Shown here: piece by piece, positions 1-64,000 of the stretch
How positions within the stretch are numbered: position 1 is the stretch's first letter
Layout of the letters: each line of letters opens with the position of its first letter
From: Candidatus Woesebacteria bacterium RBG_13_46_13
Lineage (GTDB): Bacteria; Patescibacteriota; Microgenomatia; UBA8517
NCBI GenBank assembly: GCA_001791995.1
Contig: MGFR01000002.1
Location: 36,457-100,456, forward strand
Length of the DNA: 64,000 nucleotides
Direction: 5' to 3'
Program-made: the position numbers and the translations under genes
Notes under the pieces: model-generated
Told to the model about the DNA's origin: nothing
Database searches by the model: none
What the model saw: the letters and a program-made list of their open reading frames with translations, nothing else

Positions 1-894
1 TTCCTCTCCGTGATCCGAGGTGATAATAAATATTGTCTTGTCAAAGAGCCCAAGTTTTTTATACTCCTCAATAAATTTTCCGAAGGCCTCATCTGCCCTT
101 TGAACTTTTTCGTCATAAAGGTCGCTTAAAAAGCGTACATCCTTATCGGAAAGGGAAATTTGGCCGGTTAAAAGGGCATCTTCCCTTAATTTTTTCTGTT
201 CTTCCTTGGATCCCGTTAAGGGACCTTCGTAGTTAAAATCCAAAAATCTTCTGTCATATCCATTCTCCGGCGTGTGTTGGCCGTGGATACCGTAGGAATG
301 AAGAAAGACGAATAATTTTTTGTCTTTATTTTCCGATATCCAGCGCAGGGCTTCGGGAACGGTAATGTCAAAACCTCCAAAGTCCTCTTCATCGAAATAT
401 TTATCAAATCCCTTGGAAAAGCCAAATTTCCCATTTAAGGCGGCGCCTCCCGTGAATCCGCCGGTTGTATAGCCGTTCTCCTTAAGAATTTGCGGCAACG
501 TTAGCAAAATGTTGTTCAAATTTTCAGGGGTAGATAGAACCTCTTCTTGAGAAGCAAGAAAGCTATACTCGTTTAATATCTTGTGCTTGGACGGATATAC
601 TCCGGTAAACCAGCTTATCGAGGAGGGGAGCGTCCATGAAGAAACGCTTATCGCGTTTGTAAATTTGAATCCATTTTCCGCGAAAAAGTCTATAGAGGGA
701 GTGGTGGTTCTTTGATAACCGTAAGAATGAACCCGGGAAGCACCCAAATCGTCAAAAGAAACAAACACGATGTTGCAGCCGGGACAAGAAACAACTGGGG
801 TATATTTTGTAAATTGGGGTTTTAGCCATAGTGCTATCACCAAAATGCAAATTGCAGGAAAAAGAACAAATAAAAAAACCTTTAATTTATGCAT
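1..894 (-). CDS. Sulfatase / alkaline-phosphatase-superfamily hydrolase, partial (C-terminus lies beyond the window start)
   Basis: Manual translation of the reverse complement from the ATG at 892-894 gives MHKLKVFLFVLFPAICILVIALW...FDDLGASRVHSYGY...TSDHGEE with no stop before position 1. The N-terminal TM anchor and the DHGE-type motif fit sulfatase/AP-family enzymes. It is absent from the ORF track because it has no in-window stop. Confidence 0.55.
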   Translation of the reverse strand, partial: MHKLKVFLFVLFPAICILVIALWLKPQFTKYTPVVSCPGCNIVFVSFDDLGASRVHSYGYQRTTTPSIDFFAENGFKFTNAISVSSWTLPSSISWFTGVYPSKHKILNEYSFLASQEEVLSTPENLNNILLTLPQILKENGYTTGGFTGGAALNGKFGFSKGFDKYFDEEDFGGFDITVPEALRWISENKDKKLFVFLHSYGIHGQHTPENGYDRRFLDFNYEGPLTGSKEEQKKLREDALLTGQISLSDKDVRFLSDLYDEKVQRADEAFGKFIEEYKKLGLFDKTIFIITSDHGEE

Positions 895-917
895 CAATCG
901 TAATATGTTAACACCTG

Positions 918-1580
918 TTGTTTGATAATATAAAATTGTCTCAAAGTCCAATTATGAAAACGGGTATCAAACTCCTTCTTGTTGTTGGGGCAACCGCCCT
1001 CTTCCTAATTTTTAACCATTTCTGGAAATGCGAAGGATTAAGATGCCTTTCATTCACTGGCCTTGAAAATTATAAGACAATCGAAGTCTACAAAAATGAT
1101 GCTTCTTCCTATAAGGCAATGCTTTCCATAGACAGCGGGGAACTTCTTAGGGTGGAGACAAGATATGGGTGGGAACCGTCGCAGGCGCAAAAGTATATAT
1201 CTTCGGAAACCCAAAGAATAAAGGGCCTATTCGCCGACGCCCCCGCTCCTTACCCAGGCGATGTGTCCAATGAAATAGTTTGTGCCAAGGAATACGCTCC
1301 AAAATATTTCGAAAAGAACATTGGCGACACAAAATTATATTATTTTTTGGGAAATATGAATTCTCGTCTTACACTGGGGGGGTGCAGCCCCGCCCAGGCC
1401 GTTTATAAAGTACAACTCGGATGGATTTATTGTTCGCAGCAAAAGAATCTCTATCAGCTGGAATTTATAGTTCCCGCCTCTTCGTACGATAAAAATCCGG
1501 AAAGATATGAAGGAGTTCTGGTCTCAATTAGATGTGTAAACCCTCTTAATTATTTGAAAACCGGAAGAATTTTACCCTGA
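918..1580 (+). CDS. Hypothetical protein with N-terminal hydrophobic anchor (start may be the internal Met at 954)
   Basis: 220 aa ORF in the track. A hydrophobic segment follows MKTGIKLLLVVGATALFLIF. No recognisable family. Confidence 0.4.
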   Translation: MFDNIKLSQSPIMKTGIKLLLVVGATALFLIFNHFWKCEGLRCLSFTGLENYKTIEVYKNDASSYKAMLSIDSGELLRVETRYGWEPSQAQKYISSETQRIKGLFADAPAPYPGDVSNEIVCAKEYAPKYFEKNIGDTKLYYFLGNMNSRLTLGGCSPAQAVYKVQLGWIYCSQQKNLYQLEFIVPASSYDKNPERYEGVLVSIRCVNPLNYLKTGRILP

Positions 1581-3547
1581 ACAAAAACAGGGATTTCTTT
1601 GCCCAGCGCCTTCATAATGGTGGGGTATTCGTCTACCATATCAAACGGTAAATTTCCGAGGAAGTTGCCCTTTTTGATATTGGGTCCGGAAATAATAAAA
1701 GGAGCCCACATGCCTGGAACCTCATCGGATTTTATGGCTTGTTTATAGCCAGTTTCCAGCGGGATGGAAAATACTTCGAGACCCTGGGTCATTTTTTCGC
1801 TCCATCCGTAACCAGGCTTGTTAGCAATTACCAAGTCTCCTATTCTTGCGGGGTCAAGGCGCAACTCCTCGCGCGCATTTTCCCACTTTACTATTTGAGC
1901 GACAGGGCTTTTTCCATCCGAGTCCCGCAAAGACGAGATTGTAGCTATAACCTCATTTCTTAGTCTTTCGTATTCGGCTCCGCTAGCCCTTTGATAATTT
2001 CCGGCCAAGCCGTTTGGATTTACAAAGACATGGGTCATTTTAAGAAAGATGACTTTTGAATTCTTCCAGTCGACAATCGGTTCTCCGGTTTGAGGGTCTA
2101 TTTTAAACTTGAGCCATCCCTTTTGAGCAAAAAGATTATTAAGTTGAACGCTTTGGTTTAAAGGAACGTTTCCGTGGTCCGATGTAAAAACGATATAAGT
2201 TTTTGGGCCGGAGACTTTTAGAATTTCTCCCACCATATCATCGAGTTTCTTATACATGTCTTTTACCTCTTCCCAAAGCTTATCTCTTTCTTCTTTCGAA
2301 ACTGTGTTGTAAAGGGATCCCTCTGGGTCAACATACCCCATCCACCAACGGCTTGTTAATATTTGATTAGGACTATATATATCGTGGATTACAACGGAAG
2401 GCTTGAAAGACTCAACCAGGGGAGCAATGGCTTTCTTGTGCCATTCGAACGATAAATTGCTTTCTTCCCAAAGGATATTTTTGTCTTCGGGGTAGTAGAC
2501 CAGCTGTGGAGGAAAGTTGTCGGCGAAATCTACCATTGGCCCGACCTTGTCAAGCAAAATTTTTGCGGCTTCCGCCGGTTGTGCAACAAGTTCGTTGAGG
2601 TTGTTGTAAAAAGCCCTAATTCTATAAAAATTATTGGGGCCAACCTTTATTAATGCTATTTTGACGGAAGTTGAGACGTCTGTTTCAGCCGTGTCGGTTT
2701 TCCACTTAAGGACAATAGGCTGCCAATTGCTCCATTGACCCGGGGAAAGAGTAGAGAAAACTGTCTTTTTATCCAAAGAAAAGGCCACTTTGTCATAATT
2801 AACCTTCCCGTCGTCTGTCGAGTCGAGAATTAGCGCCCAGATTTTCGCACCCCAGCCTACAAGCGGTACTTCCAGGGTATCCGAATAGCTGTATGGAGCA
2901 TTTTCCCAGCCGCCGGCGGGCTTTGCGTCTTCATAGATGGTAAGTTGAGGTCCGAAGTAGAAAAAACGAGCCTCCGTTCCCTGTTTGGTGCGTTGGGAAA
3001 GATTTCCCTTGGTTTCAAAATTCAAAGGTGCGAAATCTGCCCCCCATCCTCCCCATCGACCTCGAATGACAACCCCCTTATTCAACTCGGGCGGAGTTGA
3101 ACCAGGAATGGAAAGAAGGGCCACCTTTTCTCCTTGTTTCTCAAGGGTTACCCATATCGGCTCGACCTTTTTTGCCACAGACCTGAAACCCGGAACGGCT
3201 ACTTTATCAAGAGGTTTTCCTATTTCCCTCATTGGACCATCGGTAACGCCGTGTGTTTCGGGATACGAACCGGTTAAAAGAGTTGCGAAATTGGCTGGGG
3301 TGTGCCCGGGGTAGGTAGGTTTGACGTACCCATATGAACCTTTTTCCATAAGCTTTTTAATGTTGGGAAGCTTCCCTTCGTTTGCCCATTCGTAAATGTT
3401 GAAGAGGTTTGGTTCGGCTCGAACCCCGTCCGGGATAAACCAATAAAGTTTGAGGGGGGAGTAGACGGAGTTTTTGAAGACTATCAGAGCGAGTATAAGG
3501 ATTAGGGCGATTACAATTTTCTTGAGCACTACCTGAACTTTTACCAT
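1550..3547 (-). CDS. Alkaline phosphatase-superfamily enzyme, type I phosphodiesterase / nucleotide pyrophosphatase-like, membrane anchored
   Basis: 665 aa. N-terminal TM helix (IVIALILILALIVF). The C-terminal FTSDHGNVP motif and overall layout are typical of PF01663-type AP-family enzymes. Confidence 0.6.
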   Translation of the reverse strand: MVKVQVVLKKIVIALILILALIVFKNSVYSPLKLYWFIPDGVRAEPNLFNIYEWANEGKLPNIKKLMEKGSYGYVKPTYPGHTPANFATLLTGSYPETHGVTDGPMREIGKPLDKVAVPGFRSVAKKVEPIWVTLEKQGEKVALLSIPGSTPPELNKGVVIRGRWGGWGADFAPLNFETKGNLSQRTKQGTEARFFYFGPQLTIYEDAKPAGGWENAPYSYSDTLEVPLVGWGAKIWALILDSTDDGKVNYDKVAFSLDKKTVFSTLSPGQWSNWQPIVLKWKTDTAETDVSTSVKIALIKVGPNNFYRIRAFYNNLNELVAQPAEAAKILLDKVGPMVDFADNFPPQLVYYPEDKNILWEESNLSFEWHKKAIAPLVESFKPSVVIHDIYSPNQILTSRWWMGYVDPEGSLYNTVSKEERDKLWEEVKDMYKKLDDMVGEILKVSGPKTYIVFTSDHGNVPLNQSVQLNNLFAQKGWLKFKIDPQTGEPIVDWKNSKVIFLKMTHVFVNPNGLAGNYQRASGAEYERLRNEVIATISSLRDSDGKSPVAQIVKWENAREELRLDPARIGDLVIANKPGYGWSEKMTQGLEVFSIPLETGYKQAIKSDEVPGMWAPFIISGPNIKKGNFLGNLPFDMVDEYPTIMKALGKEIPVFVQGKILPVFK

Positions 3548-3635
3548 TATCCGTATTGTTTTTCAACCACCATTGGGAATGTTGTTGTATTGGAGATTTA
3601 TGGCCTGAAATTGTATAATTAGCGCTAGAATTCCC

Positions 3636-4520
3636 ATGAAGAGAGCACTATTGGCGGTCGTTTTTGCGTTATTGCTTTATTTGGCTTTTGTTCGGCCGGC
3701 ATTGGCCGTGGTTGTTAGTCCCAAACCAACCGCAACGGTTGCTCCCACGGCAACTCCCACACCCATTCCGACTCCGGTGGCCGATTTAACCGAAAAAACC
3801 AAAGAAACCCTGGGTCCACTTGAGGCACTTCTGCAGGCTCAAAAACCCGGTCCGGTTTGGCCTTTTAACCCCATAAAGCATGCGATCAGAAACGCCGTAG
3901 CGGCAGGAGTTCCGGCAAATACCATAGTTTTGCTCCTTCTTTTGCCTGTGGTTGCCGCAATTATTGCGGCCTTCAGGCACCTGGTGGGACTAAGGGGGTT
4001 TGGAATTTTCCTCCCGGCTGCTTTGGCCGTAACCTTTGTGGCCACCGGTCCGGTTGTGGGGATAGGGCTCTTCTTAACGATTGTCAGCGTTTCGATTCTG
4101 GCCAGGACGCTACTGCGGAAAACCAAGACCAAGCTTCAGTATCTGCCGCGAATGGCCCTGATCCTCTGGTTTGTGGTTTTTGGTGTCTTGGGCATTTTAT
4201 TTGCAGCCCCCATCATCAGACAGCCGCAGCTGAGCAAGGTTTCCATCTTTCCCGTCCTTATCCTGGCTCTGTTGGCCGAGGACTTTACCCGGGTGCAGCT
4301 AGGCAAATCCGCCCAGACCGCGATTAATTTAACATCCGAAACATTGGTTTTGGCCCTGGTTTCGTATTTGTTCCTGACGCTTGAACCGGTAAGGCAATTT
4401 GCTCTTCTTAACCCTGAAATATTACTTATCGGCGTGGTTATCTTCGACGTTGTTTTGGGTAAGTATGTCGGGTTGAGGATTTTGGAGATTTGGCGCTTTA
4501 GGAAACTTATCAACAGCTAA
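3636..4520 (+). CDS. Multi-pass (7TM-like) membrane protein with a signal/anchor and a Pro/Thr/Ala-rich N-terminal segment
   Basis: 294 aa. MKRALLAVVFALLLYLAF anchor, PKPTATVAPTATPTPIPTPV linker, then about 6-7 hydrophobic helices. Its stop at 4518-4520 is directly followed by the ATG at 4522 of an ATP-grasp gene. The layout resembles 7TM proteins that partner alpha-L-glutamate-ligase-like enzymes. Confidence 0.55.
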   Translation: MKRALLAVVFALLLYLAFVRPALAVVVSPKPTATVAPTATPTPIPTPVADLTEKTKETLGPLEALLQAQKPGPVWPFNPIKHAIRNAVAAGVPANTIVLLLLLPVVAAIIAAFRHLVGLRGFGIFLPAALAVTFVATGPVVGIGLFLTIVSVSILARTLLRKTKTKLQYLPRMALILWFVVFGVLGILFAAPIIRQPQLSKVSIFPVLILALLAEDFTRVQLGKSAQTAINLTSETLVLALVSYLFLTLEPVRQFALLNPEILLIGVVIFDVVLGKYVGLRILEIWRFRKLINS

Positions 4521-4521
4521 A

Positions 4522-5808
4522 ATGAAACCCTCTTCGATTCTTGGACTTAATGCCCGTTCCCAGCTTTTTTCCTACCTCTATAATTCCCCCAAAGGAAAAA
4601 GCGTTGCCGATTCGAAACTGGCCACCCATAGGGTATTGGACAAAGTCCAAATCCCAAACCCGGAAATTTTCGCAAAGTTCAAAGAACCCAGAGACGTTGA
4701 AAAATTCAACTGGGAGAGCCTTCCGGATGCTTTCGCACTCAAGCCTTCCAAAGGTTTGGGAGGAGAAGGGATAATAGTTGTTAAAAAAAAGGCACAGGAC
4801 TTGAAAGGTTGGATAACTACCCAAAGACAAAGGGTTACAGTTGATGATTTAAAACTTCACACCTCCGATATTTTGGAGGGAGCCTACTCGATGGACAATG
4901 CACCCGATGTCGCTTTTGTCCAGGAGTATGTAGGCAGGCACAAGGCCTTTCGCAAGTATGCCTACCGGGGAACTCCTGATATTCGGGTCATTGTTTTTAA
5001 CAAAGTTCCGATTATGGCCATGCTTAGGCTTCCGACCAAAGAATCGGGGGGAAGAGCAAATCTGCATCAGGGAGCAATCGGGGTGGGGATTGATATCGCA
5101 ACAGGGATTACCACCAAAGCAATCTGGCACGGAGGGCTCATTAGATTCAAACCCGATACTGGGCGCAAACTTCACGGAATAAAAATTCCCCACTGGACCC
5201 AAGTACTCGAAACGGCAGCCAAGGCCCAGAGTGCTTCCGGTTTAGGCTATCTGGGGGTGGATATTGTCCTTCATCCGGAAAAAGGGCCGATGGTTTTGGA
5301 AATCAATGCCGAGCCGGGCTTAACCATCCAGCTTGCCAATATGGCAGGATTGAGAAAAAGGCTGGATAGGATAGAAGGGTTGGAGGTAAGGGATGCCGAA
5401 CACGGCGTAAAAATCGCCAAGGCGCTCTTTGCGGCCGATTTCGCGGACAGAGTCAAAGCGGAGGAGGGAATTATCACAATTCCGGTTATGGAGGAGATTA
5501 AAGTAAAGGATAAGCGTGGCAAGAAGATGGTTATTCCCGCCAAGATAGACACCGGCGCATTCAGAACCTCCATCGACAAAACTCTGGCCAAAGACCTCGG
5601 TCTTTTGCAGGAGGAGAGTATCCTTTGGGAAAGAAGATTCAGAAACGCGATCGGAAAAGAGGAAAGGCCAATTATTCCTTTTACCTTCTGGTTAAGGGGA
5701 AGAAGAATAAAAACCACCGCAGGGGTGGCGGACAGAAGTAGACTAAGACGACCCGTCATTGTAGGAAGACGAGACCTGACCGGTTTTTTGGTAAATCCCG
5801 AAAAATGA
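4522..5808 (+). CDS. Alpha-L-glutamate ligase-like ATP-grasp enzyme fused to a C-terminal retropepsin-like aspartic protease domain
   Basis: N-terminus ILGLNARSQLFSYLYNSPKGKSVADSKLATHRVLDKVQIP resembles the RimK-related alpha-L-glutamate-ligase-like family. The C-terminal part has PAKIDTGAFRTSID, a D-T/S-G-A aspartic protease signature, as in the putative ATP-dependent zinc protease / retropepsin-like domain usually found next to RimK. Confidence 0.7.
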   Translation: MKPSSILGLNARSQLFSYLYNSPKGKSVADSKLATHRVLDKVQIPNPEIFAKFKEPRDVEKFNWESLPDAFALKPSKGLGGEGIIVVKKKAQDLKGWITTQRQRVTVDDLKLHTSDILEGAYSMDNAPDVAFVQEYVGRHKAFRKYAYRGTPDIRVIVFNKVPIMAMLRLPTKESGGRANLHQGAIGVGIDIATGITTKAIWHGGLIRFKPDTGRKLHGIKIPHWTQVLETAAKAQSASGLGYLGVDIVLHPEKGPMVLEINAEPGLTIQLANMAGLRKRLDRIEGLEVRDAEHGVKIAKALFAADFADRVKAEEGIITIPVMEEIKVKDKRGKKMVIPAKIDTGAFRTSIDKTLAKDLGLLQEESILWERRFRNAIGKEERPIIPFTFWLRGRRIKTTAGVADRSRLRRPVIVGRRDLTGFLVNPEK

Positions 5809-6716
5809 AAAAAATATTAATCATCGCCGGGGGCGGAACAAAACACATGGAGCCTTTTAAGGTGGAGGGGGAGAAGCTGGGACTAAAGGTGGTCACCGCC
5901 AGCTTTTCGGATCTCTCATACACCACAGAAGGGGAGTTAAAATTATTTGTAAAGGGACTTCTGGTTGAATCTTTTGACGTAATCTATGTCAGACTCGTCG
6001 GAAAAAGATTTGAAGATGTCTCGCTTTTGGTCAATTATGTCAAGGAAAAAGGAATAAGAATTGTAGACAAAATATACGAAAAATCTCATATAATCCGCCT
6101 TCCTATTGCCAAGGCATTGGAGGTAAAACTTCTCTCCCAGGCAGGGGTTGTCCTCCCCAAGACTTTCTTCGCGAAACTCTCCGAAATTAAGCAAAAGGCT
6201 CCCGAACTGTACGGATCCCCCTTTGTTATCAAAGGAACTACCGGTAAACAGGGGCACGCGGTTTGGTCACCGAGAAATGCCGAAGAGCTGGAAAAACTTT
6301 ATCAGGAGCTTAAAGGTAAGGAGAAAGAAGGCAAAAGGTTTTTGGCACAGGAGTTTATCAAGGCCAGCCAAAGGATTAGGGTTTTTGTCGTCGGAGGAAA
6401 AGCAATTGCCGCCATAACCAGACCGACTCGCTGGAGGAGGCGTTTTATCGCCAAGGTGAATGGGGAATTTCCGGAGGGAAGACGTGAAGCTCTACTCCCG
6501 GTTCCCCAGGAGGATGCAGATTTGGCCGTAAGTGCGGCCAACGCTTTGGATGTCGATATTGCCGGGGTGGATGTTATTCACGAAGACTCAACCGGGAAAG
6601 CCTACGTTTTGGAGGTCAATAGCGCCCCCCGCTGGGAATCAATAACTAAAGACACCGGCGTTAACGTCGAAAGAGAGATACTGTTGTATCTTGATAGTAT
6701 AATGTCAGAGAAATGA
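5805..6716 (+). CDS. RimK-family ATP-grasp ligase (ribosomal protein S6 glutamate ligase-like)
   Basis: MKKILIIAGGG..., GSPFVIKGTTGKQGHAV, RVFVVGGKAIAAITRP, AGVDVIHEDSTGKAYVLEVNSAP are ATP-grasp RimK-like motifs. Start overlaps the upstream stop (ATGA at 5805-5808). Confidence 0.75.
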   Translation: MKKILIIAGGGTKHMEPFKVEGEKLGLKVVTASFSDLSYTTEGELKLFVKGLLVESFDVIYVRLVGKRFEDVSLLVNYVKEKGIRIVDKIYEKSHIIRLPIAKALEVKLLSQAGVVLPKTFFAKLSEIKQKAPELYGSPFVIKGTTGKQGHAVWSPRNAEELEKLYQELKGKEKEGKRFLAQEFIKASQRIRVFVVGGKAIAAITRPTRWRRRFIAKVNGEFPEGRREALLPVPQEDADLAVSAANALDVDIAGVDVIHEDSTGKAYVLEVNSAPRWESITKDTGVNVEREILLYLDSIMSEK

Positions 6717-7348
6717 CCGAACTAAAAGACTTAAAGGACGGGCCGTTTGAGGAAAGGGTTGCGGAAGTTGACCGCTGGGTTATTGCCTATGCTTCAGAAG
6801 GGGCGATCGGTTTAATTGACCGGGAGATTCTTAGGGGGGTACTTTCTGAAGTTGGTGCGAATTTTGAAAATTTGGACGAGGACGGTACAAAATCCCTTGC
6901 CCAATACTCCAACAAAGGGAAACATTTGGGAATGGAACAAGTTTGGGGTGAGCGTAGAGCCGAATTTAAAACCTGGACCGAGGCTTGGGTGGAAACTTAT
7001 GAAAGAAGAACAGGAAAAGAGCTTCCGAAAGTGGTTTTTACGGATGAGGAGACAGGCGAGAAAAGACCGTCGAAGACGGAAGGAATGAGGCAGTTATTGG
7101 GTGAGCTAACGGCATATGCATCCGGTTGTCTGAGCTTTCCCGAGTTGGCAAAGATACTGATTACTAGGCGTTATAATTTTGGCAAACCAAAGGATCAGCC
7201 GGCAGAGGAAGGCGGGAGAAGGAAAATTACGTTTTCCGGTCACAATATAAGCCAAGAAACGGGTAAAGAAAAACCTTTTGCTCCGGCTTCTTTTCCTCCG
7301 GAATTTCCCCTGGATGCTTGGGAAAAGATTAAAAGTTGGCGGAAATGA
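6713..7348 (+). CDS. Hypothetical protein (operon member)
   Basis: 211 aa, acidic and charged, no recognisable family. Start overlaps the RimK stop (ATGA) and its stop overlaps the next gene. Confidence 0.5.
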   Translation: MTELKDLKDGPFEERVAEVDRWVIAYASEGAIGLIDREILRGVLSEVGANFENLDEDGTKSLAQYSNKGKHLGMEQVWGERRAEFKTWTEAWVETYERRTGKELPKVVFTDEETGEKRPSKTEGMRQLLGELTAYASGCLSFPELAKILITRRYNFGKPKDQPAEEGGRRKITFSGHNISQETGKEKPFAPASFPPEFPLDAWEKIKSWRK

Positions 7349-7935
7349 CCCCCAGAGACAGCTATCTCAGGCGTTTTCGTAAATACGGAGTTGACCCCAG
7401 GACGCTTAAGTGGCAAAGCCAAAAAGCCGCCGAGCAAAGATATTTGGAGATAACCACCCTTACGGATTTTAACGGAAAGTCTGTCTTGGATGTCGGCTGC
7501 GGTTTCGGGGATCTGGTAGCCTTCATTAATTCCAAAACCGAAAACTTCTCCTATACGGGGATAGACTTGATTAACGAGTTTATTTTAGCTGCCAGAAAAA
7601 AATATCCTGGCTTTAGCTTTGTCATGGGGGACTATTTTTCAGACCCCCTTGAGGAAAAATTCGACATCGTTGTTGCCAATGGGTCTCTAAACTCAAATGT
7701 CCCCGACAATTACGCTTTTAGGAAAAAAGCCATCAAAACAATGTTCGATCACGCAAGGCAAGCGGTTATCTTTAATATGGCAGGAGGGTTTGCTCCCAAA
7801 GAGACGGCCCGGGGAAGTAACGTGTTCTTTGCGGACGCTTCCAAGATAGTCGGATTTTGCGAAAGTCTTACCTCCTCAGTCGTTTTGACAGACCACCCCG
7901 GCCGGCGGGAATTTACCGTAATTATGGCCCGTTAG
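7336..7935 (+). CDS. Class I SAM-dependent methyltransferase
   Basis: Motif I VLDVGCGFGDL and downstream DIVVANGSL are typical of Rossmann-fold MTases. Overlaps the upstream ORF by 13 nt. Confidence 0.65.
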   Translation: MAEMTPRDSYLRRFRKYGVDPRTLKWQSQKAAEQRYLEITTLTDFNGKSVLDVGCGFGDLVAFINSKTENFSYTGIDLINEFILAARKKYPGFSFVMGDYFSDPLEEKFDIVVANGSLNSNVPDNYAFRKKAIKTMFDHARQAVIFNMAGGFAPKETARGSNVFFADASKIVGFCESLTSSVVLTDHPGRREFTVIMAR

Positions 7936-7986
7936 TGCTATAATATCCACGTTCTTTGGCAAATCCAAATCCAAAAGGAGGAGAGC

Positions 7987-8268
7987 ATGGAGGCACAAGC
8001 TTACTTTAACTGGATCCGTCGTCGGGCCGCGACACTGATTGTTGTTTCAGGTTTCCTGATTGTCGGCGCTATTGCGGCCTTCCTCTTCGGCAGGCCCGTG
8101 GTCGGAATGGTTCTGCTCTTGGGAGGGTTCATTCCCGGCTCTATGGCGGGAACCATCGGCTCGGCGAGCGAGCAGAAAGGCTGCTTTTGGTTTGCGGCAA
8201 GCATTATCTGCTGGCTCGCATTTTTGGGAGTGGTTGCCTGGGCTGTCTACGCCAACCTTTTCGGATAG
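7987..8268 (+). CDS. Small membrane protein (3 predicted TM helices)
   Basis: 93 aa hydrophobic ORF preceded by AAAGGAGGAGAGC ATG, a strong SD. Confidence 0.45.
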   Translation: MEAQAYFNWIRRRAATLIVVSGFLIVGAIAAFLFGRPVVGMVLLLGGFIPGSMAGTIGSASEQKGCFWFAASIICWLAFLGVVAWAVYANLFG

Positions 8269-8282
8269 GAAAGCCTCACCAT

Positions 8283-8333
8283 GTGCGCGGGATTATCCCG
8301 AAAGAGATGATTCCGCGCACGAAGTTTTTATTT
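8283..8333. terminator. Stem-loop (GTGCGCGG...CCGCGCAC) followed by a T-rich tract; probable terminator between convergent genes
   Basis: 8 bp GC-rich inverted repeat at 8283-8290 / 8313-8320, followed by GAAGTTTTTATTT. Lies between the stop of the 7987-8268 gene and the stop of rplL. Confidence 0.4.
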
Positions 8334-8729
8334 CAACTCCACTTTTGCTCCGGCTGCTGTTAGCTTATCGCTTGCAGCTTTTGCATCTTCCGCTTTTGCG
8401 TCCTTTAAAACCTCAGCCGGAAGAGTTTCGGTCATACCTTTTGCATCCATCAGAGTCAGGTTTTGATTGATTTCCCTAAGTGCTTTGATAACACCTATTT
8501 TATTTGCTCCTGCGTCCGTCATTACAACAGATTGGGTAGCTGCAGCTGTTGCGGCACCCGCTTCTGCTGCGGCTGGAGCTGCTGCCGGGGCTGCTGCGGC
8601 AACCGGCATCGCCGAGACTCCGAGTTTCTCCTGAAGTGTACTTACCAATTCCGAAAGTTCGATAACCGTAAGTTTGCCTATCTCTTCTGTCAATTCATCG
8701 ACTTTTTTGGTTTTTTTCTCTTCTGCCAT
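8328..8729 (-). CDS. rplL: 50S ribosomal protein L7/L12
   Basis: MAEEKKTKKVDELTEEIGKLTVIELSELV...AAAAPAAAPAAAEAG...KVELK has the classic L7/L12 N-terminal dimerisation domain, Ala/Pro hinge and C-terminal domain. The track ORF extends to a GTG at 8738; the ATG at 8727-8729 is preferred because it avoids overlap with rplJ. Confidence 0.9.
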   Translation of the reverse strand: MAEEKKTKKVDELTEEIGKLTVIELSELVSTLQEKLGVSAMPVAAAAPAAAPAAAEAGAATAAATQSVVMTDAGANKIGVIKALREINQNLTLMDAKGMTETLPAEVLKDAKAEDAKAASDKLTAAGAKVELK

Positions 8730-8730
8730 G

Positions 8731-9249
8731 TTACTCACCGCCTTTCGATTTTAAGATATAAATAAGTTTTTGCATGTTTCCCTCAAGGGTTCCGACCAAT
8801 CCGTAAGAGGGGGAGAGAAGTACTCCCAAGACCTGTCCCAAAAGCACATCTCTGCTGGGAAGGGTGGATATTTTAAGCAGGCTTTCGCTGTCCTGGAAGG
8901 CACCGTCAATTACTCCGACCTTGAGCTTGGGAACCTCGTATTCCTTTGCAAAGGTTCCAAGTATCTGTACCGGAGCAATGGCATCATCTTCACCAACGAC
9001 CAAAGCCGTCTGGCCGGAAAGAATCTCATCCTGGAGAATTTCGGGACTGACCCTAGCGGCTTCCCCCGCGCGTTTTAACAAGGTGTTTTTAACAACCAGC
9101 ATCTTGGCACCCACCTCTTTGAGTCTTCTTTTTAATTCCTGCTGGCTTTTGACGGACAGACCCTGATAATTAATAAGCACCACGGATTTAGCCGTCTTTA
9201 GCTCCTGGGTCAGGTTTTCGACAAAGAATATTTTTTCTGCCTTTTTCAT
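8731..9249 (-). CDS. rplJ: 50S ribosomal protein L10
   Basis: MKKAEKIFFVENLTQELKTAKSVVLINYQGLSV...; canonical rplJ-rplL order. Confidence 0.9.
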   Translation of the reverse strand: MKKAEKIFFVENLTQELKTAKSVVLINYQGLSVKSQQELKRRLKEVGAKMLVVKNTLLKRAGEAARVSPEILQDEILSGQTALVVGEDDAIAPVQILGTFAKEYEVPKLKVGVIDGAFQDSESLLKISTLPSRDVLLGQVLGVLLSPSYGLVGTLEGNMQKLIYILKSKGGE

Positions 9250-9261
9250 TTTGTTTGCATT

Positions 9262-9283
9262 AAAAAAGCGCCTTCGAGGCGCC
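9262..9283 (-). terminator. Intrinsic terminator / attenuator hairpin about 13 nt upstream of the rplJ start
   Basis: On the minus strand: GGCGCC-TCGAA-GGCGC (5-6 bp GC stem, 5 nt loop), immediately followed by TTTTTT, then AATGCAAACAAA ATG (rplJ). Confidence 0.45.
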
Positions 9284-9369
9284 TATATACAAGATACTTA
9301 TATACGCTTTTGCCTCGGCACGAATTATGGTTCGACTTGGCGCACCACGTGCTGTCTTGGGACAGAGAT

Positions 9370-9397
9370 ATTATAAATTAAAGGGGATTATTGTCAA
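9370..9397 (-). promoter_or_regulatory. Near-consensus sigma70-type promoter (TTGACA-16 nt-TATAAT) upstream of the rplJ leader
   Basis: Minus strand: TTGACA (9392-9397), ATAATCCCCTTTAATT spacer, TATAAT (9370-9375). Confidence 0.35.
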
Positions 9398-10146
9398 CCG
9401 TTAGCTTTGCCTTCACCCCGCAGAATCCTTAAAAAGGGAATTCTGTCGTACCAGCGTCTTTTAATCTCCTGCCCTCGGCTAATGGATTGCTTGGCGGCAA
9501 CTTGTTCAAGGGCTGGTGCGGGGGTTGCTGGGGGCTGGGTTTTGGTCTCAACCACCTGCCCGATGCCTCTTTGGGCTACCTGTTCGCGGTAGTCGGGGGC
9601 CGGCCTAACCGGGCCTTGCCTAACGGCGGTTTCGACATATTTGGGGGCAAGTCTGGTTTGCTCTCTTTTTAACCAGGAAGGGGCTGTTGCGGGGGCCTCT
9701 GTCGAGGTGGCGGTTGTCGGAAAGGTTTCCGTTTGTGAAGGCGTCTCGGCAGGAGGGGTAACCGGAGCTGGCGTTCTCCTTACAAAGACAGAAGGCGCTT
9801 GGGCTTTGGCATCGATTTCTTTTTGAGTATCCATTATTGCATTAAATCTTCTAACCCCCTCGTCTCTTATTCCGCTTTTGGCCTTAACCGCTTCCGGGGT
9901 CGTTCCCTCCCAGTTGGCCATGCTTGCGGCTAGTCTGTTGCGATCGGTTAAGGGCTCGAGTTTGTTCTCGGCCGTTATGGTATCGGACCCTTTAGCTTCC
10001 TCTTCCTGTCCGCCGCTTTTGGTCTTAACTTTTCCCGGGGTCGTTCCCTCCCAGTTGGCCATGCTTGCGGCTAGTCTGTTGCGATCGGTTAAGGGCTCAC
10101 GTTGATCCTCGGCCATGAGTATTATTCTAACAGGGGCAAAAGGCAA
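9394..10146 (-). CDS. Hypothetical Pro/Thr/Ala-rich protein with an internal duplicated 21-residue motif, inserted between rplA and rplJ
   Basis: 250 aa ORF filling the whole rplA-rplJ gap. The motif EPLTDRNRLAASMANWEGTTP occurs twice and is encoded by two 64 bp identical DNA repeats. The start may be the internal Met (MAEDQREPL). Confidence 0.5.
   Translation of the reverse strand: MPFAPVRIILMAEDQREPLTDRNRLAASMANWEGTTPGKVKTKSGGQEEEAKGSDTITAENKLEPLTDRNRLAASMANWEGTTPEAVKAKSGIRDEGVRRFNAIMDTQKEIDAKAQAPSVFVRRTPAPVTPPAETPSQTETFPTTATSTEAPATAPSWLKREQTRLAPKYVETAVRQGPVRPAPDYREQVAQRGIGQVVETKTQPPATPAPALEQVAAKQSISRGQEIKRRWYDRIPFLRILRGEGKANG
9894..9957. repeat. 64 bp direct repeat, copy 1 (intragenic)
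   Basis: CCGGGGTCGTTCCCTCCCAGTTGGCCATGCTTGCGGCTAGTCTGTTGCGATCGGTTAAGGGCTC is identical to the copy at 10035-10098. Confidence 0.85.
10035..10098. repeat. 64 bp direct repeat, copy 2 (intragenic)
   Basis: Exact copy of 9894-9957, 141 bp away, in the same reading frame of the 9394-10146 ORF. Confidence 0.85.
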
Positions 10147-10160
10147 GATACAACTCGGGG

Positions 10161-10955
10161 TTAGATTTTAACCTTGACTGAAGGGCCCATACTGGCTTTG
10201 GTGTAGGCTTTAACTATCTGTTTGTCTTTACCGAGTGCAGTCAATACTGCCTCGGCATTTGCGATTAGTTCCTTGTCCGGTTGGCTGACCTTACCGAAGA
10301 CGGTATGGATTAAGGGTGCTTCTTTTTCGGTTTTAACTGTAATGGCGTTGGCGGAGAAGGCCTTGGCTTTTTTCGGATCGGAAATTAAAGTCCCGTTTTT
10401 GGGATTGGGCATGAGTCCTTTGGGACCCAAAATCCTGGCAAAAGGAACCAACTTCGGCATCATTTCGGCCGTTGCCAAGAGAATATCGAAATCAATCTTG
10501 CCTTCCTTGAGTTTGGCGACAGTTGCCTCGTCTGCGATTTCTATCTTCTTTTCCTTTCCGGCCGAGTGGGGGAATTTGACGTTGGCGCTCACCCCAACCT
10601 TTTTTAGAACCAGATGCAACTCGAGTGAGCCGTCAAACTTGGAATATGAAGTTTCTTTGGCCAAATTGATCGCTTCGGGGAGCGGATAAAGAGTTATGGG
10701 GTTTATCTTGGTTTTTGCCTCCTGATATTTTTTGCCCCTGACCTTGGGAGCATTGACTTTTTTTTCCTTAGCCCCCCCTTCGGTTCCTTCGGCAGTCGTG
10801 GTTTCCGTAGGTAATGGTTCGGCCTCAATGGTTTTAATTCTTTGTCCACCCTTTAGCCCCGCAATATGAATTTTCTCCGGTTTTGCCGACTGTTTTTTGT
10901 GCTCTTTCTTTTCTTCTACCCCTTCGCCGATGAATGCTGTTTTGGTTTTGCCCAT
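10161..10955 (-). CDS. rplA: 50S ribosomal protein L1 with a K/E-rich N-terminal extension of about 70 aa
   Basis: PITLYPLPEAINLAKETSYSKFDGSLELHLVL...GPKGLMPNPKNGT is conserved L1 core. Adjacent to rplK. Confidence 0.9.
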   Translation of the reverse strand: MGKTKTAFIGEGVEEKKEHKKQSAKPEKIHIAGLKGGQRIKTIEAEPLPTETTTAEGTEGGAKEKKVNAPKVRGKKYQEAKTKINPITLYPLPEAINLAKETSYSKFDGSLELHLVLKKVGVSANVKFPHSAGKEKKIEIADEATVAKLKEGKIDFDILLATAEMMPKLVPFARILGPKGLMPNPKNGTLISDPKKAKAFSANAITVKTEKEAPLIHTVFGKVSQPDKELIANAEAVLTALGKDKQIVKAYTKASMGPSVKVKI

Positions 10956-10956
10956 T

Positions 10957-11385
10957 TTATCCTTCTATTTTTATTCCCATGGAACGGGCTGTTCCGGCAA
11001 CGATTTTCTTGGCCGCCTCAACGTTGTCGGTATTCAAATCTTTCATTTTCTCCTGGGCGATTTTCCCCAGTTGGGCATCGGTTAAGGTTCCCGCGGTTTC
11101 TTTGGGGGTAACCCCCGAGCCTTTTTCGATTCCCAACTCTTTTTTAATCATGTCCGCAACCGGGGCCAGTTTGGTGATAAATTCGAAACTTCTGTCTTCA
11201 TAAATGGTAATTACCGCCGGGACAGTGTTGCCCTTCATGGCTGCGGTTGCCTCGTTATATTGTTTGACAAACTCCATGATGGCAACCCCGTGCTGTCCCA
11301 ATGCGGGCCCCAATGGGGGAGCGGGCGTAGCTTCCCCTGCGGGAAGGTTGACCTTGATTACGGTTTTAACTTTTTTGGCTGCCAT
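10957..11385 (-). CDS. rplK: 50S ribosomal protein L11
   Basis: [44 protein letters not shown]... has the canonical L11 N-terminus. Confidence 0.9.
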
Positions 11386-11480
11386 TTAAATAAAAAATTA
11401 TTACGGGAGTCGCGAAGCGATTTGAAGCTTTCGACACCCGTAGTGTCTCCCTCGAGGTCCGAGGTAAGTGATATTTTAGG

Positions 11481-12095
11481 CTAGACTTTGGCTATTTGCA
11501 AGAAGTCCAGCTCAACCGGGGTTTCCCGGCCGAAAATCGAAACCAATACTTTTACCTTGCCTTTTTCTTCGTCAATCTCGTGAATGGTTCCCAAGAAGTC
11601 CGCGAACGGTCCGTCGGTAATTTTGATAGCCTCACCCACGGAGAACTTGGTTTTAAATCTCGGGGCCGGGGCCGAGATGAACTTTTGAATATTGGTAACT
11701 TCTTCATCCGAAAGGGGAGTCGGGGCATTTCCCGCTCCAACGAATCCTGTTATTCCCGGAGTTGTTCTTACTGCCAGCCAGGTGGGGTCATCCAAAATCA
11801 TCTTGACCAAAAGGTATCCCGGGAATATTTTTTCCTTGACGGTGGCTTTTCTGCCGCCTCTGATCACAACCCTATCCTGGGTGGCAACCAAGAGTTCGAA
11901 GATTTTTCCCTGGAGACTCATCGTTTCGACTCTTTGTCTTAAGGTTTCCGAAACCCTGGCCTCATGCCCGGAGGCGGTGTGAACCACATACCATCTGGCT
12001 TTGGGGTCGGTTGTTTCGGAAATGACGATATGGCCGGGAATTTTTTTCTTCCCGGTTCCGCGCTCATCGACTGCAACAGGAGTGTCTTTATCCAT
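11481..12095 (-). CDS. nusG: Transcription termination/antitermination factor NusG
   Basis: WYVVHTASGHEARVSETLRQR... is the NGN domain. The C-terminal KOW (GEAIKITDGPFADFLGTIHEIDEEKGKVKVLVSIFGRETPVELDFLQI) and the position between secE and rplK also fit. Confidence 0.9.
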   Translation of the reverse strand: MDKDTPVAVDERGTGKKKIPGHIVISETTDPKARWYVVHTASGHEARVSETLRQRVETMSLQGKIFELLVATQDRVVIRGGRKATVKEKIFPGYLLVKMILDDPTWLAVRTTPGITGFVGAGNAPTPLSDEEVTNIQKFISAPAPRFKTKFSVGEAIKITDGPFADFLGTIHEIDEEKGKVKVLVSIFGRETPVELDFLQIAKV

Positions 12096-12280
12096 TAACG
12101 ATTGAAAAGAAGACCCAGAGCCTTAGTAAAGATAAAATCGAGCCCTCCAAGATAAATTGCCACAATTAGCGAGATAGAAAAAACTACTAGCGTAAGTCTG
12201 ACTACCTCTTGCCGTTTTGGCCAAGTTACTTTGGAGAGTTCTCCTCTTACTTCGGAAAAAAACCCCAGAACCTTCTCCAC
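12095..12280 (-). CDS. secE: Preprotein translocase subunit SecE
   Basis: 61 aa with the SEVRGELSKVTWPKRQEV motif followed by a single TM helix. Immediately upstream of nusG. Confidence 0.8.
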   Translation of the reverse strand: MEKVLGFFSEVRGELSKVTWPKRQEVVRLTLVVFSISLIVAIYLGGLDFIFTKALGLLFNR

Positions 12281-12320
12281 GCTGAAAATTGTAACAAATT
12301 GATTTATAATTGTCTACTTT

Positions 12321-13571
12321 ATGAGAGACAAAGAGCGCAGTCGTCCTGGCGTCCCGGACATTCCCGGACTTCATAAAGGTAGGATTGAAGCCCAGAGGGA
12401 AGTATGGGCTTCTCGAAGAAGGGTGGGTTTCCCCGACAGGCGGGCGGACCTTTTCGTGATTGCCAAAGACGACGAATATTTTTTGGATTTGCCCTACTTG
12501 GCGATCCCCGGAAGGGATGACCTGCCGAGTCTATCCTCCTGGGTTCCCCGGGTGCAATCAATAACAGGAGCAATATTTACCACACGCTGGGTAGATGTTG
12601 CCCCGGACTCTTCTTTGGATGAGGTTCTTCCGCTGGGCGGCCGTTATCTTATTGAAGGCAAAATTTCCCCGAAAATCGCCAAGGCCGCCAAAATCTCGAG
12701 ACTTGTTCCACAGGAAATATTCGGGGGCTTGCCGGCAGCCATGAGACAGCAGGAAGAAATTGCCCACGACCTGGGGGTTAACAAGGGGGTGGAGCAAAGA
12801 AGAATCGAATCGGTTTTGGTAGGAATTCACGGTTTAACCGAGACGCTCTTGGAAGGAGACATTACCGAAATGACTCTGCAAAAAATGGCGAAAGAGACGG
12901 AAAAAATTCTGAGGCATGAGAACTTGTTAAAATCCAAAGATGCCATCTGGAGCAAGGTGGTGGATTACACGCTCCGCGCAGCCAAAAAGGATAGACTCAA
13001 TAGAACCAACCCGACGGCATCGCGGATTCTGGCCCGGGCTGCTTATCTGAGGGTTGTCGACTTGGAACTTTTGCTACGGGAGGCCCGACAAAAAGCAGTG
13101 AGAACTTTTGAGTATTTGGAAACGGTTAATGTTGCCTCCCGTCTGGCTTTTGAAGATGCACTCCAAGCTCTTGCAGAGGCTGAGAAAAGAATCGAAGCCT
13201 CTGGTGGTTATCTGGTAAACGGTACCCACACCCACCTGATGGCCAGAGAGTCGTGGGAGATAGAAGGAATAGTCCGCGGCGTAGCAGATAATGTTTTGGA
13301 GCCAATACAGGCAGCTCCTTACTTAGGGGTGGCTGCTTTGGCACGGGCGGTACTTACTGGAGTCAGGTATAAATCCCGGGAGGGTATCAGCCAGCTAAGA
13401 GAAGTTTTGCGCTATGTGGGTTTAGAGAAGGAGCTGGATAAAGCCTCGGTAGCGGATTATCTGATTCTGCGCTACGGAACCCCAGCCGTTCGCCGGCTGC
13501 ATCACGCCCAGACTCTGTTGGGGATGGCGCTGGCTGACCCAGACTACAAAGAGACAGCCGTTTTTAAATGA
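12321..13571 (+). CDS. Hypothetical protein (416 aa, largely alpha-helical, no recognisable family)
   Basis: Long ORF with good coding continuity. Stop overlaps the rnhB start (ATGA). Confidence 0.5.
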   Translation: MRDKERSRPGVPDIPGLHKGRIEAQREVWASRRRVGFPDRRADLFVIAKDDEYFLDLPYLAIPGRDDLPSLSSWVPRVQSITGAIFTTRWVDVAPDSSLDEVLPLGGRYLIEGKISPKIAKAAKISRLVPQEIFGGLPAAMRQQEEIAHDLGVNKGVEQRRIESVLVGIHGLTETLLEGDITEMTLQKMAKETEKILRHENLLKSKDAIWSKVVDYTLRAAKKDRLNRTNPTASRILARAAYLRVVDLELLLREARQKAVRTFEYLETVNVASRLAFEDALQALAEAEKRIEASGGYLVNGTHTHLMARESWEIEGIVRGVADNVLEPIQAAPYLGVAALARAVLTGVRYKSREGISQLREVLRYVGLEKELDKASVADYLILRYGTPAVRRLHHAQTLLGMALADPDYKETAVFK

Positions 13572-14269
13572 GGACTCCTTCGTTTAGATTCGAAAAGATA
13601 CTTTGGGAAAAAAGATACAAGTTCGTTGCGGGGGCCGACGAGGTTGGCAGGGGTAGTTTTGCCGGACCGATTGTAGCCGGTTGTGTAATCTTTCCGCAAA
13701 AATTATTAATTCCCAAAGAAATCCATATCAATGATTCCAAAAAGTTAAGCCCAAAAAGAAGAGAAATAGCCGAGATCTGGATAAAGGAGAACTGTTTGGG
13801 ATGGGGTATAGGGCAGGTGAACACTACTTTAATTAATCGAATCGGTATGGCTAAGGCCACAAGAATGGCGTTCAGGAAGGCGATATCCGCAGCCAGAAGC
13901 AAATCGGGTCAGCCCATCGATTATCTGCTCGTTGACGCCTTTTTCGTCCCTTACACCTCGGGTCTTCCAGTCAGACGCCGAAAGGATTCACGCGGACGCT
14001 TCAGGAAAAACCCGAGAGGCAGACAAAAGGCGATTGTTGACGGAGACGAAAAGAGCTTAACCATCGGGGCGGCCTCGATTATCGCCAAGGCATACCGTGA
14101 CAAATTAATGACCGGTCTGGGCCAAAAACCCAAGTTTAGAATATACGGATGGGGGAGAAATAAAGGCTACGGAACCAAAGAACACCAAGCCGCCATTCTT
14201 AAACACGGAATAACCCGCTATCACAGAAAAGCTTTTGTTAATAGTTTCTTTTCTTCTCGAGCTCGATGA
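13568..14269 (+). CDS. rnhB: Ribonuclease HII
   Basis: AGADEVGRGSFAGPIVAGCVI (the DEVGRG catalytic motif), GWGIGQV and DSKKLSPKRRE. Contains an unusual basic insertion RRRKDSRGRFRKNPRGRQ. Confidence 0.85.
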   Translation: MRTPSFRFEKILWEKRYKFVAGADEVGRGSFAGPIVAGCVIFPQKLLIPKEIHINDSKKLSPKRREIAEIWIKENCLGWGIGQVNTTLINRIGMAKATRMAFRKAISAARSKSGQPIDYLLVDAFFVPYTSGLPVRRRKDSRGRFRKNPRGRQKAIVDGDEKSLTIGAASIIAKAYRDKLMTGLGQKPKFRIYGWGRNKGYGTKEHQAAILKHGITRYHRKAFVNSFFSSRAR

Positions 14270-14432
14270 GGTACTTGATGCGGTATTTTTTCTCTTTGCG
14301 GCGCTCGGCTGGTTTTTTATAGCGTTCCCTGTCCCTCAACTCCAGCAAAATGCCCTCGTTAAGGACTTTTTTCCTGAAACGAGCAATCAAGCGATCTTCC
14401 GATTCGCCCTTTTTCTTTTTGACGACGAACAT
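14238..14432 (-). CDS. rpsU: 30S ribosomal protein S21
   Basis: MFVVKKKKGESEDRLIARFRKKVLNEGILLELRDRERYKKPAERRKEKK fits the S21 family. Convergently overlaps the 3' end of rnhB by about 30 nt. Confidence 0.8.
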   Translation of the reverse strand: MFVVKKKKGESEDRLIARFRKKVLNEGILLELRDRERYKKPAERRKEKKYRIKYLIELEKKRNY

Positions 14433-14540
14433 TGTTCGTAATCGCCCCCTTCCGGTATAGAGTAAGTTTACTCATACAAATCACCTGGCCTATTTTACCA
14501 GTTTTAGTCAATTAAGAAAACTGGTATCATATTCTCTGCC

Positions 14541-15545
14541 GTGGCAAAGAAAGCCTTAATAACGGGAATAACCGGCCAAGACGGAAGTTATCTGGCGGAA
14601 CTTCTACTAAAAAAAGGATACGAGGTCTCGGGTATTGTCAGAAAATCCAGCCACCTCCGCTACGCAAACATCGAGCTTATCCAGGAAAGTCTTAATTTAA
14701 TTCAGGCGGACCTGCTCGACCCAGTATCGCTAAGGGAGGCAATTCAAATTGTAAAACCGGACGAGATTTACAATTTGGCTTCCCAGTCCGTACCCAGGGA
14801 AAGCTTCAAACAACCTATTCACACCGCAGAAATTACGGGCCTTGGCGCTCATCGGGTACTGGACGCGGCTTGGGATATTGTTCCCAAAGCCAAATTCTAC
14901 CAGGCATCCTCGAGCGAAATGTTCGGTTGGGTAAAAGAAATTCCCCAAAATGAGGAAACTCCCTTTAATCCGGCTAACCCCTACGCCGCGGCGAAGCTGT
15001 ATGCCCACAATATTGCCAAAATCTACAGAGAGAGTTACAAAATGTTTATCTCCTGCGGCATACTTTTTAACCATGAATCCCCCAAAAGATGGCTGGGATT
15101 TGTGACCCAAAAAGTCGCTTACGCGGCGGCTTGCGCGAAGCTGGGAGTCAAAAACTCTCCTTACTTAAACGAGGAAGGGGAGCCCATCGTCAAGAATGGG
15201 AAAGTTGCGATGGGCAACCTGGACGCAAAACGGGATTGGGGCTATGCCGGCGATTTCGTCATAGCCATGTGGTTGATGTTGCAGCAGGATAAACCCGACG
15301 ATTTTGTCGTTGCCACCGGCGAGACCCATACCATCAAGGAGCTCTGCGAGAAAGCCTACGATTATGTCGGTCTTAACTGGAAGGATCATGTTGAGGTTGA
15401 CGAAAGATTCGTCAGACCTACCGAGACCGGACCCTTGGTGGGTGATTACGCCAAAGCCAAGAAGGTTTTGGGATGGGAACCCAAGGTCGGTTTTGAAAAG
15501 GTCATCGAGATGATGGTTGATGCCAACATCGCCCGCCTGAAGTAG
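14541..15545 (+). CDS. gmd: GDP-mannose 4,6-dehydratase
   Basis: KKALITGITGQDGSYLAELLLKKGYEV... with the SDR extended fold YAAAKLYAH and the conserved gmd C-terminal region. Confidence 0.9.
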   Translation: MAKKALITGITGQDGSYLAELLLKKGYEVSGIVRKSSHLRYANIELIQESLNLIQADLLDPVSLREAIQIVKPDEIYNLASQSVPRESFKQPIHTAEITGLGAHRVLDAAWDIVPKAKFYQASSSEMFGWVKEIPQNEETPFNPANPYAAAKLYAHNIAKIYRESYKMFISCGILFNHESPKRWLGFVTQKVAYAAACAKLGVKNSPYLNEEGEPIVKNGKVAMGNLDAKRDWGYAGDFVIAMWLMLQQDKPDDFVVATGETHTIKELCEKAYDYVGLNWKDHVEVDERFVRPTETGPLVGDYAKAKKVLGWEPKVGFEKVIEMMVDANIARLK

Positions 15546-15546
15546 A

Positions 15547-16173
15547 CTAGCTCCTTTTCGGATTTCTCGCAAATACAAGAACCTTGTTTCCGCTTGCTCC
15601 CAAATCCGCAGAATTCGGCCGAAAGGTATCCCGGATCGCGTTTGAGGCAATTGTTCGCTGGAAACCGTGCTCGTGCATCCAGCGAGCGGTTGTTTGCAGA
15701 GCCTCCCGAAGATACCCTTGGGCCTCGAAGGTGCGGTTGTCGAAGACCAGAAGAAAAAACTGGTATTTACTGGGATCCAGGAATTTTTCCAACTCGTCAT
15801 TGATTATATTTCCCTCGACCACGTCTTTGGGGTTGGGGGCAACGGAGATCAGGCAGTCGGGCTTAAATTCGGGTACCTCGGCGGCGAGATCGGAATACAC
15901 AAACATCCTTGCGTCTTTATGGACGGAAACCCCGGATTGAACACCAACTGTCTCTCCCGAGGCTGCGATTGCCGGGTCGGCTCCCACCCAGACATCGCCC
16001 TTTCCGAGCTTTACCGAAAGTCTGGGTTTTTCCCCACAGCCAATATCCAGGTAGCTTCTGGCTGGTTTTTCCACAAAAGCGGAGACAAACTCTTGCCGGG
16101 AGGGGTTGAGCCTCGCGGCCACATAGGGGGTTCTAAGCGTTTCGATTTGATTTCCTGCTTCCATAATGTACAA
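15547..16173 (-). CDS. Hypothetical protein, possible Rossmann-fold methyltransferase-like
   Basis: 208 aa. SYLDIGCGEKP resembles SAM-binding motif I. Otherwise unassigned. Confidence 0.4.
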   Translation of the reverse strand: MYIMEAGNQIETLRTPYVAARLNPSRQEFVSAFVEKPARSYLDIGCGEKPRLSVKLGKGDVWVGADPAIAASGETVGVQSGVSVHKDARMFVYSDLAAEVPEFKPDCLISVAPNPKDVVEGNIINDELEKFLDPSKYQFFLLVFDNRTFEAQGYLREALQTTARWMHEHGFQRTIASNAIRDTFRPNSADLGASGNKVLVFARNPKRS

Positions 16174-16714
16174 TATAGGACTAATTATGAGCCCTGAACG
16201 AACTAATTATAACGGAATTCCCACAGGAATTGTCATTGAGAAAGCAGAATCTCCCGAAAGGCAGAAGATCCTAGCGGAGATAGTTAAGTATGGGATGGGC
16301 TTTTCCCGGGGGAAAATTCAGGATGCAAGCTCGATTTCTCTTCAGGTAGCCGCACAGCGACCCGTCTTTCTGGATTATCTTTCCTATATAATCTTCGGCA
16401 GGATAGTCAGGCTTTCAACCCAATGCCCGGAAGAGAAAAAAGAGGTGTGTATATCGGTAAAGTTTGCCCATGAGCTTGGAGAGTATATTAACCTCCAAGT
16501 TACTAAGTCTCGGAAAAACGGATTAAAGAGTGTGGATTTTACCCAAGAGGAAGGAAGAGTCATTGTTCAAAAATCCTTCGAACACATTAATGCAGATGCC
16601 ATTTTTGCACAGCTTAGCGAGTCGGAAATGAGTTTGGTCAGAAGGTTCGGTTCGACGATTATTCCTGATAATCCAAAGGCAGAGCAAAGACCCAGCGAAT
16701 TCCGCCTCGAATAA
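16166..16714 (+). CDS. Hypothetical protein
   Basis: 182 aa ORF, no recognisable motifs. Confidence 0.4.
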   Translation: MYNIGLIMSPERTNYNGIPTGIVIEKAESPERQKILAEIVKYGMGFSRGKIQDASSISLQVAAQRPVFLDYLSYIIFGRIVRLSTQCPEEKKEVCISVKFAHELGEYINLQVTKSRKNGLKSVDFTQEEGRVIVQKSFEHINADAIFAQLSESEMSLVRRFGSTIIPDNPKAEQRPSEFRLE

Positions 16715-16721
16715 ACCTCCT

Positions 16722-17396
16722 TTAGTGAACGGGGATGACGTTTTGAGAGTAGGTGTTGTTTCCCTCGTTTGATTCATCGACCCCATTGTCTACATCGGCA
16801 ATTGCCCTGGTGGTATAGTTTGCCCATCCTCCATAAGTGTAGTTACAGAAAACCGTTCTGGCTCCATGGGCGGGGATACTGGCAACGTTTGCCCTGCAGG
16901 CATAGGTTGGTGCCGAAATTGTAGCCCACCATTCCCAGTAAAAGTCTCCGGAGGCAACATTACCCTGGTTGGAAATTATTACGGTTAAGGTAAAAGCTTC
17001 TCCCATAACCGGAGGGTGATTGAAAGAGTAGCTGGAGATATAAAGGTCGGCGCGGTTGTCCGGAGTCGGAGTGGGTGTCGAAGTTGGTGTGGGCGAGGCA
17101 GTTGCGGTAGGTTTCTTGGTAGGGGAAAGGGTTGTTGTTTCCGTAGGCGTTTCGGTTACGCTAATCTCTGCCCCCTCAACGGTTGGAGTCGGAGTTATGT
17201 TTTCGGTTGAAACAGGGGTCTTTTTGGATGAGCCGAGAAAGAAAGCTACTCCTGCGATAATTACCAATACCAGAACAACAATGATTACAATTAAGGTTTT
17301 ATTTGTCGGGCCGGGTTTTGGATTTTCTTGGGGAGCGGGAATTACCTGTTCATCCTCCATTGCCAGGATAATAGAATGGATACAAGCCGAAGTCAA
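16722..17396 (-). CDS. Membrane-anchored surface protein with Thr/Pro-rich linker and CARDB-like C-terminal domain
   Basis: N-terminal TM (LIVIIVVLVLVIIAGVAFFL), then TPTPTVEGAEISVTETPTETTTLSPTKKPTATASPTPTSTPTPTP linker. The C-terminal segment ...ISNQGNVASGDFY...VDESNEGNNTYSQ resembles CARDB domains. Confidence 0.5.
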   Translation of the reverse strand: MTSACIHSIILAMEDEQVIPAPQENPKPGPTNKTLIVIIVVLVLVIIAGVAFFLGSSKKTPVSTENITPTPTVEGAEISVTETPTETTTLSPTKKPTATASPTPTSTPTPTPDNRADLYISSYSFNHPPVMGEAFTLTVIISNQGNVASGDFYWEWWATISAPTYACRANVASIPAHGARTVFCNYTYGGWANYTTRAIADVDNGVDESNEGNNTYSQNVIPVH

Positions 17397-17428
17397 GAGA
17401 GTATATTTTGTGGTAATATCTACTTGGT

Positions 17429-18475
17429 ATGCCTGCGAAAGCCAAGAAAACCCCCAAGGTCAAACTCCAGACGGATAAAGATGCCTTAAAAAAGCTTAAG
17501 TTGGTCGCCGTTGCCTATTCGCACGTCGAGCGTGAATGGTTTCCCACCGAGGATGCTTATACCGCGGAGGTAGAGGTCGAAGAGCGTGCCCAGGAGGTAA
17601 TCGAGGAAGTGCAAAAACTGGGGATAGAAGTGAAGGGCTACAAGGGCGACCAGTATTTTTTGACGAACCTCTTGGTGGATAAACCCGACTTGGTTATCAA
17701 TCTGGTCGATACGCTCCGGGGGAAGGATAGGCTGCAGACTTCGGTTCCGGCGGCTTTGGAACTTTCCAACATTCCCTATACCGGCGCAGGCATGGAGGGG
17801 CTGATTATCGGCAACAGCAGAAACCTGACAAAAAGGCTGTTTATCGCCTACGAAATTCCGACTCCCCAGTTTCAGTTTATTAGAAGGGCAGGGACCGCGG
17901 TTCTGGAGAGCTTGGGCCTGCCTTTAATCGTAAAACTCAACGAAAGCGGGGGATCAGTGGGAATAGATAACAACGCAGTTAAAGAAACCTTAAAAGACGC
18001 CCAGAAAAAGGTAGACGACATGATATCGGCTTATAAAATACCGGTGGTGGTCGAAAGATTTATCGACGGACCGGAAATTACGGTTGTGGTTTTTGACGAC
18101 GGGGTAAAAAAGCAGGTGTTTATGGGCGAGAAGATTTTCAGGAAGAAGCCCGACGGAAAGCACTTCTTTACCAGTATTGAGTCCTACGACGATTTCGATT
18201 CCTACAGATACAAATTTGTGGCGGAGCCTCTGCAGGGGAAAATTGCGACTCTTGCGGTCAGGGCCTTTAACGGACTGCACCACAAAGACTATGCCAAGTT
18301 CGATATCAGGGTAGAGGAGACAACCGGTATTCCGTATTTTACCGACAGCAATCCCAATACCGCTTTCGGACCGGATAAGGGTCTGCCCATGACCGAGGTA
18401 ATGAATTTATATGGAATTGCCTTCCAAGATACCCTGACCAGCATGTTATCCAAATATGCAAAAACTCTTCAGTAA
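17429..18475 (+). CDS. D-alanine--D-alanine ligase-family ATP-grasp enzyme with N-terminal extension
   Basis: LPLIVKLNESGGSVGI (Ddl-like ATP-binding strand), ...DIRVEETTGIPYFTDSNPNTAFGP... (Ddl-like C-terminal motif), GPEITVVVFDDG. Divergent from canonical ddl at the N-terminus. Confidence 0.65.
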   Translation: MPAKAKKTPKVKLQTDKDALKKLKLVAVAYSHVEREWFPTEDAYTAEVEVEERAQEVIEEVQKLGIEVKGYKGDQYFLTNLLVDKPDLVINLVDTLRGKDRLQTSVPAALELSNIPYTGAGMEGLIIGNSRNLTKRLFIAYEIPTPQFQFIRRAGTAVLESLGLPLIVKLNESGGSVGIDNNAVKETLKDAQKKVDDMISAYKIPVVVERFIDGPEITVVVFDDGVKKQVFMGEKIFRKKPDGKHFFTSIESYDDFDSYRYKFVAEPLQGKIATLAVRAFNGLHHKDYAKFDIRVEETTGIPYFTDSNPNTAFGPDKGLPMTEVMNLYGIAFQDTLTSMLSKYAKTLQ

Positions 18476-19055
18476 CCCTTATTTCCCGGAACTTTCAAGA
18501 GTTACCCAGATAACCTCGTCGCACTGCGGACCGGCGACCCTGGAGATGCTTTTGGGCTTTTTGGGTATCGAAGTTGATCAGGAGGCGATTGTGGAGACAA
18601 CGGGGGTTGGCCAAAAGCTGCCTGTTCACGGCATGATAATCTCCGAGATGGGGGAGGCCGTCAGGAAGCTGGCTCCCCAAGTGCAGTTTTGGTTTAAGGC
18701 CAATTCCAGCTTAAACGAGTTAAGCCAGTTGGTAAGAAATTATAAATACCCTGTAGGAATAGAATGGCAAGGGGTCTTTTACGAGGATGCGGATGATGAC
18801 AACGGACACTACAGCGTGATTACCCATATCGACACAACCAACAATATCATTATGGTTGCCGACCCCTACAAGCGCTTTGCTGGAACCGACAGAATTTTCC
18901 ACATTCTGGAGTTTGAGGACAGATGGTGGGACGAAAACGAGATTAAGGACCCCTATACGGGAAAGGTAAGCCAGGAGAGAGATTATCACATGATGTTTGT
19001 GATTACCCCCAAACAAGAAAATTTTCCCGAAACTTTTGAGATGATACGGGGTTAG
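18456..19055 (+). CDS. Papain-fold cysteine peptidase-like protein (C39-like / BtrH-N-like)
   Basis: QITSSHCGPATLEMLL has Gln, then Cys-Gly in the nucleophile position, and a downstream GHYSVITHID candidate catalytic His. Overlaps the preceding ATP-grasp gene by 20 nt, suggesting translational coupling. Confidence 0.5.
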   Translation: MQKLFSNPYFPELSRVTQITSSHCGPATLEMLLGFLGIEVDQEAIVETTGVGQKLPVHGMIISEMGEAVRKLAPQVQFWFKANSSLNELSQLVRNYKYPVGIEWQGVFYEDADDDNGHYSVITHIDTTNNIIMVADPYKRFAGTDRIFHILEFEDRWWDENEIKDPYTGKVSQERDYHMMFVITPKQENFPETFEMIRG

Positions 19056-19058
19056 CCC

Positions 19059-19376
19059 CTAGCGGAAAAGGATCAGAAGAACCACGGTTAAAATTCCGAA
19101 GAAGAGAAGCCAGGCGGTAGTTGCCAGAACAACCCGAATGGCTTTTTTGGTTTCTTTTTTCTCCCACCACAGGAGAAACGGATAATACCCGAAAAGAAGC
19201 GTACAGATAATTACCGAAAGAACAAAGATTAGAAGGAAGAGGGTCGGCCCCAGGAAATTATCCATGTTACCGAAGATGGAATTTCCGCCCCACATCAGAA
19301 GACCGATCAAGCCCACATATACGGCTAATCCTAAGGCCTGAAGAAAAGCGATAAATTCCAGCGATAGTTTTTTCAT
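19059..19376 (-). CDS. Small membrane protein (3 TM helices)
   Basis: 105 aa hydrophobic ORF. Confidence 0.4.
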   Translation of the reverse strand: MKKLSLEFIAFLQALGLAVYVGLIGLLMWGGNSIFGNMDNFLGPTLFLLIFVLSVIICTLLFGYYPFLLWWEKKETKKAIRVVLATTAWLLFFGILTVVLLILFR

Positions 19377-19424
19377 TGCCCCTTTAATTATACAGAGTCA
19401 TATCAACTCGTCTATGTTATACGG

Positions 19425-20321
19425 TTATCTTCGGGAACGAACAAGAAACGCAATTGATGCCAGCAAGAGTATTCCTGCTGATGCAATTATTGCGGCGGAC
19501 TTAAAAGGTGAGCTTGGGGTTGGGGGAGTTATTGTGACTTCGCGGGTTATCTTTTCAGAGACGGTTGGCGTCGGGGAGGAGGTTATAACTGGCTTTTGTG
19601 TCGGAGTGGGTGAGTTTACGGCAAGAGCGGCTTTTGCCGATAATTCATTAGAGATCGGTCCAAGGGTGCACCCGTTTCCCGGAATCACTATAAAATAGTA
19701 AATTACACCGGTACCAAGACTTCCTACCGTATACGAGGTGGTGTTTGCTCCTCCAACGTTGGGGTTGCCAAAAATATAAGTTCCCTTTTTCGTTCCGTAA
19801 TAAACGGTATAAAAAGTTACAGGGTCGGTTGCCTTCGTCCAGGTGAGTTTGATCTGGGAATTAGATATCGGAGTTGCCGAGACAAGTTTAGGAGGGCCAC
19901 CCGGGGCGGCGTCGGTGCAGGTGGTGGAATAAAAAGTCACGTGTCCGATTCCCGGGAGGGCAACGTTCTGGGTTTTATCGACGATATCGAGCGAATCGAC
20001 TCCTTCCTTGGTCGATTTGATGTAAAAAACTGCCTTACCCGAGCTATCGAGCTTGTTTGATTCAGGAGCGACTATAGCCGAGGGATCATCTGTCACCACA
20101 ACGCTTACTTCCTCTCCTGCCAGGGGAGTGCCGTAGGCATCCTTCACAGTAACGGTTAATACCGCCTCGGTTTTCCCATCGGCCGGTACTCTATCGGAGC
20201 CGGACATCGTAGCTACGATACTGGAACTATGAAAATCAGGAGAATTGTAAGCTGCCGTCCATTTGGAAAAAGCAAAAAAGAAAGCAAGAAAAAGAAAGGC
20301 TATTAATAATATTTTTCTCAT
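19425..20321 (-). CDS. Secreted/cell-surface protein with Ig-like/FN3-like beta domains and C-terminal TM anchor
   Basis: N-terminal signal (MRKILLIAFLFLAFFFAFS). Beta-rich repeats (TVTVKDAYGTPLAGEEVSVVVTD; KLTWTKATDPVTFYTVYYG is FN3-like). C-terminal SAAIIASAGILLLASIAFLVRSRR anchor. Confidence 0.5.
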   Translation of the reverse strand: MRKILLIAFLFLAFFFAFSKWTAAYNSPDFHSSSIVATMSGSDRVPADGKTEAVLTVTVKDAYGTPLAGEEVSVVVTDDPSAIVAPESNKLDSSGKAVFYIKSTKEGVDSLDIVDKTQNVALPGIGHVTFYSTTCTDAAPGGPPKLVSATPISNSQIKLTWTKATDPVTFYTVYYGTKKGTYIFGNPNVGGANTTSYTVGSLGTGVIYYFIVIPGNGCTLGPISNELSAKAALAVNSPTPTQKPVITSSPTPTVSEKITREVTITPPTPSSPFKSAAIIASAGILLLASIAFLVRSRR

Positions 20322-20385
20322 ATATTTATTATAGACAGGTACCCTGAGAGGGTGAAGTATTGAAGGCAGTAATTCTGAAGTTGGC

Positions 20386-20482
20386 AGGCCTTAGTATCCG
20401 AACTTCGAACAATTTGGCACGAAGTGAGCTCGTTTGACATAAACAAAATGCGAGGATTTATAAATCCTCACCCAGTTTTTGC
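20386..20482. repeat. Island intergenic repeat, full copy 1 (core A ACTTCGAACAATTTGGCAC, core B AATCCTCACCCAG)
   Basis: About 80% identical to 22264-22362. Core B lies about 60 nt upstream of the start of the 20538 gene. Confidence 0.6.
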
Positions 20483-20537
20483 TTAAAGATATAAATTGCA
20501 TTAGAATCGCCTGGCTAGTAAATTAAAAAAAGAGCGT

Positions 20538-21194
20538 ATGAAAGCCATTTTGGGAAGAAACAAACAACTTATGGATGTTTTTCTAGATTTAGACCCACTA
20601 CCTGTCAATAATACTGATGAGGAAGTCGGTAGGAGTTTTTTATTTAGATTTCGACCTAATTTAGCAAACATTGGAAAACGAACGAAGCAAATAAAAAGGA
20701 TTGGGATGGCATACGATACCCCAAGTGTTGCGATGTACGATCAAGCAAAAGATCTTTATAGTCTCGGATATTTTGTCTCTTCAATAATAGTTTGTAGGTC
20801 TACTGCAGAATATTTGGCGTTTGAGATATTTCTTGAGGAGGTTGAGCTGGAAGGTAAAACGGAGATTATAGAGTCAGTAGCGGAGAGTTTAGATTTTAGA
20901 AAAGTAGTTAACGAGTTTCTTTATAATCCAAAAAAAGGTTTTGCGTATATTAACAAGGACACGCACGACATATTTAATAATCTTTATTCATTGGCTAACA
21001 ATTGGGTTCATCCTAGAAAGATCAAGGATAAGGTTAAAATCGAAAAAGTTGCATTTAAGTCACTGGAAATGCTAGGTTCTTTACTTTCATCTCTTCGAGA
21101 TGTGATGAAAGATTATAAAGTTGTTAAAGGTTCACTAGTAAGGAAAGCTACTGCAAGAAAGAAAGTTAGGCCAATTATTTTGGGACACAAGTAA
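20538..21194 (+). CDS. Hypothetical protein (AT-rich island)
   Basis: 218 aa ORF in a low-GC segment, no family recognised. Confidence 0.45.
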   Translation: MKAILGRNKQLMDVFLDLDPLPVNNTDEEVGRSFLFRFRPNLANIGKRTKQIKRIGMAYDTPSVAMYDQAKDLYSLGYFVSSIIVCRSTAEYLAFEIFLEEVELEGKTEIIESVAESLDFRKVVNEFLYNPKKGFAYINKDTHDIFNNLYSLANNWVHPRKIKDKVKIEKVAFKSLEMLGSLLSSLRDVMKDYKVVKGSLVRKATARKKVRPIILGHK

Positions 21195-21204
21195 ACAGAA
21201 TAAG

Positions 21205-22197
21205 TTAGAGCCCGAGGAGAAGCAGCTTACTTGGATCTAATTGTTCAACAAAATGATATTCCCCAGTTTTTCCGTCCTTCAGCTTATATGTAATTTTTTC
21301 GGAATTACGAACAGTCATTGAACCCAACATTACAATTTTGCCATCAATTATGGTCCCTATATGTCCGGTTGGGAATAATAGACCGTTTTGACTAACAATT
21401 GCGGCCAAAATGTGACCTCCAACGGTTGCAAACTTGTATTTTATGCTCTCTTTGTTTACGAAGCTCATCAATGTTTCGGCATCCTTGTACATTACCGACT
21501 CCAAGTTCACCGCATTTCTTTCCCCGAATTCAAGCTCTGAAAGTAAAAGGGGTGGGACAACGACCGTTACAGACTTTTGATTTGGATGAAAAGCGACATA
21601 AGAATACAAAGGCACCTCATTTTTTACAAAAGTACAGTTCCTAACATCAATTTCCAGCGTAATCATTCTCGTTTGGGGATAGTCTATTTCAACATACATA
21701 CCTTTTGTTAATTGGCCGTTATTTTTTGACATTGCATTTACAAGACCATCAATTATGTCCTGGTCGATTGATTGGTGCATATGGGTGCCTTCACCCCTCG
21801 CTTTTAAGGGATTAGACATATTGTTTCCTAGAATTGAGCTTTCTATGGTTTGCTTTTTAGTTGGGTTAAAACCTGCGATTATGAGGGCGACATTTCCATA
21901 CCTTCCTGTCGAATTGACGTATTCACTTATTATAGTTTTTAGATCAGTGTCAATAATACTTTCGAGCTCATCAAAAGAAGAACTCTCTTTAATTTTAGAT
22001 TTGAGGTCATTTAGTATAAAAGAAGCAGGGGCAGCGTCTCCGGCTTCAAGAGCATCGATTTGATGGTTGAGCACGAATGCTTTTATCAAATCATCATCAT
22101 ATTTATCTGGTCTACCATCCGAGTATCGAGTTGTGGCTCTAGTATCAGAAACAAGAAACATTTTCTTGGCCAGATGAACCCCCAGAATCAGTGACAT
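21205..22197 (-). CDS. Hypothetical protein (AT-rich island); N-terminus uncertain
   Basis: The track ORF runs to 22311 but its 5' end overlaps the conserved intergenic repeat. An internal Met (MSLILGV... or MFLVSD...) is more likely the start. Confidence 0.4.
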   Translation of the reverse strand: MSLILGVHLAKKMFLVSDTRATTRYSDGRPDKYDDDLIKAFVLNHQIDALEAGDAAPASFILNDLKSKIKESSSFDELESIIDTDLKTIISEYVNSTGRYGNVALIIAGFNPTKKQTIESSILGNNMSNPLKARGEGTHMHQSIDQDIIDGLVNAMSKNNGQLTKGMYVEIDYPQTRMITLEIDVRNCTFVKNEVPLYSYVAFHPNQKSVTVVVPPLLLSELEFGERNAVNLESVMYKDAETLMSFVNKESIKYKFATVGGHILAAIVSQNGLLFPTGHIGTIIDGKIVMLGSMTVRNSEKITYKLKDGKTGEYHFVEQLDPSKLLLLGL

Positions 22198-22263
22198 TTG
22201 ACAGATTATAGCATTCCAAATTAAGCACGGGGGACGAGGACTACGTACACTGAATGTGAGGGC

Positions 22264-22362
22264 GGGCCTTAGTATATCAACTTCGAACAATTTGGCACAA
22301 GATGAGCTCATTTGATGTAGATAAAGTCCAACAATTTCTTAATCCTCAACCAGCAATTGCTT
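22264..22362. repeat. Island intergenic repeat, full copy 2
   Basis: GGCCTTAGTATATCAACTTCGAACAATTTGGCACAAGATGAGCTCATTTGATG...TTTCTTAATCCTCAACCAGC. Core B is 48 nt upstream of the 22401 gene. Confidence 0.6.
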
Positions 22363-22400
22363 ACAATTAACCGGCAATATAGAATTTAGGCATCGCTAAA

Positions 22401-22793
22401 ATGAAAAGATTGTCCCCAAATGAAAAATGGAACAGATTTAATAAAAAACTAGAGGAGTTGATGAAATCGAATGATTTTTATGGTTTGGGAGTAATTTATC
22501 AGGAAATGGCCAACTTCTTAAATAATGAAGGGAAAGATTCCAAAGAAATGCTTAATAAAGCCCATGAGATGAAGCTCACACATCACAGAAATTATATAAA
22601 GAATTTACGATACGATTCTCCAATCTGTGTAGGGGTTGAGGTTCGTTGCACAGATGATAGTTGTAGAAGCTGTAAAAGCTTGCAAGGTAAAGTTTTTGAT
22701 TTTGATAAAGCCATAGAGACAAATCCTTTACCTGTTAGAAATTGTAGCCATGAATATGGTTGCAGGTGTGTTTATCTTCCTGTAGCTAATTGA
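22401..22793 (+). CDS. Hypothetical protein with Cys-rich C-terminus (possible zinc ribbon)
   Basis: 130 aa; the C-terminal segment ...CVGVEVRCTDDSCRSCKSLQGKV...CSHEYGCRCVYLP carries several Cys pairs. Confidence 0.45.
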   Translation: MKRLSPNEKWNRFNKKLEELMKSNDFYGLGVIYQEMANFLNNEGKDSKEMLNKAHEMKLTHHRNYIKNLRYDSPICVGVEVRCTDDSCRSCKSLQGKVFDFDKAIETNPLPVRNCSHEYGCRCVYLPVAN

Positions 22794-22807
22794 GTGGAGA
22801 AAGGTCA

Positions 22808-22835
22808 AGAGTTTCTTAATCCTCGGCCAGCCTTC
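22808..22835. repeat. Island intergenic repeat, half copy (core B only: TTTCTTAATCCTCGGCCAGCC)
   Basis: 40 nt upstream of the 22869 gene. Confidence 0.5.
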
Positions 22836-22868
22836 GGTCTTACCTAATTTCTGATAAAATATGGCTGT

Positions 22869-23390
22869 ATGAAGATGGATCAGCTGATAGACAAGAAGAA
22901 GTTGAAACATCCAGACTTTTGGTTTGTTAAGGCACACGCATACGCTTCAGCATGCCTTTTTATATTAGAAGAATTTTCCAGGGCGATTAAAGACAAAGAC
23001 GGGGAGAATAGGACTAGACTAAAAGAAGTTACTCTTAGCCTCTCTTCCGTTGGGGCAACTCCCTATTTAGTCGGAATTTCTAGCGAATTGTATATGAAGG
23101 GGTACTTAATATCTAAAGGAGAAAAACCTGACGCGCTAAAGAGGGTAGGTCACAACTTAAAAACCATTAGAGAAAAATGTGCAACTTTTGGAGACCCGAG
23201 GTTTAATGATAAAGACCTAATCTTTCTTGCCGATACTCTTGGCAAATATTTGATGGAGGATGGGGGAGTTAGATATCCAGATAAAAATGACTTACCTATT
23301 TATATACCAATTTTTAAAAACATTTTAAATATGTTTCATAAATTAAGTATTGAAGTGTCAGACACCCCTGCTAAAGGAGAAGATACTTGA
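22869..23390 (+). CDS. Hypothetical protein (AT-rich island)
   Basis: 173 aa, predicted helical, no confident family. Confidence 0.45.
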   Translation: MKMDQLIDKKKLKHPDFWFVKAHAYASACLFILEEFSRAIKDKDGENRTRLKEVTLSLSSVGATPYLVGISSELYMKGYLISKGEKPDALKRVGHNLKTIREKCATFGDPRFNDKDLIFLADTLGKYLMEDGGVRYPDKNDLPIYIPIFKNILNMFHKLSIEVSDTPAKGEDT

Positions 23391-23392
23391 TT

Positions 23393-23440
23393 TAAATAGT
23401 TCCACTTCGAACAATCTGGTGCAGGATAAGCCTTGAGATG
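23393..23440. repeat. Island intergenic repeat, half copy (core A-like: CACTTCGAACAATCTGGTGCAGGATAAGCC)
   Basis: Similar to the first half of the full copies. Confidence 0.45.
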
Positions 23441-23579
23441 GGGAAGATACAATAATTTCTAGGTTCAACATATGTTTCAATAACGATAACCAGCAACTAA
23501 ACTGGGTGAAATTCAAATATTTATTTCAAATGGAACCAATGTTTTTTCAAGTTATGATAAATCTTTATAGACTAGATAT

Positions 23580-24497
23580 TTAATATTTCTTAAAATCAGT
23601 AAGTCTTTCAAAAATCTTTTCCATAGCCTCAGCAAAAGTACCAGAAATAGGAATAGTATTTCCGCTCCTGCCAGAACTAGTATTCCATTCTTCAAACTTT
23701 TGTTTATCACCCACATAGAAAATGTTCGCATGGGTTTCTCTTAGAGGATCCCATATATGATAATCTTGTGGGTAAGGCTTTACTCCCACAATTATTACTT
23801 GTTTTACATTGAGTATTAGATTTTTCCACTCCTTTTGGATATGCTCAATAAAATCAAAACCTAATGGAGCCGGTTTATTCTCTGTAAAAAGAGCCATTAC
23901 TGGATACAAAGGGGTATCACTAGTTAATTTTTCAGTTACTTTTTCGGGGGTGTTTAGTGAGTATATTGGCGCTTTTATTCGCATATCTGAACTAAAATTG
24001 ACATACCTATTCATTCCCTCAAAATCGAGGAACCAGTTGCATGAACCATGAAGTTTTATAAGTAATATACCTCCTTTATTGGGGGGAATAAGATAATTTG
24101 TTTTAAAACCATTTCTAGTAAGTTCTCCGTCAAGCAAGCAATCATAATTAAGTGTTGATAGTATTGTGTCATCGCTTTTTATCTTAATAAGATATTTAAT
24201 AATCTCACCATATCGGGTTTCATTTTTTGGAGTGAATCTATTAAAGTAAATACCTAATTGTTGGAGCAATAAAGAAGATATATCGCTGTGTTTTTTCCAT
24301 AATGAGTCCATACCTTTTTCAAAATTTTGCAAAAATAAAGTATTGAGATCTTCTGGCAGCTTTCCCCAGGTGTCCGGAAACGTAGAAACTAATATAGAGT
24401 GAAGTTCTCCTCCCAATGGAGGTTGATGGGGAAAAATGTCCCCGCAGTCATGACTTGCACCAGCACCAAATAAAAATACGGTATTAATCTTACCCAT
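23580..24497 (-). CDS. SIR2-like domain protein (SIR2_2 / DUF4020-type NAD-binding fold), standalone
   Basis: N-terminal VFLFGAGASHDCGDIFP matches the SIR2_2 signature (LFxGAGxS...G.P), and LIKLHGSCNW supplies the HGS motif. 305 aa, no fused effector or sensor domains. Confidence 0.6.
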   Translation of the reverse strand: MGKINTVFLFGAGASHDCGDIFPHQPPLGGELHSILVSTFPDTWGKLPEDLNTLFLQNFEKGMDSLWKKHSDISSLLLQQLGIYFNRFTPKNETRYGEIIKYLIKIKSDDTILSTLNYDCLLDGELTRNGFKTNYLIPPNKGGILLIKLHGSCNWFLDFEGMNRYVNFSSDMRIKAPIYSLNTPEKVTEKLTSDTPLYPVMALFTENKPAPLGFDFIEHIQKEWKNLILNVKQVIIVGVKPYPQDYHIWDPLRETHANIFYVGDKQKFEEWNTSSGRSGNTIPISGTFAEAMEKIFERLTDFKKY

Positions 24498-24675
24498 TTT
24501 AAGCCCGCCTCGTTCATCAAGTATCCAGGTACATGTCCAAATACCATGGAAATCTACTTAAAATTCTCTTCGCCCTTGACTTTTCTATATAATATCACTT
24601 GAGGCTAGCAGGGGCTAGAAACTATGTAGGGAACTTTTTCAAGGTTGAATTTCACCAAGTTGATATGATTTATTA

Positions 24676-24906
24676 ATGAAGTGCTATTATATGAGTAAGA
24701 TGAAAAAGGAATCTGTAATAGGAATCCTAATATTGTTGGGTTTGGTTTATTGGTTTGCGATTAGACCATCAAACATAAGAAGCCATTGTCACAATCTTGC
24801 TGATGAAAACGCAAGAATTTGGGCAACGTCGGTAAAGGATGGTAAGGAAAGTGAAATATATGACCGTTCACTGGAAAAGTGCATCAATGAAAAAGGATTG
24901 AGGTAA
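24676..24906 (+). CDS. Small secreted/membrane-anchored protein
   Basis: 76 aa with an N-terminal hydrophobic segment (SVIGILILLGLVYWFAI) and two Cys. Confidence 0.3.
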   Translation: MKCYYMSKMKKESVIGILILLGLVYWFAIRPSNIRSHCHNLADENARIWATSVKDGKESEIYDRSLEKCINEKGLR

Positions 24907-25021
24907 GAGGCTTCATCCGCCCAGATAAGAAACTTCTATTATCTAAAAGCACCACCTTCGGGTATGCACCGTAGTATAATTATCTTGTAGGTAAAGAGAG
25001 TTCTCTAAGTAAAAGAAGGGA

Positions 25022-25237
25022 TTGAGGATGATCGGTACTAAAGTTATCTTAACAGTATTATTTAATGTTGCGGGTATTGTAATTATCGCTTGGGGTATGT
25101 TCAACGACAAAATTTGGGTTATGGCAGTCGGCGGTGCGCTTACGGGCATAGTAATTGGGCTTATGTACGACGACTTGTTAGGTCAGATTAGGGATGTGAA
25201 GATTGACGAAGAAGAGGAAGAAGAGGAGGACCAGTGA
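25022..25237 (+). CDS. Small 2-TM membrane protein with poly-Glu C-terminal tail
   Basis: 71 aa; ...KIDEEEEEEEDQ. Confidence 0.35.
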   Translation: MRMIGTKVILTVLFNVAGIVIIAWGMFNDKIWVMAVGGALTGIVIGLMYDDLLGQIRDVKIDEEEEEEEDQ

Positions 25238-25247
25238 GGAGCTACCA

Positions 25248-25451
25248 ATGAAAGAGGATGAAATTAAAAAAGAAAAAAAGAAGTTAAATAAGTATTTTAT
25301 ATTCTTTTTGATATCTACGGTTGGGTCAATGGTTCTCGGAGATGATAGCCAACTAGGTATGATATTTTCGGCGTTATCACTCATTTCTTTAATTGTTTTA
25401 ATTGCAAAAGGGGTTGACTACAAGAGGAAAGTTAACGAAATAAAAAAGTAG
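25248..25451 (+). CDS. Small membrane protein (start uncertain; track ORF begins at 25203)
   Basis: A lysine-rich N-terminus followed by two hydrophobic helices. Confidence 0.3.
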   Translation: MKEDEIKKEKKKLNKYFIFFLISTVGSMVLGDDSQLGMIFSALSLISLIVLIAKGVDYKRKVNEIKK

Positions 25452-25456
25452 TCCTG

Positions 25457-25527
25457 CAGGGGCGGAGAGAATCGAACTCCCATTGCGGGTTTTGGAGACC
25501 CGCGTCCTACCATTGAACGACGCCCCT
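25457..25527 (-). tRNA. trnW: tRNA-Trp (anticodon CCA)
   Basis: Reverse complement: AGGGGCG TC GTTCAATGGTAGGAC G CGGGT CTCCAAA ACCCG CAAT GGGAG TTCGATT CTCTC CGCCCCT G. The acceptor stem pairs, the anticodon loop is CU-CCA-AA, and the T-loop is TTCGATT. Confidence 0.85.
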
Positions 25528-25565
25528 AGACAAGCGCAATTATACCAATTTTTGGGTTTGGATGC

Positions 25566-25742
25566 TTATTTCAGCTTCGAGGATTCTTTATGGGGGGTAA
25601 CCTTCCGGCAGGTTCTGCAGTACTTGTTAAGCAGCAGCTTCTTTTCTTCCATGTTGATCTTGTTCCTTTCGGTAAGATAGTTCTGGTTCTTACAGACGGA
25701 ACAAAGCAAGGCTACATGTTCTCGCGCACCTTTTTTTGCCAT
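25566..25742 (-). CDS. rpmG: 50S ribosomal protein L33
   Basis: Manual translation gives MAKKGAREHVALLCSVCKNQNYLTERNKINMEEKKLLLNKYCRTCRKVTPHKESSKLK, 58 aa, with the CxxC...CxxC L33 zinc ribbon. Missing from the ORF track (under 60 aa). Confidence 0.8.
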   Translation of the reverse strand: MAKKGAREHVALLCSVCKNQNYLTERNKINMEEKKLLLNKYCRTCRKVTPHKESSKLK

Positions 25743-25784
25743 ACGTTGCGTATTTTACCTAAAGCAGGCTCTCTAAACAATAGG

Positions 25785-25856
25785 GAGCCGAGGGTGGGAA
25801 TCGGACCCACGACCTAGTCATTACCAATGACTTGCTCTACCACTGAGCCACCTCGG
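25785..25856 (-). tRNA. tRNA-Thr (anticodon GGT)
   Basis: Reverse complement: GCCGAGG TG GCTCAGTGGTAGAGC A AGTCA TTGGTAA TGACT AGGTC GTGGG TTCGATT CCCAC CCTCGGC T. Acceptor and anticodon stems pair; anticodon GGT. Confidence 0.85.
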
Positions 25857-26009
25857 CGCATGAGAATTATATCAAAAACTTGCTATACTCAAAGAAATGA
25901 GCCGTACCCAAGCCCTGCTTCTGATTCTTGCCGCAGCCTTCTTTATTGTCCTGATCTACGTTGTCAGCCACCTTACGGCCTTTGGCCCTTCGGGAGTCTT
26001 CAAATAGGG

Positions 26010-26094
26010 TGCTGGGACTAGGATTCGAACCTAGGTAGGCCTTTCGACCGCCAGATTTACAGTCTGGTGCGATTGTCCGCTCCGCCATCCCAGC
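26010..26094 (-). tRNA. tRNA-Tyr (anticodon GTA, long variable arm)
   Basis: Reverse complement: GCTGGGA TG GCGGAGCGGACAATCGC ACCAGA CTGTAAA TCTGG CGGTCGAAAGGCCTACC TAGG TTCGAAT CCTAG TCCCAGC A, a type II tRNA. Confidence 0.85.
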
Positions 26095-26095
26095 T

Positions 26096-26170
26096 TGGAG
26101 CCGACGAGTGGATTCGAACCACTGACTTGCTGTTTACAAAACAGCTACTCTACCGCTGAGTTACGCCGGC
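26096..26170 (-). tRNA. tRNA-Thr (anticodon TGT), CCA encoded
   Basis: Reverse complement: GCCGGCG TA ACTCAGCGGTAGAGT A GCTGT TTTGTAA ACAGC AAGTC AGTGG TTCGAAT CCACT CGTCGGC T CCA. Confidence 0.85.
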
Positions 26171-26174
26171 GCAA

Positions 26175-26215
26175 GGCAAATTATACCACAATCTGAAGCT
26201 GATTATCGGAAATTT
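26175..26215 (-). promoter_or_regulatory. Probable promoter of the tRNA-Thr-Tyr-Thr-rpmG-tRNA-Trp transcription unit (extended -10 TGTGGTATAAT)
   Basis: Minus strand: TTCCGATAATCAGCTTCAGATTGTGGTATAATTTGCCTTGC immediately precedes the tRNA-Thr 5' end. TATAAT lies at 26180-26185. Confidence 0.4.
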
Positions 26216-26401
26216 GGAGAATGGAATGACCCTGCCTTGAAGGCTCGGGAAGAAGTTTTCCCCGCAACTTGCAGGTGGGTGGGCTCAGCCCTAGCCCGCA
26301 GGCTAAAGCGATTTGCCCTCCCAAGAAAACTTTCAGTGAGGAAAATTTCCCCAAGTCTCCTCAACAGGGTCACCTTAATTGTATCAAGCGGGGTCAATAA
26401 A

Positions 26402-27079
26402 CTAAATGATACCGCTGCCGGGGATGAGGATCCTAAGGACAAAATTCAGTACGGGGGCGACTATCAACGAGAAGATAGATGCTCCGCCGAAGGTGGGGAA
26501 AATCAAAAACAGCAGTAGAATCATGCCGTATCTTTTGAGGAATAAATCCACAGAGAGGGCCTGTTGTCTGGGGAGTAAGCCTACCAGGACCTTTCCGCCG
26601 TCCAAGGGGTGGATAGGGATTAAATTGAAGATAGCCAGTATGACATTAAGAGCTATGAATGGATAGAAAAGTGCCGAATAGTAAGACAGGGGGGAGAAAG
26701 GGGAAGAGGAGAGTCTGACAATGAGGGACAGAATAGAGGCGAGTGTTAGGTTGGCTAGGGGTCCGGCAAAAGAGATAAGGGCTGAATCCCTTCTTGGATT
26801 TTTTAGGTTATAAGGATCGAAGGCAACAGGCTTTGCCCAACCGAAGGGGATAATGTATCTAAAGCCTTCAAGCCCTGGAATTGTTGCAAGACTCCTAAGG
26901 ATAACCAAAACTAAAAGTAGGGTGGTTCCGATCGGGTCGTAGTGGACGATGGGGTTTAAGGAAAGCCTGCCCATTAACCGTGGAGTAGGGTCTCCAAGCC
27001 TATCGGCCATCCAAGCATGGGCGGCTTCGTGGATGGTGATGGCAACAACAAACGCCAGTATCCAGACAATTATCGACAT
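26402..27079 (-). CDS. Peptidase M50 family (site-2 protease-like) integral membrane metalloprotease
   Basis: HEAAHAWMADRLGD is the HExxH motif in a TM helix. Multi-pass membrane protein. LDGG motif near the C-terminus. Confidence 0.7.
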   Translation of the reverse strand: MSIIVWILAFVVAITIHEAAHAWMADRLGDPTPRLMGRLSLNPIVHYDPIGTTLLLVLVILRSLATIPGLEGFRYIIPFGWAKPVAFDPYNLKNPRRDSALISFAGPLANLTLASILSLIVRLSSSPFSPLSYYSALFYPFIALNVILAIFNLIPIHPLDGGKVLVGLLPRQQALSVDLFLKRYGMILLLFLIFPTFGGASIFSLIVAPVLNFVLRILIPGSGII

Positions 27080-27151
27080 GGGCTTTACGTAATCAGTGTT
27101 CTAATAGTATAATACTTCGACTTCAAGGCTAAAAGTCCCTTGAGTAAAGAA

Positions 27152-27400
27152 ATGGCATATATTTGCGACAATTGCGGCAAGAGCATCGTTTCAGGGCGTT
27201 CGCAGCACCACAGGCGGGGTGTTGCCGGGAGACGTTGGGCAAAAAGAGCCCAATCAACCCTAAGAACATTCAAGCCGAACTTGCAGAAGGCTGCGATTCT
27301 GGTTGCCGGCAAGAAGGTTTCGATGAAACTCTGTACCAGGTGTCTTAAAAGATTCAAGAAAGAAGGAAAACTTTACTCTGCAAAGACTGCGTCGGCGTAA
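27152..27400 (+). CDS. rpmB: 50S ribosomal protein L28
   Basis: MAYICDNCGKSIVSGRSQHHRRGVAGRRWAKRAQSTLRTFKPNLQKA... has the L28 family pattern (C-x2-C-G-K...SH...R.F.PNLQ). The track ORF starts 12 nt earlier. Confidence 0.75.
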   Translation: MAYICDNCGKSIVSGRSQHHRRGVAGRRWAKRAQSTLRTFKPNLQKAAILVAGKKVSMKLCTRCLKRFKKEGKLYSAKTASA

Positions 27401-28314
27401 CCTCTTTTAAATTCGTCCCAGGATACCGGACTTTTTCCTTCAAGCTGAACCAAATCCAATTCTAATTTCCCGTCACCCTCGTGTGCCTTTAATATTTTAA
27501 TTCTCAACTTCTGATTCCTGATTTTTATTTTCGTCCAAGCACACGGCCAGGGATAGAGCGCCCGGATAAAATTGTTGAGATTGCCGGGGTTGGGGACAAG
27601 AGCCAGATCTCTGACAAAGGAAACCGACCTTTCTTCCTTTATCTTGTCCGACCCGGAAAGGGCGGCAGCCAGGTATTCGGGAGGGATAAATCCATCCTCT
27701 CGCTTAACCAATAAAGTATATGATGCTTCGTCGTGGTTTTGGGCTCTGGGAGTAATCTTGCCCTTTATAAAGACAGGGATAAGTTCGACCAAGACTTCGG
27801 CGCCCCTTAAAAAAAGTTTTGCCCTGAGAGTTTCGCAGCTATCATCGGCTGCGATTTCTTCCTTGAACTGGGAAACAATCGGTCCGTGGTCCATCTGGCT
27901 ATCAAGCTTAATTATGGTTACTCCCGTTTGGGTCAGCCCCGAAGCAATTGCCGCCTGTACAGGGGATGCTCCCCTGAATTTAGGCAGCAGCGAGGGGTGG
28001 ATGTTTAATATTCCGTATTTGAATCTTTTGATTACGGCCTCGGGAATTATTGAGCCATATGCAGCCAGGATACCCAAATCCGCCTCCGGGCCTTTTTCCA
28101 ACAAATCCGTATTCTTATAAAATGTCGGAATCTTTCTTTGATGCGCCCAACCATCCACGGGGGAATAAGTGACAATTTTCTTCCTGCCGACAGGCTTTGG
28201 AGGTTGAGTGACAACAGCCACGACCGAGGAGCCGAGGTTGACCTTAATCTTTTTATGGATATTCTCGACAACCGGTAAAACATACTCTGGTGTTCCGAAG
28301 AAGACGATTTTCAT
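27373..28314 (-). CDS. fmt: Methionyl-tRNA formyltransferase
   Basis: MKIVFFGTPEYVLPVVENI..., ILNIHPSLLPKFRGASPVQAAI. Adjacent to def. Confidence 0.9.
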   Translation of the reverse strand: MKIVFFGTPEYVLPVVENIHKKIKVNLGSSVVAVVTQPPKPVGRKKIVTYSPVDGWAHQRKIPTFYKNTDLLEKGPEADLGILAAYGSIIPEAVIKRFKYGILNIHPSLLPKFRGASPVQAAIASGLTQTGVTIIKLDSQMDHGPIVSQFKEEIAADDSCETLRAKLFLRGAEVLVELIPVFIKGKITPRAQNHDEASYTLLVKREDGFIPPEYLAAALSGSDKIKEERSVSFVRDLALVPNPGNLNNFIRALYPWPCAWTKIKIRNQKLRIKILKAHEGDGKLELDLVQLEGKSPVSWDEFKRGYADAVFAE

Positions 28315-28318
28315 TTTC

Positions 28319-28852
28319 CTAAATCAGTTCAACCTCCACCCATTCTCCGCCCTCCATTTTATAAAGGGTTTTCTTCTGTTCCAGGAGTCTGTCGACGAAC
28401 ATGATCCCGTTTAAATGGTCGATTTCGTGTTGGACGATCTGGGCGGTAAAACCCGTAAACTCCTCCACTTTTTCTTTTCCCTCGGGAGTAAGGTATTTGA
28501 TCTTGACGGTGGTGGCTCTTTTGAGAGGGGTGTAGTAGTTGGGTAGAGAAAGACAGCCTTCCAGAATCGAATGCTCTTTGTGGGATGCATAACCCTGTTT
28601 TTTGGAAACTTCGACGATTTCGGGGTTAATTACCGGCACTATTTCTTTGCCCTTGGCCATAACGAAAACTCGTAGGTTAATTCCTATCTGGCAAGCGGCC
28701 AGACCCACTCCTTCCGGATCCTTTTGAGCGGATAGGGTGTCGCTTAAGTCTTTAATGAGGTTGGTAACTTTTTTGTCGACCTTTTTGACCGGTTTTGATA
28801 TTCGTCTTAAGACCGGGTCTTTTGACCCGACAATTTTTCTAATCATGCCCAA
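28319..28852 (-). CDS. def: Peptide deformylase
   Basis: GVGLAACQIGINLRVFV, EGCLSLP and QHEIDHLNG are the three def motifs. Confidence 0.9.
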   Translation of the reverse strand: MGMIRKIVGSKDPVLRRISKPVKKVDKKVTNLIKDLSDTLSAQKDPEGVGLAACQIGINLRVFVMAKGKEIVPVINPEIVEVSKKQGYASHKEHSILEGCLSLPNYYTPLKRATTVKIKYLTPEGKEKVEEFTGFTAQIVQHEIDHLNGIMFVDRLLEQKKTLYKMEGGEWVEVELI

Positions 28853-28861
28853 TTATATCAT

Positions 28862-30913
28862 TTAGGGCGATTTCTTGGTTAATTTTTCCAGTTCGGCCTG
28901 GACGATCGAGTCGTTGGGGTCGATGCGGGTCAGGATGTAGCCAAACTCTTCAATCGCTTTTTGTTTTTGGCCTTTGTCCGCAAGCGTCAGGGCGTAGGCC
29001 AGCCTGGCGTCCCGGTAGTTGGGTTTCATGGCGATAGCTTTTTCAAACTGCAAAAGCGCCTCCTCTTCCTCACCGGTTCTCAAGTAGGTTAGGCCCAGAT
29101 TGTAAACAAGCTTGGCGTCGGTCGGGGCGAGAGCGAGCGACTCGTTGATAATGGCAATCGCATCTTGCAGGTAGCCGGGCTCTATCGGGGAGAGCTTGAT
29201 ATACATCGTGGTTGCATTTCGTTTAAGGTTGACGTTTTTGGGGGAGAGGGAGACTCCTTTGGAGGATTCCTTAATCGCCTCCAGGGCGAATTCCCCGGCT
29301 TTGGTGTCTTCTTTGGCCTCGGAAAGGGCAACGGCAATCCCCGTGGTTGATTGGGACAGCTCGTCCCAGAAGATAGATTCATGCGGGGATAGCTTGACCG
29401 CCTTAACCAGGGCCTGGCGTGCGTTTACATAGCCGCCCTTATCGTTCAAGGTCTTTCCCTGGGCAAAAAGCGTATCCGCGTACCAGTAGCGGAAGATGGA
29501 TATCAACAGATAACCGGAAATACCCAGTAAAACCAGCAAGCCGGCTTTTTGGGAAGTGTTTAGCCTGGCGGTTATTGATTTTTCCGTATCAGGCTTTCCC
29601 GACGAGATAGCTATGGCAATGGCCGGAAAGAGGAAAAATTCAAGCGCGGTTGGTACTACCGAGAAGCCGAAGAAGTTGGTGACAAGGAGACTGATATAGC
29701 CCGACAAGAGGGCAATATTTAATATCTTTTTCTTGGCCAGGATGGCGGCAACGGAAAAGCCGATAAGTATCAGATAGGTTGCGGTACCGAAAGTTCCGGT
29801 TGTAGCTAGGAAATTTAGGTATTCGTTGTGGGCTTTGTTATAAAGGAAATCCCATTCGGACACCAGGTTGTGTTCGATGGGGCGATAGTTGTAGTAAGAA
29901 TAGGCGAATGTTTCTACGCCCGTTCCGAAAAGGGGATAGTGTTTCCAGATTTCGATAGCCCCCCTCCAGACAATTTTTCGAATCTTGCCGGAATCGGTTC
30001 CTCCCACCTCAAGCGCCGGTCCCTGGAAGGAAAGTTGCGGCAGGGTAGCCTGACCTCGGACTATTTTAAATATATTCGGGCTCCAGGGTGTTCCTATCGT
30101 TACGACCAGAATCAAAAAGAGGGAGTTGATACCCACAAATTTTTTGACAAAGCCTTTGACACCCTGGCTCTTTTTTCTGCTGCCCCAATACACAAAGGGC
30201 CAGAAGGCCAAAGAAGCTGCCGCAAACCCGATCAGGCCGGAGCGTGATTTGGTAAAAAGCAGCGTCAGAAAAAATATTACTGAAAGAGCCAGAAAGAACC
30301 AAACTTTTTTACCTTTCTCCTTAAGAATAAAGGCCCAGGTCAGAGGGATAAGGGCCACCAGCCAGGCCGCCAGCCAGTTGGGTTGCCCCAGGGTAGAAAA
30401 GACCCTTTGGGCAACATCCTGGACCCAAATATCTTTATCTATTCCGAAATGTTCCAAAATTCCGTAGACGCTTACCAAAAAAGCCGAAACCAAGAGAAAA
30501 CGCAGGGCAGAGAGTGTTTTTTTGGCATCAATGTTTGAGACCCAGGCCCAATACAAAAGCGAGCAGGAGATACTCGAGGCCAGCCCTCCGTTGAACCTTG
30601 AGTAATAACCCAGGAAGGAGGTCCGGGCGTCAAACGAAAAAATTGTCGAAACAAGTTGGGAGAAGAGGAACAACAACAGAGGAATGTCTAATATTGTGCG
30701 ACGGAATATGATTTTCTTGGCCAGTAGCATTTTGGCCAACCATGCGGCAACGATTAGGCTTGTCAGAATATAAACCGCTACTATCTTGTTGAATTCAAAA
30801 AGTTCTGAAGTATACGGCAGCAGAATTATCGGGATAAAGAACAAAAGGATTCTTACCAAGAGAAAAATAGCCCTTTCAAGCACTTGACCCATTTCAAACA
30901 ATTTACTATACAT
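28862..30913 (-). CDS. O-antigen ligase (Wzy_C)-like polytopic membrane protein with C-terminal TPR repeats
   Basis: A block of about 10 TM helices with a periplasmic loop. The C-terminal segment ...NLGLTYLRTGEEEEALLQFEKAIAMKPNYRDARLAYALTL... is TPR-like. The track ORF extends to 31051 and would overlap mreB; an internal Met at 30913 or 30892 is preferred. Confidence 0.6.
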   Translation of the reverse strand: MYSKLFEMGQVLERAIFLLVRILLFFIPIILLPYTSELFEFNKIVAVYILTSLIVAAWLAKMLLAKKIIFRRTILDIPLLLFLFSQLVSTIFSFDARTSFLGYYSRFNGGLASSISCSLLYWAWVSNIDAKKTLSALRFLLVSAFLVSVYGILEHFGIDKDIWVQDVAQRVFSTLGQPNWLAAWLVALIPLTWAFILKEKGKKVWFFLALSVIFFLTLLFTKSRSGLIGFAAASLAFWPFVYWGSRKKSQGVKGFVKKFVGINSLFLILVVTIGTPWSPNIFKIVRGQATLPQLSFQGPALEVGGTDSGKIRKIVWRGAIEIWKHYPLFGTGVETFAYSYYNYRPIEHNLVSEWDFLYNKAHNEYLNFLATTGTFGTATYLILIGFSVAAILAKKKILNIALLSGYISLLVTNFFGFSVVPTALEFFLFPAIAIAISSGKPDTEKSITARLNTSQKAGLLVLLGISGYLLISIFRYWYADTLFAQGKTLNDKGGYVNARQALVKAVKLSPHESIFWDELSQSTTGIAVALSEAKEDTKAGEFALEAIKESSKGVSLSPKNVNLKRNATTMYIKLSPIEPGYLQDAIAIINESLALAPTDAKLVYNLGLTYLRTGEEEEALLQFEKAIAMKPNYRDARLAYALTLADKGQKQKAIEEFGYILTRIDPNDSIVQAELEKLTKKSP

Positions 30914-30977
30914 TTTTGAGCCTTGCAATGAACTTTGCCAAAAGATATCCTTGCCTTGCCTAACAAACTGACGATAT

Positions 30978-32030
30978 ATGAGACTTCCATTGGTAAATAG
31001 ATTATTCGGGTTATTCTCCCACGATGTCGGAATCGACTTAGGAACAGCCAATACCTTGGTCTATGTCAAAGGCAAGGGGATTGTCATTAGGGAGCCCTCT
31101 GCGGTTGCCAGACACAAAAAAACCAAAGAAATCCTGGCCATCGGGACTTCGGCCAAAAGAATGTTGGGTCGAACTCCCGCCATGATAGAAACCATCAGGC
31201 CCTTAAGGGACGGGGTTATTGCCGACTTTGATGCAACGGCCGCGATGCTGACCTACTACATTAAAAGAGTCCACGAATCGGGAAGCGTTATTCCCAAAAT
31301 TCCCCGGCCCAGAATCGTTATCGGGATTCCCTCGGGGGTGACCGAAGTGGAGAGGCGGGCGGTGGCGGATGCGGCGGTTGCGGCTGGAGCCAGGGAGGCG
31401 CATCTGATTGAAGAACCCATGGCTGCGGCCATCGGGGCGGCTCTACCCATCGAAGATCCGGGAGGGGTTTTTGTAGTCGATATCGGCGGGGGGACCAGCG
31501 AGATTGCGGTCATTTCTTTGGGGGGGATTGTCTTGGGCCGCTCGATAAGGGTTGCCGGGGATGAAATGGATGAGGCGATAATCAACTATGTCCGGCTTAA
31601 ATACTCGTTACTTATAGGGCAACCGTCGGCGGAAGAGGTCAAGATCGGGATCGGCTCGGCCATCTCCGGCAAGGATAAGTTTGCTGTGGTTCGGGGCAGG
31701 GATTTGGAAAACGGACTGCCCAAATCAGTGAAGTTGGCCAGTAGCGAGGTGAGGGAGGCCCTGACTCCCACCATCCAGGAGATTATCGGCAGTATTTCCG
31801 ATACCATCGAAGAGACCCCGCCGGAGCTTATTTCTGATATTATGGAGCGGGGAATTATTTTGGCCGGAGGCGGCTCACTTTTGCCGGGGATAGACAGGGT
31901 GATATCGGAAGCAACCAAGATGCCGGTTTGGATAGCGGATGACCCTTTAACCTGCGTTGTTAGAGGCTGCGGAAAGGTCTTGGAAGATGCCAGGCTATTG
32001 GCCAAGATGAGGGTCACCCGGGGGCTTTAA
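30978..32030 (+). CDS. mreB: Rod shape-determining protein MreB
   Basis: DVGIDLGTANTLVYVKGKGIV...VVDIGGGTSEIAVISLGG...ILAGGGSLLPG are actin-fold MreB motifs. Confidence 0.9.
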   Translation: MRLPLVNRLFGLFSHDVGIDLGTANTLVYVKGKGIVIREPSAVARHKKTKEILAIGTSAKRMLGRTPAMIETIRPLRDGVIADFDATAAMLTYYIKRVHESGSVIPKIPRPRIVIGIPSGVTEVERRAVADAAVAAGAREAHLIEEPMAAAIGAALPIEDPGGVFVVDIGGGTSEIAVISLGGIVLGRSIRVAGDEMDEAIINYVRLKYSLLIGQPSAEEVKIGIGSAISGKDKFAVVRGRDLENGLPKSVKLASSEVREALTPTIQEIIGSISDTIEETPPELISDIMERGIILAGGGSLLPGIDRVISEATKMPVWIADDPLTCVVRGCGKVLEDARLLAKMRVTRGL

Positions 32031-33620
32031 ATGGAAACTCTTTCTGCCACAAGAAATCAGAGTTGGTTATCCTGGTTTTTGAGAGGGATTTTAATACTGG
32101 GGTTTCTGCTTCTTATCGGCCGGCTTTTTGAACTTCAAGTTATCAAAGGCAATTACTTTCGCTCCATAGCCGAAGGCAACAGGATTCGCAGGATTCCCAT
32201 AACCGCGGCCCGGGGAAAAATATTGGCAAGGGGCGGAGAAGTTTTGGCGGGCAGTATCGAGGTCAAAAGAAAAATAGTGTTTGATAAGAACTCGGGGTAT
32301 TCAAAAGTTGAAGATATTTCCGGAGCTTCGCCGGAAGATGTTGTCAGCGAATGGAAAAGGGATTATCCCTTGGGTCAGGCCTTCGCCCACGTCGGTGGAT
32401 ATTTGGGAGAAGTGGCTCCGGAGGAGGTGGACAAGATTAATCCGCAATGTCCCGAGAAGGGACCGAGACACCCCGGTCAGCTTATAGGAAGAAGCGGATT
32501 GGAGCAGGAGTACGAATGTACTCTGGCAGGAATCGAAGGAGAAGAATTGGTTGAGGTGGATACCCAGGGGAATAAGGTCAGGGTTTTAGGCAGGAGAGAG
32601 CCGACCGCAGGGCACGACTTGAAAACCTCAATCCAGTTTGGTCTTCAGAAAAAGGTAGCCCAGACTCTTAACGGAAAATCCGGGGCGGCGGTTGTTACGG
32701 ACGGGACAGGTCAGGTTTTGGCTCTTTATTCGTCCCCCTCCTTTAATCCGAAAAATCCTGGCGAGGTCCTTACCGACCCCAATCTTCCTCTTTTTAATCG
32801 AGCGATAGGGGGTCAGTACCATCCAGGCTCGGTTTTCAAACCGGTTGTTGCCATTGCTGCCCTTGAGGAAGGGAAGATAGATGAAAATTATACCTATGAA
32901 GATACGGGTAAAATTACCGTCGATTCTGCCTACGGCAGCTTCTCCTACACCAACTGGTACTTTAACCAATATGGCGGGACAGAGGGAAAGATTGGACTGG
33001 TTCGTGCAATTGCCCGCTCTACGGACACCTTTTTTTACAAACTCGGAGAAATAGTCGGAATCGACAAATTGGTTTATTGGATGGAAAAGATGGGATTGAC
33101 GGCAGGGGTAAACATTGACATCCCGGGTGAAATTCAAAATTTAATTCCGTCTCCCGCATGGAAGCTTAAGGTAAAAGGAGAACAATGGTTTTTGGGCAAT
33201 ACTTACCATTTATCCATCGGACAGGGGGACTTGGCCCTGACCGTTGTCGGGCTCCATCGGGCGCTTTTGGCAATTGCTAACGGCGGAGCGCTTTGCGAAT
33301 TAGGAATTGCGCAGAACCCCCGCTGTACCAATTTGAAACTTGAAGAGAAGAAGGTCGAGCTTGTTAAGGAGGGAATGATGCAGGCCTGCAGTACAGGCGG
33401 AACCGGCTATACATTCTTTGATTTTACCCCGCAGGTTGGTTGCAAGACCGGAACTGCCGAGACAAACGAAGACGGGAAAACACACGCGTGGTTTAACGTT
33501 TTTGCGCCAACCGAGTTCCCCGAGATTTCGGCAACTGTTATGATTGAGAGGTCCGGAGAGGGCTCTAAAGTTGCCGGTCCTTTGGCGAGAGAGATTTTTG
33601 ATTATTGGTTTCATCCATGA
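32031..33620 (+). CDS. mrdA: Penicillin-binding protein 2 (transpeptidase)
   Basis: N-terminal TM, GSVFKP (SxxK) and KTGTAE (KTG) motifs. Directly follows mreB with no mreC/mreD. Confidence 0.85.
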   Translation: METLSATRNQSWLSWFLRGILILGFLLLIGRLFELQVIKGNYFRSIAEGNRIRRIPITAARGKILARGGEVLAGSIEVKRKIVFDKNSGYSKVEDISGASPEDVVSEWKRDYPLGQAFAHVGGYLGEVAPEEVDKINPQCPEKGPRHPGQLIGRSGLEQEYECTLAGIEGEELVEVDTQGNKVRVLGRREPTAGHDLKTSIQFGLQKKVAQTLNGKSGAAVVTDGTGQVLALYSSPSFNPKNPGEVLTDPNLPLFNRAIGGQYHPGSVFKPVVAIAALEEGKIDENYTYEDTGKITVDSAYGSFSYTNWYFNQYGGTEGKIGLVRAIARSTDTFFYKLGEIVGIDKLVYWMEKMGLTAGVNIDIPGEIQNLIPSPAWKLKVKGEQWFLGNTYHLSIGQGDLALTVVGLHRALLAIANGGALCELGIAQNPRCTNLKLEEKKVELVKEGMMQACSTGGTGYTFFDFTPQVGCKTGTAETNEDGKTHAWFNVFAPTEFPEISATVMIERSGEGSKVAGPLAREIFDYWFHP

Positions 33621-34189
33621 GGAAACTTTCTGTCCTGGGAAAAATATTAAAGTCCGACGCAAACGCGATTGCTGTTGTCGGGGCAAGAAAGATGTCCCCA
33701 AGGGGAAGAAGGCTGACGGCTAAATTCGTAGACAAATTAGCAAAGGCGGGATATACGATAGTATCCGGTCTGGCGATAGGGATAGACACCGCGGCCCACG
33801 AGGCGGCCCTTAGGGCCGGAGGAAGAACGATTGCGGTATTGGGATCCGGGATAGATATTATCTATCCTTATAGCAACAAGGATCTTGCCGGGAGGATAGC
33901 CAAATCGGGAGCCGTTGTTTCTGCTTTCCCCAAAGGGACAAAACCATTCGGAAAAAACTTCTTGGCAAGAAACAGAATTATAGTTGGTCTTGCAAAAGCG
34001 GTTTTGGTGATTGAGGGAGCAAGAAGAAGTGGTACACTTTCAACCGCTTCCTGGGCAGCCAATGACGGGAAAGATGTTTTTGCAATTCCCGGCTCTGAAG
34101 CAACCGATTGGTTGATAGATCAAGGAGCGACTGTTGCAAAGACGCCAGAGGAAGTAATAGAGTATCTTGATGCAGCTAATCATTGTTGA
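33617..34189 (+). CDS. dprA: DNA processing protein DprA/Smf (Rossmann-fold core only)
   Basis: AVVGARKMSPRGRRLTAKFVDKLAKAGYTIVSGLAIGIDTAAHEAAL...GSGIDIIYP... Immediately upstream of topA, the usual partner. Confidence 0.7.
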   Translation: MRKLSVLGKILKSDANAIAVVGARKMSPRGRRLTAKFVDKLAKAGYTIVSGLAIGIDTAAHEAALRAGGRTIAVLGSGIDIIYPYSNKDLAGRIAKSGAVVSAFPKGTKPFGKNFLARNRIIVGLAKAVLVIEGARRSGTLSTASWAANDGKDVFAIPGSEATDWLIDQGATVAKTPEEVIEYLDAANHC

Positions 34190-36161
34190 GTCACCGACAA
34201 AGGCGCAAACTCTTGCCCGGTTTTTGGGGAACGGCTATTCCGTCGAGGCCACCCGGGGACACGTCATGGATTTGCCGAAAAGCGAATTGGGGATAGATAC
34301 CGCCAAGGATTTCGCTCCGACTTATGTCCCCGTCGAGAAAAGCAAAGATGCGGTAGAGCTGATTAAAAAAGAAGCCAAAAAAGCCGAAAAAATATTTTTG
34401 GCTACAGACCCGGACCGGGAGGGAGAAGCAATTGCCGCCCATGTCAAAGAAATAGTGGGTAACTCCAAGACCGTCAGAATTGTATTCCACGAAATTACCA
34501 AAGACGCCGTTGAGGAGGCCATCGGGGCACCGAGGGACATCGACCATAACCTGGTTGATGCCCAGATTGCCCGCAGGGTACTGGACAGACTGGTCGGTTA
34601 TAAACTCTCACCGCTTTTGTGGAGAAAAGTCAGAAGGGGTCTTTCCGCGGGCAGGGTGCAGACGGTTGCCGTGAGGTTGATTGTTGAGAAAGAAAGGGAG
34701 ATAAAGAAGTTTAAATCCGAAGAGTATTGGGAAATAACAGTCGAGGTTAAAGGCAAAGGCGCCAAGCCTTTTGCTGTAAAGCTTGCCAAAATTGGCGACA
34801 AACCCGCTACGGTTAAAAACGCAGCCGAAGCCAAGACTATTGTCGCGGATTTGGACAAATCCAAATACAAAGTCGACGATATCGTCAAGAAAGAAGTTGT
34901 CAAAAATCCCTACGCGCCGTTTACGACTTCAACCATGACCCAGGCGGGGGCCAGAATCTTCGGCTGGTCGGCGAAAAGAACGATGTCCATTGCCCAACAT
35001 TTATACGAGCAGGGACTGATTACCTATCACCGAACGGACTCGGCCCACATTGCCGAGGGTGCGGTTAAAAAACTGCGCGACTATATCAAGAGCGAATACG
35101 GCGAGAACTACCTACCTCCAAGCCCCAGACTTTATAAAACCACATCCAAGGTTGCCCAAGAAGCGCATGAGGCCATCCGTCCGACAAATATTGGGGCTGA
35201 CTTCAAATCGAAATCCAAATATGCCAAGGACGAAGAAACCCTATATGGGCTTATCTGGAAAAGGTTCGTGGCCTGTCAAATGAGCTCGAGTGTCTATGAC
35301 GAAACCACGATTGATGTTGCGGCTAAAAAGAATGTTGGGAAAACCGCTGCAGATTATCTCTTAAGAACCACCGGTCAAACCATGAAATTCGACGGTTGGA
35401 GGAAAGTTCTTCCGGCAGGCAAAGTTGCGGAAGAAGATACAGTTGTTTTACCCGAGGTGGAAAAAGACGAAGCACTTCAATTGATTAAAGTGAACCCGCT
35501 GCAGAAGTTTACCGAGCCGCCGGCAAGATTCAACGAAGCATCACTAATCAAAACCCTCGAGAAGCTGGGTATCGGGCGGCCTTCTACTTATGCACCGATA
35601 ATCTCAACAATTCAAATCAGGAATTATGTCGAAAAGGACGAAGGCAAGTTTACCCCGACAACCATCGGAGTTGCGGTCAACGATTTTCTGATGGAACATT
35701 TTCCGGACGTATTCGATTATCAGTTTACCGCCGAGATGGAAGACAGTCTGGATAAGATAGCCGACGGAAAGGCCGAATGGACCGGACCGATAAAGAAATT
35801 CTGGAGCCCTTTTGCAAAAACTTTGGAAATTGTCGAGAAGGGGAGTAAAAGGGTAAAGATTGAAGTTGAAAAACTCGGTAAGAAATGCCCGAAATGCACG
35901 GAAGGGGAGCTCGTTATCAGAATCGGCAGATTCGGAAAGTTTATTTCCTGCTCCCGTTTTCCGGATTGCGATTATACCGAAAAATACATTGAGAAAGTCG
36001 GAATGAAATGTCCCAAATGTGAGAAAGGGGATGTAATTGTGAAGAAGACTTTTAAGGGAAAGAAGTTCTACGGCTGTTCCCGCTATCCGGATTGCGATTT
36101 TGCCAGCTGGAGAAATCCGAAACAGGAAAAGACACAAAATATAGCGGATAAATCCAATTAG
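34167..36161 (+). CDS. topA: DNA topoisomerase I
   Basis: LIIVESPTKAQTLARFLG (TOPRIM), the active-site region ...GLITYHRTDS..., and C-terminal C4 zinc ribbons (CPKCTEGELV...CSRFPDCDY; CPKCEKGDV...CSRYPDCDF). Confidence 0.9.
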   Translation: MMQLIIVESPTKAQTLARFLGNGYSVEATRGHVMDLPKSELGIDTAKDFAPTYVPVEKSKDAVELIKKEAKKAEKIFLATDPDREGEAIAAHVKEIVGNSKTVRIVFHEITKDAVEEAIGAPRDIDHNLVDAQIARRVLDRLVGYKLSPLLWRKVRRGLSAGRVQTVAVRLIVEKEREIKKFKSEEYWEITVEVKGKGAKPFAVKLAKIGDKPATVKNAAEAKTIVADLDKSKYKVDDIVKKEVVKNPYAPFTTSTMTQAGARIFGWSAKRTMSIAQHLYEQGLITYHRTDSAHIAEGAVKKLRDYIKSEYGENYLPPSPRLYKTTSKVAQEAHEAIRPTNIGADFKSKSKYAKDEETLYGLIWKRFVACQMSSSVYDETTIDVAAKKNVGKTAADYLLRTTGQTMKFDGWRKVLPAGKVAEEDTVVLPEVEKDEALQLIKVNPLQKFTEPPARFNEASLIKTLEKLGIGRPSTYAPIISTIQIRNYVEKDEGKFTPTTIGVAVNDFLMEHFPDVFDYQFTAEMEDSLDKIADGKAEWTGPIKKFWSPFAKTLEIVEKGSKRVKIEVEKLGKKCPKCTEGELVIRIGRFGKFISCSRFPDCDYTEKYIEKVGMKCPKCEKGDVIVKKTFKGKKFYGCSRYPDCDFASWRNPKQEKTQNIADKSN

Positions 36162-36214
36162 TTTGCGTATTGACAGACCCTCCTTCTACTTGATAAAACC
36201 ACAAAGACATTAGA

Positions 36215-37132
36215 ATGTTGGAAAGAGATGCTGGTTTAGAAAAATATTCGGTTGAGACCAGTGAAGGATATCTTCCGGTTGTTGATTCAGAAGTTTTTTT
36301 CTCTCAAAAAGGGACACCATACTTAAAACACCCCGGTTTGGCGCTACTATCAGTACCTCACGTTGATCTTCGCGGGCTTAAGGGTTTTTTAAAAGGATTT
36401 CCCCCTGAATACAAATTTATCGAGTATCTTGAAGATCCTACGCCGCTTCCTCCTGCCGAAAACCTTTGCAAGACGGCCGGACAACTTTGCTATATGAGTT
36501 TTGGTCCAAAAAGAAGCATGAATGCGGATGCTTGGAAATATTTTGACGGAGCGAAATCTTCCGGACACGGTTCGATATTGGAGCATGCGAATTTTAGTTT
36601 TCTGGTCTACGGGGCTTCGAGGGCATTTACACACGAGCTGGTTCGACACCGTGCGGGTGCGGGATATTCTCAGGTCAGCCAGAGATACGTATCGGGGGCG
36701 ACATTAAGGTTTGTGGAGGGGGAAGAGTATCAAGGGGACGGAGTACTTCATAAAATGTTTGAGGATTGGGTAGATAAAGCGGGTGAGGAGTATGAAGCCA
36801 GGATCCAAAGGCTGATAGAACTTCAACAGCAGGGAGGAGTGATATTAACGGGTGAGACCAAAACAGATTTGCGAAAAAAGGTACAACAGGCTGCAAGAAG
36901 TTGTCTTCCCAACGAGACCGAAGCCCCTATTGTTGTAACCGCCAACGTCAGGGCGTGGAGACACATCGTAAATATGAGGGCCAGTGAACATGCGGCGGTC
37001 GAGATAAGAAGGGTGGCTTTTGATATTTGGAGATGTTTGGTGACGGTTTCGCCTATTCTTTTCGGCGATTTCACGCCGGTTCATCTTCCCGACGGCACAC
37101 ACGCAATAACAACACCTTATCCGAAAGTCTAA
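36215..37132 (+). CDS. thyX: FAD-dependent thymidylate synthase ThyX
   Basis: ThyX signature RHR-x7-S in HELVRHRAGAGYSQVSQRY. Confidence 0.85.
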   Translation: MLERDAGLEKYSVETSEGYLPVVDSEVFFSQKGTPYLKHPGLALLSVPHVDLRGLKGFLKGFPPEYKFIEYLEDPTPLPPAENLCKTAGQLCYMSFGPKRSMNADAWKYFDGAKSSGHGSILEHANFSFLVYGASRAFTHELVRHRAGAGYSQVSQRYVSGATLRFVEGEEYQGDGVLHKMFEDWVDKAGEEYEARIQRLIELQQQGGVILTGETKTDLRKKVQQAARSCLPNETEAPIVVTANVRAWRHIVNMRASEHAAVEIRRVAFDIWRCLVTVSPILFGDFTPVHLPDGTHAITTPYPKV

Positions 37133-37134
37133 AA

Positions 37135-38001
37135 ATGAACAGCGAGAGATTACTCGGGAAAGATGGCTTGGATTCACCTGAACAGCCAAAAAGGAATCTC
37201 TGGATCGTAGTAATGGGAGTACCCGCTTCCGGAAAAAGTACCCTCGCTGAAGTTGTGAGCGATAGGCTGGGTTTTACCCACGTTCCCGAACTGAAAGTGG
37301 AGGACGAGGCCCTCTTTACCAGATACTATGAAGATCCCCAAAGGTACTCCTTTGCTATGCAAAGTATTTTCCTTTTTAACAAGTGGCAACAAACACACGG
37401 AAGTGCTGCGGTAGGCGTTCCGGGGATCAAAGAGCTGCTGGCCCAGGGGCCGGTAATTTCTCAACCCCCAATCTGGCAAGATGCCTTGTATGCCCGCGCA
37501 AGAATGGGGAGGAACTCCGAATACAGGTACTACGAGGAATTCTATAAAGGCCTAGTCTCTGTTGACACTTTTCCCGTACCGGATTTGGTGATTTATATGA
37601 GAATCAGCCTTGCCAACACCCTCTTAAGAATTCAGAAGAGGGCAGAGAAAGAGCCGGGGAGGGCTGTTGAGTTAAACGAGAAATCCTCCTATTGGAAGAA
37701 ACTTTGGAAATTCCACGAAATATGGGTCGCAAGAAACCTCGGTAAAATGAAAATAGCCGTAATTAACGGGGACCGATTCAATTTTTGGGCGTTCGAAAAC
37801 GATGAAGTAGCCAAAGAAGCCCTGCTTCAGGAATTTCTTCACCTTGCCAGATATCACCTGGTGGGCCCTCTGGGGGGTCCATCCAACCCGGCCAAAGACT
37901 TGCTTATCCCGGAAGCGATATTAAAACACAGACCTCCGGTTAGGAGTTACGACATTACTCCAGGTTTAAGTACGGACCAGAAGGCTTTACAAAGAAGATG
38001 A
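37135..38001 (+). CDS. Deoxynucleoside kinase (dNK/dCK-dGK family)
   Basis: Walker A MGVPASGKSTLAE. ...FAMQSIFLFNKWQQ... is typical of deoxynucleoside kinases. The track ORF starts at 37027 inside thyX; the ATG at 37135 right after the thyX stop is preferred. Confidence 0.65.
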   Translation: MNSERLLGKDGLDSPEQPKRNLWIVVMGVPASGKSTLAEVVSDRLGFTHVPELKVEDEALFTRYYEDPQRYSFAMQSIFLFNKWQQTHGSAAVGVPGIKELLAQGPVISQPPIWQDALYARARMGRNSEYRYYEEFYKGLVSVDTFPVPDLVIYMRISLANTLLRIQKRAEKEPGRAVELNEKSSYWKKLWKFHEIWVARNLGKMKIAVINGDRFNFWAFENDEVAKEALLQEFLHLARYHLVGPLGGPSNPAKDLLIPEAILKHRPPVRSYDITPGLSTDQKALQRR

Positions 38002-38678
38002 GAAGCGGATATTTTATTACGCTTGAAGGAGGGGAAGGTTCGGGTAAATCCTCGGTAGGAGAGGTTCTCTATCTGTATTTGCAAAAGCTGGGACTCCCCG
38101 TCAGATTCTTGCGGGAGCCCGGAGGAACAGAGGTGGGGGAAAAGATTAGGGATATCTTAAAAGACAAAAGCTTGAGCAGTATGAGTATTAAGACGGAGCT
38201 TTTACTTTTTGAAGCGGCCCGTGCACAGATAGTCGAGGAAATAATCAGGCCCGGATTGGTAGAGGGCAAGATAATGATTTTGGACCGGTATGGGGATTCG
38301 AGTGTCGCCTATCAGGGTTTCGCCCGGGATCTGGGAACGGCTTGGGTTAAGGGGCTTAACCACTGGACTACCGATAATCTTCAGCCCGATTTAACGCTCC
38401 TTTTCGATATTGACCCGGAGATAGCCCTAACGCGGAAAAAACAGAGGGAAAACGACAGACTTGATTCCCTGGAGTTGGAATTCCACAGAAAAGTAAGGAT
38501 AGGATACCTAGATCTATCCAGGGCCGAAACTAGTGAGGGGAGACGCAGGTGGTGTATTGTCGACGCTTCACAACCGTTGGAGGAGGTTACGGGCGTAACC
38601 TTAAGCGTCGTTCGGGAAAAGCTGATTGTCGCAGGCTTTATCGAAGCTCCAAACATTCGCAAAGAGGCACGGGGTTAA
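37998..38678 (+). CDS. tmk: Thymidylate kinase
   Basis: YFITLEGGEGSGKSS (P-loop), REPGGT, the DRY motif in ILDRYGDSSVAYQG. Confidence 0.9.
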   Translation: MRSGYFITLEGGEGSGKSSVGEVLYLYLQKLGLPVRFLREPGGTEVGEKIRDILKDKSLSSMSIKTELLLFEAARAQIVEEIIRPGLVEGKIMILDRYGDSSVAYQGFARDLGTAWVKGLNHWTTDNLQPDLTLLFDIDPEIALTRKKQRENDRLDSLELEFHRKVRIGYLDLSRAETSEGRRRWCIVDASQPLEEVTGVTLSVVREKLIVAGFIEAPNIRKEARG

Positions 38679-38697
38679 GCTATAATACCCCCATCTT

Positions 38698-39591
38698 ATG
38701 CAAAAGCTAATCGAGTGCGTGCCGAATTTTTCCGAGGGCAGGCGGGTGGCCGTTATCCAAAAAATCGCCTCCGCTGCCAGGAAAATTCGTGGAGTGGAGG
38801 TTTTGGACGTTGAATGGGACAGATCCCATAACCGTTCCCTGATAACCATTGTCGGTGCTCCCGAACCGGTATTTAGGGCGGTCTTTGCGACCATTAAAAC
38901 CGCAACTGCCCTTATCGATATGAAGAAACACAAAGGGGAACATCCCAGAATCGGGGCAACGGATGTAGTCCCTTTTGTTCCGGTTGCGGGGACAACCCTT
39001 AAGGAGTGCGTGGCTCTGGCCAATAAACTGGGCAGGAAGATTGCCAAGGAGCTTAAAATACCGGTTTACTTATACGAATCAGCAGCCAGAAAGAAGACCA
39101 GGGTTAACCTCGCGGATGTCAGGGAGGGGGAATACGAGGGTTTACTTACGGAAATTAGGACCAATCCCGAAAGAATTCCCGATTATGGACCTGCCAAACT
39201 TCATCCTACGGCCGGGGCGGTTGTTGTTGGAGCCAGAAAATATCTGGTGGCCTTTAACGTAAATCTGGATACACACGACATCGCCATTGCCAAAAAAATC
39301 GCCTCCCGCATCCGGGAGAAAAACGGAGGACTTCCCAAAGTAAAAGCGTTAGGATTTAAGGTGGAAGGGTATGCACAAATTTCCATGAATTTGGTGGATT
39401 TCGAAAAAACCAATTTCGACGAGGCCTATAGAGCCATCGAAAAAGAAGCCAGGAAATTCAAAGTGGGAATAAAAAGTTCGGAAATCTACGGAATGGTTCC
39501 GCTTGCCTCGGTGGTTAAAGCGATAGCCGCCACATTCAAAACCAAGAATTTTCAGGCAGATCAGGTGTTGGAAAAACGATTATATGAATAA
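38698..39591 (+). CDS. ftcD: Glutamate formimidoyltransferase (FtcD N-terminal, transferase module)
   Basis: LIECVPNFSEGRR... is the conserved start of formiminotransferase domains. Length about 300 aa. Confidence 0.8.
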   Translation: MQKLIECVPNFSEGRRVAVIQKIASAARKIRGVEVLDVEWDRSHNRSLITIVGAPEPVFRAVFATIKTATALIDMKKHKGEHPRIGATDVVPFVPVAGTTLKECVALANKLGRKIAKELKIPVYLYESAARKKTRVNLADVREGEYEGLLTEIRTNPERIPDYGPAKLHPTAGAVVVGARKYLVAFNVNLDTHDIAIAKKIASRIREKNGGLPKVKALGFKVEGYAQISMNLVDFEKTNFDEAYRAIEKEARKFKVGIKSSEIYGMVPLASVVKAIAATFKTKNFQADQVLEKRLYE

Positions 39592-40093
39592 AATAAAAAA
39601 TCAGAAAATAGAACAATTTCTGGATGATCTCTCCTCTTCTTCCGCGACCCCAGGAGGAGGTGCGACTGCGGCACTTACAGCTGCGATGGCAGCATCTCTG
39701 GTCGAAATGGTTGCGGGTTTGACCTTGGGAAAGACGGGATACGAAAAAAATCAAAAAGAGATAAGGACTATAAAAACTAAAGCGGCCAAAGCGGGAAAGA
39801 TTCTTGTTGTTCTGGCGGATGAAGATGTTACCGCATATAACAGTGTAGTTGCCGGGTACGGGGCCAAGGATAAAAAGAGAATAAAAACGGCTCTGATGAG
39901 AGCCACCGATGTTCCTTCAGATGTCATAAAACTTGCCAACCAAGTTGAGAAAATGGCAGCCAGAATGGTTGTAATCGGAAACAAAAATGCGGTCTCAGAT
40001 GCGAAATCGGCGCTTTTTCTTTCCCAGTCTGCAGCCAAATCGGCCTTGGAAAACGTCAAGATAAATAAGCGCGCACTTGCGGGGATTAAATAG
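39584..40093 (+). CDS. Formiminotetrahydrofolate cyclodeaminase (FtcD C-terminal, separate gene)
   Basis: FLDDLSSSSATPGGGATAALTAAMAASLVEMVAGLT... is the cyclodeaminase/cyclohydrolase family signature. Overlaps the ftcD stop by 8 nt. Confidence 0.75.
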   Translation: MNKIKNQKIEQFLDDLSSSSATPGGGATAALTAAMAASLVEMVAGLTLGKTGYEKNQKEIRTIKTKAAKAGKILVVLADEDVTAYNSVVAGYGAKDKKRIKTALMRATDVPSDVIKLANQVEKMAARMVVIGNKNAVSDAKSALFLSQSAAKSALENVKINKRALAGIK

Positions 40094-40177
40094 CTTTGCT
40101 ACAATACCCCTGACACACATCAGTCACGTCTCCTGGATTCTTCCGACTGATGGCGGGCAAAGGAGACAGAAAAATTC

Positions 40178-40888
40178 ATGACAAGTAAAATTTCGTTGGA
40201 AAAACTTCTTGAGGCAGGGGCCCATTTCGGGCACCAAGCCAGGCGTTGGAATCCCAAAATGTCTTCCTACCTTTACGGGGTTGAGGAGGGAATCCATATT
40301 TTCGATTTACCGAAGACCAAGATTGCTCTTGAGGAGGCTCTCGAAGTATTGACCAAAGCCTCCGCCGAGGGCAAGGTCATTCTGCTTCTGGGTACCAAAA
40401 AGCAGGTTAAGGACAAGATAATCGAGGTTGGTAAAGAGACGGGATGTCCCTATGTTTCTGAGCGTTGGCTCGGGGGAACGCTGAGCAATTTCGAGCAGAT
40501 CAAAAGGACGATAGATAAGCTGGCCGACATGAAGGTCAAGATGGCTGCCGGAGATTATGCCAAATTTACCAAGAAGGAAAGGCTGCTTATCGAACGGGAT
40601 ATCGCCAGGATGGATCGGTTTTTGGGAGGGATTACGCAGTTGGAAAAATTACCCGACATCCTTTTTATCGTGGATACCCACAAGGAAAAGGGAGCTGTCA
40701 GAGAAGCCACCAAGGCCAAGATCGGAACCGTGGGTATTGTCGATACCAATGCCGATCCGACCCTCATCGATTATCCCATACCCATGAACGATGACGCTTC
40801 AAAAGCCCTTGACTATGTTATGGATCTGGTTAAAGATGCAATTATTGCGGGTCAAAAAAAGATCAAGCCGGTCAAGGAGGCAAAATGA
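40178..40888 (+). CDS. rpsB: 30S ribosomal protein S2
   Basis: LLEAGAHFGHQARRWNPKM. Confidence 0.9.
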   Translation: MTSKISLEKLLEAGAHFGHQARRWNPKMSSYLYGVEEGIHIFDLPKTKIALEEALEVLTKASAEGKVILLLGTKKQVKDKIIEVGKETGCPYVSERWLGGTLSNFEQIKRTIDKLADMKVKMAAGDYAKFTKKERLLIERDIARMDRFLGGITQLEKLPDILFIVDTHKEKGAVREATKAKIGTVGIVDTNADPTLIDYPIPMNDDASKALDYVMDLVKDAIIAGQKKIKPVKEAK

Positions 40889-41346
40889 AAATAGACATTG
40901 ACGCCATCAGGAAATTAAGAGAGGAAACCGGAGCACCCGTTATCAGGGTTAAAAAGGTATTGGAGGAGGTTGGGGGAGATACAAAGAAGGCATTTACTAT
41001 CTTGAGGGAAGAGGGCTTCGAGAAAGCCTCCAAAAGGGAGGACAGGGAAACCTCGCAGGGGGTAGTTGAGTCCTATGTCCACCATTCCGGAAAAGTGGCC
41101 TCGGTTGTAGAGCTTTTTTGCGAGACCGACTTTGTTGCCAGAAACGAGCTTTTCCGCGAGCTGGCCCACAATCTGGCTCTTCAGGTTGCCTCGATGGAGG
41201 CCAAAGACGCCAAAGAACTTTCTGAGCAGGAATTTATCAAGGATCCTTCCAAAAAGGTTGGGGATTTGGTAAAAGAAGTTATTGCCAAAACCGGAGAAAA
41301 TATTCGCATCGGCAGAATATTTAAGATAGAATTGGGAAAAGAATAG
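40885..41346 (+). CDS. tsf: Elongation factor Ts (short form)
   Basis: IRKLREETGAPVIRVKKVLEEVGGDTKKAFTILRE is the UBA-like N-terminus. rpsB-tsf order. Confidence 0.85.
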   Translation: MKIDIDAIRKLREETGAPVIRVKKVLEEVGGDTKKAFTILREEGFEKASKREDRETSQGVVESYVHHSGKVASVVELFCETDFVARNELFRELAHNLALQVASMEAKDAKELSEQEFIKDPSKKVGDLVKEVIAKTGENIRIGRIFKIELGKE

Positions 41347-41352
41347 TTCTTA

Positions 41353-41907
41353 ATGGACGAGTCTTCAATTCGCTCGCGAATGAAACAGGTTGTGGAGCTT
41401 ATGGCCTCCGACATCGCCGGGCTCAGAACAGGCCGCGCCACCCCGGCTCTAGTTGAGGGGTTGACCCTTGCCGTCTACGGCGGAACCCAAAAACTCAAGG
41501 TTCAGGAGCTGGGAACAATCAGCGCACCGGATACGCAAACTTTGGTTATTGATCCTTGGGACAAGAGTGTAATCGGAGAGATCCGTCAGGGAATAGCTGC
41601 GGCGAACATTGGCATGAACCCGATGATTGACGGAGAGATAATTAGGATTAGTTTCCCCCCTTTAACGACCGAGGACAGGGAAGCCTACACCAAACTTCTT
41701 TCCACCAAGCTCGAAAACGGACGGATTATGGTGAGGCAAATCCGGGGAGAAGGGATGCACGATATCAAGCAGAAGTTTGAGGAAAAGACCTTAACCGAGG
41801 ATGAAAAATTTGCCCAGGAAAAACTGCTCCAGGAAATTACGGACGAGAATATAAAAATAATCGACGAGATGGGCGAGAAAAAGAAACAAGAGCTTCTTTC
41901 GCTCTGA
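41353..41907 (+). CDS. frr: Ribosome recycling factor
   Basis: MKQVVELMASDIAGLRTGRATPALVEGLTLAVYG... Confidence 0.9.
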   Translation: MDESSIRSRMKQVVELMASDIAGLRTGRATPALVEGLTLAVYGGTQKLKVQELGTISAPDTQTLVIDPWDKSVIGEIRQGIAAANIGMNPMIDGEIIRISFPPLTTEDREAYTKLLSTKLENGRIMVRQIRGEGMHDIKQKFEEKTLTEDEKFAQEKLLQEITDENIKIIDEMGEKKKQELLSL

Positions 41908-41922
41908 TATACTAATCTTTGC

Positions 41923-43026
41923 ATGATAATCTCGATTCTGGTTTTCTTGGCCGTTCTTTCCATTTTGGTCATGGTCCACGAGCTGGGCCATTTTATTGTG
42001 GCCCGCCGCTCCGGTGTCTGGGTTGAGGAATTCGGATTTGGCATTCCCCCCCGGCTTTTCGGCAAAAAAATCGGCGAAACGATATATTCTATTAATGCGC
42101 TTCCTTTCGGGGGATTTGTCAGACTTCACGGCGAGTCAAGCGAAGAAGGGATAATCCACCCCAGAAGGGCATTTCTGAATAAAAGCAAAAAGGTCAGGAC
42201 GGGGATTGTGGTTGCGGGGGTGATTATGAATTTTCTTCTGGCGGTTGTGGCTTTCGCCGTTGTTTATTCGTTCTTGGGAATTCCCAAAGAAACCAATAAT
42301 GTAAAAATCGTCGAAGTGGACCCGGGATCTCCGGCCCAGACAGCGGGGATACTGGTCGGGGATATCGTCAAAACGATTGACAAAAAAGAGGTCGCCTCAA
42401 ACGATTCCTTTGTGAACCTTATCGAGGAGAAAAAAGGCAAAAAGGTGACTCTTGAAATAGAAAGAGAAGGGACCCCTTTGAAGAAGATAACCATCACTCC
42501 GCGGGAGAGCCCCCCCGAGAACGAAGGTCCGTTGGGGGTGGTAATTACGACAACCGAATTATATTACCCTCCCGTCTGGCAAAGACCTTTTGTCGGAGTC
42601 TATTACGGATTTAAGGAAGCTCTGATCTGGGGAAAGATTGTCATCGACGGCTTTGTAAAAGTGTTTAGAGACCTGGCATCAGGTGTGGGACCCAAAGAAA
42701 TCTCCGGCCCGGTAGGCATTTTTGCAATCACCACCCAGGCCGCCAAAGGCGGAATCCTCCAGCTTATCAGTTTCGTGGGGATCCTTTCGGTCAATCTGGC
42801 GATACTTAATATTCTGCCTTTCCCGGCCCTCGACGGAGGCAGGCTGGCCTTTATCGCCATTGAATCCGTGATCGGCAAAAAGGTGCTGCCGAAAGTTGAG
42901 GCGGTAGTCCATACCGTGGGGATGATTATTCTTATTATCCTGCTTTTGGCCGTTACCGCACGGGATATCCAAAAGCTGATTGCGGCCGGATCCATTTCTA
43001 AGTTTGTAGAATCGGTGATAAAATGA
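41923..43026 (+). CDS. rseP: RIP metalloprotease RseP (M50 with PDZ domain)
   Basis: VHELGHFIVAR is HExxH in TM1. PDZ segment GSPAQTAGILVGDIVKTID. C-terminal ...LNILPFPALDGG... Confidence 0.85.
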   Translation: MIISILVFLAVLSILVMVHELGHFIVARRSGVWVEEFGFGIPPRLFGKKIGETIYSINALPFGGFVRLHGESSEEGIIHPRRAFLNKSKKVRTGIVVAGVIMNFLLAVVAFAVVYSFLGIPKETNNVKIVEVDPGSPAQTAGILVGDIVKTIDKKEVASNDSFVNLIEEKKGKKVTLEIEREGTPLKKITITPRESPPENEGPLGVVITTTELYYPPVWQRPFVGVYYGFKEALIWGKIVIDGFVKVFRDLASGVGPKEISGPVGIFAITTQAAKGGILQLISFVGILSVNLAILNILPFPALDGGRLAFIAIESVIGKKVLPKVEAVVHTVGMIILIILLLAVTARDIQKLIAAGSISKFVESVIK

Positions 43027-43063
43027 GCCGAGCCTGAATATTCGGGAATCTTAATGTAAATCA

Positions 43064-44287
43064 ATGTTGCAATCACAATTATTCCCCAAGACCTTAAGAG
43101 AAGCCCCCAAAGAAGCGGAGAGTGTTAACCATAAACTTCTGGTCAGGGCAGGCTTTATCGACCAGTTGATGGCAGGTTCCTGGACGCTATTACCGTTGGG
43201 TTATCGGGTTGTTGCCAAAATCATTCAGGTTGTTCGGGAGGAAATGAATGCCGTCGGTGGGCAGGAAATGCTCATGCCTCTTTTGCATCCGAAGAATATT
43301 TGGAACGAAACCGGCAGGTGGGATAAGGCCAAGGAGGTTATGTATCAGTTTATGGACGCCAGGGGCAAGGAATTCGCCCTTTCTTTTACCCACGAAGAGA
43401 TAGTCATGGACCTTTTAAGGAAAAATATCAAAAGCTACGCCGACCTTCCCGTTGCCGTTTATCATTTCTCCACCAAATTCAGAAATGAACCGCGGGCCCG
43501 CTCGGGAATTCTCAGGGGCAGGGAGTTTTTGATGAAGGATCTTTATTCCGCCCACGTTTCCGAGGCCGACATGCTTAGCTATTACGAGAAAGTGAAAGAC
43601 GCCTACAAGAAAATATTCACCAGATTAGGTTTTGACTTTAGGGTGATAGAGACAGGCGGCGGAGTTTTTACCGACAGAAGGACCCACGAGTTTCAAGTAT
43701 TGGCAAAAGGAGGAGAGGATACCATCTTTTACTGCGACAGCTGCGATTGGGGAGAGAACAAAGAAATATTTGGCGGAAAGGCGGGGGAGGCTTGTCCTTC
43801 TTGCAAGAAAGGTAAAGTGCTGACCTCGAGTGCCATCGAGGTTGGTAATATTTTTCCTCTGGGGACCTGGTATGCGGAGAGAATGAGAGTCTACTATGCG
43901 GACGAAAAGGGAATGAAAAAACCCGTCTGGTTTGCCAGCTACGGGATAGGTCCGACCAGAACCATGGGAGCATGGGTCGAGGTCTCCCACGACGAGAAGG
44001 GAATAATCTGGAATAAGACCCTGGCCCCATTCGCAGTTCATTTGATTGAACTACCCGGAGCTAAGAACGCAAAGAAAGTTTATGAAGATCTTCAAAAGGC
44101 GGGGATAGAGGTTCTTTGGGACGACAGAGAGGTCGGAGCAGGAGAAAAATTTGCCGACGCGGATTTGATCGGAATTCCGGTCAGGACAGTTGTTTCTGAC
44201 AAAACGGGAGACAAAATCGAGCTCAAAAAGAGGGATGGTGACAAGACCGAGCTTGTCACATTTGAAGAACTGACCAAAAGGTTGTAA
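43064..44287 (+). CDS. proS: Prolyl-tRNA synthetase (compact form without editing insertion)
   Basis: MLQSQLFPKTLREAPKEAESVNHKLLVRAGFIDQL... is a class II aaRS. C-terminal zinc motif CDSCD...CPSCKKG. Confidence 0.85.
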   Translation: MLQSQLFPKTLREAPKEAESVNHKLLVRAGFIDQLMAGSWTLLPLGYRVVAKIIQVVREEMNAVGGQEMLMPLLHPKNIWNETGRWDKAKEVMYQFMDARGKEFALSFTHEEIVMDLLRKNIKSYADLPVAVYHFSTKFRNEPRARSGILRGREFLMKDLYSAHVSEADMLSYYEKVKDAYKKIFTRLGFDFRVIETGGGVFTDRRTHEFQVLAKGGEDTIFYCDSCDWGENKEIFGGKAGEACPSCKKGKVLTSSAIEVGNIFPLGTWYAERMRVYYADEKGMKKPVWFASYGIGPTRTMGAWVEVSHDEKGIIWNKTLAPFAVHLIELPGAKNAKKVYEDLQKAGIEVLWDDREVGAGEKFADADLIGIPVRTVVSDKTGDKIELKKRDGDKTELVTFEELTKRL

Positions 44288-44300
44288 TATCGAGCCTCTG

Positions 44301-45269
44301 GTGAAAAGGAAAAAGATAGTTGTGGTTGGTGGGGGGACCGGAACCTACCAGGTTCTTATGGGCCTCAAAAAATACCCCGTTGATATTTCGGCCGTAATCT
44401 CCATGTGCGATTCCGGAGGCTCCACGGGTAGGCTGCGCAAAGAGTTGGGGATTCTTCCTCCCGGTGACGTCAGAAGGGCTATTTTGGCCTTATCGGATTT
44501 GCCTTTTGCCAGAAAAACCTTGGAGGAGGTTTTCGATTTTCGCTTTGAGGACGGCAAAACCCTGGCCGGCCACTCCCTCGGCAACATCCTCCTGGCCGCC
44601 CTCACCCAGATAACCGGAAGCATGGATAAGGCGATAGAAGAGGCTTCAAGAATCTTAAACGCATCGGGAAATATTTACCCCGTGACTTTGGACAAAACCA
44701 ACCTGGTTGCAATTTTAAGAGATGGTACCCGGGTCTTTGGGGAGACAAACATCGACATGAGGAACATTAAGCCCGAAGTCCCTATTAAAACTGTTTTCTT
44801 AACACCCAAGGCTAAAGTATTCAAGGGAGCGGCAAAAGCTTTAAAAGAAGCCGACCTGATTGTTCTCGGGCCGGGAGACTTGTATTCGAGTTTGGTTCCT
44901 ACCGTTTTGGTCAAAGGGGTAACCCGGGCCATCAAAAAATCCAAAGCCAAGCTGGTATACGTTGTTAACCTGATGACCAAACGGGGAGAATCGGACGGAT
45001 TTAAGGCTTCGGATTTCGTAAATGTTATCCAAGAATATCTGTCCGATTCGGCCAATAGCCTTGGCTATGTCATCGTCAACCGGCGTGTCAACGGATCTAA
45101 AACCAAAATAAGCTCCTGGTACAAGCGCTACGGTTCTATCCCGGTTGTCAACGATATCGCCAGAAGCAAGCGGCCGTACAAGATTGTCTCAGGTCAGTTT
45201 GTGGACACCACAACCTTTTTCAGACACAACCCGGACAAGATTGCCAAGACCATATTCTCGCTTCTTTAG
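44301..45269 (+). CDS. YvcK/CofD-like (UPF0052) gluconeogenesis factor family protein
   Basis: KIVVVGGGTGTYQVLMGLKKY...AVISMCDSGGSTGRLR...GPGDLYSSLVP. Confidence 0.75.
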   Translation: MKRKKIVVVGGGTGTYQVLMGLKKYPVDISAVISMCDSGGSTGRLRKELGILPPGDVRRAILALSDLPFARKTLEEVFDFRFEDGKTLAGHSLGNILLAALTQITGSMDKAIEEASRILNASGNIYPVTLDKTNLVAILRDGTRVFGETNIDMRNIKPEVPIKTVFLTPKAKVFKGAAKALKEADLIVLGPGDLYSSLVPTVLVKGVTRAIKKSKAKLVYVVNLMTKRGESDGFKASDFVNVIQEYLSDSANSLGYVIVNRRVNGSKTKISSWYKRYGSIPVVNDIARSKRPYKIVSGQFVDTTTFFRHNPDKIAKTIFSLL

Positions 45270-45317
45270 ACGTTTGTGGTCCTTGTCGGAGAGTAAAGAA
45301 GTTACTATACTGATGCC

Positions 45318-45638
45318 GTGAAAGACTGCATCTTTTGCAATATAATCTCGGGAAAGGTTCCTGCCGAGATAGAAAAAGAAAGCGAAAAAATAGTCGTTTT
45401 CAAAGATAAATTCCCAAAAGCTCCAGTCCATTTGCTTTTGGTTCCCAAGAAACATTACCGCGACATTACCGAGGCGGATGGGGATATCTGGGAAGAGATA
45501 CGCTCTCTCGCCGTAGAGCTTGCCAAAGAGAAGAAAATGACGGGTTTCAGGTTAGTGCACAACGCCGGAGCCGCAGCCATGGTTCAACACATGCACGTTC
45601 ACTTTCTTGGGGAAGTGCTTATGGAGAGGGAATTATGA
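45318..45638 (+). CDS. HIT family hydrolase
   Basis: CIFCNII... and the histidine triad HMHVHFL. Confidence 0.8.
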   Translation: MKDCIFCNIISGKVPAEIEKESEKIVVFKDKFPKAPVHLLLVPKKHYRDITEADGDIWEEIRSLAVELAKEKKMTGFRLVHNAGAAAMVQHMHVHFLGEVLMEREL

Positions 45639-46081
45639 TTGCAGATACCATTACTAAACAAATTGCCGAAGCCCTCAAAGCCAGGGACGAAATAAGGTTG
45701 TCTACCCTGCGTCTTTTATCCTCCGCCCTCAATTACGAATTTATTGCCAAGCAGCACAAGCTTTCCGAGGAAGAGGAGCTGGTGGTGGTCGGGCGCGAAG
45801 CCAAAAAAAGGAAAGAGGCGATAGAGGCTTACGAAAAAGCCGGAGCCCAGGACCGGGCCGACAAAGAAAGAAAGGAATTGGAAATTCTTTCCGCATGGCT
45901 ACCGGCCCAAATGCCGGATAATGAAATCGAAGCCATTGTCACCGAGGCCATATCCCAAACCGGAGCAACCTCAATTGCCGAAATGGGCAAGGTGATGGGG
46001 GCGGCTATGGCGAAGGTCGCCGGGCGGGCCGACGGGACAAAAGTCTCGGAGATGGTCAAACAAAAACTATCTAATTTATAA
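45635..46081 (+). CDS. GatB/YqeY domain protein
   Basis: MIADTITKQIAEALKARDEIRLSTLRLLSSAL... is the typical YqeY start. Confidence 0.75.
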   Translation: MIADTITKQIAEALKARDEIRLSTLRLLSSALNYEFIAKQHKLSEEEELVVVGREAKKRKEAIEAYEKAGAQDRADKERKELEILSAWLPAQMPDNEIEAIVTEAISQTGATSIAEMGKVMGAAMAKVAGRADGTKVSEMVKQKLSNL

Positions 46082-46110
46082 ACCGTTAATGCAACACCAA
46101 TTAGTCATCC

Positions 46111-46503
46111 ATGATTAAGATCAATGTTAAAAAACAAAGCAGCTACCCCGTCAGCACAAGCAAATTAAGAGCGGCATTAAAAGATTTCTTCAAGGGCCAG
46201 GGAATCGTATCCGATGCGGAGGTCTCGGTCGCAATCGTGGGGGAGGCGAGAATGCTCTCGCTGGGAAAAAAGTATCTCAAGGAGTCCTCGCGCGTGGCCC
46301 ATGATGTTTTGTCCTTTACCCAGGAGGAAGTAAGGGGTAAATTTATATACCCACCGGACGGGTTGATACACTTGGGAGAGATAGTTATTTGTTATCCGCG
46401 GGTTGTGGCCACGGCCAAGAAAGAGGGCAAGTTGATTGACGAAGTTGTGATTGAATTGGCGGTTCACTCCGCACTGCATTTGATGGGAGTACATCACGAA
46501 TGA
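46111..46503 (+). CDS. ybeY: Endoribonuclease YbeY (rRNA maturation)
   Basis: HSALHLMGVHHE at the C-terminus is the H3xH5xH motif. Confidence 0.85.
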   Translation: MIKINVKKQSSYPVSTSKLRAALKDFFKGQGIVSDAEVSVAIVGEARMLSLGKKYLKESSRVAHDVLSFTQEEVRGKFIYPPDGLIHLGEIVICYPRVVATAKKEGKLIDEVVIELAVHSALHLMGVHHE

Positions 46504-47987
46504 TTACTTATTACAGAAAATACAGACCCCAGAGGATAGAGGAGCTGGATATTGCCGAGGTCAGGGAAAGCCTCGGGCGTATCGTTAAAGCCGGCAAGAT
46601 TCCCCACGCCTTCCTTTTTTCGGGACCCAAAGGAACGGGTAAAACTTCAGCCGCAAGAATTATTGCCAAAATCGTAAATTGCAAAAAGCCAAAATCTGCC
46701 CCCTGCAACAAATGCGAAGAGTGTACCTCCATCAACCGGGGAGCCAATATCGATGTGGTCGAGTTGGACGCGGCCAGCCATAGAGGCATAGAGGATGTCA
46801 GGAGTTTAAGGGATGCGGTTAAGCTTGCCCCCGCCAAGGCCAACAAGAAAGTTTATATCATCGATGAGGTTCACATGATGACCGTTGAGGCCTCAAATGC
46901 GCTTTTGAAAACCCTGGAGGAGCCTCCCGAACACGTGATGTTTATCCTGGCAACCACCAATCCCGAAAAACTTATCGAAACCATCCGTTCCCGAACAACC
47001 AATATTGCCTTCCGTAAAGCCACGACCGAAGAGATTGTCAGATCTCTTTCCCGGGTGGTTAAGGGAGAAAAGATAAAAATAAAGCCGGACGGACTGGCCA
47101 AAATTGCCTCTGGGGCGGGGGGCTCCTTCCGCGATGCGGTAAAGGTTCTTGAGCAGCTCGTTTCGGAAAAAAGACCTCTGGCTGCGGATTCGATTGAGGA
47201 ATTTCTTTTCCAGACCAAGGCGATCGGGGTCGAGGGGTTAATTGAAATTCTGGGGCGTAAAGATGCCAAATCTGCCCTGGAGGAGGTGGCCAGGATATCG
47301 GCCCGCGGGGTTACGATATCCAACCTACTCGAAGCCCTAATCTCCAGTTTAAGGGTGTCGCTTTTGGGCAAGGTAGGTATAGGTAGCGACAATCTAAAAA
47401 GCTTTTCCAAGGCCGATGTTTTGATCCTGATAAAACTATTTTCAAGGGCACAGTCAGAGATTAAGGATGCCATTATCGAGGAGCTGCCGTTGGAGATTGC
47501 CATGGTTGAGTGGTGTGAAGATATTGAGGGAAACCCCCAACCTGTTCGGCCGGATCCGGAAACAAAGACATCCGAACCCGCGGCTGCCCCTGCTAAAGAG
47601 CAAGCCCCAGTGGGACATGCAGCCATCGGTTCGACCCTCAAGGCAATCAGCGAGGAGATCTGGAGAACTATTTTGGCACAGGTCAAACCCATCAATACTT
47701 CCATCGAGGCGCTTTTAAGAGCCGCCAAACCGATAGGCTATGACGGTAAGGTGCTAACCCTGGGCGTCTACTACCGCTTCCACAAAGAAAGGCTGGAAGA
47801 TACCCAGCACCGCCGGGTTTTGGAAGATGTGGCCGGGGGAGTATTGGGAACACCCATAAAAGTGGTCTGTACTTTAACCGAACAGGAGCCAAGGCCCAAA
47901 CCGCAGGTGGTTGAAGAAAAAACCGTTTTGACCGAGGGAGAGGATAAAGATATAATCAAAATTGCCGAAGAGATATTCGGAAACTAA
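46500..47987 (+). CDS. dnaX: DNA polymerase III subunit gamma/tau
   Basis: YRKYRPQRIEEL..., GPKGTGKTSAARIIAK..., zinc module CNKCEECTSI. Confidence 0.9.
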   Translation: MITYYRKYRPQRIEELDIAEVRESLGRIVKAGKIPHAFLFSGPKGTGKTSAARIIAKIVNCKKPKSAPCNKCEECTSINRGANIDVVELDAASHRGIEDVRSLRDAVKLAPAKANKKVYIIDEVHMMTVEASNALLKTLEEPPEHVMFILATTNPEKLIETIRSRTTNIAFRKATTEEIVRSLSRVVKGEKIKIKPDGLAKIASGAGGSFRDAVKVLEQLVSEKRPLAADSIEEFLFQTKAIGVEGLIEILGRKDAKSALEEVARISARGVTISNLLEALISSLRVSLLGKVGIGSDNLKSFSKADVLILIKLFSRAQSEIKDAIIEELPLEIAMVEWCEDIEGNPQPVRPDPETKTSEPAAAPAKEQAPVGHAAIGSTLKAISEEIWRTILAQVKPINTSIEALLRAAKPIGYDGKVLTLGVYYRFHKERLEDTQHRRVLEDVAGGVLGTPIKVVCTLTEQEPRPKPQVVEEKTVLTEGEDKDIIKIAEEIFGN

Positions 47988-47989
47988 AA

Positions 47990-48271
47990 ATGTTTGACAA
48001 ATTTAAACAAATAAACGAGTTGCGCAAAATGCGCTCCCAGGCAATGGAGCTGCAAAAAGAACTCGAGAAAATAAAGGAGTCCACCGAAAAAGGAAACATG
48101 AAGGTGGTTGTCACCGGAGATCAGAAAATTGCCTATATCGAGATTGACGGAGAAGAAAAGCGGGAATTGGCCGATTTGATTAACGAGGCCATGAAGAAGG
48201 TTCAAAAAGAAGCTGCCAAGAAGATGCTCGAGATGGGTGGTGGACTCTCCGGCCTTCTCGGAAAAATGTAA
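47990..48271 (+). CDS. ybaB: Nucleoid-associated protein YbaB/EbfC
   Basis: 93 aa, ...MRSQAMELQKELEKIKE...VVVTGDQKIAYIEIDG... In the dnaX-ybaB-recR context. Confidence 0.85.
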   Translation: MFDKFKQINELRKMRSQAMELQKELEKIKESTEKGNMKVVVTGDQKIAYIEIDGEEKRELADLINEAMKKVQKEAAKKMLEMGGGLSGLLGKM

Positions 48272-48879
48272 TGAGGATAGCCAAGCCCATAGCGGCTCTT
48301 ATCGAAGCATTCGAAAAACTTCCCGGAATAGGTCCCAAGACGGCTCAAAGACTGACTTTCTATTTACTCCATGTGCCGCAGCGGGAACTGAATTTATTCG
48401 CGCAGTCCCTCTCAAGAATCAAAAAAGACACCGTTCTTTGTGGCACTTGCCGTAATGTTTCGGAGACGGACCCCTGCCCAATCTGTTCCGAAGCCTCAAG
48501 AGATGTCTCCACTATAATGGTAGTAGAGCAACCGCTGGATATTTTGGCCTTCGAAAAAACCGGCAAATACCGGGGGCTCTATCACGTTTTGCACGGGAGC
48601 ATTAGCCCCTTGGAAAATATCGGACCGGATGAGATATATATCGATGATTTGCTGCGCAGGGTCTCGAGTAAAAAATCGCGGGTCAAAGAGCTCATAATTG
48701 CCACCAATCCGACGATGGAGGGGGAGGCAACGGCAATGTATCTGAACAAGAAATTAAAAATGAAAAATTTGAAATTAACTATTTCGAGGTTGGGAATGGG
48801 AATTCCCACTGGAGCGGATTTGGAATACGCGGATGAAACGACACTTTCCCAGGCGATTGCCGGAAGGAGGGAAATTTAA
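48271..48879 (+). CDS. recR: Recombination protein RecR
   Basis: LIEAFEKLPGIGPKTAQRLTFYLL is the HhH, followed by a C4 zinc finger (CGTCRNVSETDPCPIC) and Toprim. Confidence 0.9.
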   Translation: MRIAKPIAALIEAFEKLPGIGPKTAQRLTFYLLHVPQRELNLFAQSLSRIKKDTVLCGTCRNVSETDPCPICSEASRDVSTIMVVEQPLDILAFEKTGKYRGLYHVLHGSISPLENIGPDEIYIDDLLRRVSSKKSRVKELIIATNPTMEGEATAMYLNKKLKMKNLKLTISRLGMGIPTGADLEYADETTLSQAIAGRREI

Positions 48880-49326
48880 ATGGCGGGTATTGTAGCCGAC
48901 AGTGCCAAAAGTGCCAAGAGCCTGGCCCAGCAGGTAGCCAGGCAAATGGCCAGGGAGCCTCTGGAAGTTCTTAAAGAGGCCGGACAACAGGTAGCAGGAA
49001 CAGAAGAGCGGCCATCGCAGGAAACCGCGGCGCCGAAAGAAGCTGGTTTTTTGCCCGAAGAGAAGGCGCGAATCGAGTCGCAGGGAGCAAGAGCGCTGGC
49101 TGCGCTTGAAGAGGAACTGAAGGATATCCGGATAGAGAAAGGGAGAAAAGAGCTTATCCAAAAAGAAGAAGAAAGGGCCCAGGTGGTTGCCCAAGAGAAC
49201 CAGAAAAACGAAGCGTTACCAGGAATCCCCGCAAAACCCTCTAGGAGGTTTCCGGGTTTTGGACAGAAGGCCCAGGCGGAAAAACAAAAAACCCGTATCG
49301 AAAAACCCCTGCCGCCGTCGGGTTAA
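48880..49326 (+). CDS. Hypothetical charged/low-complexity protein
   Basis: 148 aa, E/K/A/Q-rich. Confidence 0.4.
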   Translation: MAGIVADSAKSAKSLAQQVARQMAREPLEVLKEAGQQVAGTEERPSQETAAPKEAGFLPEEKARIESQGARALAALEEELKDIRIEKGRKELIQKEEERAQVVAQENQKNEALPGIPAKPSRRFPGFGQKAQAEKQKTRIEKPLPPSG

Positions 49327-49361
49327 TTTACAATTACCCCCCAACAATTTACAATTGATTC

Positions 49362-50765
49362 GTGGCTGATATTTATTTATATAACTCCCTTTCCCGCCAG
49401 AAAGAATTGTTTGCCCCGCTTAAGGCCCCTGATGTCGGAATGTATGCCTGCGGTCCCACTGTTTATGATTATCAGCACATCGGCAATATGCGCCGTTATG
49501 TCGGAGACGACACTCTCAAAAGAGTTCTGGCCCTAAACGGTTTTAAAGTTAAGCACGTTATGAACGTTACCGACGTGGGACATTTGACCTCGGATGCCGA
49601 TACGGGAGAGGACAAGCTGGAAAAAAGTGCTGCCGAAAAAGGAAAGAGCGCAGCCGAAATTGCACGATTTTTCGAAGAGCAGTTTTTCTCTTCAACGGAT
49701 GCCCTAAATGTTATCAGGCCCGACATTCTCTGCCGCGCCACCGAACATGTTTCCGAGCAGATAGAGCTTATCAAAAAGATAGAAGAGAACGGTTTTACCT
49801 ACCTGACGGATGACGGAGTTTATTTCGATACGACAAAACTCAAAGATTACGGACGCCTTGCCGGCGGAAAAGAGGGAATTAAACCCGGGGTCAGAGTCGA
49901 TATCGCCGGAAAGAAAAACCCAACCGATTTTGCCTTGTGGAAATTTAGCCCCAAGGATTCAAAAAGACAAATGGAATGGGATAGCCCCTGGGGGACGGGC
50001 TTCCCGGGTTGGCATATCGAATGTTCGGCAATGAGTATGAAATATTTGGGAGAGACCTTTGATATCCATACGGGTGGAGTAGATCACGTTGCGGTTCACC
50101 ATACCAACGAGATTGCCCAAAGCGAAGCCGCGACAGGCAAGGCACCGGTTAAATATTGGGTCCATTATGAATTTTTGCAGGTGGATGGGGCTAAAATGGC
50201 CAAAAGTTTGGGAAATACCTATACGGTTACCGATGTCGAAAAGAAAGGATTTGACCCCCTGGCCTTAAGATATCTTTTTCTTTCTGCCCACTACCGCGAC
50301 AGCCTGAATTTTACCTGGGAGTCATTGCAAGCCGCCCAAAATGCCCTGGAAAAGCTGCGTTCGGCGGTCGCCGCATTGAAAGACGAGAAGACCAGAACGG
50401 CTCTTTCGTCCGAAAAGGATGCAAAAACGCAAACGTTTCGTGAAGAATTTGTTAAATCGGTAAATGACGATATCAATACCGCCTCGGCCCTGGCCGTAGT
50501 CTGGCAGATGCTTAAAAGCAATATTCCTTCGGAAGATAAATACGATTTGGCAATCGCTTTTGATGAGGTTTTGGGATTGGGGCTGGCTAAAGCCACTGTT
50601 GGCAAAGTCGAGATTCCCGGAAAAGTGCAAGAACTTCTCGATAAAAGGAATCAATTAAGAGAGCAGGGTAAGTTTGAGGAAGCAGACGGGGTTAGAAAAG
50701 AGATAGAAGAGGCGGGATTTGTTTTGGAGGATTCGTCCCAAGGCACGAAAATTAAACCCCGATGA
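49362..50765 (+). CDS. cysS: Cysteinyl-tRNA synthetase
   Basis: MYACGPTVYDYQHIGNMR is the HIGH region. KMAKSLGN is the KMSKS motif. Confidence 0.9.
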   Translation: MADIYLYNSLSRQKELFAPLKAPDVGMYACGPTVYDYQHIGNMRRYVGDDTLKRVLALNGFKVKHVMNVTDVGHLTSDADTGEDKLEKSAAEKGKSAAEIARFFEEQFFSSTDALNVIRPDILCRATEHVSEQIELIKKIEENGFTYLTDDGVYFDTTKLKDYGRLAGGKEGIKPGVRVDIAGKKNPTDFALWKFSPKDSKRQMEWDSPWGTGFPGWHIECSAMSMKYLGETFDIHTGGVDHVAVHHTNEIAQSEAATGKAPVKYWVHYEFLQVDGAKMAKSLGNTYTVTDVEKKGFDPLALRYLFLSAHYRDSLNFTWESLQAAQNALEKLRSAVAALKDEKTRTALSSEKDAKTQTFREEFVKSVNDDINTASALAVVWQMLKSNIPSEDKYDLAIAFDEVLGLGLAKATVGKVEIPGKVQELLDKRNQLREQGKFEEADGVRKEIEEAGFVLEDSSQGTKIKPR

Positions 50766-51400
50766 AAACAGCCGCAGTAATTTTTGACCTCGACGGAACC
50801 GTTTTGGACAACGAAGACGAATACGGCGCATCTTTTAAGGCGGTGTTGGAATCCCTCGGAGGTAAAGACATTTCCGAGTATCCTCAGGTGGGAGGGATTG
50901 GGGTCAAGGAAAACTGGCCCATTCTTTTGGAAAAATACCACCTCAAATCCGTTAAATCCATCGAAGAGCTGGCTCACAAAACCCAAGAGGAGTATTTGTC
51001 GCGTCTTTCAAGCGTTACCTTAAAACCCGGTTTTGAGGATTTTGTAGCATCCCTTAGGGAAAAAGAAATCAAGACCGCCCTGGCTACTTCCAACGGCTGG
51101 TGGGTGGTCGATGAGGTTTTTGACAAACTCAGACTGGACGTCTATTTCGATATTGTAACCACGGGGGAAGAGGTTAACTTTAAAAAGCCCGACCCGGACT
51201 TGTTTCTGGTCACTGCCGATAAATTGGGACTAATGCCCGCGGAGTGTATCGTTATCGAGGATGCGGCCAGCGGTATCGAAGCGGCACGCAGGGCCGGAAT
51301 GAAATCTTTTGCGATAGCCAGAGACAAAGAGAATGCCCAAACATTAAAGGCAGCTGATAAAATAGTTTTTGCCTATAAGGAGATAACTATTAATGTCTGA
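50762..51400 (+). CDS. HAD-superfamily hydrolase (beta-phosphoglucomutase-like subfamily)
   Basis: AVIFDLDGTVLDNE (motif I DxDGT), ...KTALATSNG..., ...IVIEDAASGIEAARRAGM... Confidence 0.7.
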   Translation: MKTAAVIFDLDGTVLDNEDEYGASFKAVLESLGGKDISEYPQVGGIGVKENWPILLEKYHLKSVKSIEELAHKTQEEYLSRLSSVTLKPGFEDFVASLREKEIKTALATSNGWWVVDEVFDKLRLDVYFDIVTTGEEVNFKKPDPDLFLVTADKLGLMPAECIVIEDAASGIEAARRAGMKSFAIARDKENAQTLKAADKIVFAYKEITINV

Positions 51401-51899
51401 AGCCCAAGAACAGCCGGGCCATCAATTGGAGTGGGGCTATGAAATTCCCACACTGGTGGCGGAAAGGATAAAACAAAATGCGCCGATAATCGGCGGTCTG
51501 GACGTTGCGAAAGTACTTAGGGGGCACGTTCTGCAACTAATACTCGGAGACGACTCCGGTGTTTTCGGTACCGCCGTGCTTTGGTTTGACGCCAAGATAA
51601 TGAAGCCGGAGGAGGCAATTGCCCACAAAGAGATATTTATGAATAGGGTCAGGTGGGAACTTGAACAAGACGAGACCCCGCAGAGGATAAAAGAGATGTT
51701 GATTCCCTATCAAAAAAAATTAACGGAGACCAATTGGGATACGGAGGCAAAAGTCCGAGAGTCGAGAGCCGTCTGGGAAGAAACGGTCCATTCCAAGGTA
51801 GCCGGGATGGTTGAGGCAAACGAGGATGGTTACAAGGACGCAAGGGATGAGTATGAGCGTTACGAGGACGAGGTCAGAAAAAGAAAACTCAACCGCTAA
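51393..51899 (+). CDS. Hypothetical protein
   Basis: 168 aa ORF overlapping the upstream stop. Confidence 0.45.
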   Translation: MSEAQEQPGHQLEWGYEIPTLVAERIKQNAPIIGGLDVAKVLRGHVLQLILGDDSGVFGTAVLWFDAKIMKPEEAIAHKEIFMNRVRWELEQDETPQRIKEMLIPYQKKLTETNWDTEAKVRESRAVWEETVHSKVAGMVEANEDGYKDARDEYERYEDEVRKRKLNR

Positions 51900-52215
51900 A
51901 GGTAATTCTTTTTAATTCGAAGCGTTTGATAACTAGACCAATATGGTCGATTAAGGGAAAATAATTTTTGACCTCCGCCTGAAATTTCTCCGCCAGATTG
52001 GTGGTGTAGTTTGAGTAGCCGGCTTTTTCGGATTGTCTGCAGAGCTTACCTTCCCACTCTTTAACCACCAGCATGACCTCCGCCCCGATGCGGTTATATT
52101 CCTCCTGGTTGGCGTCGGTATCCAGGGAATATTTATCGTGGATGAGCCTGAACTTTGCGAAAAGATCCTTATTTGCATCTAGCATTCTGCGGGCGTACTC
52201 TTTATATTTGGGCAT
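51889..52215 (-). CDS. Hypothetical protein
   Basis: 108 aa ORF, convergent with the upstream gene. Confidence 0.4.
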   Translation of the reverse strand: MPKYKEYARRMLDANKDLFAKFRLIHDKYSLDTDANQEEYNRIGAEVMLVVKEWEGKLCRQSEKAGYSNYTTNLAEKFQAEVKNYFPLIDHIGLVIKRFELKRITFSG

Positions 52216-52260
52216 AATTAGAAATTATATACAAGAAATCGGTTTGATATAATCCCAAAT

Positions 52261-53985
52261 ATGCAAGGAATAATTTTCGAATCCGGGAATAAGGACAAAG
52301 AAGAAGCGAAAGAAACTCCGAAACAGGATCAGGCCGAGGTGGTTAAGGAGACGGCTCCGGAGGTAAAAGGAAGCCTAAGCGCAGAGGCTTTGACCCTTCT
52401 GAAATATTATCAGTCGACCATTAAGGAAGAAACTTCCCAACAATGGGAACCGAAAGTTAAAGTGGGGGAAACCCTCTCGGGGGTTGCCCAGGTTTACGAG
52501 AGGTTAAGATACGCGGTTGACTACAAGAAAGAGCACCTCTTAAGAAGAAATGCCATCGAGCGCATCCTCAAGCGGCAGCTTAGGACGGTGGAAAGAAATC
52601 CGCGTGAGATAGCCGACAACCTGATCAAGGAGCTTATCTGGGCAAGATACTTAAGAAACGATTATCTGCCCGTGTCCCGTACCGAGGCCGCAGCCGGAAT
52701 AATTGCCAAATACTTAAAGTTTTTTAGTCTTATCCCCAGCCGTTATCACGATAGGAAAGAAGGGGCCTGGTGGAGAGACTGGCTGATCTCGATTGCCTCC
52801 TGTGAGCTTGAGGAAGCAATCGATCCGTCCCTAATCTCAATCGACGCTTTATCCCTTTCAACCCTTGCCTGGTTTAAGAAACGCTACCAATGGTTGGGGG
52901 ACGGACTTGATGATACCCAAAAAGACATCCAGACAACGATTGCGGTTTACCGGGGACTTTTCAGAACGGATGATGCCAGAACCGCATATCATCTTCTGAA
53001 AAACATGTATCCCCAGTGGAGCAATATTCGCGCCGAGGATCTCGACGGAAATACTCCAAAAATTTTCGATCTCTTTGCTACCATCCGTGCGGACTTAAAT
53101 CCCGCGATTCAAACCAGACTTTACAGATTCGTACAAAGACAGATTTCGGCTTTTCAAATCCTCAAAGAAGTTATCGAGCAGGATGTGGAGAATGCAGCCA
53201 GGGTCTTTGCCAATCCCCAGGTTTTGGAAGAAGCCGTTTATGACGTTTGTGAGGAAAAGTACGGAGAGATTAGCGACAGGGTTGCCCGGGGGATTATCCG
53301 GAGCATTATCTATATCTTTGTGACCAAGATTTTCTTTGCGATAGTCATTGAAATTCCTTACGAATACTATTTTCTGGGAGGGATCAGCTATGTGCCTCTT
53401 TTGACCACGGTTCTTATCCCCATCCTTTTTGTCTTTTTGGTGGCCCTGACTATCAAAAAACCAAATGAAGCCAATACCCAAAGAATTTTGGAAAAGATAT
53501 CCGACTTTGTTTATGTATCGGGTCGCAAGGAAAAAACCAAATTCAGTCTAACCGCAGCCAATAGGGGAGGAATAATGTATAAGGCCTTTGCCTTTGTCTA
53601 TAGCGTCCTTTTCCTTTTGATTTTCGGAGCGATTTCGTATTTGCTGCAGAAGATCGGCTTTAATTTCGTAGGAGGAGTGATCTTCTTTATCTTCTTATCC
53701 TTGGTTCTCTTATTCGCCTACCGGGTTAAGTTTACCGCCTCGGAGCTGAATGTCACCGAGCCGAAAGAAAGTCTTTTGTCCCACCTGATGACAAATTTGA
53801 GTCTGCCGTTATTGGATGTGGGAGTCTGGTTGTCCGATAAATTTTCCAGATTTAACTTTTTGATAGTGTTTTTGGATATCCTGATCGAGGCGCCTCTGAA
53901 AAACATCATCGGAGTTGCGGATGAATGGACCTCGTTTGTGAAGGAGAGAAAAGAGGAAGTCGTCGAAATCCCCGTCGAGAGATAA
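52261..53985 (+). CDS. Hypothetical large protein: soluble N-terminal region plus C-terminal polytopic membrane region
   Basis: 574 aa. Hydrophobic helices from about residue 330 onward (IIYIFVTKIFFAIVIEIPY..., LLIFGAISYLLQKIGFNFVGGVIFFIFLSLVLLF...). Confidence 0.5.
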   Translation: MQGIIFESGNKDKEEAKETPKQDQAEVVKETAPEVKGSLSAEALTLLKYYQSTIKEETSQQWEPKVKVGETLSGVAQVYERLRYAVDYKKEHLLRRNAIERILKRQLRTVERNPREIADNLIKELIWARYLRNDYLPVSRTEAAAGIIAKYLKFFSLIPSRYHDRKEGAWWRDWLISIASCELEEAIDPSLISIDALSLSTLAWFKKRYQWLGDGLDDTQKDIQTTIAVYRGLFRTDDARTAYHLLKNMYPQWSNIRAEDLDGNTPKIFDLFATIRADLNPAIQTRLYRFVQRQISAFQILKEVIEQDVENAARVFANPQVLEEAVYDVCEEKYGEISDRVARGIIRSIIYIFVTKIFFAIVIEIPYEYYFLGGISYVPLLTTVLIPILFVFLVALTIKKPNEANTQRILEKISDFVYVSGRKEKTKFSLTAANRGGIMYKAFAFVYSVLFLLIFGAISYLLQKIGFNFVGGVIFFIFLSLVLLFAYRVKFTASELNVTEPKESLLSHLMTNLSLPLLDVGVWLSDKFSRFNFLIVFLDILIEAPLKNIIGVADEWTSFVKERKEEVVEIPVER

Positions 53986-54022
53986 CTATAATTCAGATTT
54001 TATCTATACTATAATTGGAAGA

Positions 54023-54922
54023 ATGGGCGAAACAGGCGAGACTCCAAAATCAGAATCTTCAAAAAGGCCGATATTACCTGAAATTTCCGAACACTCAAAA
54101 ATCGTTGAAGCCGCCAAAAGGAGATATTCCAGCCTGGGCGGCGTTTTATCCTGGAGCGGGTTTCCAAAGGAAGAACTTGATGAAATTTATGTTTGGTGGG
54201 ACGGATATAAAAAGACGGAAGATAAACTGCAGAGGTTTGAGATCGTTATGTCTTCAGGCAAATTGCCTGAACTTGAAGGGGAACAGTTAAAGAAAGAGTG
54301 GGAAGAGATTCGGGTACCGGTAGACTCCATCAACAGACAAATCGTCGAGTTTACCCGGGCCGACAAAGTGGAGGGTAATAAGCTGGGCTCCGTAGTTAAT
54401 CTCATGAAGGATGTAGATGAAAACCTTTCGTGGTTTACCCAGGCACTTGCCTTGGGGGAAGCACTTGTGGCGACCCGGGCCGAAAACCCGGACGATAGGC
54501 TGATGAGAATAAAAATTGCCCAAGGTGCATGGGAGGAGCTTTTGAATTCATTCACTTATGCCAAGCTGCACTACGCCGCCGAAACCGACATGGTTGTTAC
54601 AACGGAGGACGACCTGGAAGAGCAGAAAGCGGAACTCATGGCCTCTCTGGGCAGAAAGCCCTGGGGTGTAAGACAAACGGAAAAGAACAGGAAGGTCTAT
54701 AAAGGGTTACGCAAACAGATAATAGCTTCAGAATACGATACGGAAATTGCCGATAACCTGAAAATTGTTTGGGATTCGGCCAGAGGTTCGGTTCCTCAAG
54801 GAACATCCGCACTGGATATTTTAAGTGCAAACGAATTGGTTCTTCAAGGGCTTCATGCAGAAGGAGCCTTCGAGTGGGATCTTGAGGAGCTGGAAGAAGC
54901 GGGAGAAGGAGAAGAGGAATAG
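54023..54922 (+). CDS. Hypothetical protein with acidic C-terminus
   Basis: 299 aa ending ...LEELEEAGEGEEE. No family recognised. Confidence 0.45.
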   Translation: MGETGETPKSESSKRPILPEISEHSKIVEAAKRRYSSLGGVLSWSGFPKEELDEIYVWWDGYKKTEDKLQRFEIVMSSGKLPELEGEQLKKEWEEIRVPVDSINRQIVEFTRADKVEGNKLGSVVNLMKDVDENLSWFTQALALGEALVATRAENPDDRLMRIKIAQGAWEELLNSFTYAKLHYAAETDMVVTTEDDLEEQKAELMASLGRKPWGVRQTEKNRKVYKGLRKQIIASEYDTEIADNLKIVWDSARGSVPQGTSALDILSANELVLQGLHAEGAFEWDLEELEEAGEGEEE

Positions 54923-54927
54923 CTTCT

Positions 54928-55629
54928 GTGGAAGAAAAAACATTGTTATCCGTAAAAGGATTAAAAGTTAAATTCAATAGTCACCTGATTATTGACGACG
55001 TATCCTTCGATGTGGAGAGAGATTCCACCTTGGCCATTATCGGACCCAACGGGGCCGGAAAGTCGGTTCTTTTCAGGGCAATACTCGGGCTTATTCCTTA
55101 CGAGGGGACCGTTACCTGGGCCCCCAAGGTTAAAATCGGTTACGTCCCCCAAAAATTGTTTGTCGCCAAAGACTTCCCCTTAACCGTAGCGGAGTTTTTA
55201 CGTTTTAAAGAGGGGGATAATCAGAAAATAGACGAAGCCCTTGTATCAGTCGGATTTAAGGAAAATAAAACGAAACTTTTAAAAACCAGACTGGGGACTC
55301 TTTCGGGGGGAGAGCTTCAGAGAGTTCTTATCGCCTCCGCTGTTTTGGGAAGCCCGAACGTTCTCCTTTTTGACGAACCGACCAGCGGTGTGGATATTTC
55401 GGCAGAAGAGACCATCTACAGCTTAATCGACAGACTGAAAAAGGAGAAGGATTTGACCATAATATTTATTTCTCACGAATTGCAGGTTGTCTATAAATAT
55501 GCCGACGGCGTGCTTTGTTTGAATAAAGAGAAGATTTGCTTTGGACCTCCGAGAGAAGTGGTGGATAAAGAAAGTCTGGCCAAGCTATACGGCGAAGACG
55601 TAAGTGTATATAAACACCATGAACACTAA
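54928..55629 (+). CDS. ABC transporter ATP-binding protein (Zn/Mn uptake ZnuC-like)
   Basis: GPNGAGKSVLFRAILG is Walker A. LSGGELQRVLIASAVL is the signature. LLFDEPTSGVD is Walker B. Confidence 0.8.
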   Translation: MEEKTLLSVKGLKVKFNSHLIIDDVSFDVERDSTLAIIGPNGAGKSVLFRAILGLIPYEGTVTWAPKVKIGYVPQKLFVAKDFPLTVAEFLRFKEGDNQKIDEALVSVGFKENKTKLLKTRLGTLSGGELQRVLIASAVLGSPNVLLFDEPTSGVDISAEETIYSLIDRLKKEKDLTIIFISHELQVVYKYADGVLCLNKEKICFGPPREVVDKESLAKLYGEDVSVYKHHEH

Positions 55630-56386
55630 TTTTGCTTTCTTGTTGTTTGTCGGCGCCCTGGCGGGGGCGGCCTCCGGTTATTTGGGTTCATTCATGGTCC
55701 TAAAGCGGATGTCTCTTGTGGGAGATGCCCTTTCCCACGTGGCCTTGCCCGGAATGGCAATTGCTTTGATGCTTTCGGTCAATCCCATACTCGGAGCGCT
55801 TCTGGCACTAGGGCTTGCGGTTATCGGAATCTGGTACATCGGGGAGAAGTCCGAAATCTACCCCGAGGCTTTGGTGGGAATATTTTTTACGGCAAGTTTG
55901 GCAATCGGGATCTTAATTACCCCCGAGCCGGAGCTTCTGGAAGTGCTTTTCGGTAACATCGAAAAAGTTACGGGGCTTGAAGGTATTTTGGTAATCGCTG
56001 CGTCGCTATTGATATTTGTCGTCACCAAGCTGATATCCAACAAACTTGCCCTGGGTATTGTCTCCGAAGACCTGGCCAAATCCGAAGGGATTAAAGTGTC
56101 CAGGATTAACCTTATCTATCTGCTTTTGGTAGGTCTGGTAATTGCTCTGGGAGTGAAATTTTTGGGCACGCTTTTAACCGGAGCTCTGGTGATTGTCCCC
56201 GCCGCGGCAGCCAAGAACCTGGCCAGGGCCATCGCGGGCTACCAGATGCTCTCGATAGTTTTTGGAATCTTATCCGTGGTAATAGGTATTTTTATTGCCA
56301 CCTTGGCGGGAATTTCATCGGGGCCGGCCGTGGTTTTGGTTGCCATCGGATTTTTCGTAGTCAGCTATATCTTCAAAAGGAACTAA
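55604..56386 (+). CDS. ABC transporter permease (ZnuB/ABC-3 family)
   Basis: Eight hydrophobic helices. ...SLVGDALSHVALPGMAIA... is typical of ABC-3 metal permeases. Confidence 0.8.
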   Translation: MYINTMNTNFAFLLFVGALAGAASGYLGSFMVLKRMSLVGDALSHVALPGMAIALMLSVNPILGALLALGLAVIGIWYIGEKSEIYPEALVGIFFTASLAIGILITPEPELLEVLFGNIEKVTGLEGILVIAASLLIFVVTKLISNKLALGIVSEDLAKSEGIKVSRINLIYLLLVGLVIALGVKFLGTLLTGALVIVPAAAAKNLARAIAGYQMLSIVFGILSVVIGIFIATLAGISSGPAVVLVAIGFFVVSYIFKRN

Positions 56387-56466
56387 CAAACAGAAAAGGG
56401 GAGAATTGTTGAATCAGTACTGCCAGCTACAATTTATCTAACTCGACAATCTGCGACTTACCTACT

Positions 56467-56500
56467 GTTGACAAGTACTACAACCAGTAGTAGTATATTA
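56467..56500 (+). promoter_or_regulatory. Promoter (TTGACA-17-TAGTAT) with an embedded inverted repeat TACTAC-AACCA-GTAGTA (candidate operator)
   Basis: ctgTTGACAagtactacaaccagtagTAGTATatt. Confidence 0.35.
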
Positions 56501-56515
56501 AGTATAGCAACTAGA

Positions 56516-56665
56516 GTGAAACAACGAGTTACATTATTTATTAACCCTTCGATTGTTAAGCACGCCAGAGCCCAGGCGATTGTTGAGGAATTAACACTTA
56601 GTCCTCTTGTAGAAAAAGCTTTGATTAGATATTTGCCCAAAATAACAATAGTTAAAAGGGGGTGA
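56516..56665 (+). CDS. Small ribbon-helix-helix (CopG/Arc-like) DNA-binding protein
   Basis: VKQRVTLFINPSIVKHARAQAIVEELTLSPLVEKALIRYL matches the RHH pattern (beta strand KRVTL, then two helices). GTG start at 56516; the track ORF begins at a TTG inside the promoter. Confidence 0.45.
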   Translation: MKQRVTLFINPSIVKHARAQAIVEELTLSPLVEKALIRYLPKITIVKRG

Positions 56666-57054
56666 GTAATATGACAGAAACTGTAAGAGAAACTGTAACG
56701 ACTCGAGACGATAGCCCGGCGACTTCGGTTAAAGCGGGGGCAACCGGTACCCAAACAGTGCAACGTTTAGTCTATTTTCTATTCGGAATACTAGAGATAC
56801 TCCTGGCTTTCCGTTTAATCTTTAAGTTAGCAGGCGCAAGTTACGGAGGTGCCTTTGTGGGTTTCATTTATAGCGTGACCCGAATATTTATCTTGCCCTT
56901 TGGTGGAATATTCCGTCAGGCTACTGCTCCCGGAGCAGAAACTGCCGCAATTCTTGAACCGGCGACATTGGTTGCCATTATTGTCTACGCTGTTTTGGCT
57001 TGGGGCATTGTGGCTTTAGTCAAGATACTTTCAGGCGAACAGCAAACAGATTAG
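56662..57054 (+). CDS. YggT-family membrane protein
   Basis: ...LLAFRLIFKL...GFIYSVTRIFILPFGGIF... is YGGT-like. Overlaps the RHH gene stop (GTGAGTAATATG). Confidence 0.5.
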   Translation: MSNMTETVRETVTTRDDSPATSVKAGATGTQTVQRLVYFLFGILEILLAFRLIFKLAGASYGGAFVGFIYSVTRIFILPFGGIFRQATAPGAETAAILEPATLVAIIVYAVLAWGIVALVKILSGEQQTD

Positions 57055-57082
57055 ACTAATTTATAGAGGGGGGTGAAGAAAT

Positions 57083-57325
57083 ATTAATATTATTATTTAT
57101 TGGGCCATCTTTGGACTTATTGCAGGTGCAATTGCCAATTTTATTGCACCCAGCTCAAAGGGGGGCATTATCGGATCAATAGTTTTGGGTGTTATTGGGG
57201 CTATAGTGGGAGGATACTTGGGACGAATGCTTTTTGGCGTTGGGGTAACTGGGTTTAACCTAACATCCTTTATTGTGGCGGTTGCCGGATCACTACTTGT
57301 GATTTTTGTAGGTAGACTGCTTTAA
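57083..57325 (+). CDS. GlsB/YeaQ/YmgE-family (transglycosylase-associated) small membrane protein; no canonical start codon
   Basis: The frame translates ...IIIYWAIFGLIAGAIANFIAPSSKGGIIGSIVLGVIGAIVGGYLGRMLFGVGVTGFNLTSFIVAVAGSLLVIFVGRLL*. The conserved N-terminal helix has no in-frame ATG/GTG/TTG after the TGA at 57074. A strong SD (AGAGGGGGG) sits 9-10 nt before an ATT at 57083. Confidence 0.5.
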   Translation: MNIIIYWAIFGLIAGAIANFIAPSSKGGIIGSIVLGVIGAIVGGYLGRMLFGVGVTGFNLTSFIVAVAGSLLVIFVGRLL

Positions 57326-57338
57326 ATGAGGATTAAAT

Positions 57339-57863
57339 ATGAGTATTAAGATTCGTAATCAAAGCGGGAGCGTGACTCTTTGGCCGGAAAAGCTTAGTGT
57401 ACAGAAAGAAGAGATTAAAGCTGTAGATAAACAAAAAAGAGCGGACGTGAGAGCCGTTGCAAAATTGGTTAAAAAATCCAATAGAATACTACTTAGCATT
57501 TCTTCGCATGCATTTCCATTTGATTTATTTCCCGACACCATAAACGTTGAGGAAGGAAGAATCACTATTATCACCCGTACTTTTTTCCTTTCTGCTCGGG
57601 TACACAGTGTCGATATCAAAGACGTCTCAAATATCTTTGTCAATGTCGCACCTTTCTTTGCTCAGCTGGTTATCATTTCAAAAACATTTGAAGAAAATGA
57701 AGTACGAATAAAAAATTTGAGAAAAGACGAGGCAGTTTTTGCCAGAAGAATCATCGAGGGGTTACGGATCTTTGAAAATAAACGAATAGACACCTCCAAC
57801 TATACAGTGAAAGAACTTGTGGCCAAACTTCAGGAATTAAGCACGACAGAAATTGTAACGTAA
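57339..57863 (+). CDS. Hypothetical protein
   Basis: 174 aa ORF. Confidence 0.45.
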   Translation: MSIKIRNQSGSVTLWPEKLSVQKEEIKAVDKQKRADVRAVAKLVKKSNRILLSISSHAFPFDLFPDTINVEEGRITIITRTFFLSARVHSVDIKDVSNIFVNVAPFFAQLVIISKTFEENEVRIKNLRKDEAVFARRIIEGLRIFENKRIDTSNYTVKELVAKLQELSTTEIVT

Positions 57864-57902
57864 CTATTTATTTTTACACCCGAATGTTAGAATGGCTTCA
57901 TT

Positions 57903-58820
57903 GTGGGCCTTTCTGTTGGAATAGTTGGATTACCAAACGCAGGGAAATCCACGCTTTTTAATGCACTCGCCTCCAGGCGCTTGGCTGAGACCGCACCTAG
58001 GCCATTTACTACAATCGAGCCCCATGAGGCGGTGGTTGAGGTCCCCGATGATAAATTAAAAAAACTTTCGGATTTGGTTAAACCCGACACTGCTATTCCC
58101 GCAAGCGTAACCTTTATTGATATAGCAGGATTAGTCAGGGGAGCGCACAAAGGGGAGGGACTTGGAAATCAGTTTTTGGGACGCATCAGGGAAGTAGATG
58201 CCGTTATCCATGTAGTTCGTGCATTCGAGGACCCGGGGGTTGCTCATCAGCATCCCTCCCACGAACCTGGTTCAATCGATCAAATATTGGAAGACATAGA
58301 AATTGTGAACATAGAGCTAGAACTTGGAGGGATTTCTGGAAAACCGATCATCTACGTTCTTAACGTAGACGAGGGGGATTTAAACAATATGGAATTTATC
58401 TCCCGGGTTGAGGAGAAATTCAAAGAAAAAGCTTTGCTTATTTCAGCAAAATTGGAGGAAGAATTTATAGACCTTACTAAAGAGGAAAAGGCAGCATACA
58501 TGGGGAGTATCAGACCAGGCCTTGATAGACTTATTCTTTATGCGTATGAACTTTTGGGTCTTATCACTTTCTACACAATTAAGGGAGGGAAAGAGGTTCG
58601 TGCATGGAGTATCAAAAGGGGAGCAGCGGCAGTCGACGCGGCCGGGGTTGTACACACGGATTTTGCCAAAGGATTTATAAAGGCGGAGGTAATTAATATT
58701 GATGAACTCTTGGGTTTAGGAGGATGGAAGGAGGCGAAAGAGAAGGGAAAGGTAAGACTTGAGGGAAGGGATTATCAAGTTAACGACGGAGACGTAATTG
58801 AATTTAGGGTTGGAGTTTGA
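57903..58820 (+). CDS. ychF: Ribosome-binding ATPase YchF (Obg family, compact)
   Basis: GIVGLPNAGKSTLFNAL is G1. The C-terminal TGS-like end is ...VRLEGRDYQVNDGDVIEFRVGV. Confidence 0.85.
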   Translation: MGLSVGIVGLPNAGKSTLFNALASRRLAETAPRPFTTIEPHEAVVEVPDDKLKKLSDLVKPDTAIPASVTFIDIAGLVRGAHKGEGLGNQFLGRIREVDAVIHVVRAFEDPGVAHQHPSHEPGSIDQILEDIEIVNIELELGGISGKPIIYVLNVDEGDLNNMEFISRVEEKFKEKALLISAKLEEEFIDLTKEEKAAYMGSIRPGLDRLILYAYELLGLITFYTIKGGKEVRAWSIKRGAAAVDAAGVVHTDFAKGFIKAEVINIDELLGLGGWKEAKEKGKVRLEGRDYQVNDGDVIEFRVGV

Positions 58821-59056
58821 CCCCCAAAATCCTTTCGGCCTTTGCCCTATCCCCATCCTGGAGGGCATTCGCTGCAGCCATAAGGTCCTTATATACAGGT
58901 ACTTCGGTACCGAACTGGGTTGCAAGATGCGCGGCCGAATCTCTCAAATATTTGGGAGTCACTTTTTCTGTTGAGCCTGGATGGTCTGTTTCGGCTGTTG
59001 CCATTGGGAGATTTTAACAATTGAGGGAAACATTTTCAAATGATATACTTCGCCGT

Positions 59057-59341
59057 ATGCAAAAGTACGAATTAACCATAGTTTTCGATGCAAAAATAAG
59101 CGCCGCGAAGCGAAAAGCGGTTAGGGAGGCCATTGAGAAGGCGGTTGGCCTTTTGAAGGGGAAAATAGGAGCTGTTGCCGATTGGGGAGAAAAGGACCTG
59201 GCCGGCAAAATTAAGAAGGCAACCAGAGGGTATTATATTTATTTTCCGCTCGAACTTTCTTCCGATTCTGCCAAGAAATTATTGGAGAAAATGAAGTCGG
59301 AGGATGCTATAATCAGGTACTTATTGGTGAGGGAAAAGTAA
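59057..59341 (+). CDS. rpsF: 30S ribosomal protein S6
   Basis: MQKYELTIVFDAKISAAKRKAVREAIEKAV... fits the S6 family. The track ORF begins at 59021; the internal Met at 59057 matches the usual S6 N-terminus. Confidence 0.8.
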   Translation: MQKYELTIVFDAKISAAKRKAVREAIEKAVGLLKGKIGAVADWGEKDLAGKIKKATRGYYIYFPLELSSDSAKKLLEKMKSEDAIIRYLLVREK

Positions 59342-59838
59342 TGGCAAGAAGTCTTAATAAAGTACAGTTAATTGGAAATTTGACCCGCGATCCGGAGCTG
59401 CGCTACACCCCGCAGGGGACAGCCGTTTGTACCTTCGGAGTTGCCACAAATAGACAATGGACAACGGAGTCCGGCGAAAAGAAGGAAGATGCCGAGTTTC
59501 ACCGGGTTGTTGCTTGGAACAAGCTCGCCGAGATTTGTTCCCAGCTCTTGACCAAAGGCAGAAAGGTTTACGTCGAGGGCAGGCTGCAGACCAGAAGCTG
59601 GACCGGCCAGGACGGGAACCAAAGGCAGACAACGGAGATAGTAATTTCCGATATGGTAATTTTGGATCCAAGACGGGACGTTACCCCCGGAGACGACTTT
59701 GATATTCCCGAGGAGCCGGCCGCAGAGGCAGCTCCCGAGGAGGCAAAAACCGAGGAAAAAGCAGAACCCAAGAAAAAAGCAAAAGCCAAAAAGTCGACCG
59801 CTAAGCCCGAGCCGTCCGAGGAAGACATCCCCTTCTAG
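59341..59838 (+). CDS. ssb: Single-stranded DNA-binding protein
   Basis: NKVQLIGNLTRDPELRYTPQGTAVCTFGVATNRQW is the OB fold, with the acidic C-terminal tail ...EEDIPF. Confidence 0.9.
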   Translation: MARSLNKVQLIGNLTRDPELRYTPQGTAVCTFGVATNRQWTTESGEKKEDAEFHRVVAWNKLAEICSQLLTKGRKVYVEGRLQTRSWTGQDGNQRQTTEIVISDMVILDPRRDVTPGDDFDIPEEPAAEAAPEEAKTEEKAEPKKKAKAKKSTAKPEPSEEDIPF

Positions 59839-59856
59839 AGCCTGCTTACAAGTACA

Positions 59857-60111
59857 ATGAAACAGAAAAAATCCAAAAGAAAATCTTCAAGTATCCGGCT
59901 TAGACCGGTCAGCACCAATTGTCCTTTTTGCAAAATCAAAACCAATCCCGATTACAAAAAATATGAGGATTTGGCTAAATATCTTACCGACAGGGCCAAG
60001 ATTATTCCCAAAAGCCGCAGCGGAATTTGCTCCAAACACCAAAGACGCTTGGGGATTGCGATAAAAAGAGCCCGCCATTTGGGACTTCTTCCCTTCACGG
60101 GAAGTATTTAG
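59857..60111 (+). CDS. rpsR: 30S ribosomal protein S18
   Basis: ...CPFCKIKTNPDYKKYEDLAKYLTDRAKIIPKSRSGICSKHQRRLGIAIKRARHLGLLPF. Confidence 0.85.
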   Translation: MKQKKSKRKSSSIRLRPVSTNCPFCKIKTNPDYKKYEDLAKYLTDRAKIIPKSRSGICSKHQRRLGIAIKRARHLGLLPFTGSI

Positions 60112-60131
60112 TTGGTTACAATTACTCTGTG

Positions 60132-61382
60132 ATGAAACCATCATTCCTACCCAGAATCAATTTTGTAAAAGCCAGAAAGATTATTTTATTTGTCTTTATA
60201 GCGGCACTTCTTTTCGGGGGAGGATATTTCCTCGGCTCGTCGGGCTTTAAGGCTAACCTCAATAAATTTCCCAAGGTAACCATATCCAGAGAAACACCTC
60301 CGGATAAAGGAAATTTGGATTTCTCCCTCTTCTGGAGAGTATGGGATAGCCTTAGCGCCAAGTATTACGACAAGACTAAAATTAATCCGGGAAAAATGGT
60401 TTACGGGGCGATTTCCGGAATGGTATCCGCGATAGGGGATCCCTATACGGTTTTCTTGCCTCCGGAAAAAAATAAAGTAATCCAGGAGGATTTGGGGGGC
60501 AGTTTTGAAGGCGTGGGAATTCAGATAGGCTATAGGGGAACACAACTGGCGGTTATTGCACCCCTCGCCGATTCTCCCGCGGAGAAGGCCGGGGTCAAAG
60601 CGGGTGATTTTATCATCGGAATTAAAGACGCGGCGGATGGTGCCGATACCGGAACGGACGGAATGTCTTTGGCGGACGCGATCTCCCTTATCAGGGGAAA
60701 GGCCGGGACAAAAGTAACTCTGACTCTTTTGAGGGACGGATCGGTCGAACCGATTGTGGTCGAGCTGACCCGGGAAAAGATGGACGTTCCCAGTTTAATT
60801 CTTAGCTATAGCGGAGAAGGTGGCTCAATTGCCCACATCAGGCTTCTTAAATTCGGCGGTGAGACCGATACCGAATGGACAAAAACGGTTAGAGAAATAA
60901 TCAAGAAAGACAATGTCAAAGGAGTAGTTCTCGACTTGAGAAATAACCCCGGAGGCTATTTGCAAGGTGCGGTTGACATCGCATCGGAATTTTTGAAAAA
61001 CGGTTCGGTGGCCGTAATTGAGGAAAAAGGAGACGGCAGCAAAAACGAATTCAAGGTCCAAAAACTGGGACTTCTGCTTAATATGCCCACGGTGGTTCTT
61101 ATTAACGGGGGCTCGGCATCCGCTTCGGAGATTTTGGCCGGAGCCTTAAGGGACATCAGAAAAATTTCCCTGGTAGGCGAAAAGAGCTTCGGAAAGGGAA
61201 CCATACAGGAGCCAGAAGAGCTCGGGGGCGGAGCCGGAATTCACATTACCATTGCCAGGTGGTTGACCCCCAACGGCACCTGGGTTAACGGCAAAGGGCT
61301 TGAACCCGATGTTAAGATTGAAGACGATACAAAAACCGCCGAGGACGAACAACTTCAAAAAGCGATAGAGCTTTTGCAATGA
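60132..61382 (+). CDS. ctpA: Carboxy-terminal processing protease (S41, with PDZ)
   Basis: N-terminal TM. ...GSFEGVGIQIGYRG... and the PDZ segment SPAEKAGVKAGDFIIGI. Catalytic region ...LINGGSASASEILAGAL...K. The start is taken at MKPSFLP after the rpsR stop. Confidence 0.8.
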   Translation: MKPSFLPRINFVKARKIILFVFIAALLFGGGYFLGSSGFKANLNKFPKVTISRETPPDKGNLDFSLFWRVWDSLSAKYYDKTKINPGKMVYGAISGMVSAIGDPYTVFLPPEKNKVIQEDLGGSFEGVGIQIGYRGTQLAVIAPLADSPAEKAGVKAGDFIIGIKDAADGADTGTDGMSLADAISLIRGKAGTKVTLTLLRDGSVEPIVVELTREKMDVPSLILSYSGEGGSIAHIRLLKFGGETDTEWTKTVREIIKKDNVKGVVLDLRNNPGGYLQGAVDIASEFLKNGSVAVIEEKGDGSKNEFKVQKLGLLLNMPTVVLINGGSASASEILAGALRDIRKISLVGEKSFGKGTIQEPEELGGGAGIHITIARWLTPNGTWVNGKGLEPDVKIEDDTKTAEDEQLQKAIELLQ

Positions 61383-62227
61383 AAAAAATCCTAATTGGGG
61401 CAGCGACAACTTTGGTACTTTTGGTGGCAATCACCGGGGGAGCTGTAGCGGATAGGCTTTTCGGCTTTAGACCCCTGGATAAGTTCTTCCCCAGAGGAGA
61501 GAATTTCAGGATTGACCAGACCGTAATTAATGAGGAAAGCGTGGTTATCAAAGTTGCCGAAGAAGTTTCTCCTTCCGTGGTTACGGTTTCGGTGCAAACT
61601 CCTCCGCGAAGGGTTTTGCAGTTTGACCCGTTCGGGGGCGGATTCAGCCAGAAGATAGAAGCAGGGCAGACCCAGGATATCGGCACTGGTTTTGTGGTTA
61701 CCCAAGACGGCTTGATCGTTACCAACAAACACGTTGTCTCCCTTAGCGGGGCTACTTATAAAGTAATCACCAAAGACAATACGGAATACGAGGTTAAAGA
61801 AATCCATACCGATCCTGCAAACGACATTGCCATTATCAAGATAGAGGCATCGGAGCTGACCCCGGTTGATTTGGGAGATTCCTCAAACTTAAAGGTGGGC
61901 CAGTTTGTGATTGCCATCGGGACCGCCTTGGGGGAGTTCAGGCATACGGTTACAACCGGGGTAATATCCGGCCTTGGCAGGGGAATAACTGCGGGAAGCG
62001 CCTACCAGGGTTATATCGAAAAGCTGGATGACGTTATCCAGACCGATGCCGCCATTAATCCCGGGAATTCCGGAGGACCCCTGGTTAATTCCGCCGGTCA
62101 GGTAATCGGCATCAACGTAGCGGTGGCCTCCGGAGCCCAGAACATCGGATTTTCGATTCCCGTCAACGTGGTCAAAGAAGCTCTGACCAAATTCTCGCAA
62201 GCTCCAACAGCTTCTCCCGCGCCTTAA
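61379..62227 (+). CDS. Trypsin-like serine protease (HtrA/DegP S1C family, no PDZ)
   Basis: GTGFVVTQDGLIVTNKHVV (His), ...NDIAII... (Asp), GNSGGPLVNSAGQVIGIN (Ser). Confidence 0.8.
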   Translation: MKKILIGAATTLVLLVAITGGAVADRLFGFRPLDKFFPRGENFRIDQTVINEESVVIKVAEEVSPSVVTVSVQTPPRRVLQFDPFGGGFSQKIEAGQTQDIGTGFVVTQDGLIVTNKHVVSLSGATYKVITKDNTEYEVKEIHTDPANDIAIIKIEASELTPVDLGDSSNLKVGQFVIAIGTALGEFRHTVTTGVISGLGRGITAGSAYQGYIEKLDDVIQTDAAINPGNSGGPLVNSAGQVIGINVAVASGAQNIGFSIPVNVVKEALTKFSQAPTASPAP

Positions 62228-62272
62228 ATACAAGTTGACGAGGAAGGCCCAAAGCACTAGAATTCCGACAGG

Positions 62273-62770
62273 ATGAGCCCTGAGGCCAAAACCGTTACGG
62301 AAAGCTATTTAGAAGGAGTAAAGTATCTGCCAGAGTGGAGAAAGGTTTTTTCGGCGGAGTTTTCAAGAATAATTTCCCAGACCGACATCAAATACGAAAA
62401 AGGAACCTATGATGGCCTGCAACAGCTGGGATTAAAAGTAGAGCTGGACGGGGTATCCCGCCAGTTGATGCGGATTCTTCCTGCCACTGCGGATTTCCCC
62501 CAACTGGTTTTTAGGTTGTATGAAGGACGCATCAAGCTCTTGTCGGGAAATAAAAACCGGGAATGGCGTGATTGGGTCAAGGGCCTGTGGATAGATTTGG
62601 CGGAGGGAATGGTAGGCATGAGCCTGGGGGATATTGCGGGGAAAGAGGAAAGCGTAAAATTCTTCGGGTTAAGACGAAGGTTCGACGCCCAAACGACTGA
62701 TGAAATGCATATCAATCTCTTTCCGCAAAAGACGATCGTTTTGGATGCTCCGCTTTCTTTTAAGAGGTAA
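62273..62770 (+). CDS. Hypothetical protein
   Basis: 165 aa ORF. Confidence 0.4.
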   Translation: MSPEAKTVTESYLEGVKYLPEWRKVFSAEFSRIISQTDIKYEKGTYDGLQQLGLKVELDGVSRQLMRILPATADFPQLVFRLYEGRIKLLSGNKNREWRDWVKGLWIDLAEGMVGMSLGDIAGKEESVKFFGLRRRFDAQTTDEMHINLFPQKTIVLDAPLSFKR

Positions 62771-63458
62771 GGCTACGGGTCAGCTCGGTGACTTTATCCA
62801 AATGTCCTTCGAGTATGGCCTCCAAATTTCCCCAGGATTTTCCGATTCTGTGGTCGGTGACGCGGTTTTGGGGGAAATTGTAAGTTCTGATTTTCTCGGC
62901 ACGCATGCCCCGGCCGATGACGCTTCTGTAGCCGGCAATGGTGAGCATCTTTTCCTCTTCGGCTTTTTCCCAGAGTTTGGCCCGGAGTAAATCCATGGCA
63001 ATTTTGCGGTTTTGTTCCTGGAAACGCTCACGCTGGGCGGAAACCACAATTCCGGTCGGTTTATGGATCAGCCTCACCGCGGTTGAGACCTTCTGAACAT
63101 TCTGGCCTCCCTGGGAAGAGGAATGGAAAAACTGCATTTCGAGATCCACGGGATTTATCCTGACTTCGGATTCGGGAATCTCGGGTAGAATTGCCACGGT
63201 CGCCGTTGAGGTATGAATTCTGCCGTGTCTTTCGGTCGTGGGAATTCTTTGCACCCTGTGTACTCCCGACTCGTTTTTGAGGATATCAAAAGCTCCCGGC
63301 CCAACAATCTTCACCACAGCTTCATCAACAGGAAAGACCTTCCAGCCGAGCTTGGTTGCATAGCGGATATACATCCGAAGCAAGTCTCCCGACCAAATTT
63401 TGGCTTCGTCTCCTCCGGTTGCACCACGGACTTCAAGGTAAAGAGTTTGATTCTCCAT
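62760..63458 (-). CDS. prfA: Peptide chain release factor, RF1-type (PxT motif), lacking N-terminal domain 1
   Basis: MENQTLYLEVRGATGGDEAKIWSGDLLRMYIRYA is the start of RF domain 2. RVQRIPTTERHGRIHTSTATVAILPE carries the PxT tripeptide. SSQGGQNVQKVSTAVRLIHKPTGI carries GGQ. Only 232 aa, against about 360 for canonical RF1. Confidence 0.75.
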   Translation of the reverse strand: MENQTLYLEVRGATGGDEAKIWSGDLLRMYIRYATKLGWKVFPVDEAVVKIVGPGAFDILKNESGVHRVQRIPTTERHGRIHTSTATVAILPEIPESEVRINPVDLEMQFFHSSSQGGQNVQKVSTAVRLIHKPTGIVVSAQRERFQEQNRKIAMDLLRAKLWEKAEEEKMLTIAGYRSVIGRGMRAEKIRTYNFPQNRVTDHRIGKSWGNLEAILEGHLDKVTELTRSLTS

Positions 63459-63464
63459 AGGGAG

Positions 63465-63785
63465 CTATTTAGACTGGCGAAGTGCGGCCAGCGTATCCGG
63501 CCTGTCCATTTCTTCCTGAATTTTCTTGAGCCTTTTGATACGCCTTTTTTCGGTTTTGGAGACAACCTTGGTCACGGCCCCCGCCTGCCTGGTCTTGAAA
63601 GCCTCGACCCTGCCTGCCGTGTCCAGGTATTTCATCTGGCCGGTATAGAAAGGATGACAATTGGAGCAAACATCCACTTTTATCTCGGGCACGCTGGCCC
63701 CGACCGTGAATGTATTACCGCAGGCACAGGTGACCTTTGCCTCCGGATACCATTTGGGATGGATTTGCGCTTGCATAGTCGTCAA
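63465..63785 (-). CDS. rpmE: 50S ribosomal protein L31 with a C-terminal extension of about 35 aa
   Basis: MQAQIHPKWYPEAKVTCACGNTFTVGASVPEIKVDVCSNCHPFYTGQMKYLDTAGRVEAF is the canonical L31 with its Zn-ribbon, followed by KTRQAGAVTKVVSKTEKRRIKRLKKIQEEMDRPDTLAALRQSK. Confidence 0.8.
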   Translation of the reverse strand: MTTMQAQIHPKWYPEAKVTCACGNTFTVGASVPEIKVDVCSNCHPFYTGQMKYLDTAGRVEAFKTRQAGAVTKVVSKTEKRRIKRLKKIQEEMDRPDTLAALRQSK

Positions 63786-64000
63786 TTATAGCTTCTTTTT
63801 TTGACTTCGGCAACGCCGACGCCGACGGCCACGATTGCTGCCCCGATCAGAAAGACCGGGGTGACCTTTTCGCCCAGCCAGATAACGGCCAGGGGAGCGG
63901 CAAAAAGAGGGTAGAGATAGGCAAAAAGCGAAGCTTCGGAAATCTCGATTGTTTTTTGGGCCATATTCCAAAGCGAATAAGCCAGGGTGCCGGAAATGAT
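63782..64000 (-). CDS. EamA/DMT-family transporter, partial (N-terminus beyond window end)
   Basis: The C-terminal helix-rich segment ...ASLFAYLYPLFAAPLAVIWLGEKVTPVFLIGAAIVAVGVGV... is typical of the EamA C-terminal half. The ORF is open to the window edge. Confidence 0.45.
   Translation of the reverse strand: MISGTLAYSLWNMAQKTIEISEASLFAYLYPLFAAPLAVIWLGEKVTPVFLIGAAIVAVGVGVAEVKKRSYN

Follow-up and report, generated by a model that had tools for sequence, protein, structure and literature searches.

A predicted single-domain SIR2 protein as a candidate single-gene anti-phage effector in a low-GC island of a Woesebacteria genome

SIR2 NADases are established immune effectors. To our knowledge, every well-studied example is coupled to a sensor, whether HerA, SLOG together with TIR, STAND, pAgo, a large C-terminal domain or KomB. 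The 64 kb stretch of Woesebacteria DNA analysed here (the window) carries a gene for a 305 aa protein which an earlier note, made from the letters alone, read as a standalone SIR2 protein and possible NAD+-depleting defence effector. With a family made up of nothing but the catalytic domain, one must ask what restrains NAD+ destruction, and what sets it going, if no dedicated sensor is present. CPR bacteria have few recognised defence systems, and this gene would add a candidate single-gene system for them.

The SIR2 gene, predicted to encode a NAD+ glycohydrolase effector, occupies positions 23580-24497 on the reverse strand. Its ORF begins with ATG and is intact. The product is 100% identical to the NCBI protein A2V61_02490, annotated as hypothetical, from Candidatus Woesebacteria bacterium RBG_19FT_COMBO_47_8, and a word-indexed search returned 63 more homologues (E down to 1e-107), all of approximately 300 aa. 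The identical protein and these homologues establish that the gene is not a chance ORF. The sole precomputed Pfam domain among the 63 homologues was one SEC-C motif. Both motifs that had drawn attention to the gene, GAGxS and HGS, were located: VFLFGAGASHDCGDIFP corresponds to residues 7-23 (nt 24429-24479) and LIKLHGSCNW to residues 146-155 (nt 24033-24062). The gene arrangement was also as described, with a convergent 173 aa gene beyond a 189 nt spacer and an upstream region of its own, which in the sequence extends over 178 nt (24498-24675, reverse strand). Past this region lies a divergent 76 aa ORF. As the upstream ORF is divergent and the 3' neighbour convergent, the SIR2 gene is monocistronic.

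Searches with the single sequence gave weak matches. Pfam SIR2_2 (PF13289) scored 12.3 bits (E 0.19) over residues 113-155 only, below its gathering threshold of 24.5 bits, and the SIR2 models of PADLOC reached only E 0.004-0.03. The protein alone returned nothing in NCBIfam, PHROGs or the PDB (phmmer), tblastn against 50,697 phage records gave no match, and no DUF4020 match was seen. GARS_C / PurD, its best Pfam and PDB match, was rejected as spurious (E 0.04-1.2, C-terminal only). The relatives and the family profile were decisive. SIR2_2 was matched individually by 31 of the 57 relatives at E<0.1 (best 3e-5), and the family profile matched the SIR2 subunit of Paenibacillus SIR2-HerA (8w9l; E 6.8e-6) and E. 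coli Nezha (8j4u; E 1.2e-3), placing LNYD on TNYD and KLHGS on KLHGS of the PDB SIR2 proteins. Judged by sequence, the protein is best described as a member of a putative divergent sister family of SIR2_2, with formal PF13289 membership failing. Thus, from the clade first proposed (SIR2_2/DUF4020), the SIR2_2-like branch was retained by profile and structure, while Pfam membership and DUF4020 were not.

The family escapes present annotation tools. Neither PADLOC 2.0 nor NCBIfam holds a model for it, Pfam matches fall below threshold, and the E. coli copy is listed in RefSeq as a 'hypothetical protein'. A description of a short (~300 aa) SIR2 family was not found in the literature searched.

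Within the 57-member alignment, G11-A-G-A-S15, N117-Y118, H150-G151, G238 and D245 were invariant, and the window protein keeps every one of these residues. The Rossmann NAD-binding loop, G11-A-G-A-S15, is encoded at 24453-24467 on the reverse strand (coordinates checked by translation) and aligns to GAGAS of the E. coli SIR2-HerA SIR2 protein 8j4u. The predicted catalytic Asn/Asp motif, N117-Y118-D119 (24141-24149, reverse strand), aligns to N163-Y-D165 of PsSIR2 (8w9l). Similarly, H150-G151-S152 (24042-24050, reverse strand), which contains the predicted catalytic His, aligns to KLHGS (H212) of PsSIR2. Residues N163, D165 and H212 are the putative catalytic residues of PsSIR2 (PMC11472057), their numbers being obtained here by counting in the family-profile alignment.

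An AlphaFold2 model with the family alignment as input (pLDDT 95.8, pTM 0.93) displayed a Rossmann-type SIR2 fold with a small helical domain. In the model, one SIR2 domain spans the whole 305 aa, and the protein was found to have no ligand-binding domain such as SLOG or Macro. All 50 PDB matches listed by Foldseek were SIR2 proteins, with E. coli SIR2-HerA (8sub_K) first (E 8e-8) and Avs5 also present. Structure comparison gave the highest scores for the SIR2 subunits of SIR2-HerA (18.6, 17.2 and 15.9 for three structures, with approximately 250 of the 305 residues aligned), followed by Af-Sir2 (14.8), KomC (14.1), ThsA (13.6), Avs5 (13.0), SirTM (12.9) and FAM118B (11.1). The SIR2 domain of ThsA, suggested earlier for comparison, was therefore matched at a level below the SIR2-HerA subunits.

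The protein has three cysteines, without CxxC. The CxxC...CxxC Zn-ribbon occurred in none of the 57 family members, and neither the protein nor its relatives matched PF02146. A CobB-like deacetylase was rejected on these grounds, which bears out the earlier view that the protein is no deacetylase. Classical sirtuins (CobB, Sir2Af, SIRT1-7; PF02146) carry the Zn-ribbon, whereas the window family lacks it, has a different small domain and shows a mobile, patchy genomic distribution. Taking together the conserved residues, the profile matches, the modelled structure and the missing Zn-ribbon, the protein is predicted to be a complete SIR2 enzyme made of one domain, belonging to the defence-type (SIR2_2-like) branch and retaining an intact NAD+ site.

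We infer that its chemistry is that of a NAD+ glycohydrolase and not of a transferase. The protein might instead be an NAD+-dependent transferase or deacylase with a specific protein or nucleic-acid target, resembling SirTM or the sirtuins and serving a mobile-element or regulatory role. We consider this distinctly improbable. Besides the missing Zn-ribbon and PF02146 match, the best matches in both sequence and structure are defence NADases, and neither the macrodomain nor the GcvH-L/LplA context of SirTM operons was seen in the neighbours. The spread of the family is also patchy, in prophage hotspots and islands, which is not typical of housekeeping regulators.

The size of this family was determined with an HMM search, exhaustive over 1.84 billion cluster representatives. 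At E<=1e-30 it yielded 811 representatives, corresponding to at least 811 family clusters at 50% identity, and the number rose to 1853 at E<=1e-10. Nearly all of the best 150 representatives measured 290-340 aa and matched the profile end to end. A sensor-less architecture is therefore the family norm and not the result of truncation. Bacterial hosts include Firmicutes, Gammaproteobacteria (among them Raoultella and E. coli), Verrucomicrobia, Victivallales and Altimarinota, archaeal hosts include Bathyarchaeia and Hodarchaeales, and 15 IMG/VR viral contigs also carry members.

Comparison with known systems suggests that the SIR2 protein probably works like the effectors of SIR2-HerA, Thoeris, DSR, Avs5, SPARSA and Kongming, without the accessory feature of each. 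Its structurally closest relative is the SIR2 subunit of SIR2-HerA / Nezha (GAO_19; 8w9l, 8yhx, 8j4u, 8sub), which is longer (360-408 aa versus 305 aa) and only 16-19% identical. SIR2-HerA has an adjoining HerA ATPase gene, whereas PADLOC found none in the window and none recurred in the approximately 45 homologous loci. A degenerate SIR2-HerA was accordingly rejected, HerA being absent from every locus examined. Kongming KomC (9v0g, 8zsf) needs KomB (HAM1) for an active complex and KomA (adenosine deaminase) for dITP. Neither HAM1 nor a deaminase lies beside the window gene, and neither appeared among the best 25 of 88 families in the 145 proteins flanking its homologues. Thoeris pairs a ThsA protein, with SIR2 fused to SLOG (or Macro), with the TIR protein ThsB; the window protein has neither fused domain, and a TIR gene is missing from the window. 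DSR1/DSR2, Avs5 (SIR2-STAND) and SPARSA (SIR2-APAZ/pAgo) rely on large sensor modules (~800-1000 aa) or a pAgo partner. The window protein is without such modules, and the window gave no pAgo or STAND match. Overall, PADLOC detected no HerA, TIR, pAgo, STAND or SLOG partner among 71 ORFs of the window, and the claim that the protein has neither a fused sensor nor a partner nearby stands. The ShosA/PsyrA matches reported by PADLOC in the window correspond to housekeeping DprA, and the best 25 of 103 Pfam families matched in the window are all housekeeping.

The nearest precedent for a lone Sir2 protein without a partner gene is sole-Sir2, a CRISPR-supervised single-gene system (bioRxiv 10.1101/2024.12.27.630466). 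Sole-Sir2 is a standalone, NADase-active protein of approximately 440 aa, and one of its homologues confers resistance to T2 and T4, proving that such a protein can protect (same source). It differs from the window family in its extra N-terminal substructure, thought to be a sensor, and in its DSR2-like Sir2 domain (same source). By description, the window family is set apart: its members have approximately 300 aa, are all catalytic domain and are SIR2-HerA-like.

To examine where homologues sit, related loci were retrieved using a 12-sequence subfamily alignment, and the flanking ORFs of approximately 45 homologous loci were clustered. No neighbour was conserved across these loci, and the window gene's own neighbours did not recur beside any homologue. 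Likewise, when the domains of 145 non-redundant flanking proteins were counted, each family appeared three times at most. Functions did recur in the flanks, both of defence (type I R-M, AbiEi/AbiEii, DUF4238, AriA-like ATPases, mad genes and PDC-S05) and of mobile elements (integrases, resolvases and phage genes). For example, one homologue lies beside Shedu, Kiwa, an IS481 transposase and TrwC, another beside a SacI-type R-M pair and a NERD protein, and two more are in recombinase or integrase elements. Two homologues sit amid housekeeping genes.

At four loci of P2-like prophages, and in two E. coli genomes, the homologue lies between portal gpQ and DinI/replication gpA. The P2 gpQ-gpA locus, home of old and tin, is an experimentally validated defence hotspot (Rousset et al., PMC9122126); P2 hotspots carry non-defence cargo too (PMC9122126). 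At four further loci, in lambdoid prophages, the homologue lies between lysozyme/Rz and Nu1/terminase. That the family occurs in validated phage defence hotspots speaks for a role in defence.

Some of these neighbourhoods suggest partners. In Raoultella, a TIR protein of the CAP12/PCTIR type is encoded upstream of the SIR2 homologue and stops 43 nt before it (1 of approximately 45 loci). In 8 of approximately 45 loci, an 80-120 aa ORF with a CxxC...CxxC Zn-ribbon abuts the SIR2 gene in the same orientation, either upstream or downstream; in one of them, locus L048, the Zn-ribbon ORF occupies 4003-4245 and the SIR2 gene 4245-5138. Two SIR2-family proteins, P0093 and P0113, have Zn-ribbon repeats fused at the C-terminus, while P0053 bears an N-terminal fusion to a SEC-C zinc motif. 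These arrangements would fit a SIR2 effector that does not itself sense infection and that a partner activates in trans. The partner would be variable or unlinked, for instance a small Zn-ribbon protein, an ATPase encoded at another site, or a TIR protein acting through the signal it makes. The window copy would then depend on an unrecognised partner or be orphaned. The nearest solved relatives point the same way, as the SIR2 subunit of SIR2-HerA and KomC are inactive without their partners, HerA and KomB (PMC11472057 for SIR2-HerA). A bare, self-sufficient SIR2 domain is consequently not the default expectation. However, most loci and the whole of the close subfamily are without such a neighbour: no Zn-ribbon mini-gene, Zn-ribbon or SEC-C fusion, or TIR neighbour was found in the window or in the closest subfamily of the window protein. 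The absence of TIR, HerA, pAgo and STAND genes from the window (PADLOC), and of a domain in the SIR2 protein that could bind a signal, also speaks against activation in trans, and a uniform length of ~300 aa over 811 clusters points to a unit that acts by itself. On balance, we regard dependence on a partner in trans as unlikely.

We instead consider it reasonably probable that the window gene is a single-gene, horizontally acquired, NAD+-depleting anti-phage effector acting by abortive infection. It would be a minimal SIR2-type NAD+ glycohydrolase reduced to the catalytic domain, and would have arrived as a cassette of one gene, now part of a small variable island by tRNA-Trp. At rest, the enzyme may be auto-inhibited by its own small domain, as are the SIR2 subunits of SIR2-HerA; in PsSIR2, the pocket is blocked by the protein's own small domain (PMC11472057). 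A phage-derived cue would lift this inhibition, either through direct binding or through a changed oligomeric state. Such activation by a phage component or by triggered assembly is suggested by analogy with the rings and filaments formed by SIR2-HerA, KomBC, ThsA, Avs5 and FAM118B. Hydrolysis of NAD+ to ADP-ribose and nicotinamide would follow, and the infected cell would be arrested.

The interpretation given in the earlier note is supported, because the protein matches SIR2 by both profile and structure with defence NADases (the SIR2 of SIR2-HerA) as best matches and no Zn-ribbon in any of the 57 family members, because the standalone architecture is general, and because relatives reside in validated defence hotspots. 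Its NADase activity and anti-phage role are what we infer from these observations. More tentatively, and with less than even confidence, we propose that a bare SIR2 domain of approximately 300 aa is a self-sufficient immune protein, sensor and effector in one, carried as a one-gene cassette across distant hosts. If true, no smaller SIR2 defence system would be known, and infection would be sensed via the small domain of the protein itself or via triggered self-assembly. The cassette would circulate among phage hotspots and islands of hosts as distant as E. coli with its P2 prophages, CPR bacteria, and Asgard and Bathyarchaeial archaea. The member from an E. coli P2 prophage, WP_148996919.1, encoded at NZ_CP195454.1 1150053-1150952, opens the question to direct test in a standard host.

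In the window, the SIR2 gene is of foreign origin. It was horizontally acquired and lies, with orphan and defence-like cargo, in a low-GC island of 5.1 kb (20322-25455) that has a GC content of 36.4%, compared with 47.7% in the remainder of the window. For the SIR2 gene alone the value is 34.4%, and the lowest 918 nt stretch outside the island has 38.9%. A tRNA-Trp (CCA) gene identified with ARAGORN and Rfam (25456-25527, reverse strand) abuts the right edge of the island with its 3' end. Neither an integrase in the island nor an att repeat or duplicated tRNA-Trp 3' end at the island was found.

This strongly atypical GC content would also suit inert cargo, that is, a recently transferred gene which is unexpressed or non-functional in its Woesebacteria host. 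Consensus scans for promoters (sigma-70) and terminators were at chance level, so that no promoter could be recognised, and the other island genes are orphans. Against this, the ORF is full length, with no frameshift or truncation relative to its homologues, all family-invariant residues are kept, and a Shine-Dalgarno-like GAGG element is positioned 10 nt ahead of the ATG. We judge inert cargo to be very unlikely.

The convergent 173 aa gene (22869-23390, forward strand) is part of the island cargo and not a conserved SIR2 partner. Its product was modelled as an all-alpha, HEPN-like protein, and of the TIR or HEPN-like folds suggested for it, the model agrees with HEPN and rules against TIR. 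The sole homologue of this protein occurs in another Woesebacteria genome, with no SIR2 gene nearby, and it was never seen beside other family members. A two-gene system comprising the SIR2 and 173 aa genes was rejected on this basis; of the one- or two-gene system first envisaged, the one-gene form agrees with the standalone architecture found family-wide. The island nevertheless provides an example of a small, tRNA-flanked CPR island that gathers defence-like cargo, the HEPN-fold gene included.

Other features of the island were recorded. An element of approximately 100 nt is repeated in the island; it has no Rfam match and does not occur elsewhere in the window. A further copy ahead of the SIR2 gene was considered and rejected, as alignment gave only a weak resemblance of ~19 nt. 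A 218 aa orphan protein shares no similarity with the 173 aa protein. PDB sequence searches with the 218, 330 and 130 aa island proteins returned nothing significant. The 130 aa protein bears a C-terminal zinc motif that is MuF/SPP1-gp7-like. The 330 aa protein is the probable true extent (~330 aa) of a 368 aa ORF, which belongs to a rare proteasome/Ntn-like family and whose homologue is next to an RT-Mrr protein within a recombinase element.

The low-GC island that holds the SIR2 gene (window 20322-25455) is marked on both sides. Its right border is a compact minus-strand cluster (25456-26170) comprising tRNA-Trp, ribosomal protein L33 (25566-25742), tRNA-Thr(GGT), tRNA-Tyr, and tRNA-Thr(TGT). 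Three small ORFs lie just within this edge (24676-24906, 25022-25237, and 25203-25451) and look like membrane or low-complexity peptides. The left border is marked by immediately adjoining genes of host GC content (18456-20321), encoding a 199 aa Peptidase_C39-like protein and a 298 aa surface protein with Big_1 and fn3 domains.

Within the island, an intergenic element of ~100 nt recurs as two full copies sharing 78% identity (20383-20485 and 22261-22363), which stand ahead of the genes for the 218 aa and 130 aa proteins. Half copies (22794-22831 and 23401-23431) bracket the 173 aa gene, and the sequence preceding the SIR2 gene bears a weak resemblance to the element. It had no further occurrence in the 64 kb window and matched no family in Rfam. 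The element may serve as a common promoter or leader; alternatively, it may mark cassette junctions within the island.

Two further cargo proteins were examined. The 368 aa ORF (21205-22311, minus strand) falls into a rare family whose members number about 7; each is ~328 aa long and carries an Ntn-hydrolase domain (Pfam Proteasome, PF00227). Because its annotated N-terminus overlaps the repeated element, the real start is probably an internal Met. At L076, a locus encoding a homologue of this ORF, the gene lies within a recombinase/integrase element, directly following a 234 aa gene and preceding an RT-Mrr protein. The 130 aa protein (22401-22793, plus strand) has a Cys/His-rich C-terminal stretch (residues 87-128) with weak matches (E 1e-3 to 1e-4) to two phage groups: minor head proteins of the Mu F / SPP1 gp7 type, at their C-terminal end, and a PHROG family involved in head maturation. 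These matches suggest cargo of phage origin.

The surroundings of SIR2 homologues elsewhere revealed several candidate associations. Directly before the homologue at three Syntrophomonas-like loci (L010 638-2370, L042 4177-5909, and L043 323-2055) is a conserved pair of genes encoding 221 aa and 357 aa proteins; the SIR2 homologue itself shares 46% identity with the window protein. Our domain census of neighbours from about 45 loci returned one AbiEi match (E 1e-78) and one AbiEii match (E 1e-126) from PADLOC, together with a DUF6577 match from Pfam. These most plausibly correspond to the 221 aa and 357 aa pair, although the census names families rather than the matched proteins.

Small, co-oriented zinc-ribbon ORFs (CxxC...CxxC) abut or overlap the short-SIR2 gene at 8 of the about 45 loci (L004 8926-9291, L014 2435-2977, L015 369-614, L016 5299-5574, L045 1785-2090, L048 4003-4245, L051 1824-2072, and L052 243-488), lying upstream or downstream depending on the locus. 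Fusions also occur: two family proteins, P0093 and P0113, carry Zn-ribbon repeats at the SIR2 C-terminus, and in a third, P0053, the N-terminus bears a SEC-C motif. The zinc-ribbon ORF may encode a partner, sensor, or inhibitor specific to a subclade.

In Raoultella sp. C349492 (L005), a short-SIR2 homologue (8001-8891) lies 43 nt downstream of a CAP12/PCTIR-type TIR protein (7095-7958), next to prophage tail genes. This arrangement is similar to that of Thoeris, although the SIR2 protein is without a SLOG domain. A prophage setting was also found in E. coli: of 5426 complete genomes, 2 carry a short-SIR2 family member in a P2-like prophage, at its gpQ-gpA defence hotspot. This member, WP_148996919.1 (E. 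coli 22AR0750, L037 7088-7987; NZ_CP195454.1 1150053-1150952), is annotated as a 'hypothetical protein' and offers a handy starting point for experiments.

Follow-up and report, generated by a model that had tools for sequence, protein, structure and literature searches.

A Release Factor 1 without Domain 1 Encoded Next to rpmE in Candidatus Woesebacteria

We consider it very likely that the 232-residue protein encoded directly downstream of rpmE is a working release factor 1 (RF1) without domain 1, that this short form is a trait of the lineage, that its translation is probably coupled to that of rpmE, and that the reading frame shared by the two genes has no function. In model bacteria, the lost N-terminal helical domain is located at the L11/L7-L12 stalk, and RF3-dependent recycling proceeds through it. 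To our knowledge, almost all bacteria, mycoplasmas included, retain domain 1 in their class-I release factors.

Arrangement of the Locus

Both genes are located on the minus strand and their open reading frames (ORFs) share one common reading frame. The rpmE gene (63465..63776) encodes a zinc-type L31 protein of 103 residues, starting with an ATG at 63774-63776 and ending with a TAG at 63465-63467. It is followed by a spacer of 6 nt, which reads CTCCCT in the sequence (63459..63464), and by the prfA-type gene (62760..63458; ATG 63456-63458, TAA 62760-62762), which encodes the 232-residue RF1 composed only of domains 2, 3, and 4. The order of the rpmE TAG, CTC-CCT, and the in-frame ATG of the release factor agrees in coordinates and frame with a preliminary description of this DNA. 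An earlier start is not possible for the release factor, as the frame is closed by a TAG two codons before the ATG and neither CTC nor CCT is a start codon. The ATG assigned to rpmE fits the length of the homologues, which was 103 residues in most of the best 120 L31 matches listed, and we consider the in-frame TTG at 63785 improbable as an alternative. By chance, neighboring genes are expected to share a frame in one case out of three.

Stop codon usage was evaluated for the long ORFs of the window, i.e., the whole 64-kb stretch of DNA that was analyzed. TAA terminates 31 of the 71 ORFs, TGA 22, and TAG 18, which bears out the earlier view that TAG is a functional stop here. The tRNA-Trp has the anticodon CCA, and the genetic code is standard. 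The use of TAG means that RF1 is needed, while the use of TGA means that RF2 must exist elsewhere in the genome; no RF2 gene was detected near prfA among 160 related loci. A small methyltransferase gene in the window (7336-7935) was considered as a PrmC candidate and rejected, since it reached 22 bits where the cutoff is 199.

Identity of the 232-Residue Protein

The protein matched the Pfam families RF-1 (E = 3e-34) and PCRF (E = 8e-32), the latter only at profile positions 99-194 of 194. The NCBIfam prfA model NF001859 was matched at positions 103-336 of 347 (E = 5e-89) with 298.8 bits against an equivalog cutoff of 400, and the prfA model TIGR00019 at positions 111-344 of 361 (E ~1e-88) with 295.7 bits against an equivalog cutoff of 423. 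Scores below the cutoffs are consistent with the loss of a domain of ~100 residues. The other NCBIfam models gave 192 bits for prfB, 60 bits for prfH (TIGR03072, cutoff 167), and 45 bits for ArfB (NF006718, cutoff 100). RF1 sequences in the PDB were matched at E = 7e-67, the best matches being residues 89-317 of Thermotoga maritima RF1 and residues 109-342 of Escherichia coli RF1. The absence of domain 1 (~100-110 N-terminal residues), which had been supposed from the sequence alone, was hence confirmed by the prfA models and by the alignments with these two RF1 proteins. A hairpin of ~10 residues in domain 2 is also missing as compared with canonical RF1. An AlphaFold model constructed with 35 homologues in the alignment exhibited a mean pLDDT of 84, and its superposition onto ribosome-bound RF1 chains gave TM values of 0.74-0.77 across the whole query.

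The RF1 decoding elements, HRVQRIPTTERHGRIHTST and the GGDEA helix tip, are present, and they are invariant in RF1 forms with a full domain 1, with half of it, and with none. The protein contains the decoding segment HRVQRIP-T-TERHGRIHTST, of which the middle residue of PxT is the sole position that varies among these forms, as it does in RF1 generally. The codons of the PxT "anticodon" tripeptide (P73-T74-T75, PTT) were read at 63234..63242 on the minus strand, and those of the catalytic GGQ (G117-G118-Q119), which is invariant in the alignments, at 63102..63110 on the same strand. Taken together, these data define the protein as an RF1 that consists of domains 2, 3, and 4 and has no domain 1; the preliminary description had likewise placed its beginning at domain 2, with PTT and GGQ retained. 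In NCBI, it is labelled "peptide chain release factor-like protein".

The window and 10 kb beyond it (~74 kb in total, from a genome of roughly 1 Mb) were searched by tblastn. With the release factor as the query, no second homologue was found, so that this region holds no separate full-length prfA or prfB, a point on which the preliminary description had advised a check. With eleven domain-1 sequences as queries, no split-off domain 1 was detected in the same ~74 kb.

Distribution of the Short Form

Release-factor clusters were collected from a 5.8-billion-protein collection, in which they originated from NCBI, JGI, ENA, and Logan assemblies, and several were named Woesebacteria or Microgenomates. 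The best 120 clusters listed were 74-85% identical to the query, and all of them were 228-253 residues long. A copy with 95% identity was observed in an independent assembly, where the gene order is kept. The window was also located in contig DATEXV010000004.1 of the Patescibacteria MAG GCA_035256625.1, one of its proteins has an identical counterpart in GCA_001792165.1, and the nearest relatives that bear a name are Woesebacteria. Overall, well over 100 independent Woesebacteria/Microgenomates assemblies carry the short form, at 74-95% identity. An alignment of 35 sequences contained 53 invariant columns, among them those of GGQ, of the decoding loop, and of the domain-4 stretch RTYNF..R..DHR at the C terminus. 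These comparisons indicate that the short RF1 is an evolved, lineage-wide trait of Woesebacteria and of several other Microgenomates lineages. The use of a minimal RF1 by this organism, which had been suggested as one of two possibilities, is supported by this lineage-wide conservation and by the invariant decoding and catalytic residues.

Related loci were drawn from a species-representative genome collection and from metagenomes, and they can be arranged by the extent of domain 1. The domain is absent at approximately 30 loci, including those of Woesebacteria, Gottesmanbacteria, and a Roizmanbacteria-type clade as well as the outliers L106 and L110. Half of the domain is present at 17 loci, labelled Levyibacteriota, Daviesbacteria, and others, as an N-terminal remnant of 56-81 residues that corresponds in the alignment to the final helical hairpin of domain 1 (...DP...LA..E...L..). 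A full domain 1 was found at four CPR-like loci (L020, L022, L098, and L101), and the catalytic and decoding motifs are identical across the three groups. In a neighbor-joining tree of domains 2-4, constructed without support values, the domain-1-less forms fell into at least 3-4 groups among the half-domain forms. This suggests that domain 1 was probably lost repeatedly, i.e., more than once. The loss also looks stepwise, from full to half to none, because relatives keep half of the domain. A tie between the deletion of the domain-2 hairpin and the loss of domain 1 was considered and rejected, since the deletion occurs in the full-length L098 and L101 proteins and not in the domain-1-less L106 and L110 proteins. 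The adjacency of rpmE and prfA is common to ordinary bacteria with a full-length RF1.

Two other identities of the short gene were weighed against this background. It might be a decaying gene remnant or result from misassembly, the real full-length RF1 being located elsewhere, as could be read from the 299 bits against the 400-bit prfA equivalog cutoff, from an NCBI name that is merely release factor-like, and from the fact that the search covered ~74 kb of the genome. The score shortfall, however, is accounted for by the missing 100-residue domain, and the structure model is complete and confident. Furthermore, length, start, and functional residues are kept in at least 120 clusters from many independent assemblies, and no full-length RF1 labelled Woesebacteria was present among the loci that the two contig scans yielded. 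We therefore judge a fragment or artefact to be very unlikely. We regard it as just as improbable that the gene encodes a specialized paralogue, namely a PrfH- or ArfB-like rescue factor instead of a general termination factor. PrfH also lacks domain 1 (PMC1586002, PMC6514570), and the prfH and ArfB models do match the protein, though weakly, with both scores below their cutoffs as compared with the 299 bits of prfA. Against such a role stand the RF1 decoding residues, all of which are canonical, and the ancestral rpmE-prfA position of the gene; an RtcB gene was not found nearby.

The L31 Extension and the rpmE-prfA Junction

The L31 protein matched Pfam Ribosomal_L31 (E = 4e-26) up to approximately residue 63 of 103 and scored above the cutoffs of the bL31 type A models TIGR00105 and NF000612 (89.9 vs 70 and 82.9 vs 38, respectively). 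Its zinc-type cysteines (CxC...CxxC) are present as C-A-C and C-S-N-C. Beyond the L31 family models extends a Lys/Arg-rich C-terminal segment of ~37 residues (...KTEKRRIKRLKKIQEEMDRPDTLAALRQSK; 63468..63578, minus strand); an extension of ~35 residues had been proposed, and the end of the Pfam match leaves a tail of ~35-40 residues. The best 120 L31 matches listed exhibited 72-94% identity across the full 103 residues, and the KTEKRRIKRLKKIQEEMDRPDTLAALRQSK tail was highly conserved. The motif RP(D/K)(T/S)L..(L/M)(R/L) closes L31 at nearly all Microgenomates-type loci, irrespective of how much of RF1 is present and in which order the genes lie, so that conservation of the extension is lineage-wide; short L31 tails were observed at the domain-1-less loci L106 and L110. 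The extension is thus an independent, older feature of the lineage and not a linker, because it is kept together with half or full domain 1 and in reversed gene order. The idea that it represents a remnant of domain 1 was rejected, since it is also present at loci with a half or full domain 1. The extension is probably one of many length changes in CPR ribosomal proteins. Such changes have been reported for CPR bacteria (PMC9297842), in a paper whose main text mentions neither release factors nor L31.

The junction between the two genes differs among relatives. The same TAG-CTCCCT-ATG junction occurs in L166, which at 93% nucleotide identity is the closest relative. L167 and L168, which come next in proximity, read TAA-CTCACT-ATG; L163 reads TAA-ATT-ATG, and L162 has a spacer of 34 nt and a different frame. 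At 18 domain-1-less loci of more distant relatives in which rpmE precedes prfA, the spacers are 3-117 nt long and the three frames occur 6, 5, and 7 times, which equals the chance expectation. Some of these 18 junctions hold additional in-frame stops, and the rpmE stops are mostly TAA. In one whole clade, rpmE is located downstream of prfA, and this clade retains the short RF1 as well as the extended L31. The in-frame junction is hence best understood as a coincidence of tight gene packing, and the shared frame appears to have no function.

As its other possibility, the preliminary description had proposed that low-level read-through of the rpmE TAG yields an L31-RF1 fusion. In such a fusion, the extension would be a linker, and RF1 would be tethered to the ribosome or provided with a substitute for its N-terminal part. 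The two ORFs are indeed in frame here and in L166, separated by TAG-CTC-CCT alone, and TAG is the leakiest bacterial stop codon. This proposal has to be set against the 18 distant relatives, with their scattered frames, variable spacers, and extra in-frame stops, against the TAA found in L167 and L168 at the same 6-nt spacing and in L163, and against the clade of reversed gene order. No fusion was present among the best 120 release-factor and 120 L31 homologue clusters listed (240 in total), and L31 itself is positioned at the central protuberance and the 30S head, far from the A site. The relatives differ in both frame and spacing, which the preliminary description had itself named as refuting its idea, and we consider the fusion extremely unlikely. 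It was also considered that the RF1-specific UAG ending rpmE acts as a sensor of RF1, such that the rate of termination would determine how often ribosomes re-initiate at prfA or read through into it, in a manner reminiscent of the UGA frameshift site of prfB. The rpmE stop is TAG at 15 of the 40 CPR-like loci where rpmE directly precedes prfA, as compared with 21% of background ORFs (binomial p = 0.01), and at 1 of the 14 CPR-like loci where rpmE is located elsewhere; in other bacteria, the corresponding counts are 6 of 13 before prfA and 4 of 15 elsewhere. When close relatives were collapsed, however, the proportion of TAG became 30-34% (Fisher p ~0.05). TAG and TAA swap within the species-level clade of this organism, most domain-1-less relatives have TAA, and the proposed feedback has no obvious direction. 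The excess of TAG at the rpmE stop is thus marginal after de-replication and unproven, and we think a sensor unlikely. The same holds for the wider proposal that Microgenomates terminate at UAA and UAG without stalk contact or RF3 and that, here and in many relatives, UAG additionally sets an RF1 feedback by translational coupling; we would assign it a low probability.

Proposed Function and Expression

For a working RF1 without domain 1, UAA and UAG would be read by the intact domain 2/4 module, comprising the PxT loop, the conserved Gln, and Ile-His-Thr, and the peptide would be released through the intact GGQ domain 3. According to PMC1586002, which cites Mora et al. 2003 and Vestergaard et al. 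2005, domain 1 is dispensable for codon recognition and specificity and for peptide release in vitro, a truncated E. coli RF1 is functional in vivo, and interaction with RF3 requires domain 1. By analogy with this engineered E. coli RF1, the short form is expected to have termination activity at UAA and UAG without domain 1. The conserved residues together with the engineered truncations (PMC1586002) suggest that this activity would consist of UAA/UAG-dependent hydrolysis of peptidyl-tRNA. The short RF1 would presumably also depart from the ribosome and be recycled without RF3. Many bacteria, Bacillus among them, have no RF3 (PMC1780047). Loss of RF3 alone is insufficient to explain the truncation, because RF3-less Bacillus keeps domain 1, as observed at the Bacillaceae locus L043, which has a full domain 1. 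The L11, L10, and L7/L12 proteins encoded in the window look canonical, L11 with both of its domains and above its equivalog cutoff, and no matching change at the stalk docking site was seen in these three.

A promoter-like sequence, TTGCCG-17-TATAAT, was detected by a consensus scan at 63785..63813 on the minus strand, ending 8 nt before the rpmE ATG. This candidate promoter is likely the start of a short-leader transcript of rpmE and prfA. Many genes of the window have a TATAAT 7-12 nt upstream of their ATG. Neither a promoter-like nor a Shine-Dalgarno-like site was found before prfA in the spacer and the consensus scan, and this lack of a signal of its own points to translational coupling. 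Ribosomes that terminate at the rpmE stop would restart 6 nt downstream and translate prfA; termination followed by re-initiation is probably the simplest reading of how prfA is translated.

These release factors already exist in public databases under vague names, such as "release factor-like" and "hypothetical". Their prfA scores are below the cutoffs, and surveys of genome completeness and metabolism may therefore miscall RF1 as absent. A lineage with half or none of domain 1 constitutes an evolutionary experiment on the role of this domain beyond RF3 recycling, and it provides natural proteins for the study of how a release factor binds, proof-reads, and dissociates without stalk contact. 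Translation factors thereby join the pared-down translation components of the candidate phyla radiation bacteria. The finding is of moderate interest for termination and for reduced translation systems, while the in-frame junction itself is ordinary.

Comparison with Known Systems

The stop before the coding region of a factor that reads it resembles the UGA frameshift site of prfB, in which a factor-specific stop is located before or inside the coding region of the factor itself. In enterobacteria, a UAG-terminated hemA is located upstream of prfA. The present locus differs from both cases in that it contains no frameshift signal and the TAG of the rpmE stop is weakly conserved.

Among the reduced members of the superfamily, ArfB, ICT1, and C12orf65 have GGQ in common with the protein described here, and the GGQNV(N/Q)K stretch found here resembles the ICT1-type context. 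They end in a basic C-terminal tail and have no domain for codon recognition, whereas a full stop-codon recognition domain is present in the 232-residue protein. PrfH (RF-H, the partner of RtcB2) is more similar in architecture, being a class-I release factor homologue without domain 1 that has GGQ and a codon-recognition-like domain. Its recognition region is diverged, it rescues damaged ribosomes, and its gene adjoins rtcB, while the protein examined here has canonical RF1 residues and RtcB is absent among its neighbors. A review on release factor evolution mentions the loss of the N-terminal domain for PrfH alone (PMC6514570), and our literature searches gave no published description of a domain-1-less housekeeping RF1 in CPR/Patescibacteria.

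The same architecture was reported for E. coli RF1 and RF2 engineered to lack domain 1 (Mora et al. 2003, as cited in PMC1586002). As described there, these truncations recognize stop codons and release peptide without engaging RF3, and the truncated RF1 works in vivo. They are, on that account, laboratory-made proteins with a growth cost, whereas the Woesebacteria form is naturally fixed and half-domain intermediates exist.

Canonical RF1, as represented by E. coli, Thermus thermophilus, and T. maritima, shares domains 2-4, the PxT loop, GGQ, and the domain-4 segment with the Woesebacteria form. The identity over the common region is ~45-50%, and the rpmE-prfA neighborhood occurs in many bacteria. 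Unlike canonical RF1, the Woesebacteria form is without domain 1 and the ~10-residue hairpin of domain 2, and its score is below the cutoff. The 232-residue protein thus probably functions like RF1, and it descends from it, and it departs from the prfA family in two features, namely domain 1 and the score cutoff.

The rpmE–prfA Junction and RF1 Domain 2 in Relatives

A tight type of coupling between rpmE and prfA is common within the group. TAG was somewhat commoner as the rpmE stop codon when prfA follows (15 of 40 loci) than otherwise (1 of 14). At two loci from relatives whose RF1 keeps only half of domain 1 (L009:9809-9814 and L091:2119-2124), the sequence TAGATG was observed, in which the rpmE stop directly abuts the prfA start in the same frame. 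A longer spacer of 117 nt separates rpmE from the short prfA on the metagenome contig Ga0209541_10000094 (L089:9881-10000), and it holds a remnant that translates to NSDIAILEFRPGPGGEEA and duplicates part of the 5′ region of that same RF gene.

In the NCBI record covering this region, no rpmE call separates the EamA-family gene from that of the RF (L001:9678-10000, corresponding to 63459-63785 of the window), and L31 appears to be unannotated in that assembly. The 103-residue L31 had no exact copy in the protein collection, where the best match was 94%.

Alignment of the Microgenomates RF1s revealed that most of them lack a domain 2 hairpin of approximately 10 residues (consensus S..LGGFKE), regardless of how much of domain 1 is retained; in the present RF, this deletion was located by alignment at residues ~40–50 (63050-63458 region). 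The RF1s of some relatives (L019, L021, L098, L099, L101, and L105) instead carry an insertion of 10–20 residues, a few residues past the hairpin site.

A 165-residue ORF (62273-62770, + strand) that gave no family match is convergent with prfA and shares 11 nt with the 3′ end of that gene. It is kept at the same position in the nearest relative (L166) and is missing from the relative with a 34-nt rpmE–prfA spacer (L162), where the gene for the trypsin-like protease comes directly after prfA.

Other Features of the Window

A Shine-Dalgarno-like motif was detected upstream of only 13 of the 47 ATG-start ORFs in the window, examples of which are those at 3636, 6713, 12321, 19425-20321, 38698, 52261, 54023, and 63776. 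Many of the 47 possess a TATAAT box 7–12 nt 5′ of the ATG, suggesting that leaderless or very short-leader mRNAs are widespread.

The cluster at 3636-6716 (+ strand) encodes a 7TM_transglut membrane protein and two ATP-grasp proteins, one of ATPgrasp_ST type and the other RimK-like with a Zn_protease-like tail, and is adjoined by a small methyltransferase gene. It has the appearance of a module for modifying peptides or sugars, with no relation to the RF1 finding.

The nusG-rplK-rplA-rplJ-rplL cluster (8328-12095, − strand) contains an L10 leader RNA (RF00557, 9253-9379) and is split by a 250-residue ORF (9394-10146, − strand) lying between this leader and rplA, for which neither Pfam nor NCBIfam gave a match. 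L11, L10, and L7/L12 are canonical in appearance. The 264-residue L1 (rplA, 10161-10955, − strand) matched the L1 models with its C-terminal half only and scored below their cutoff, in keeping with reports of an unusual uL1 in Microgenomates.
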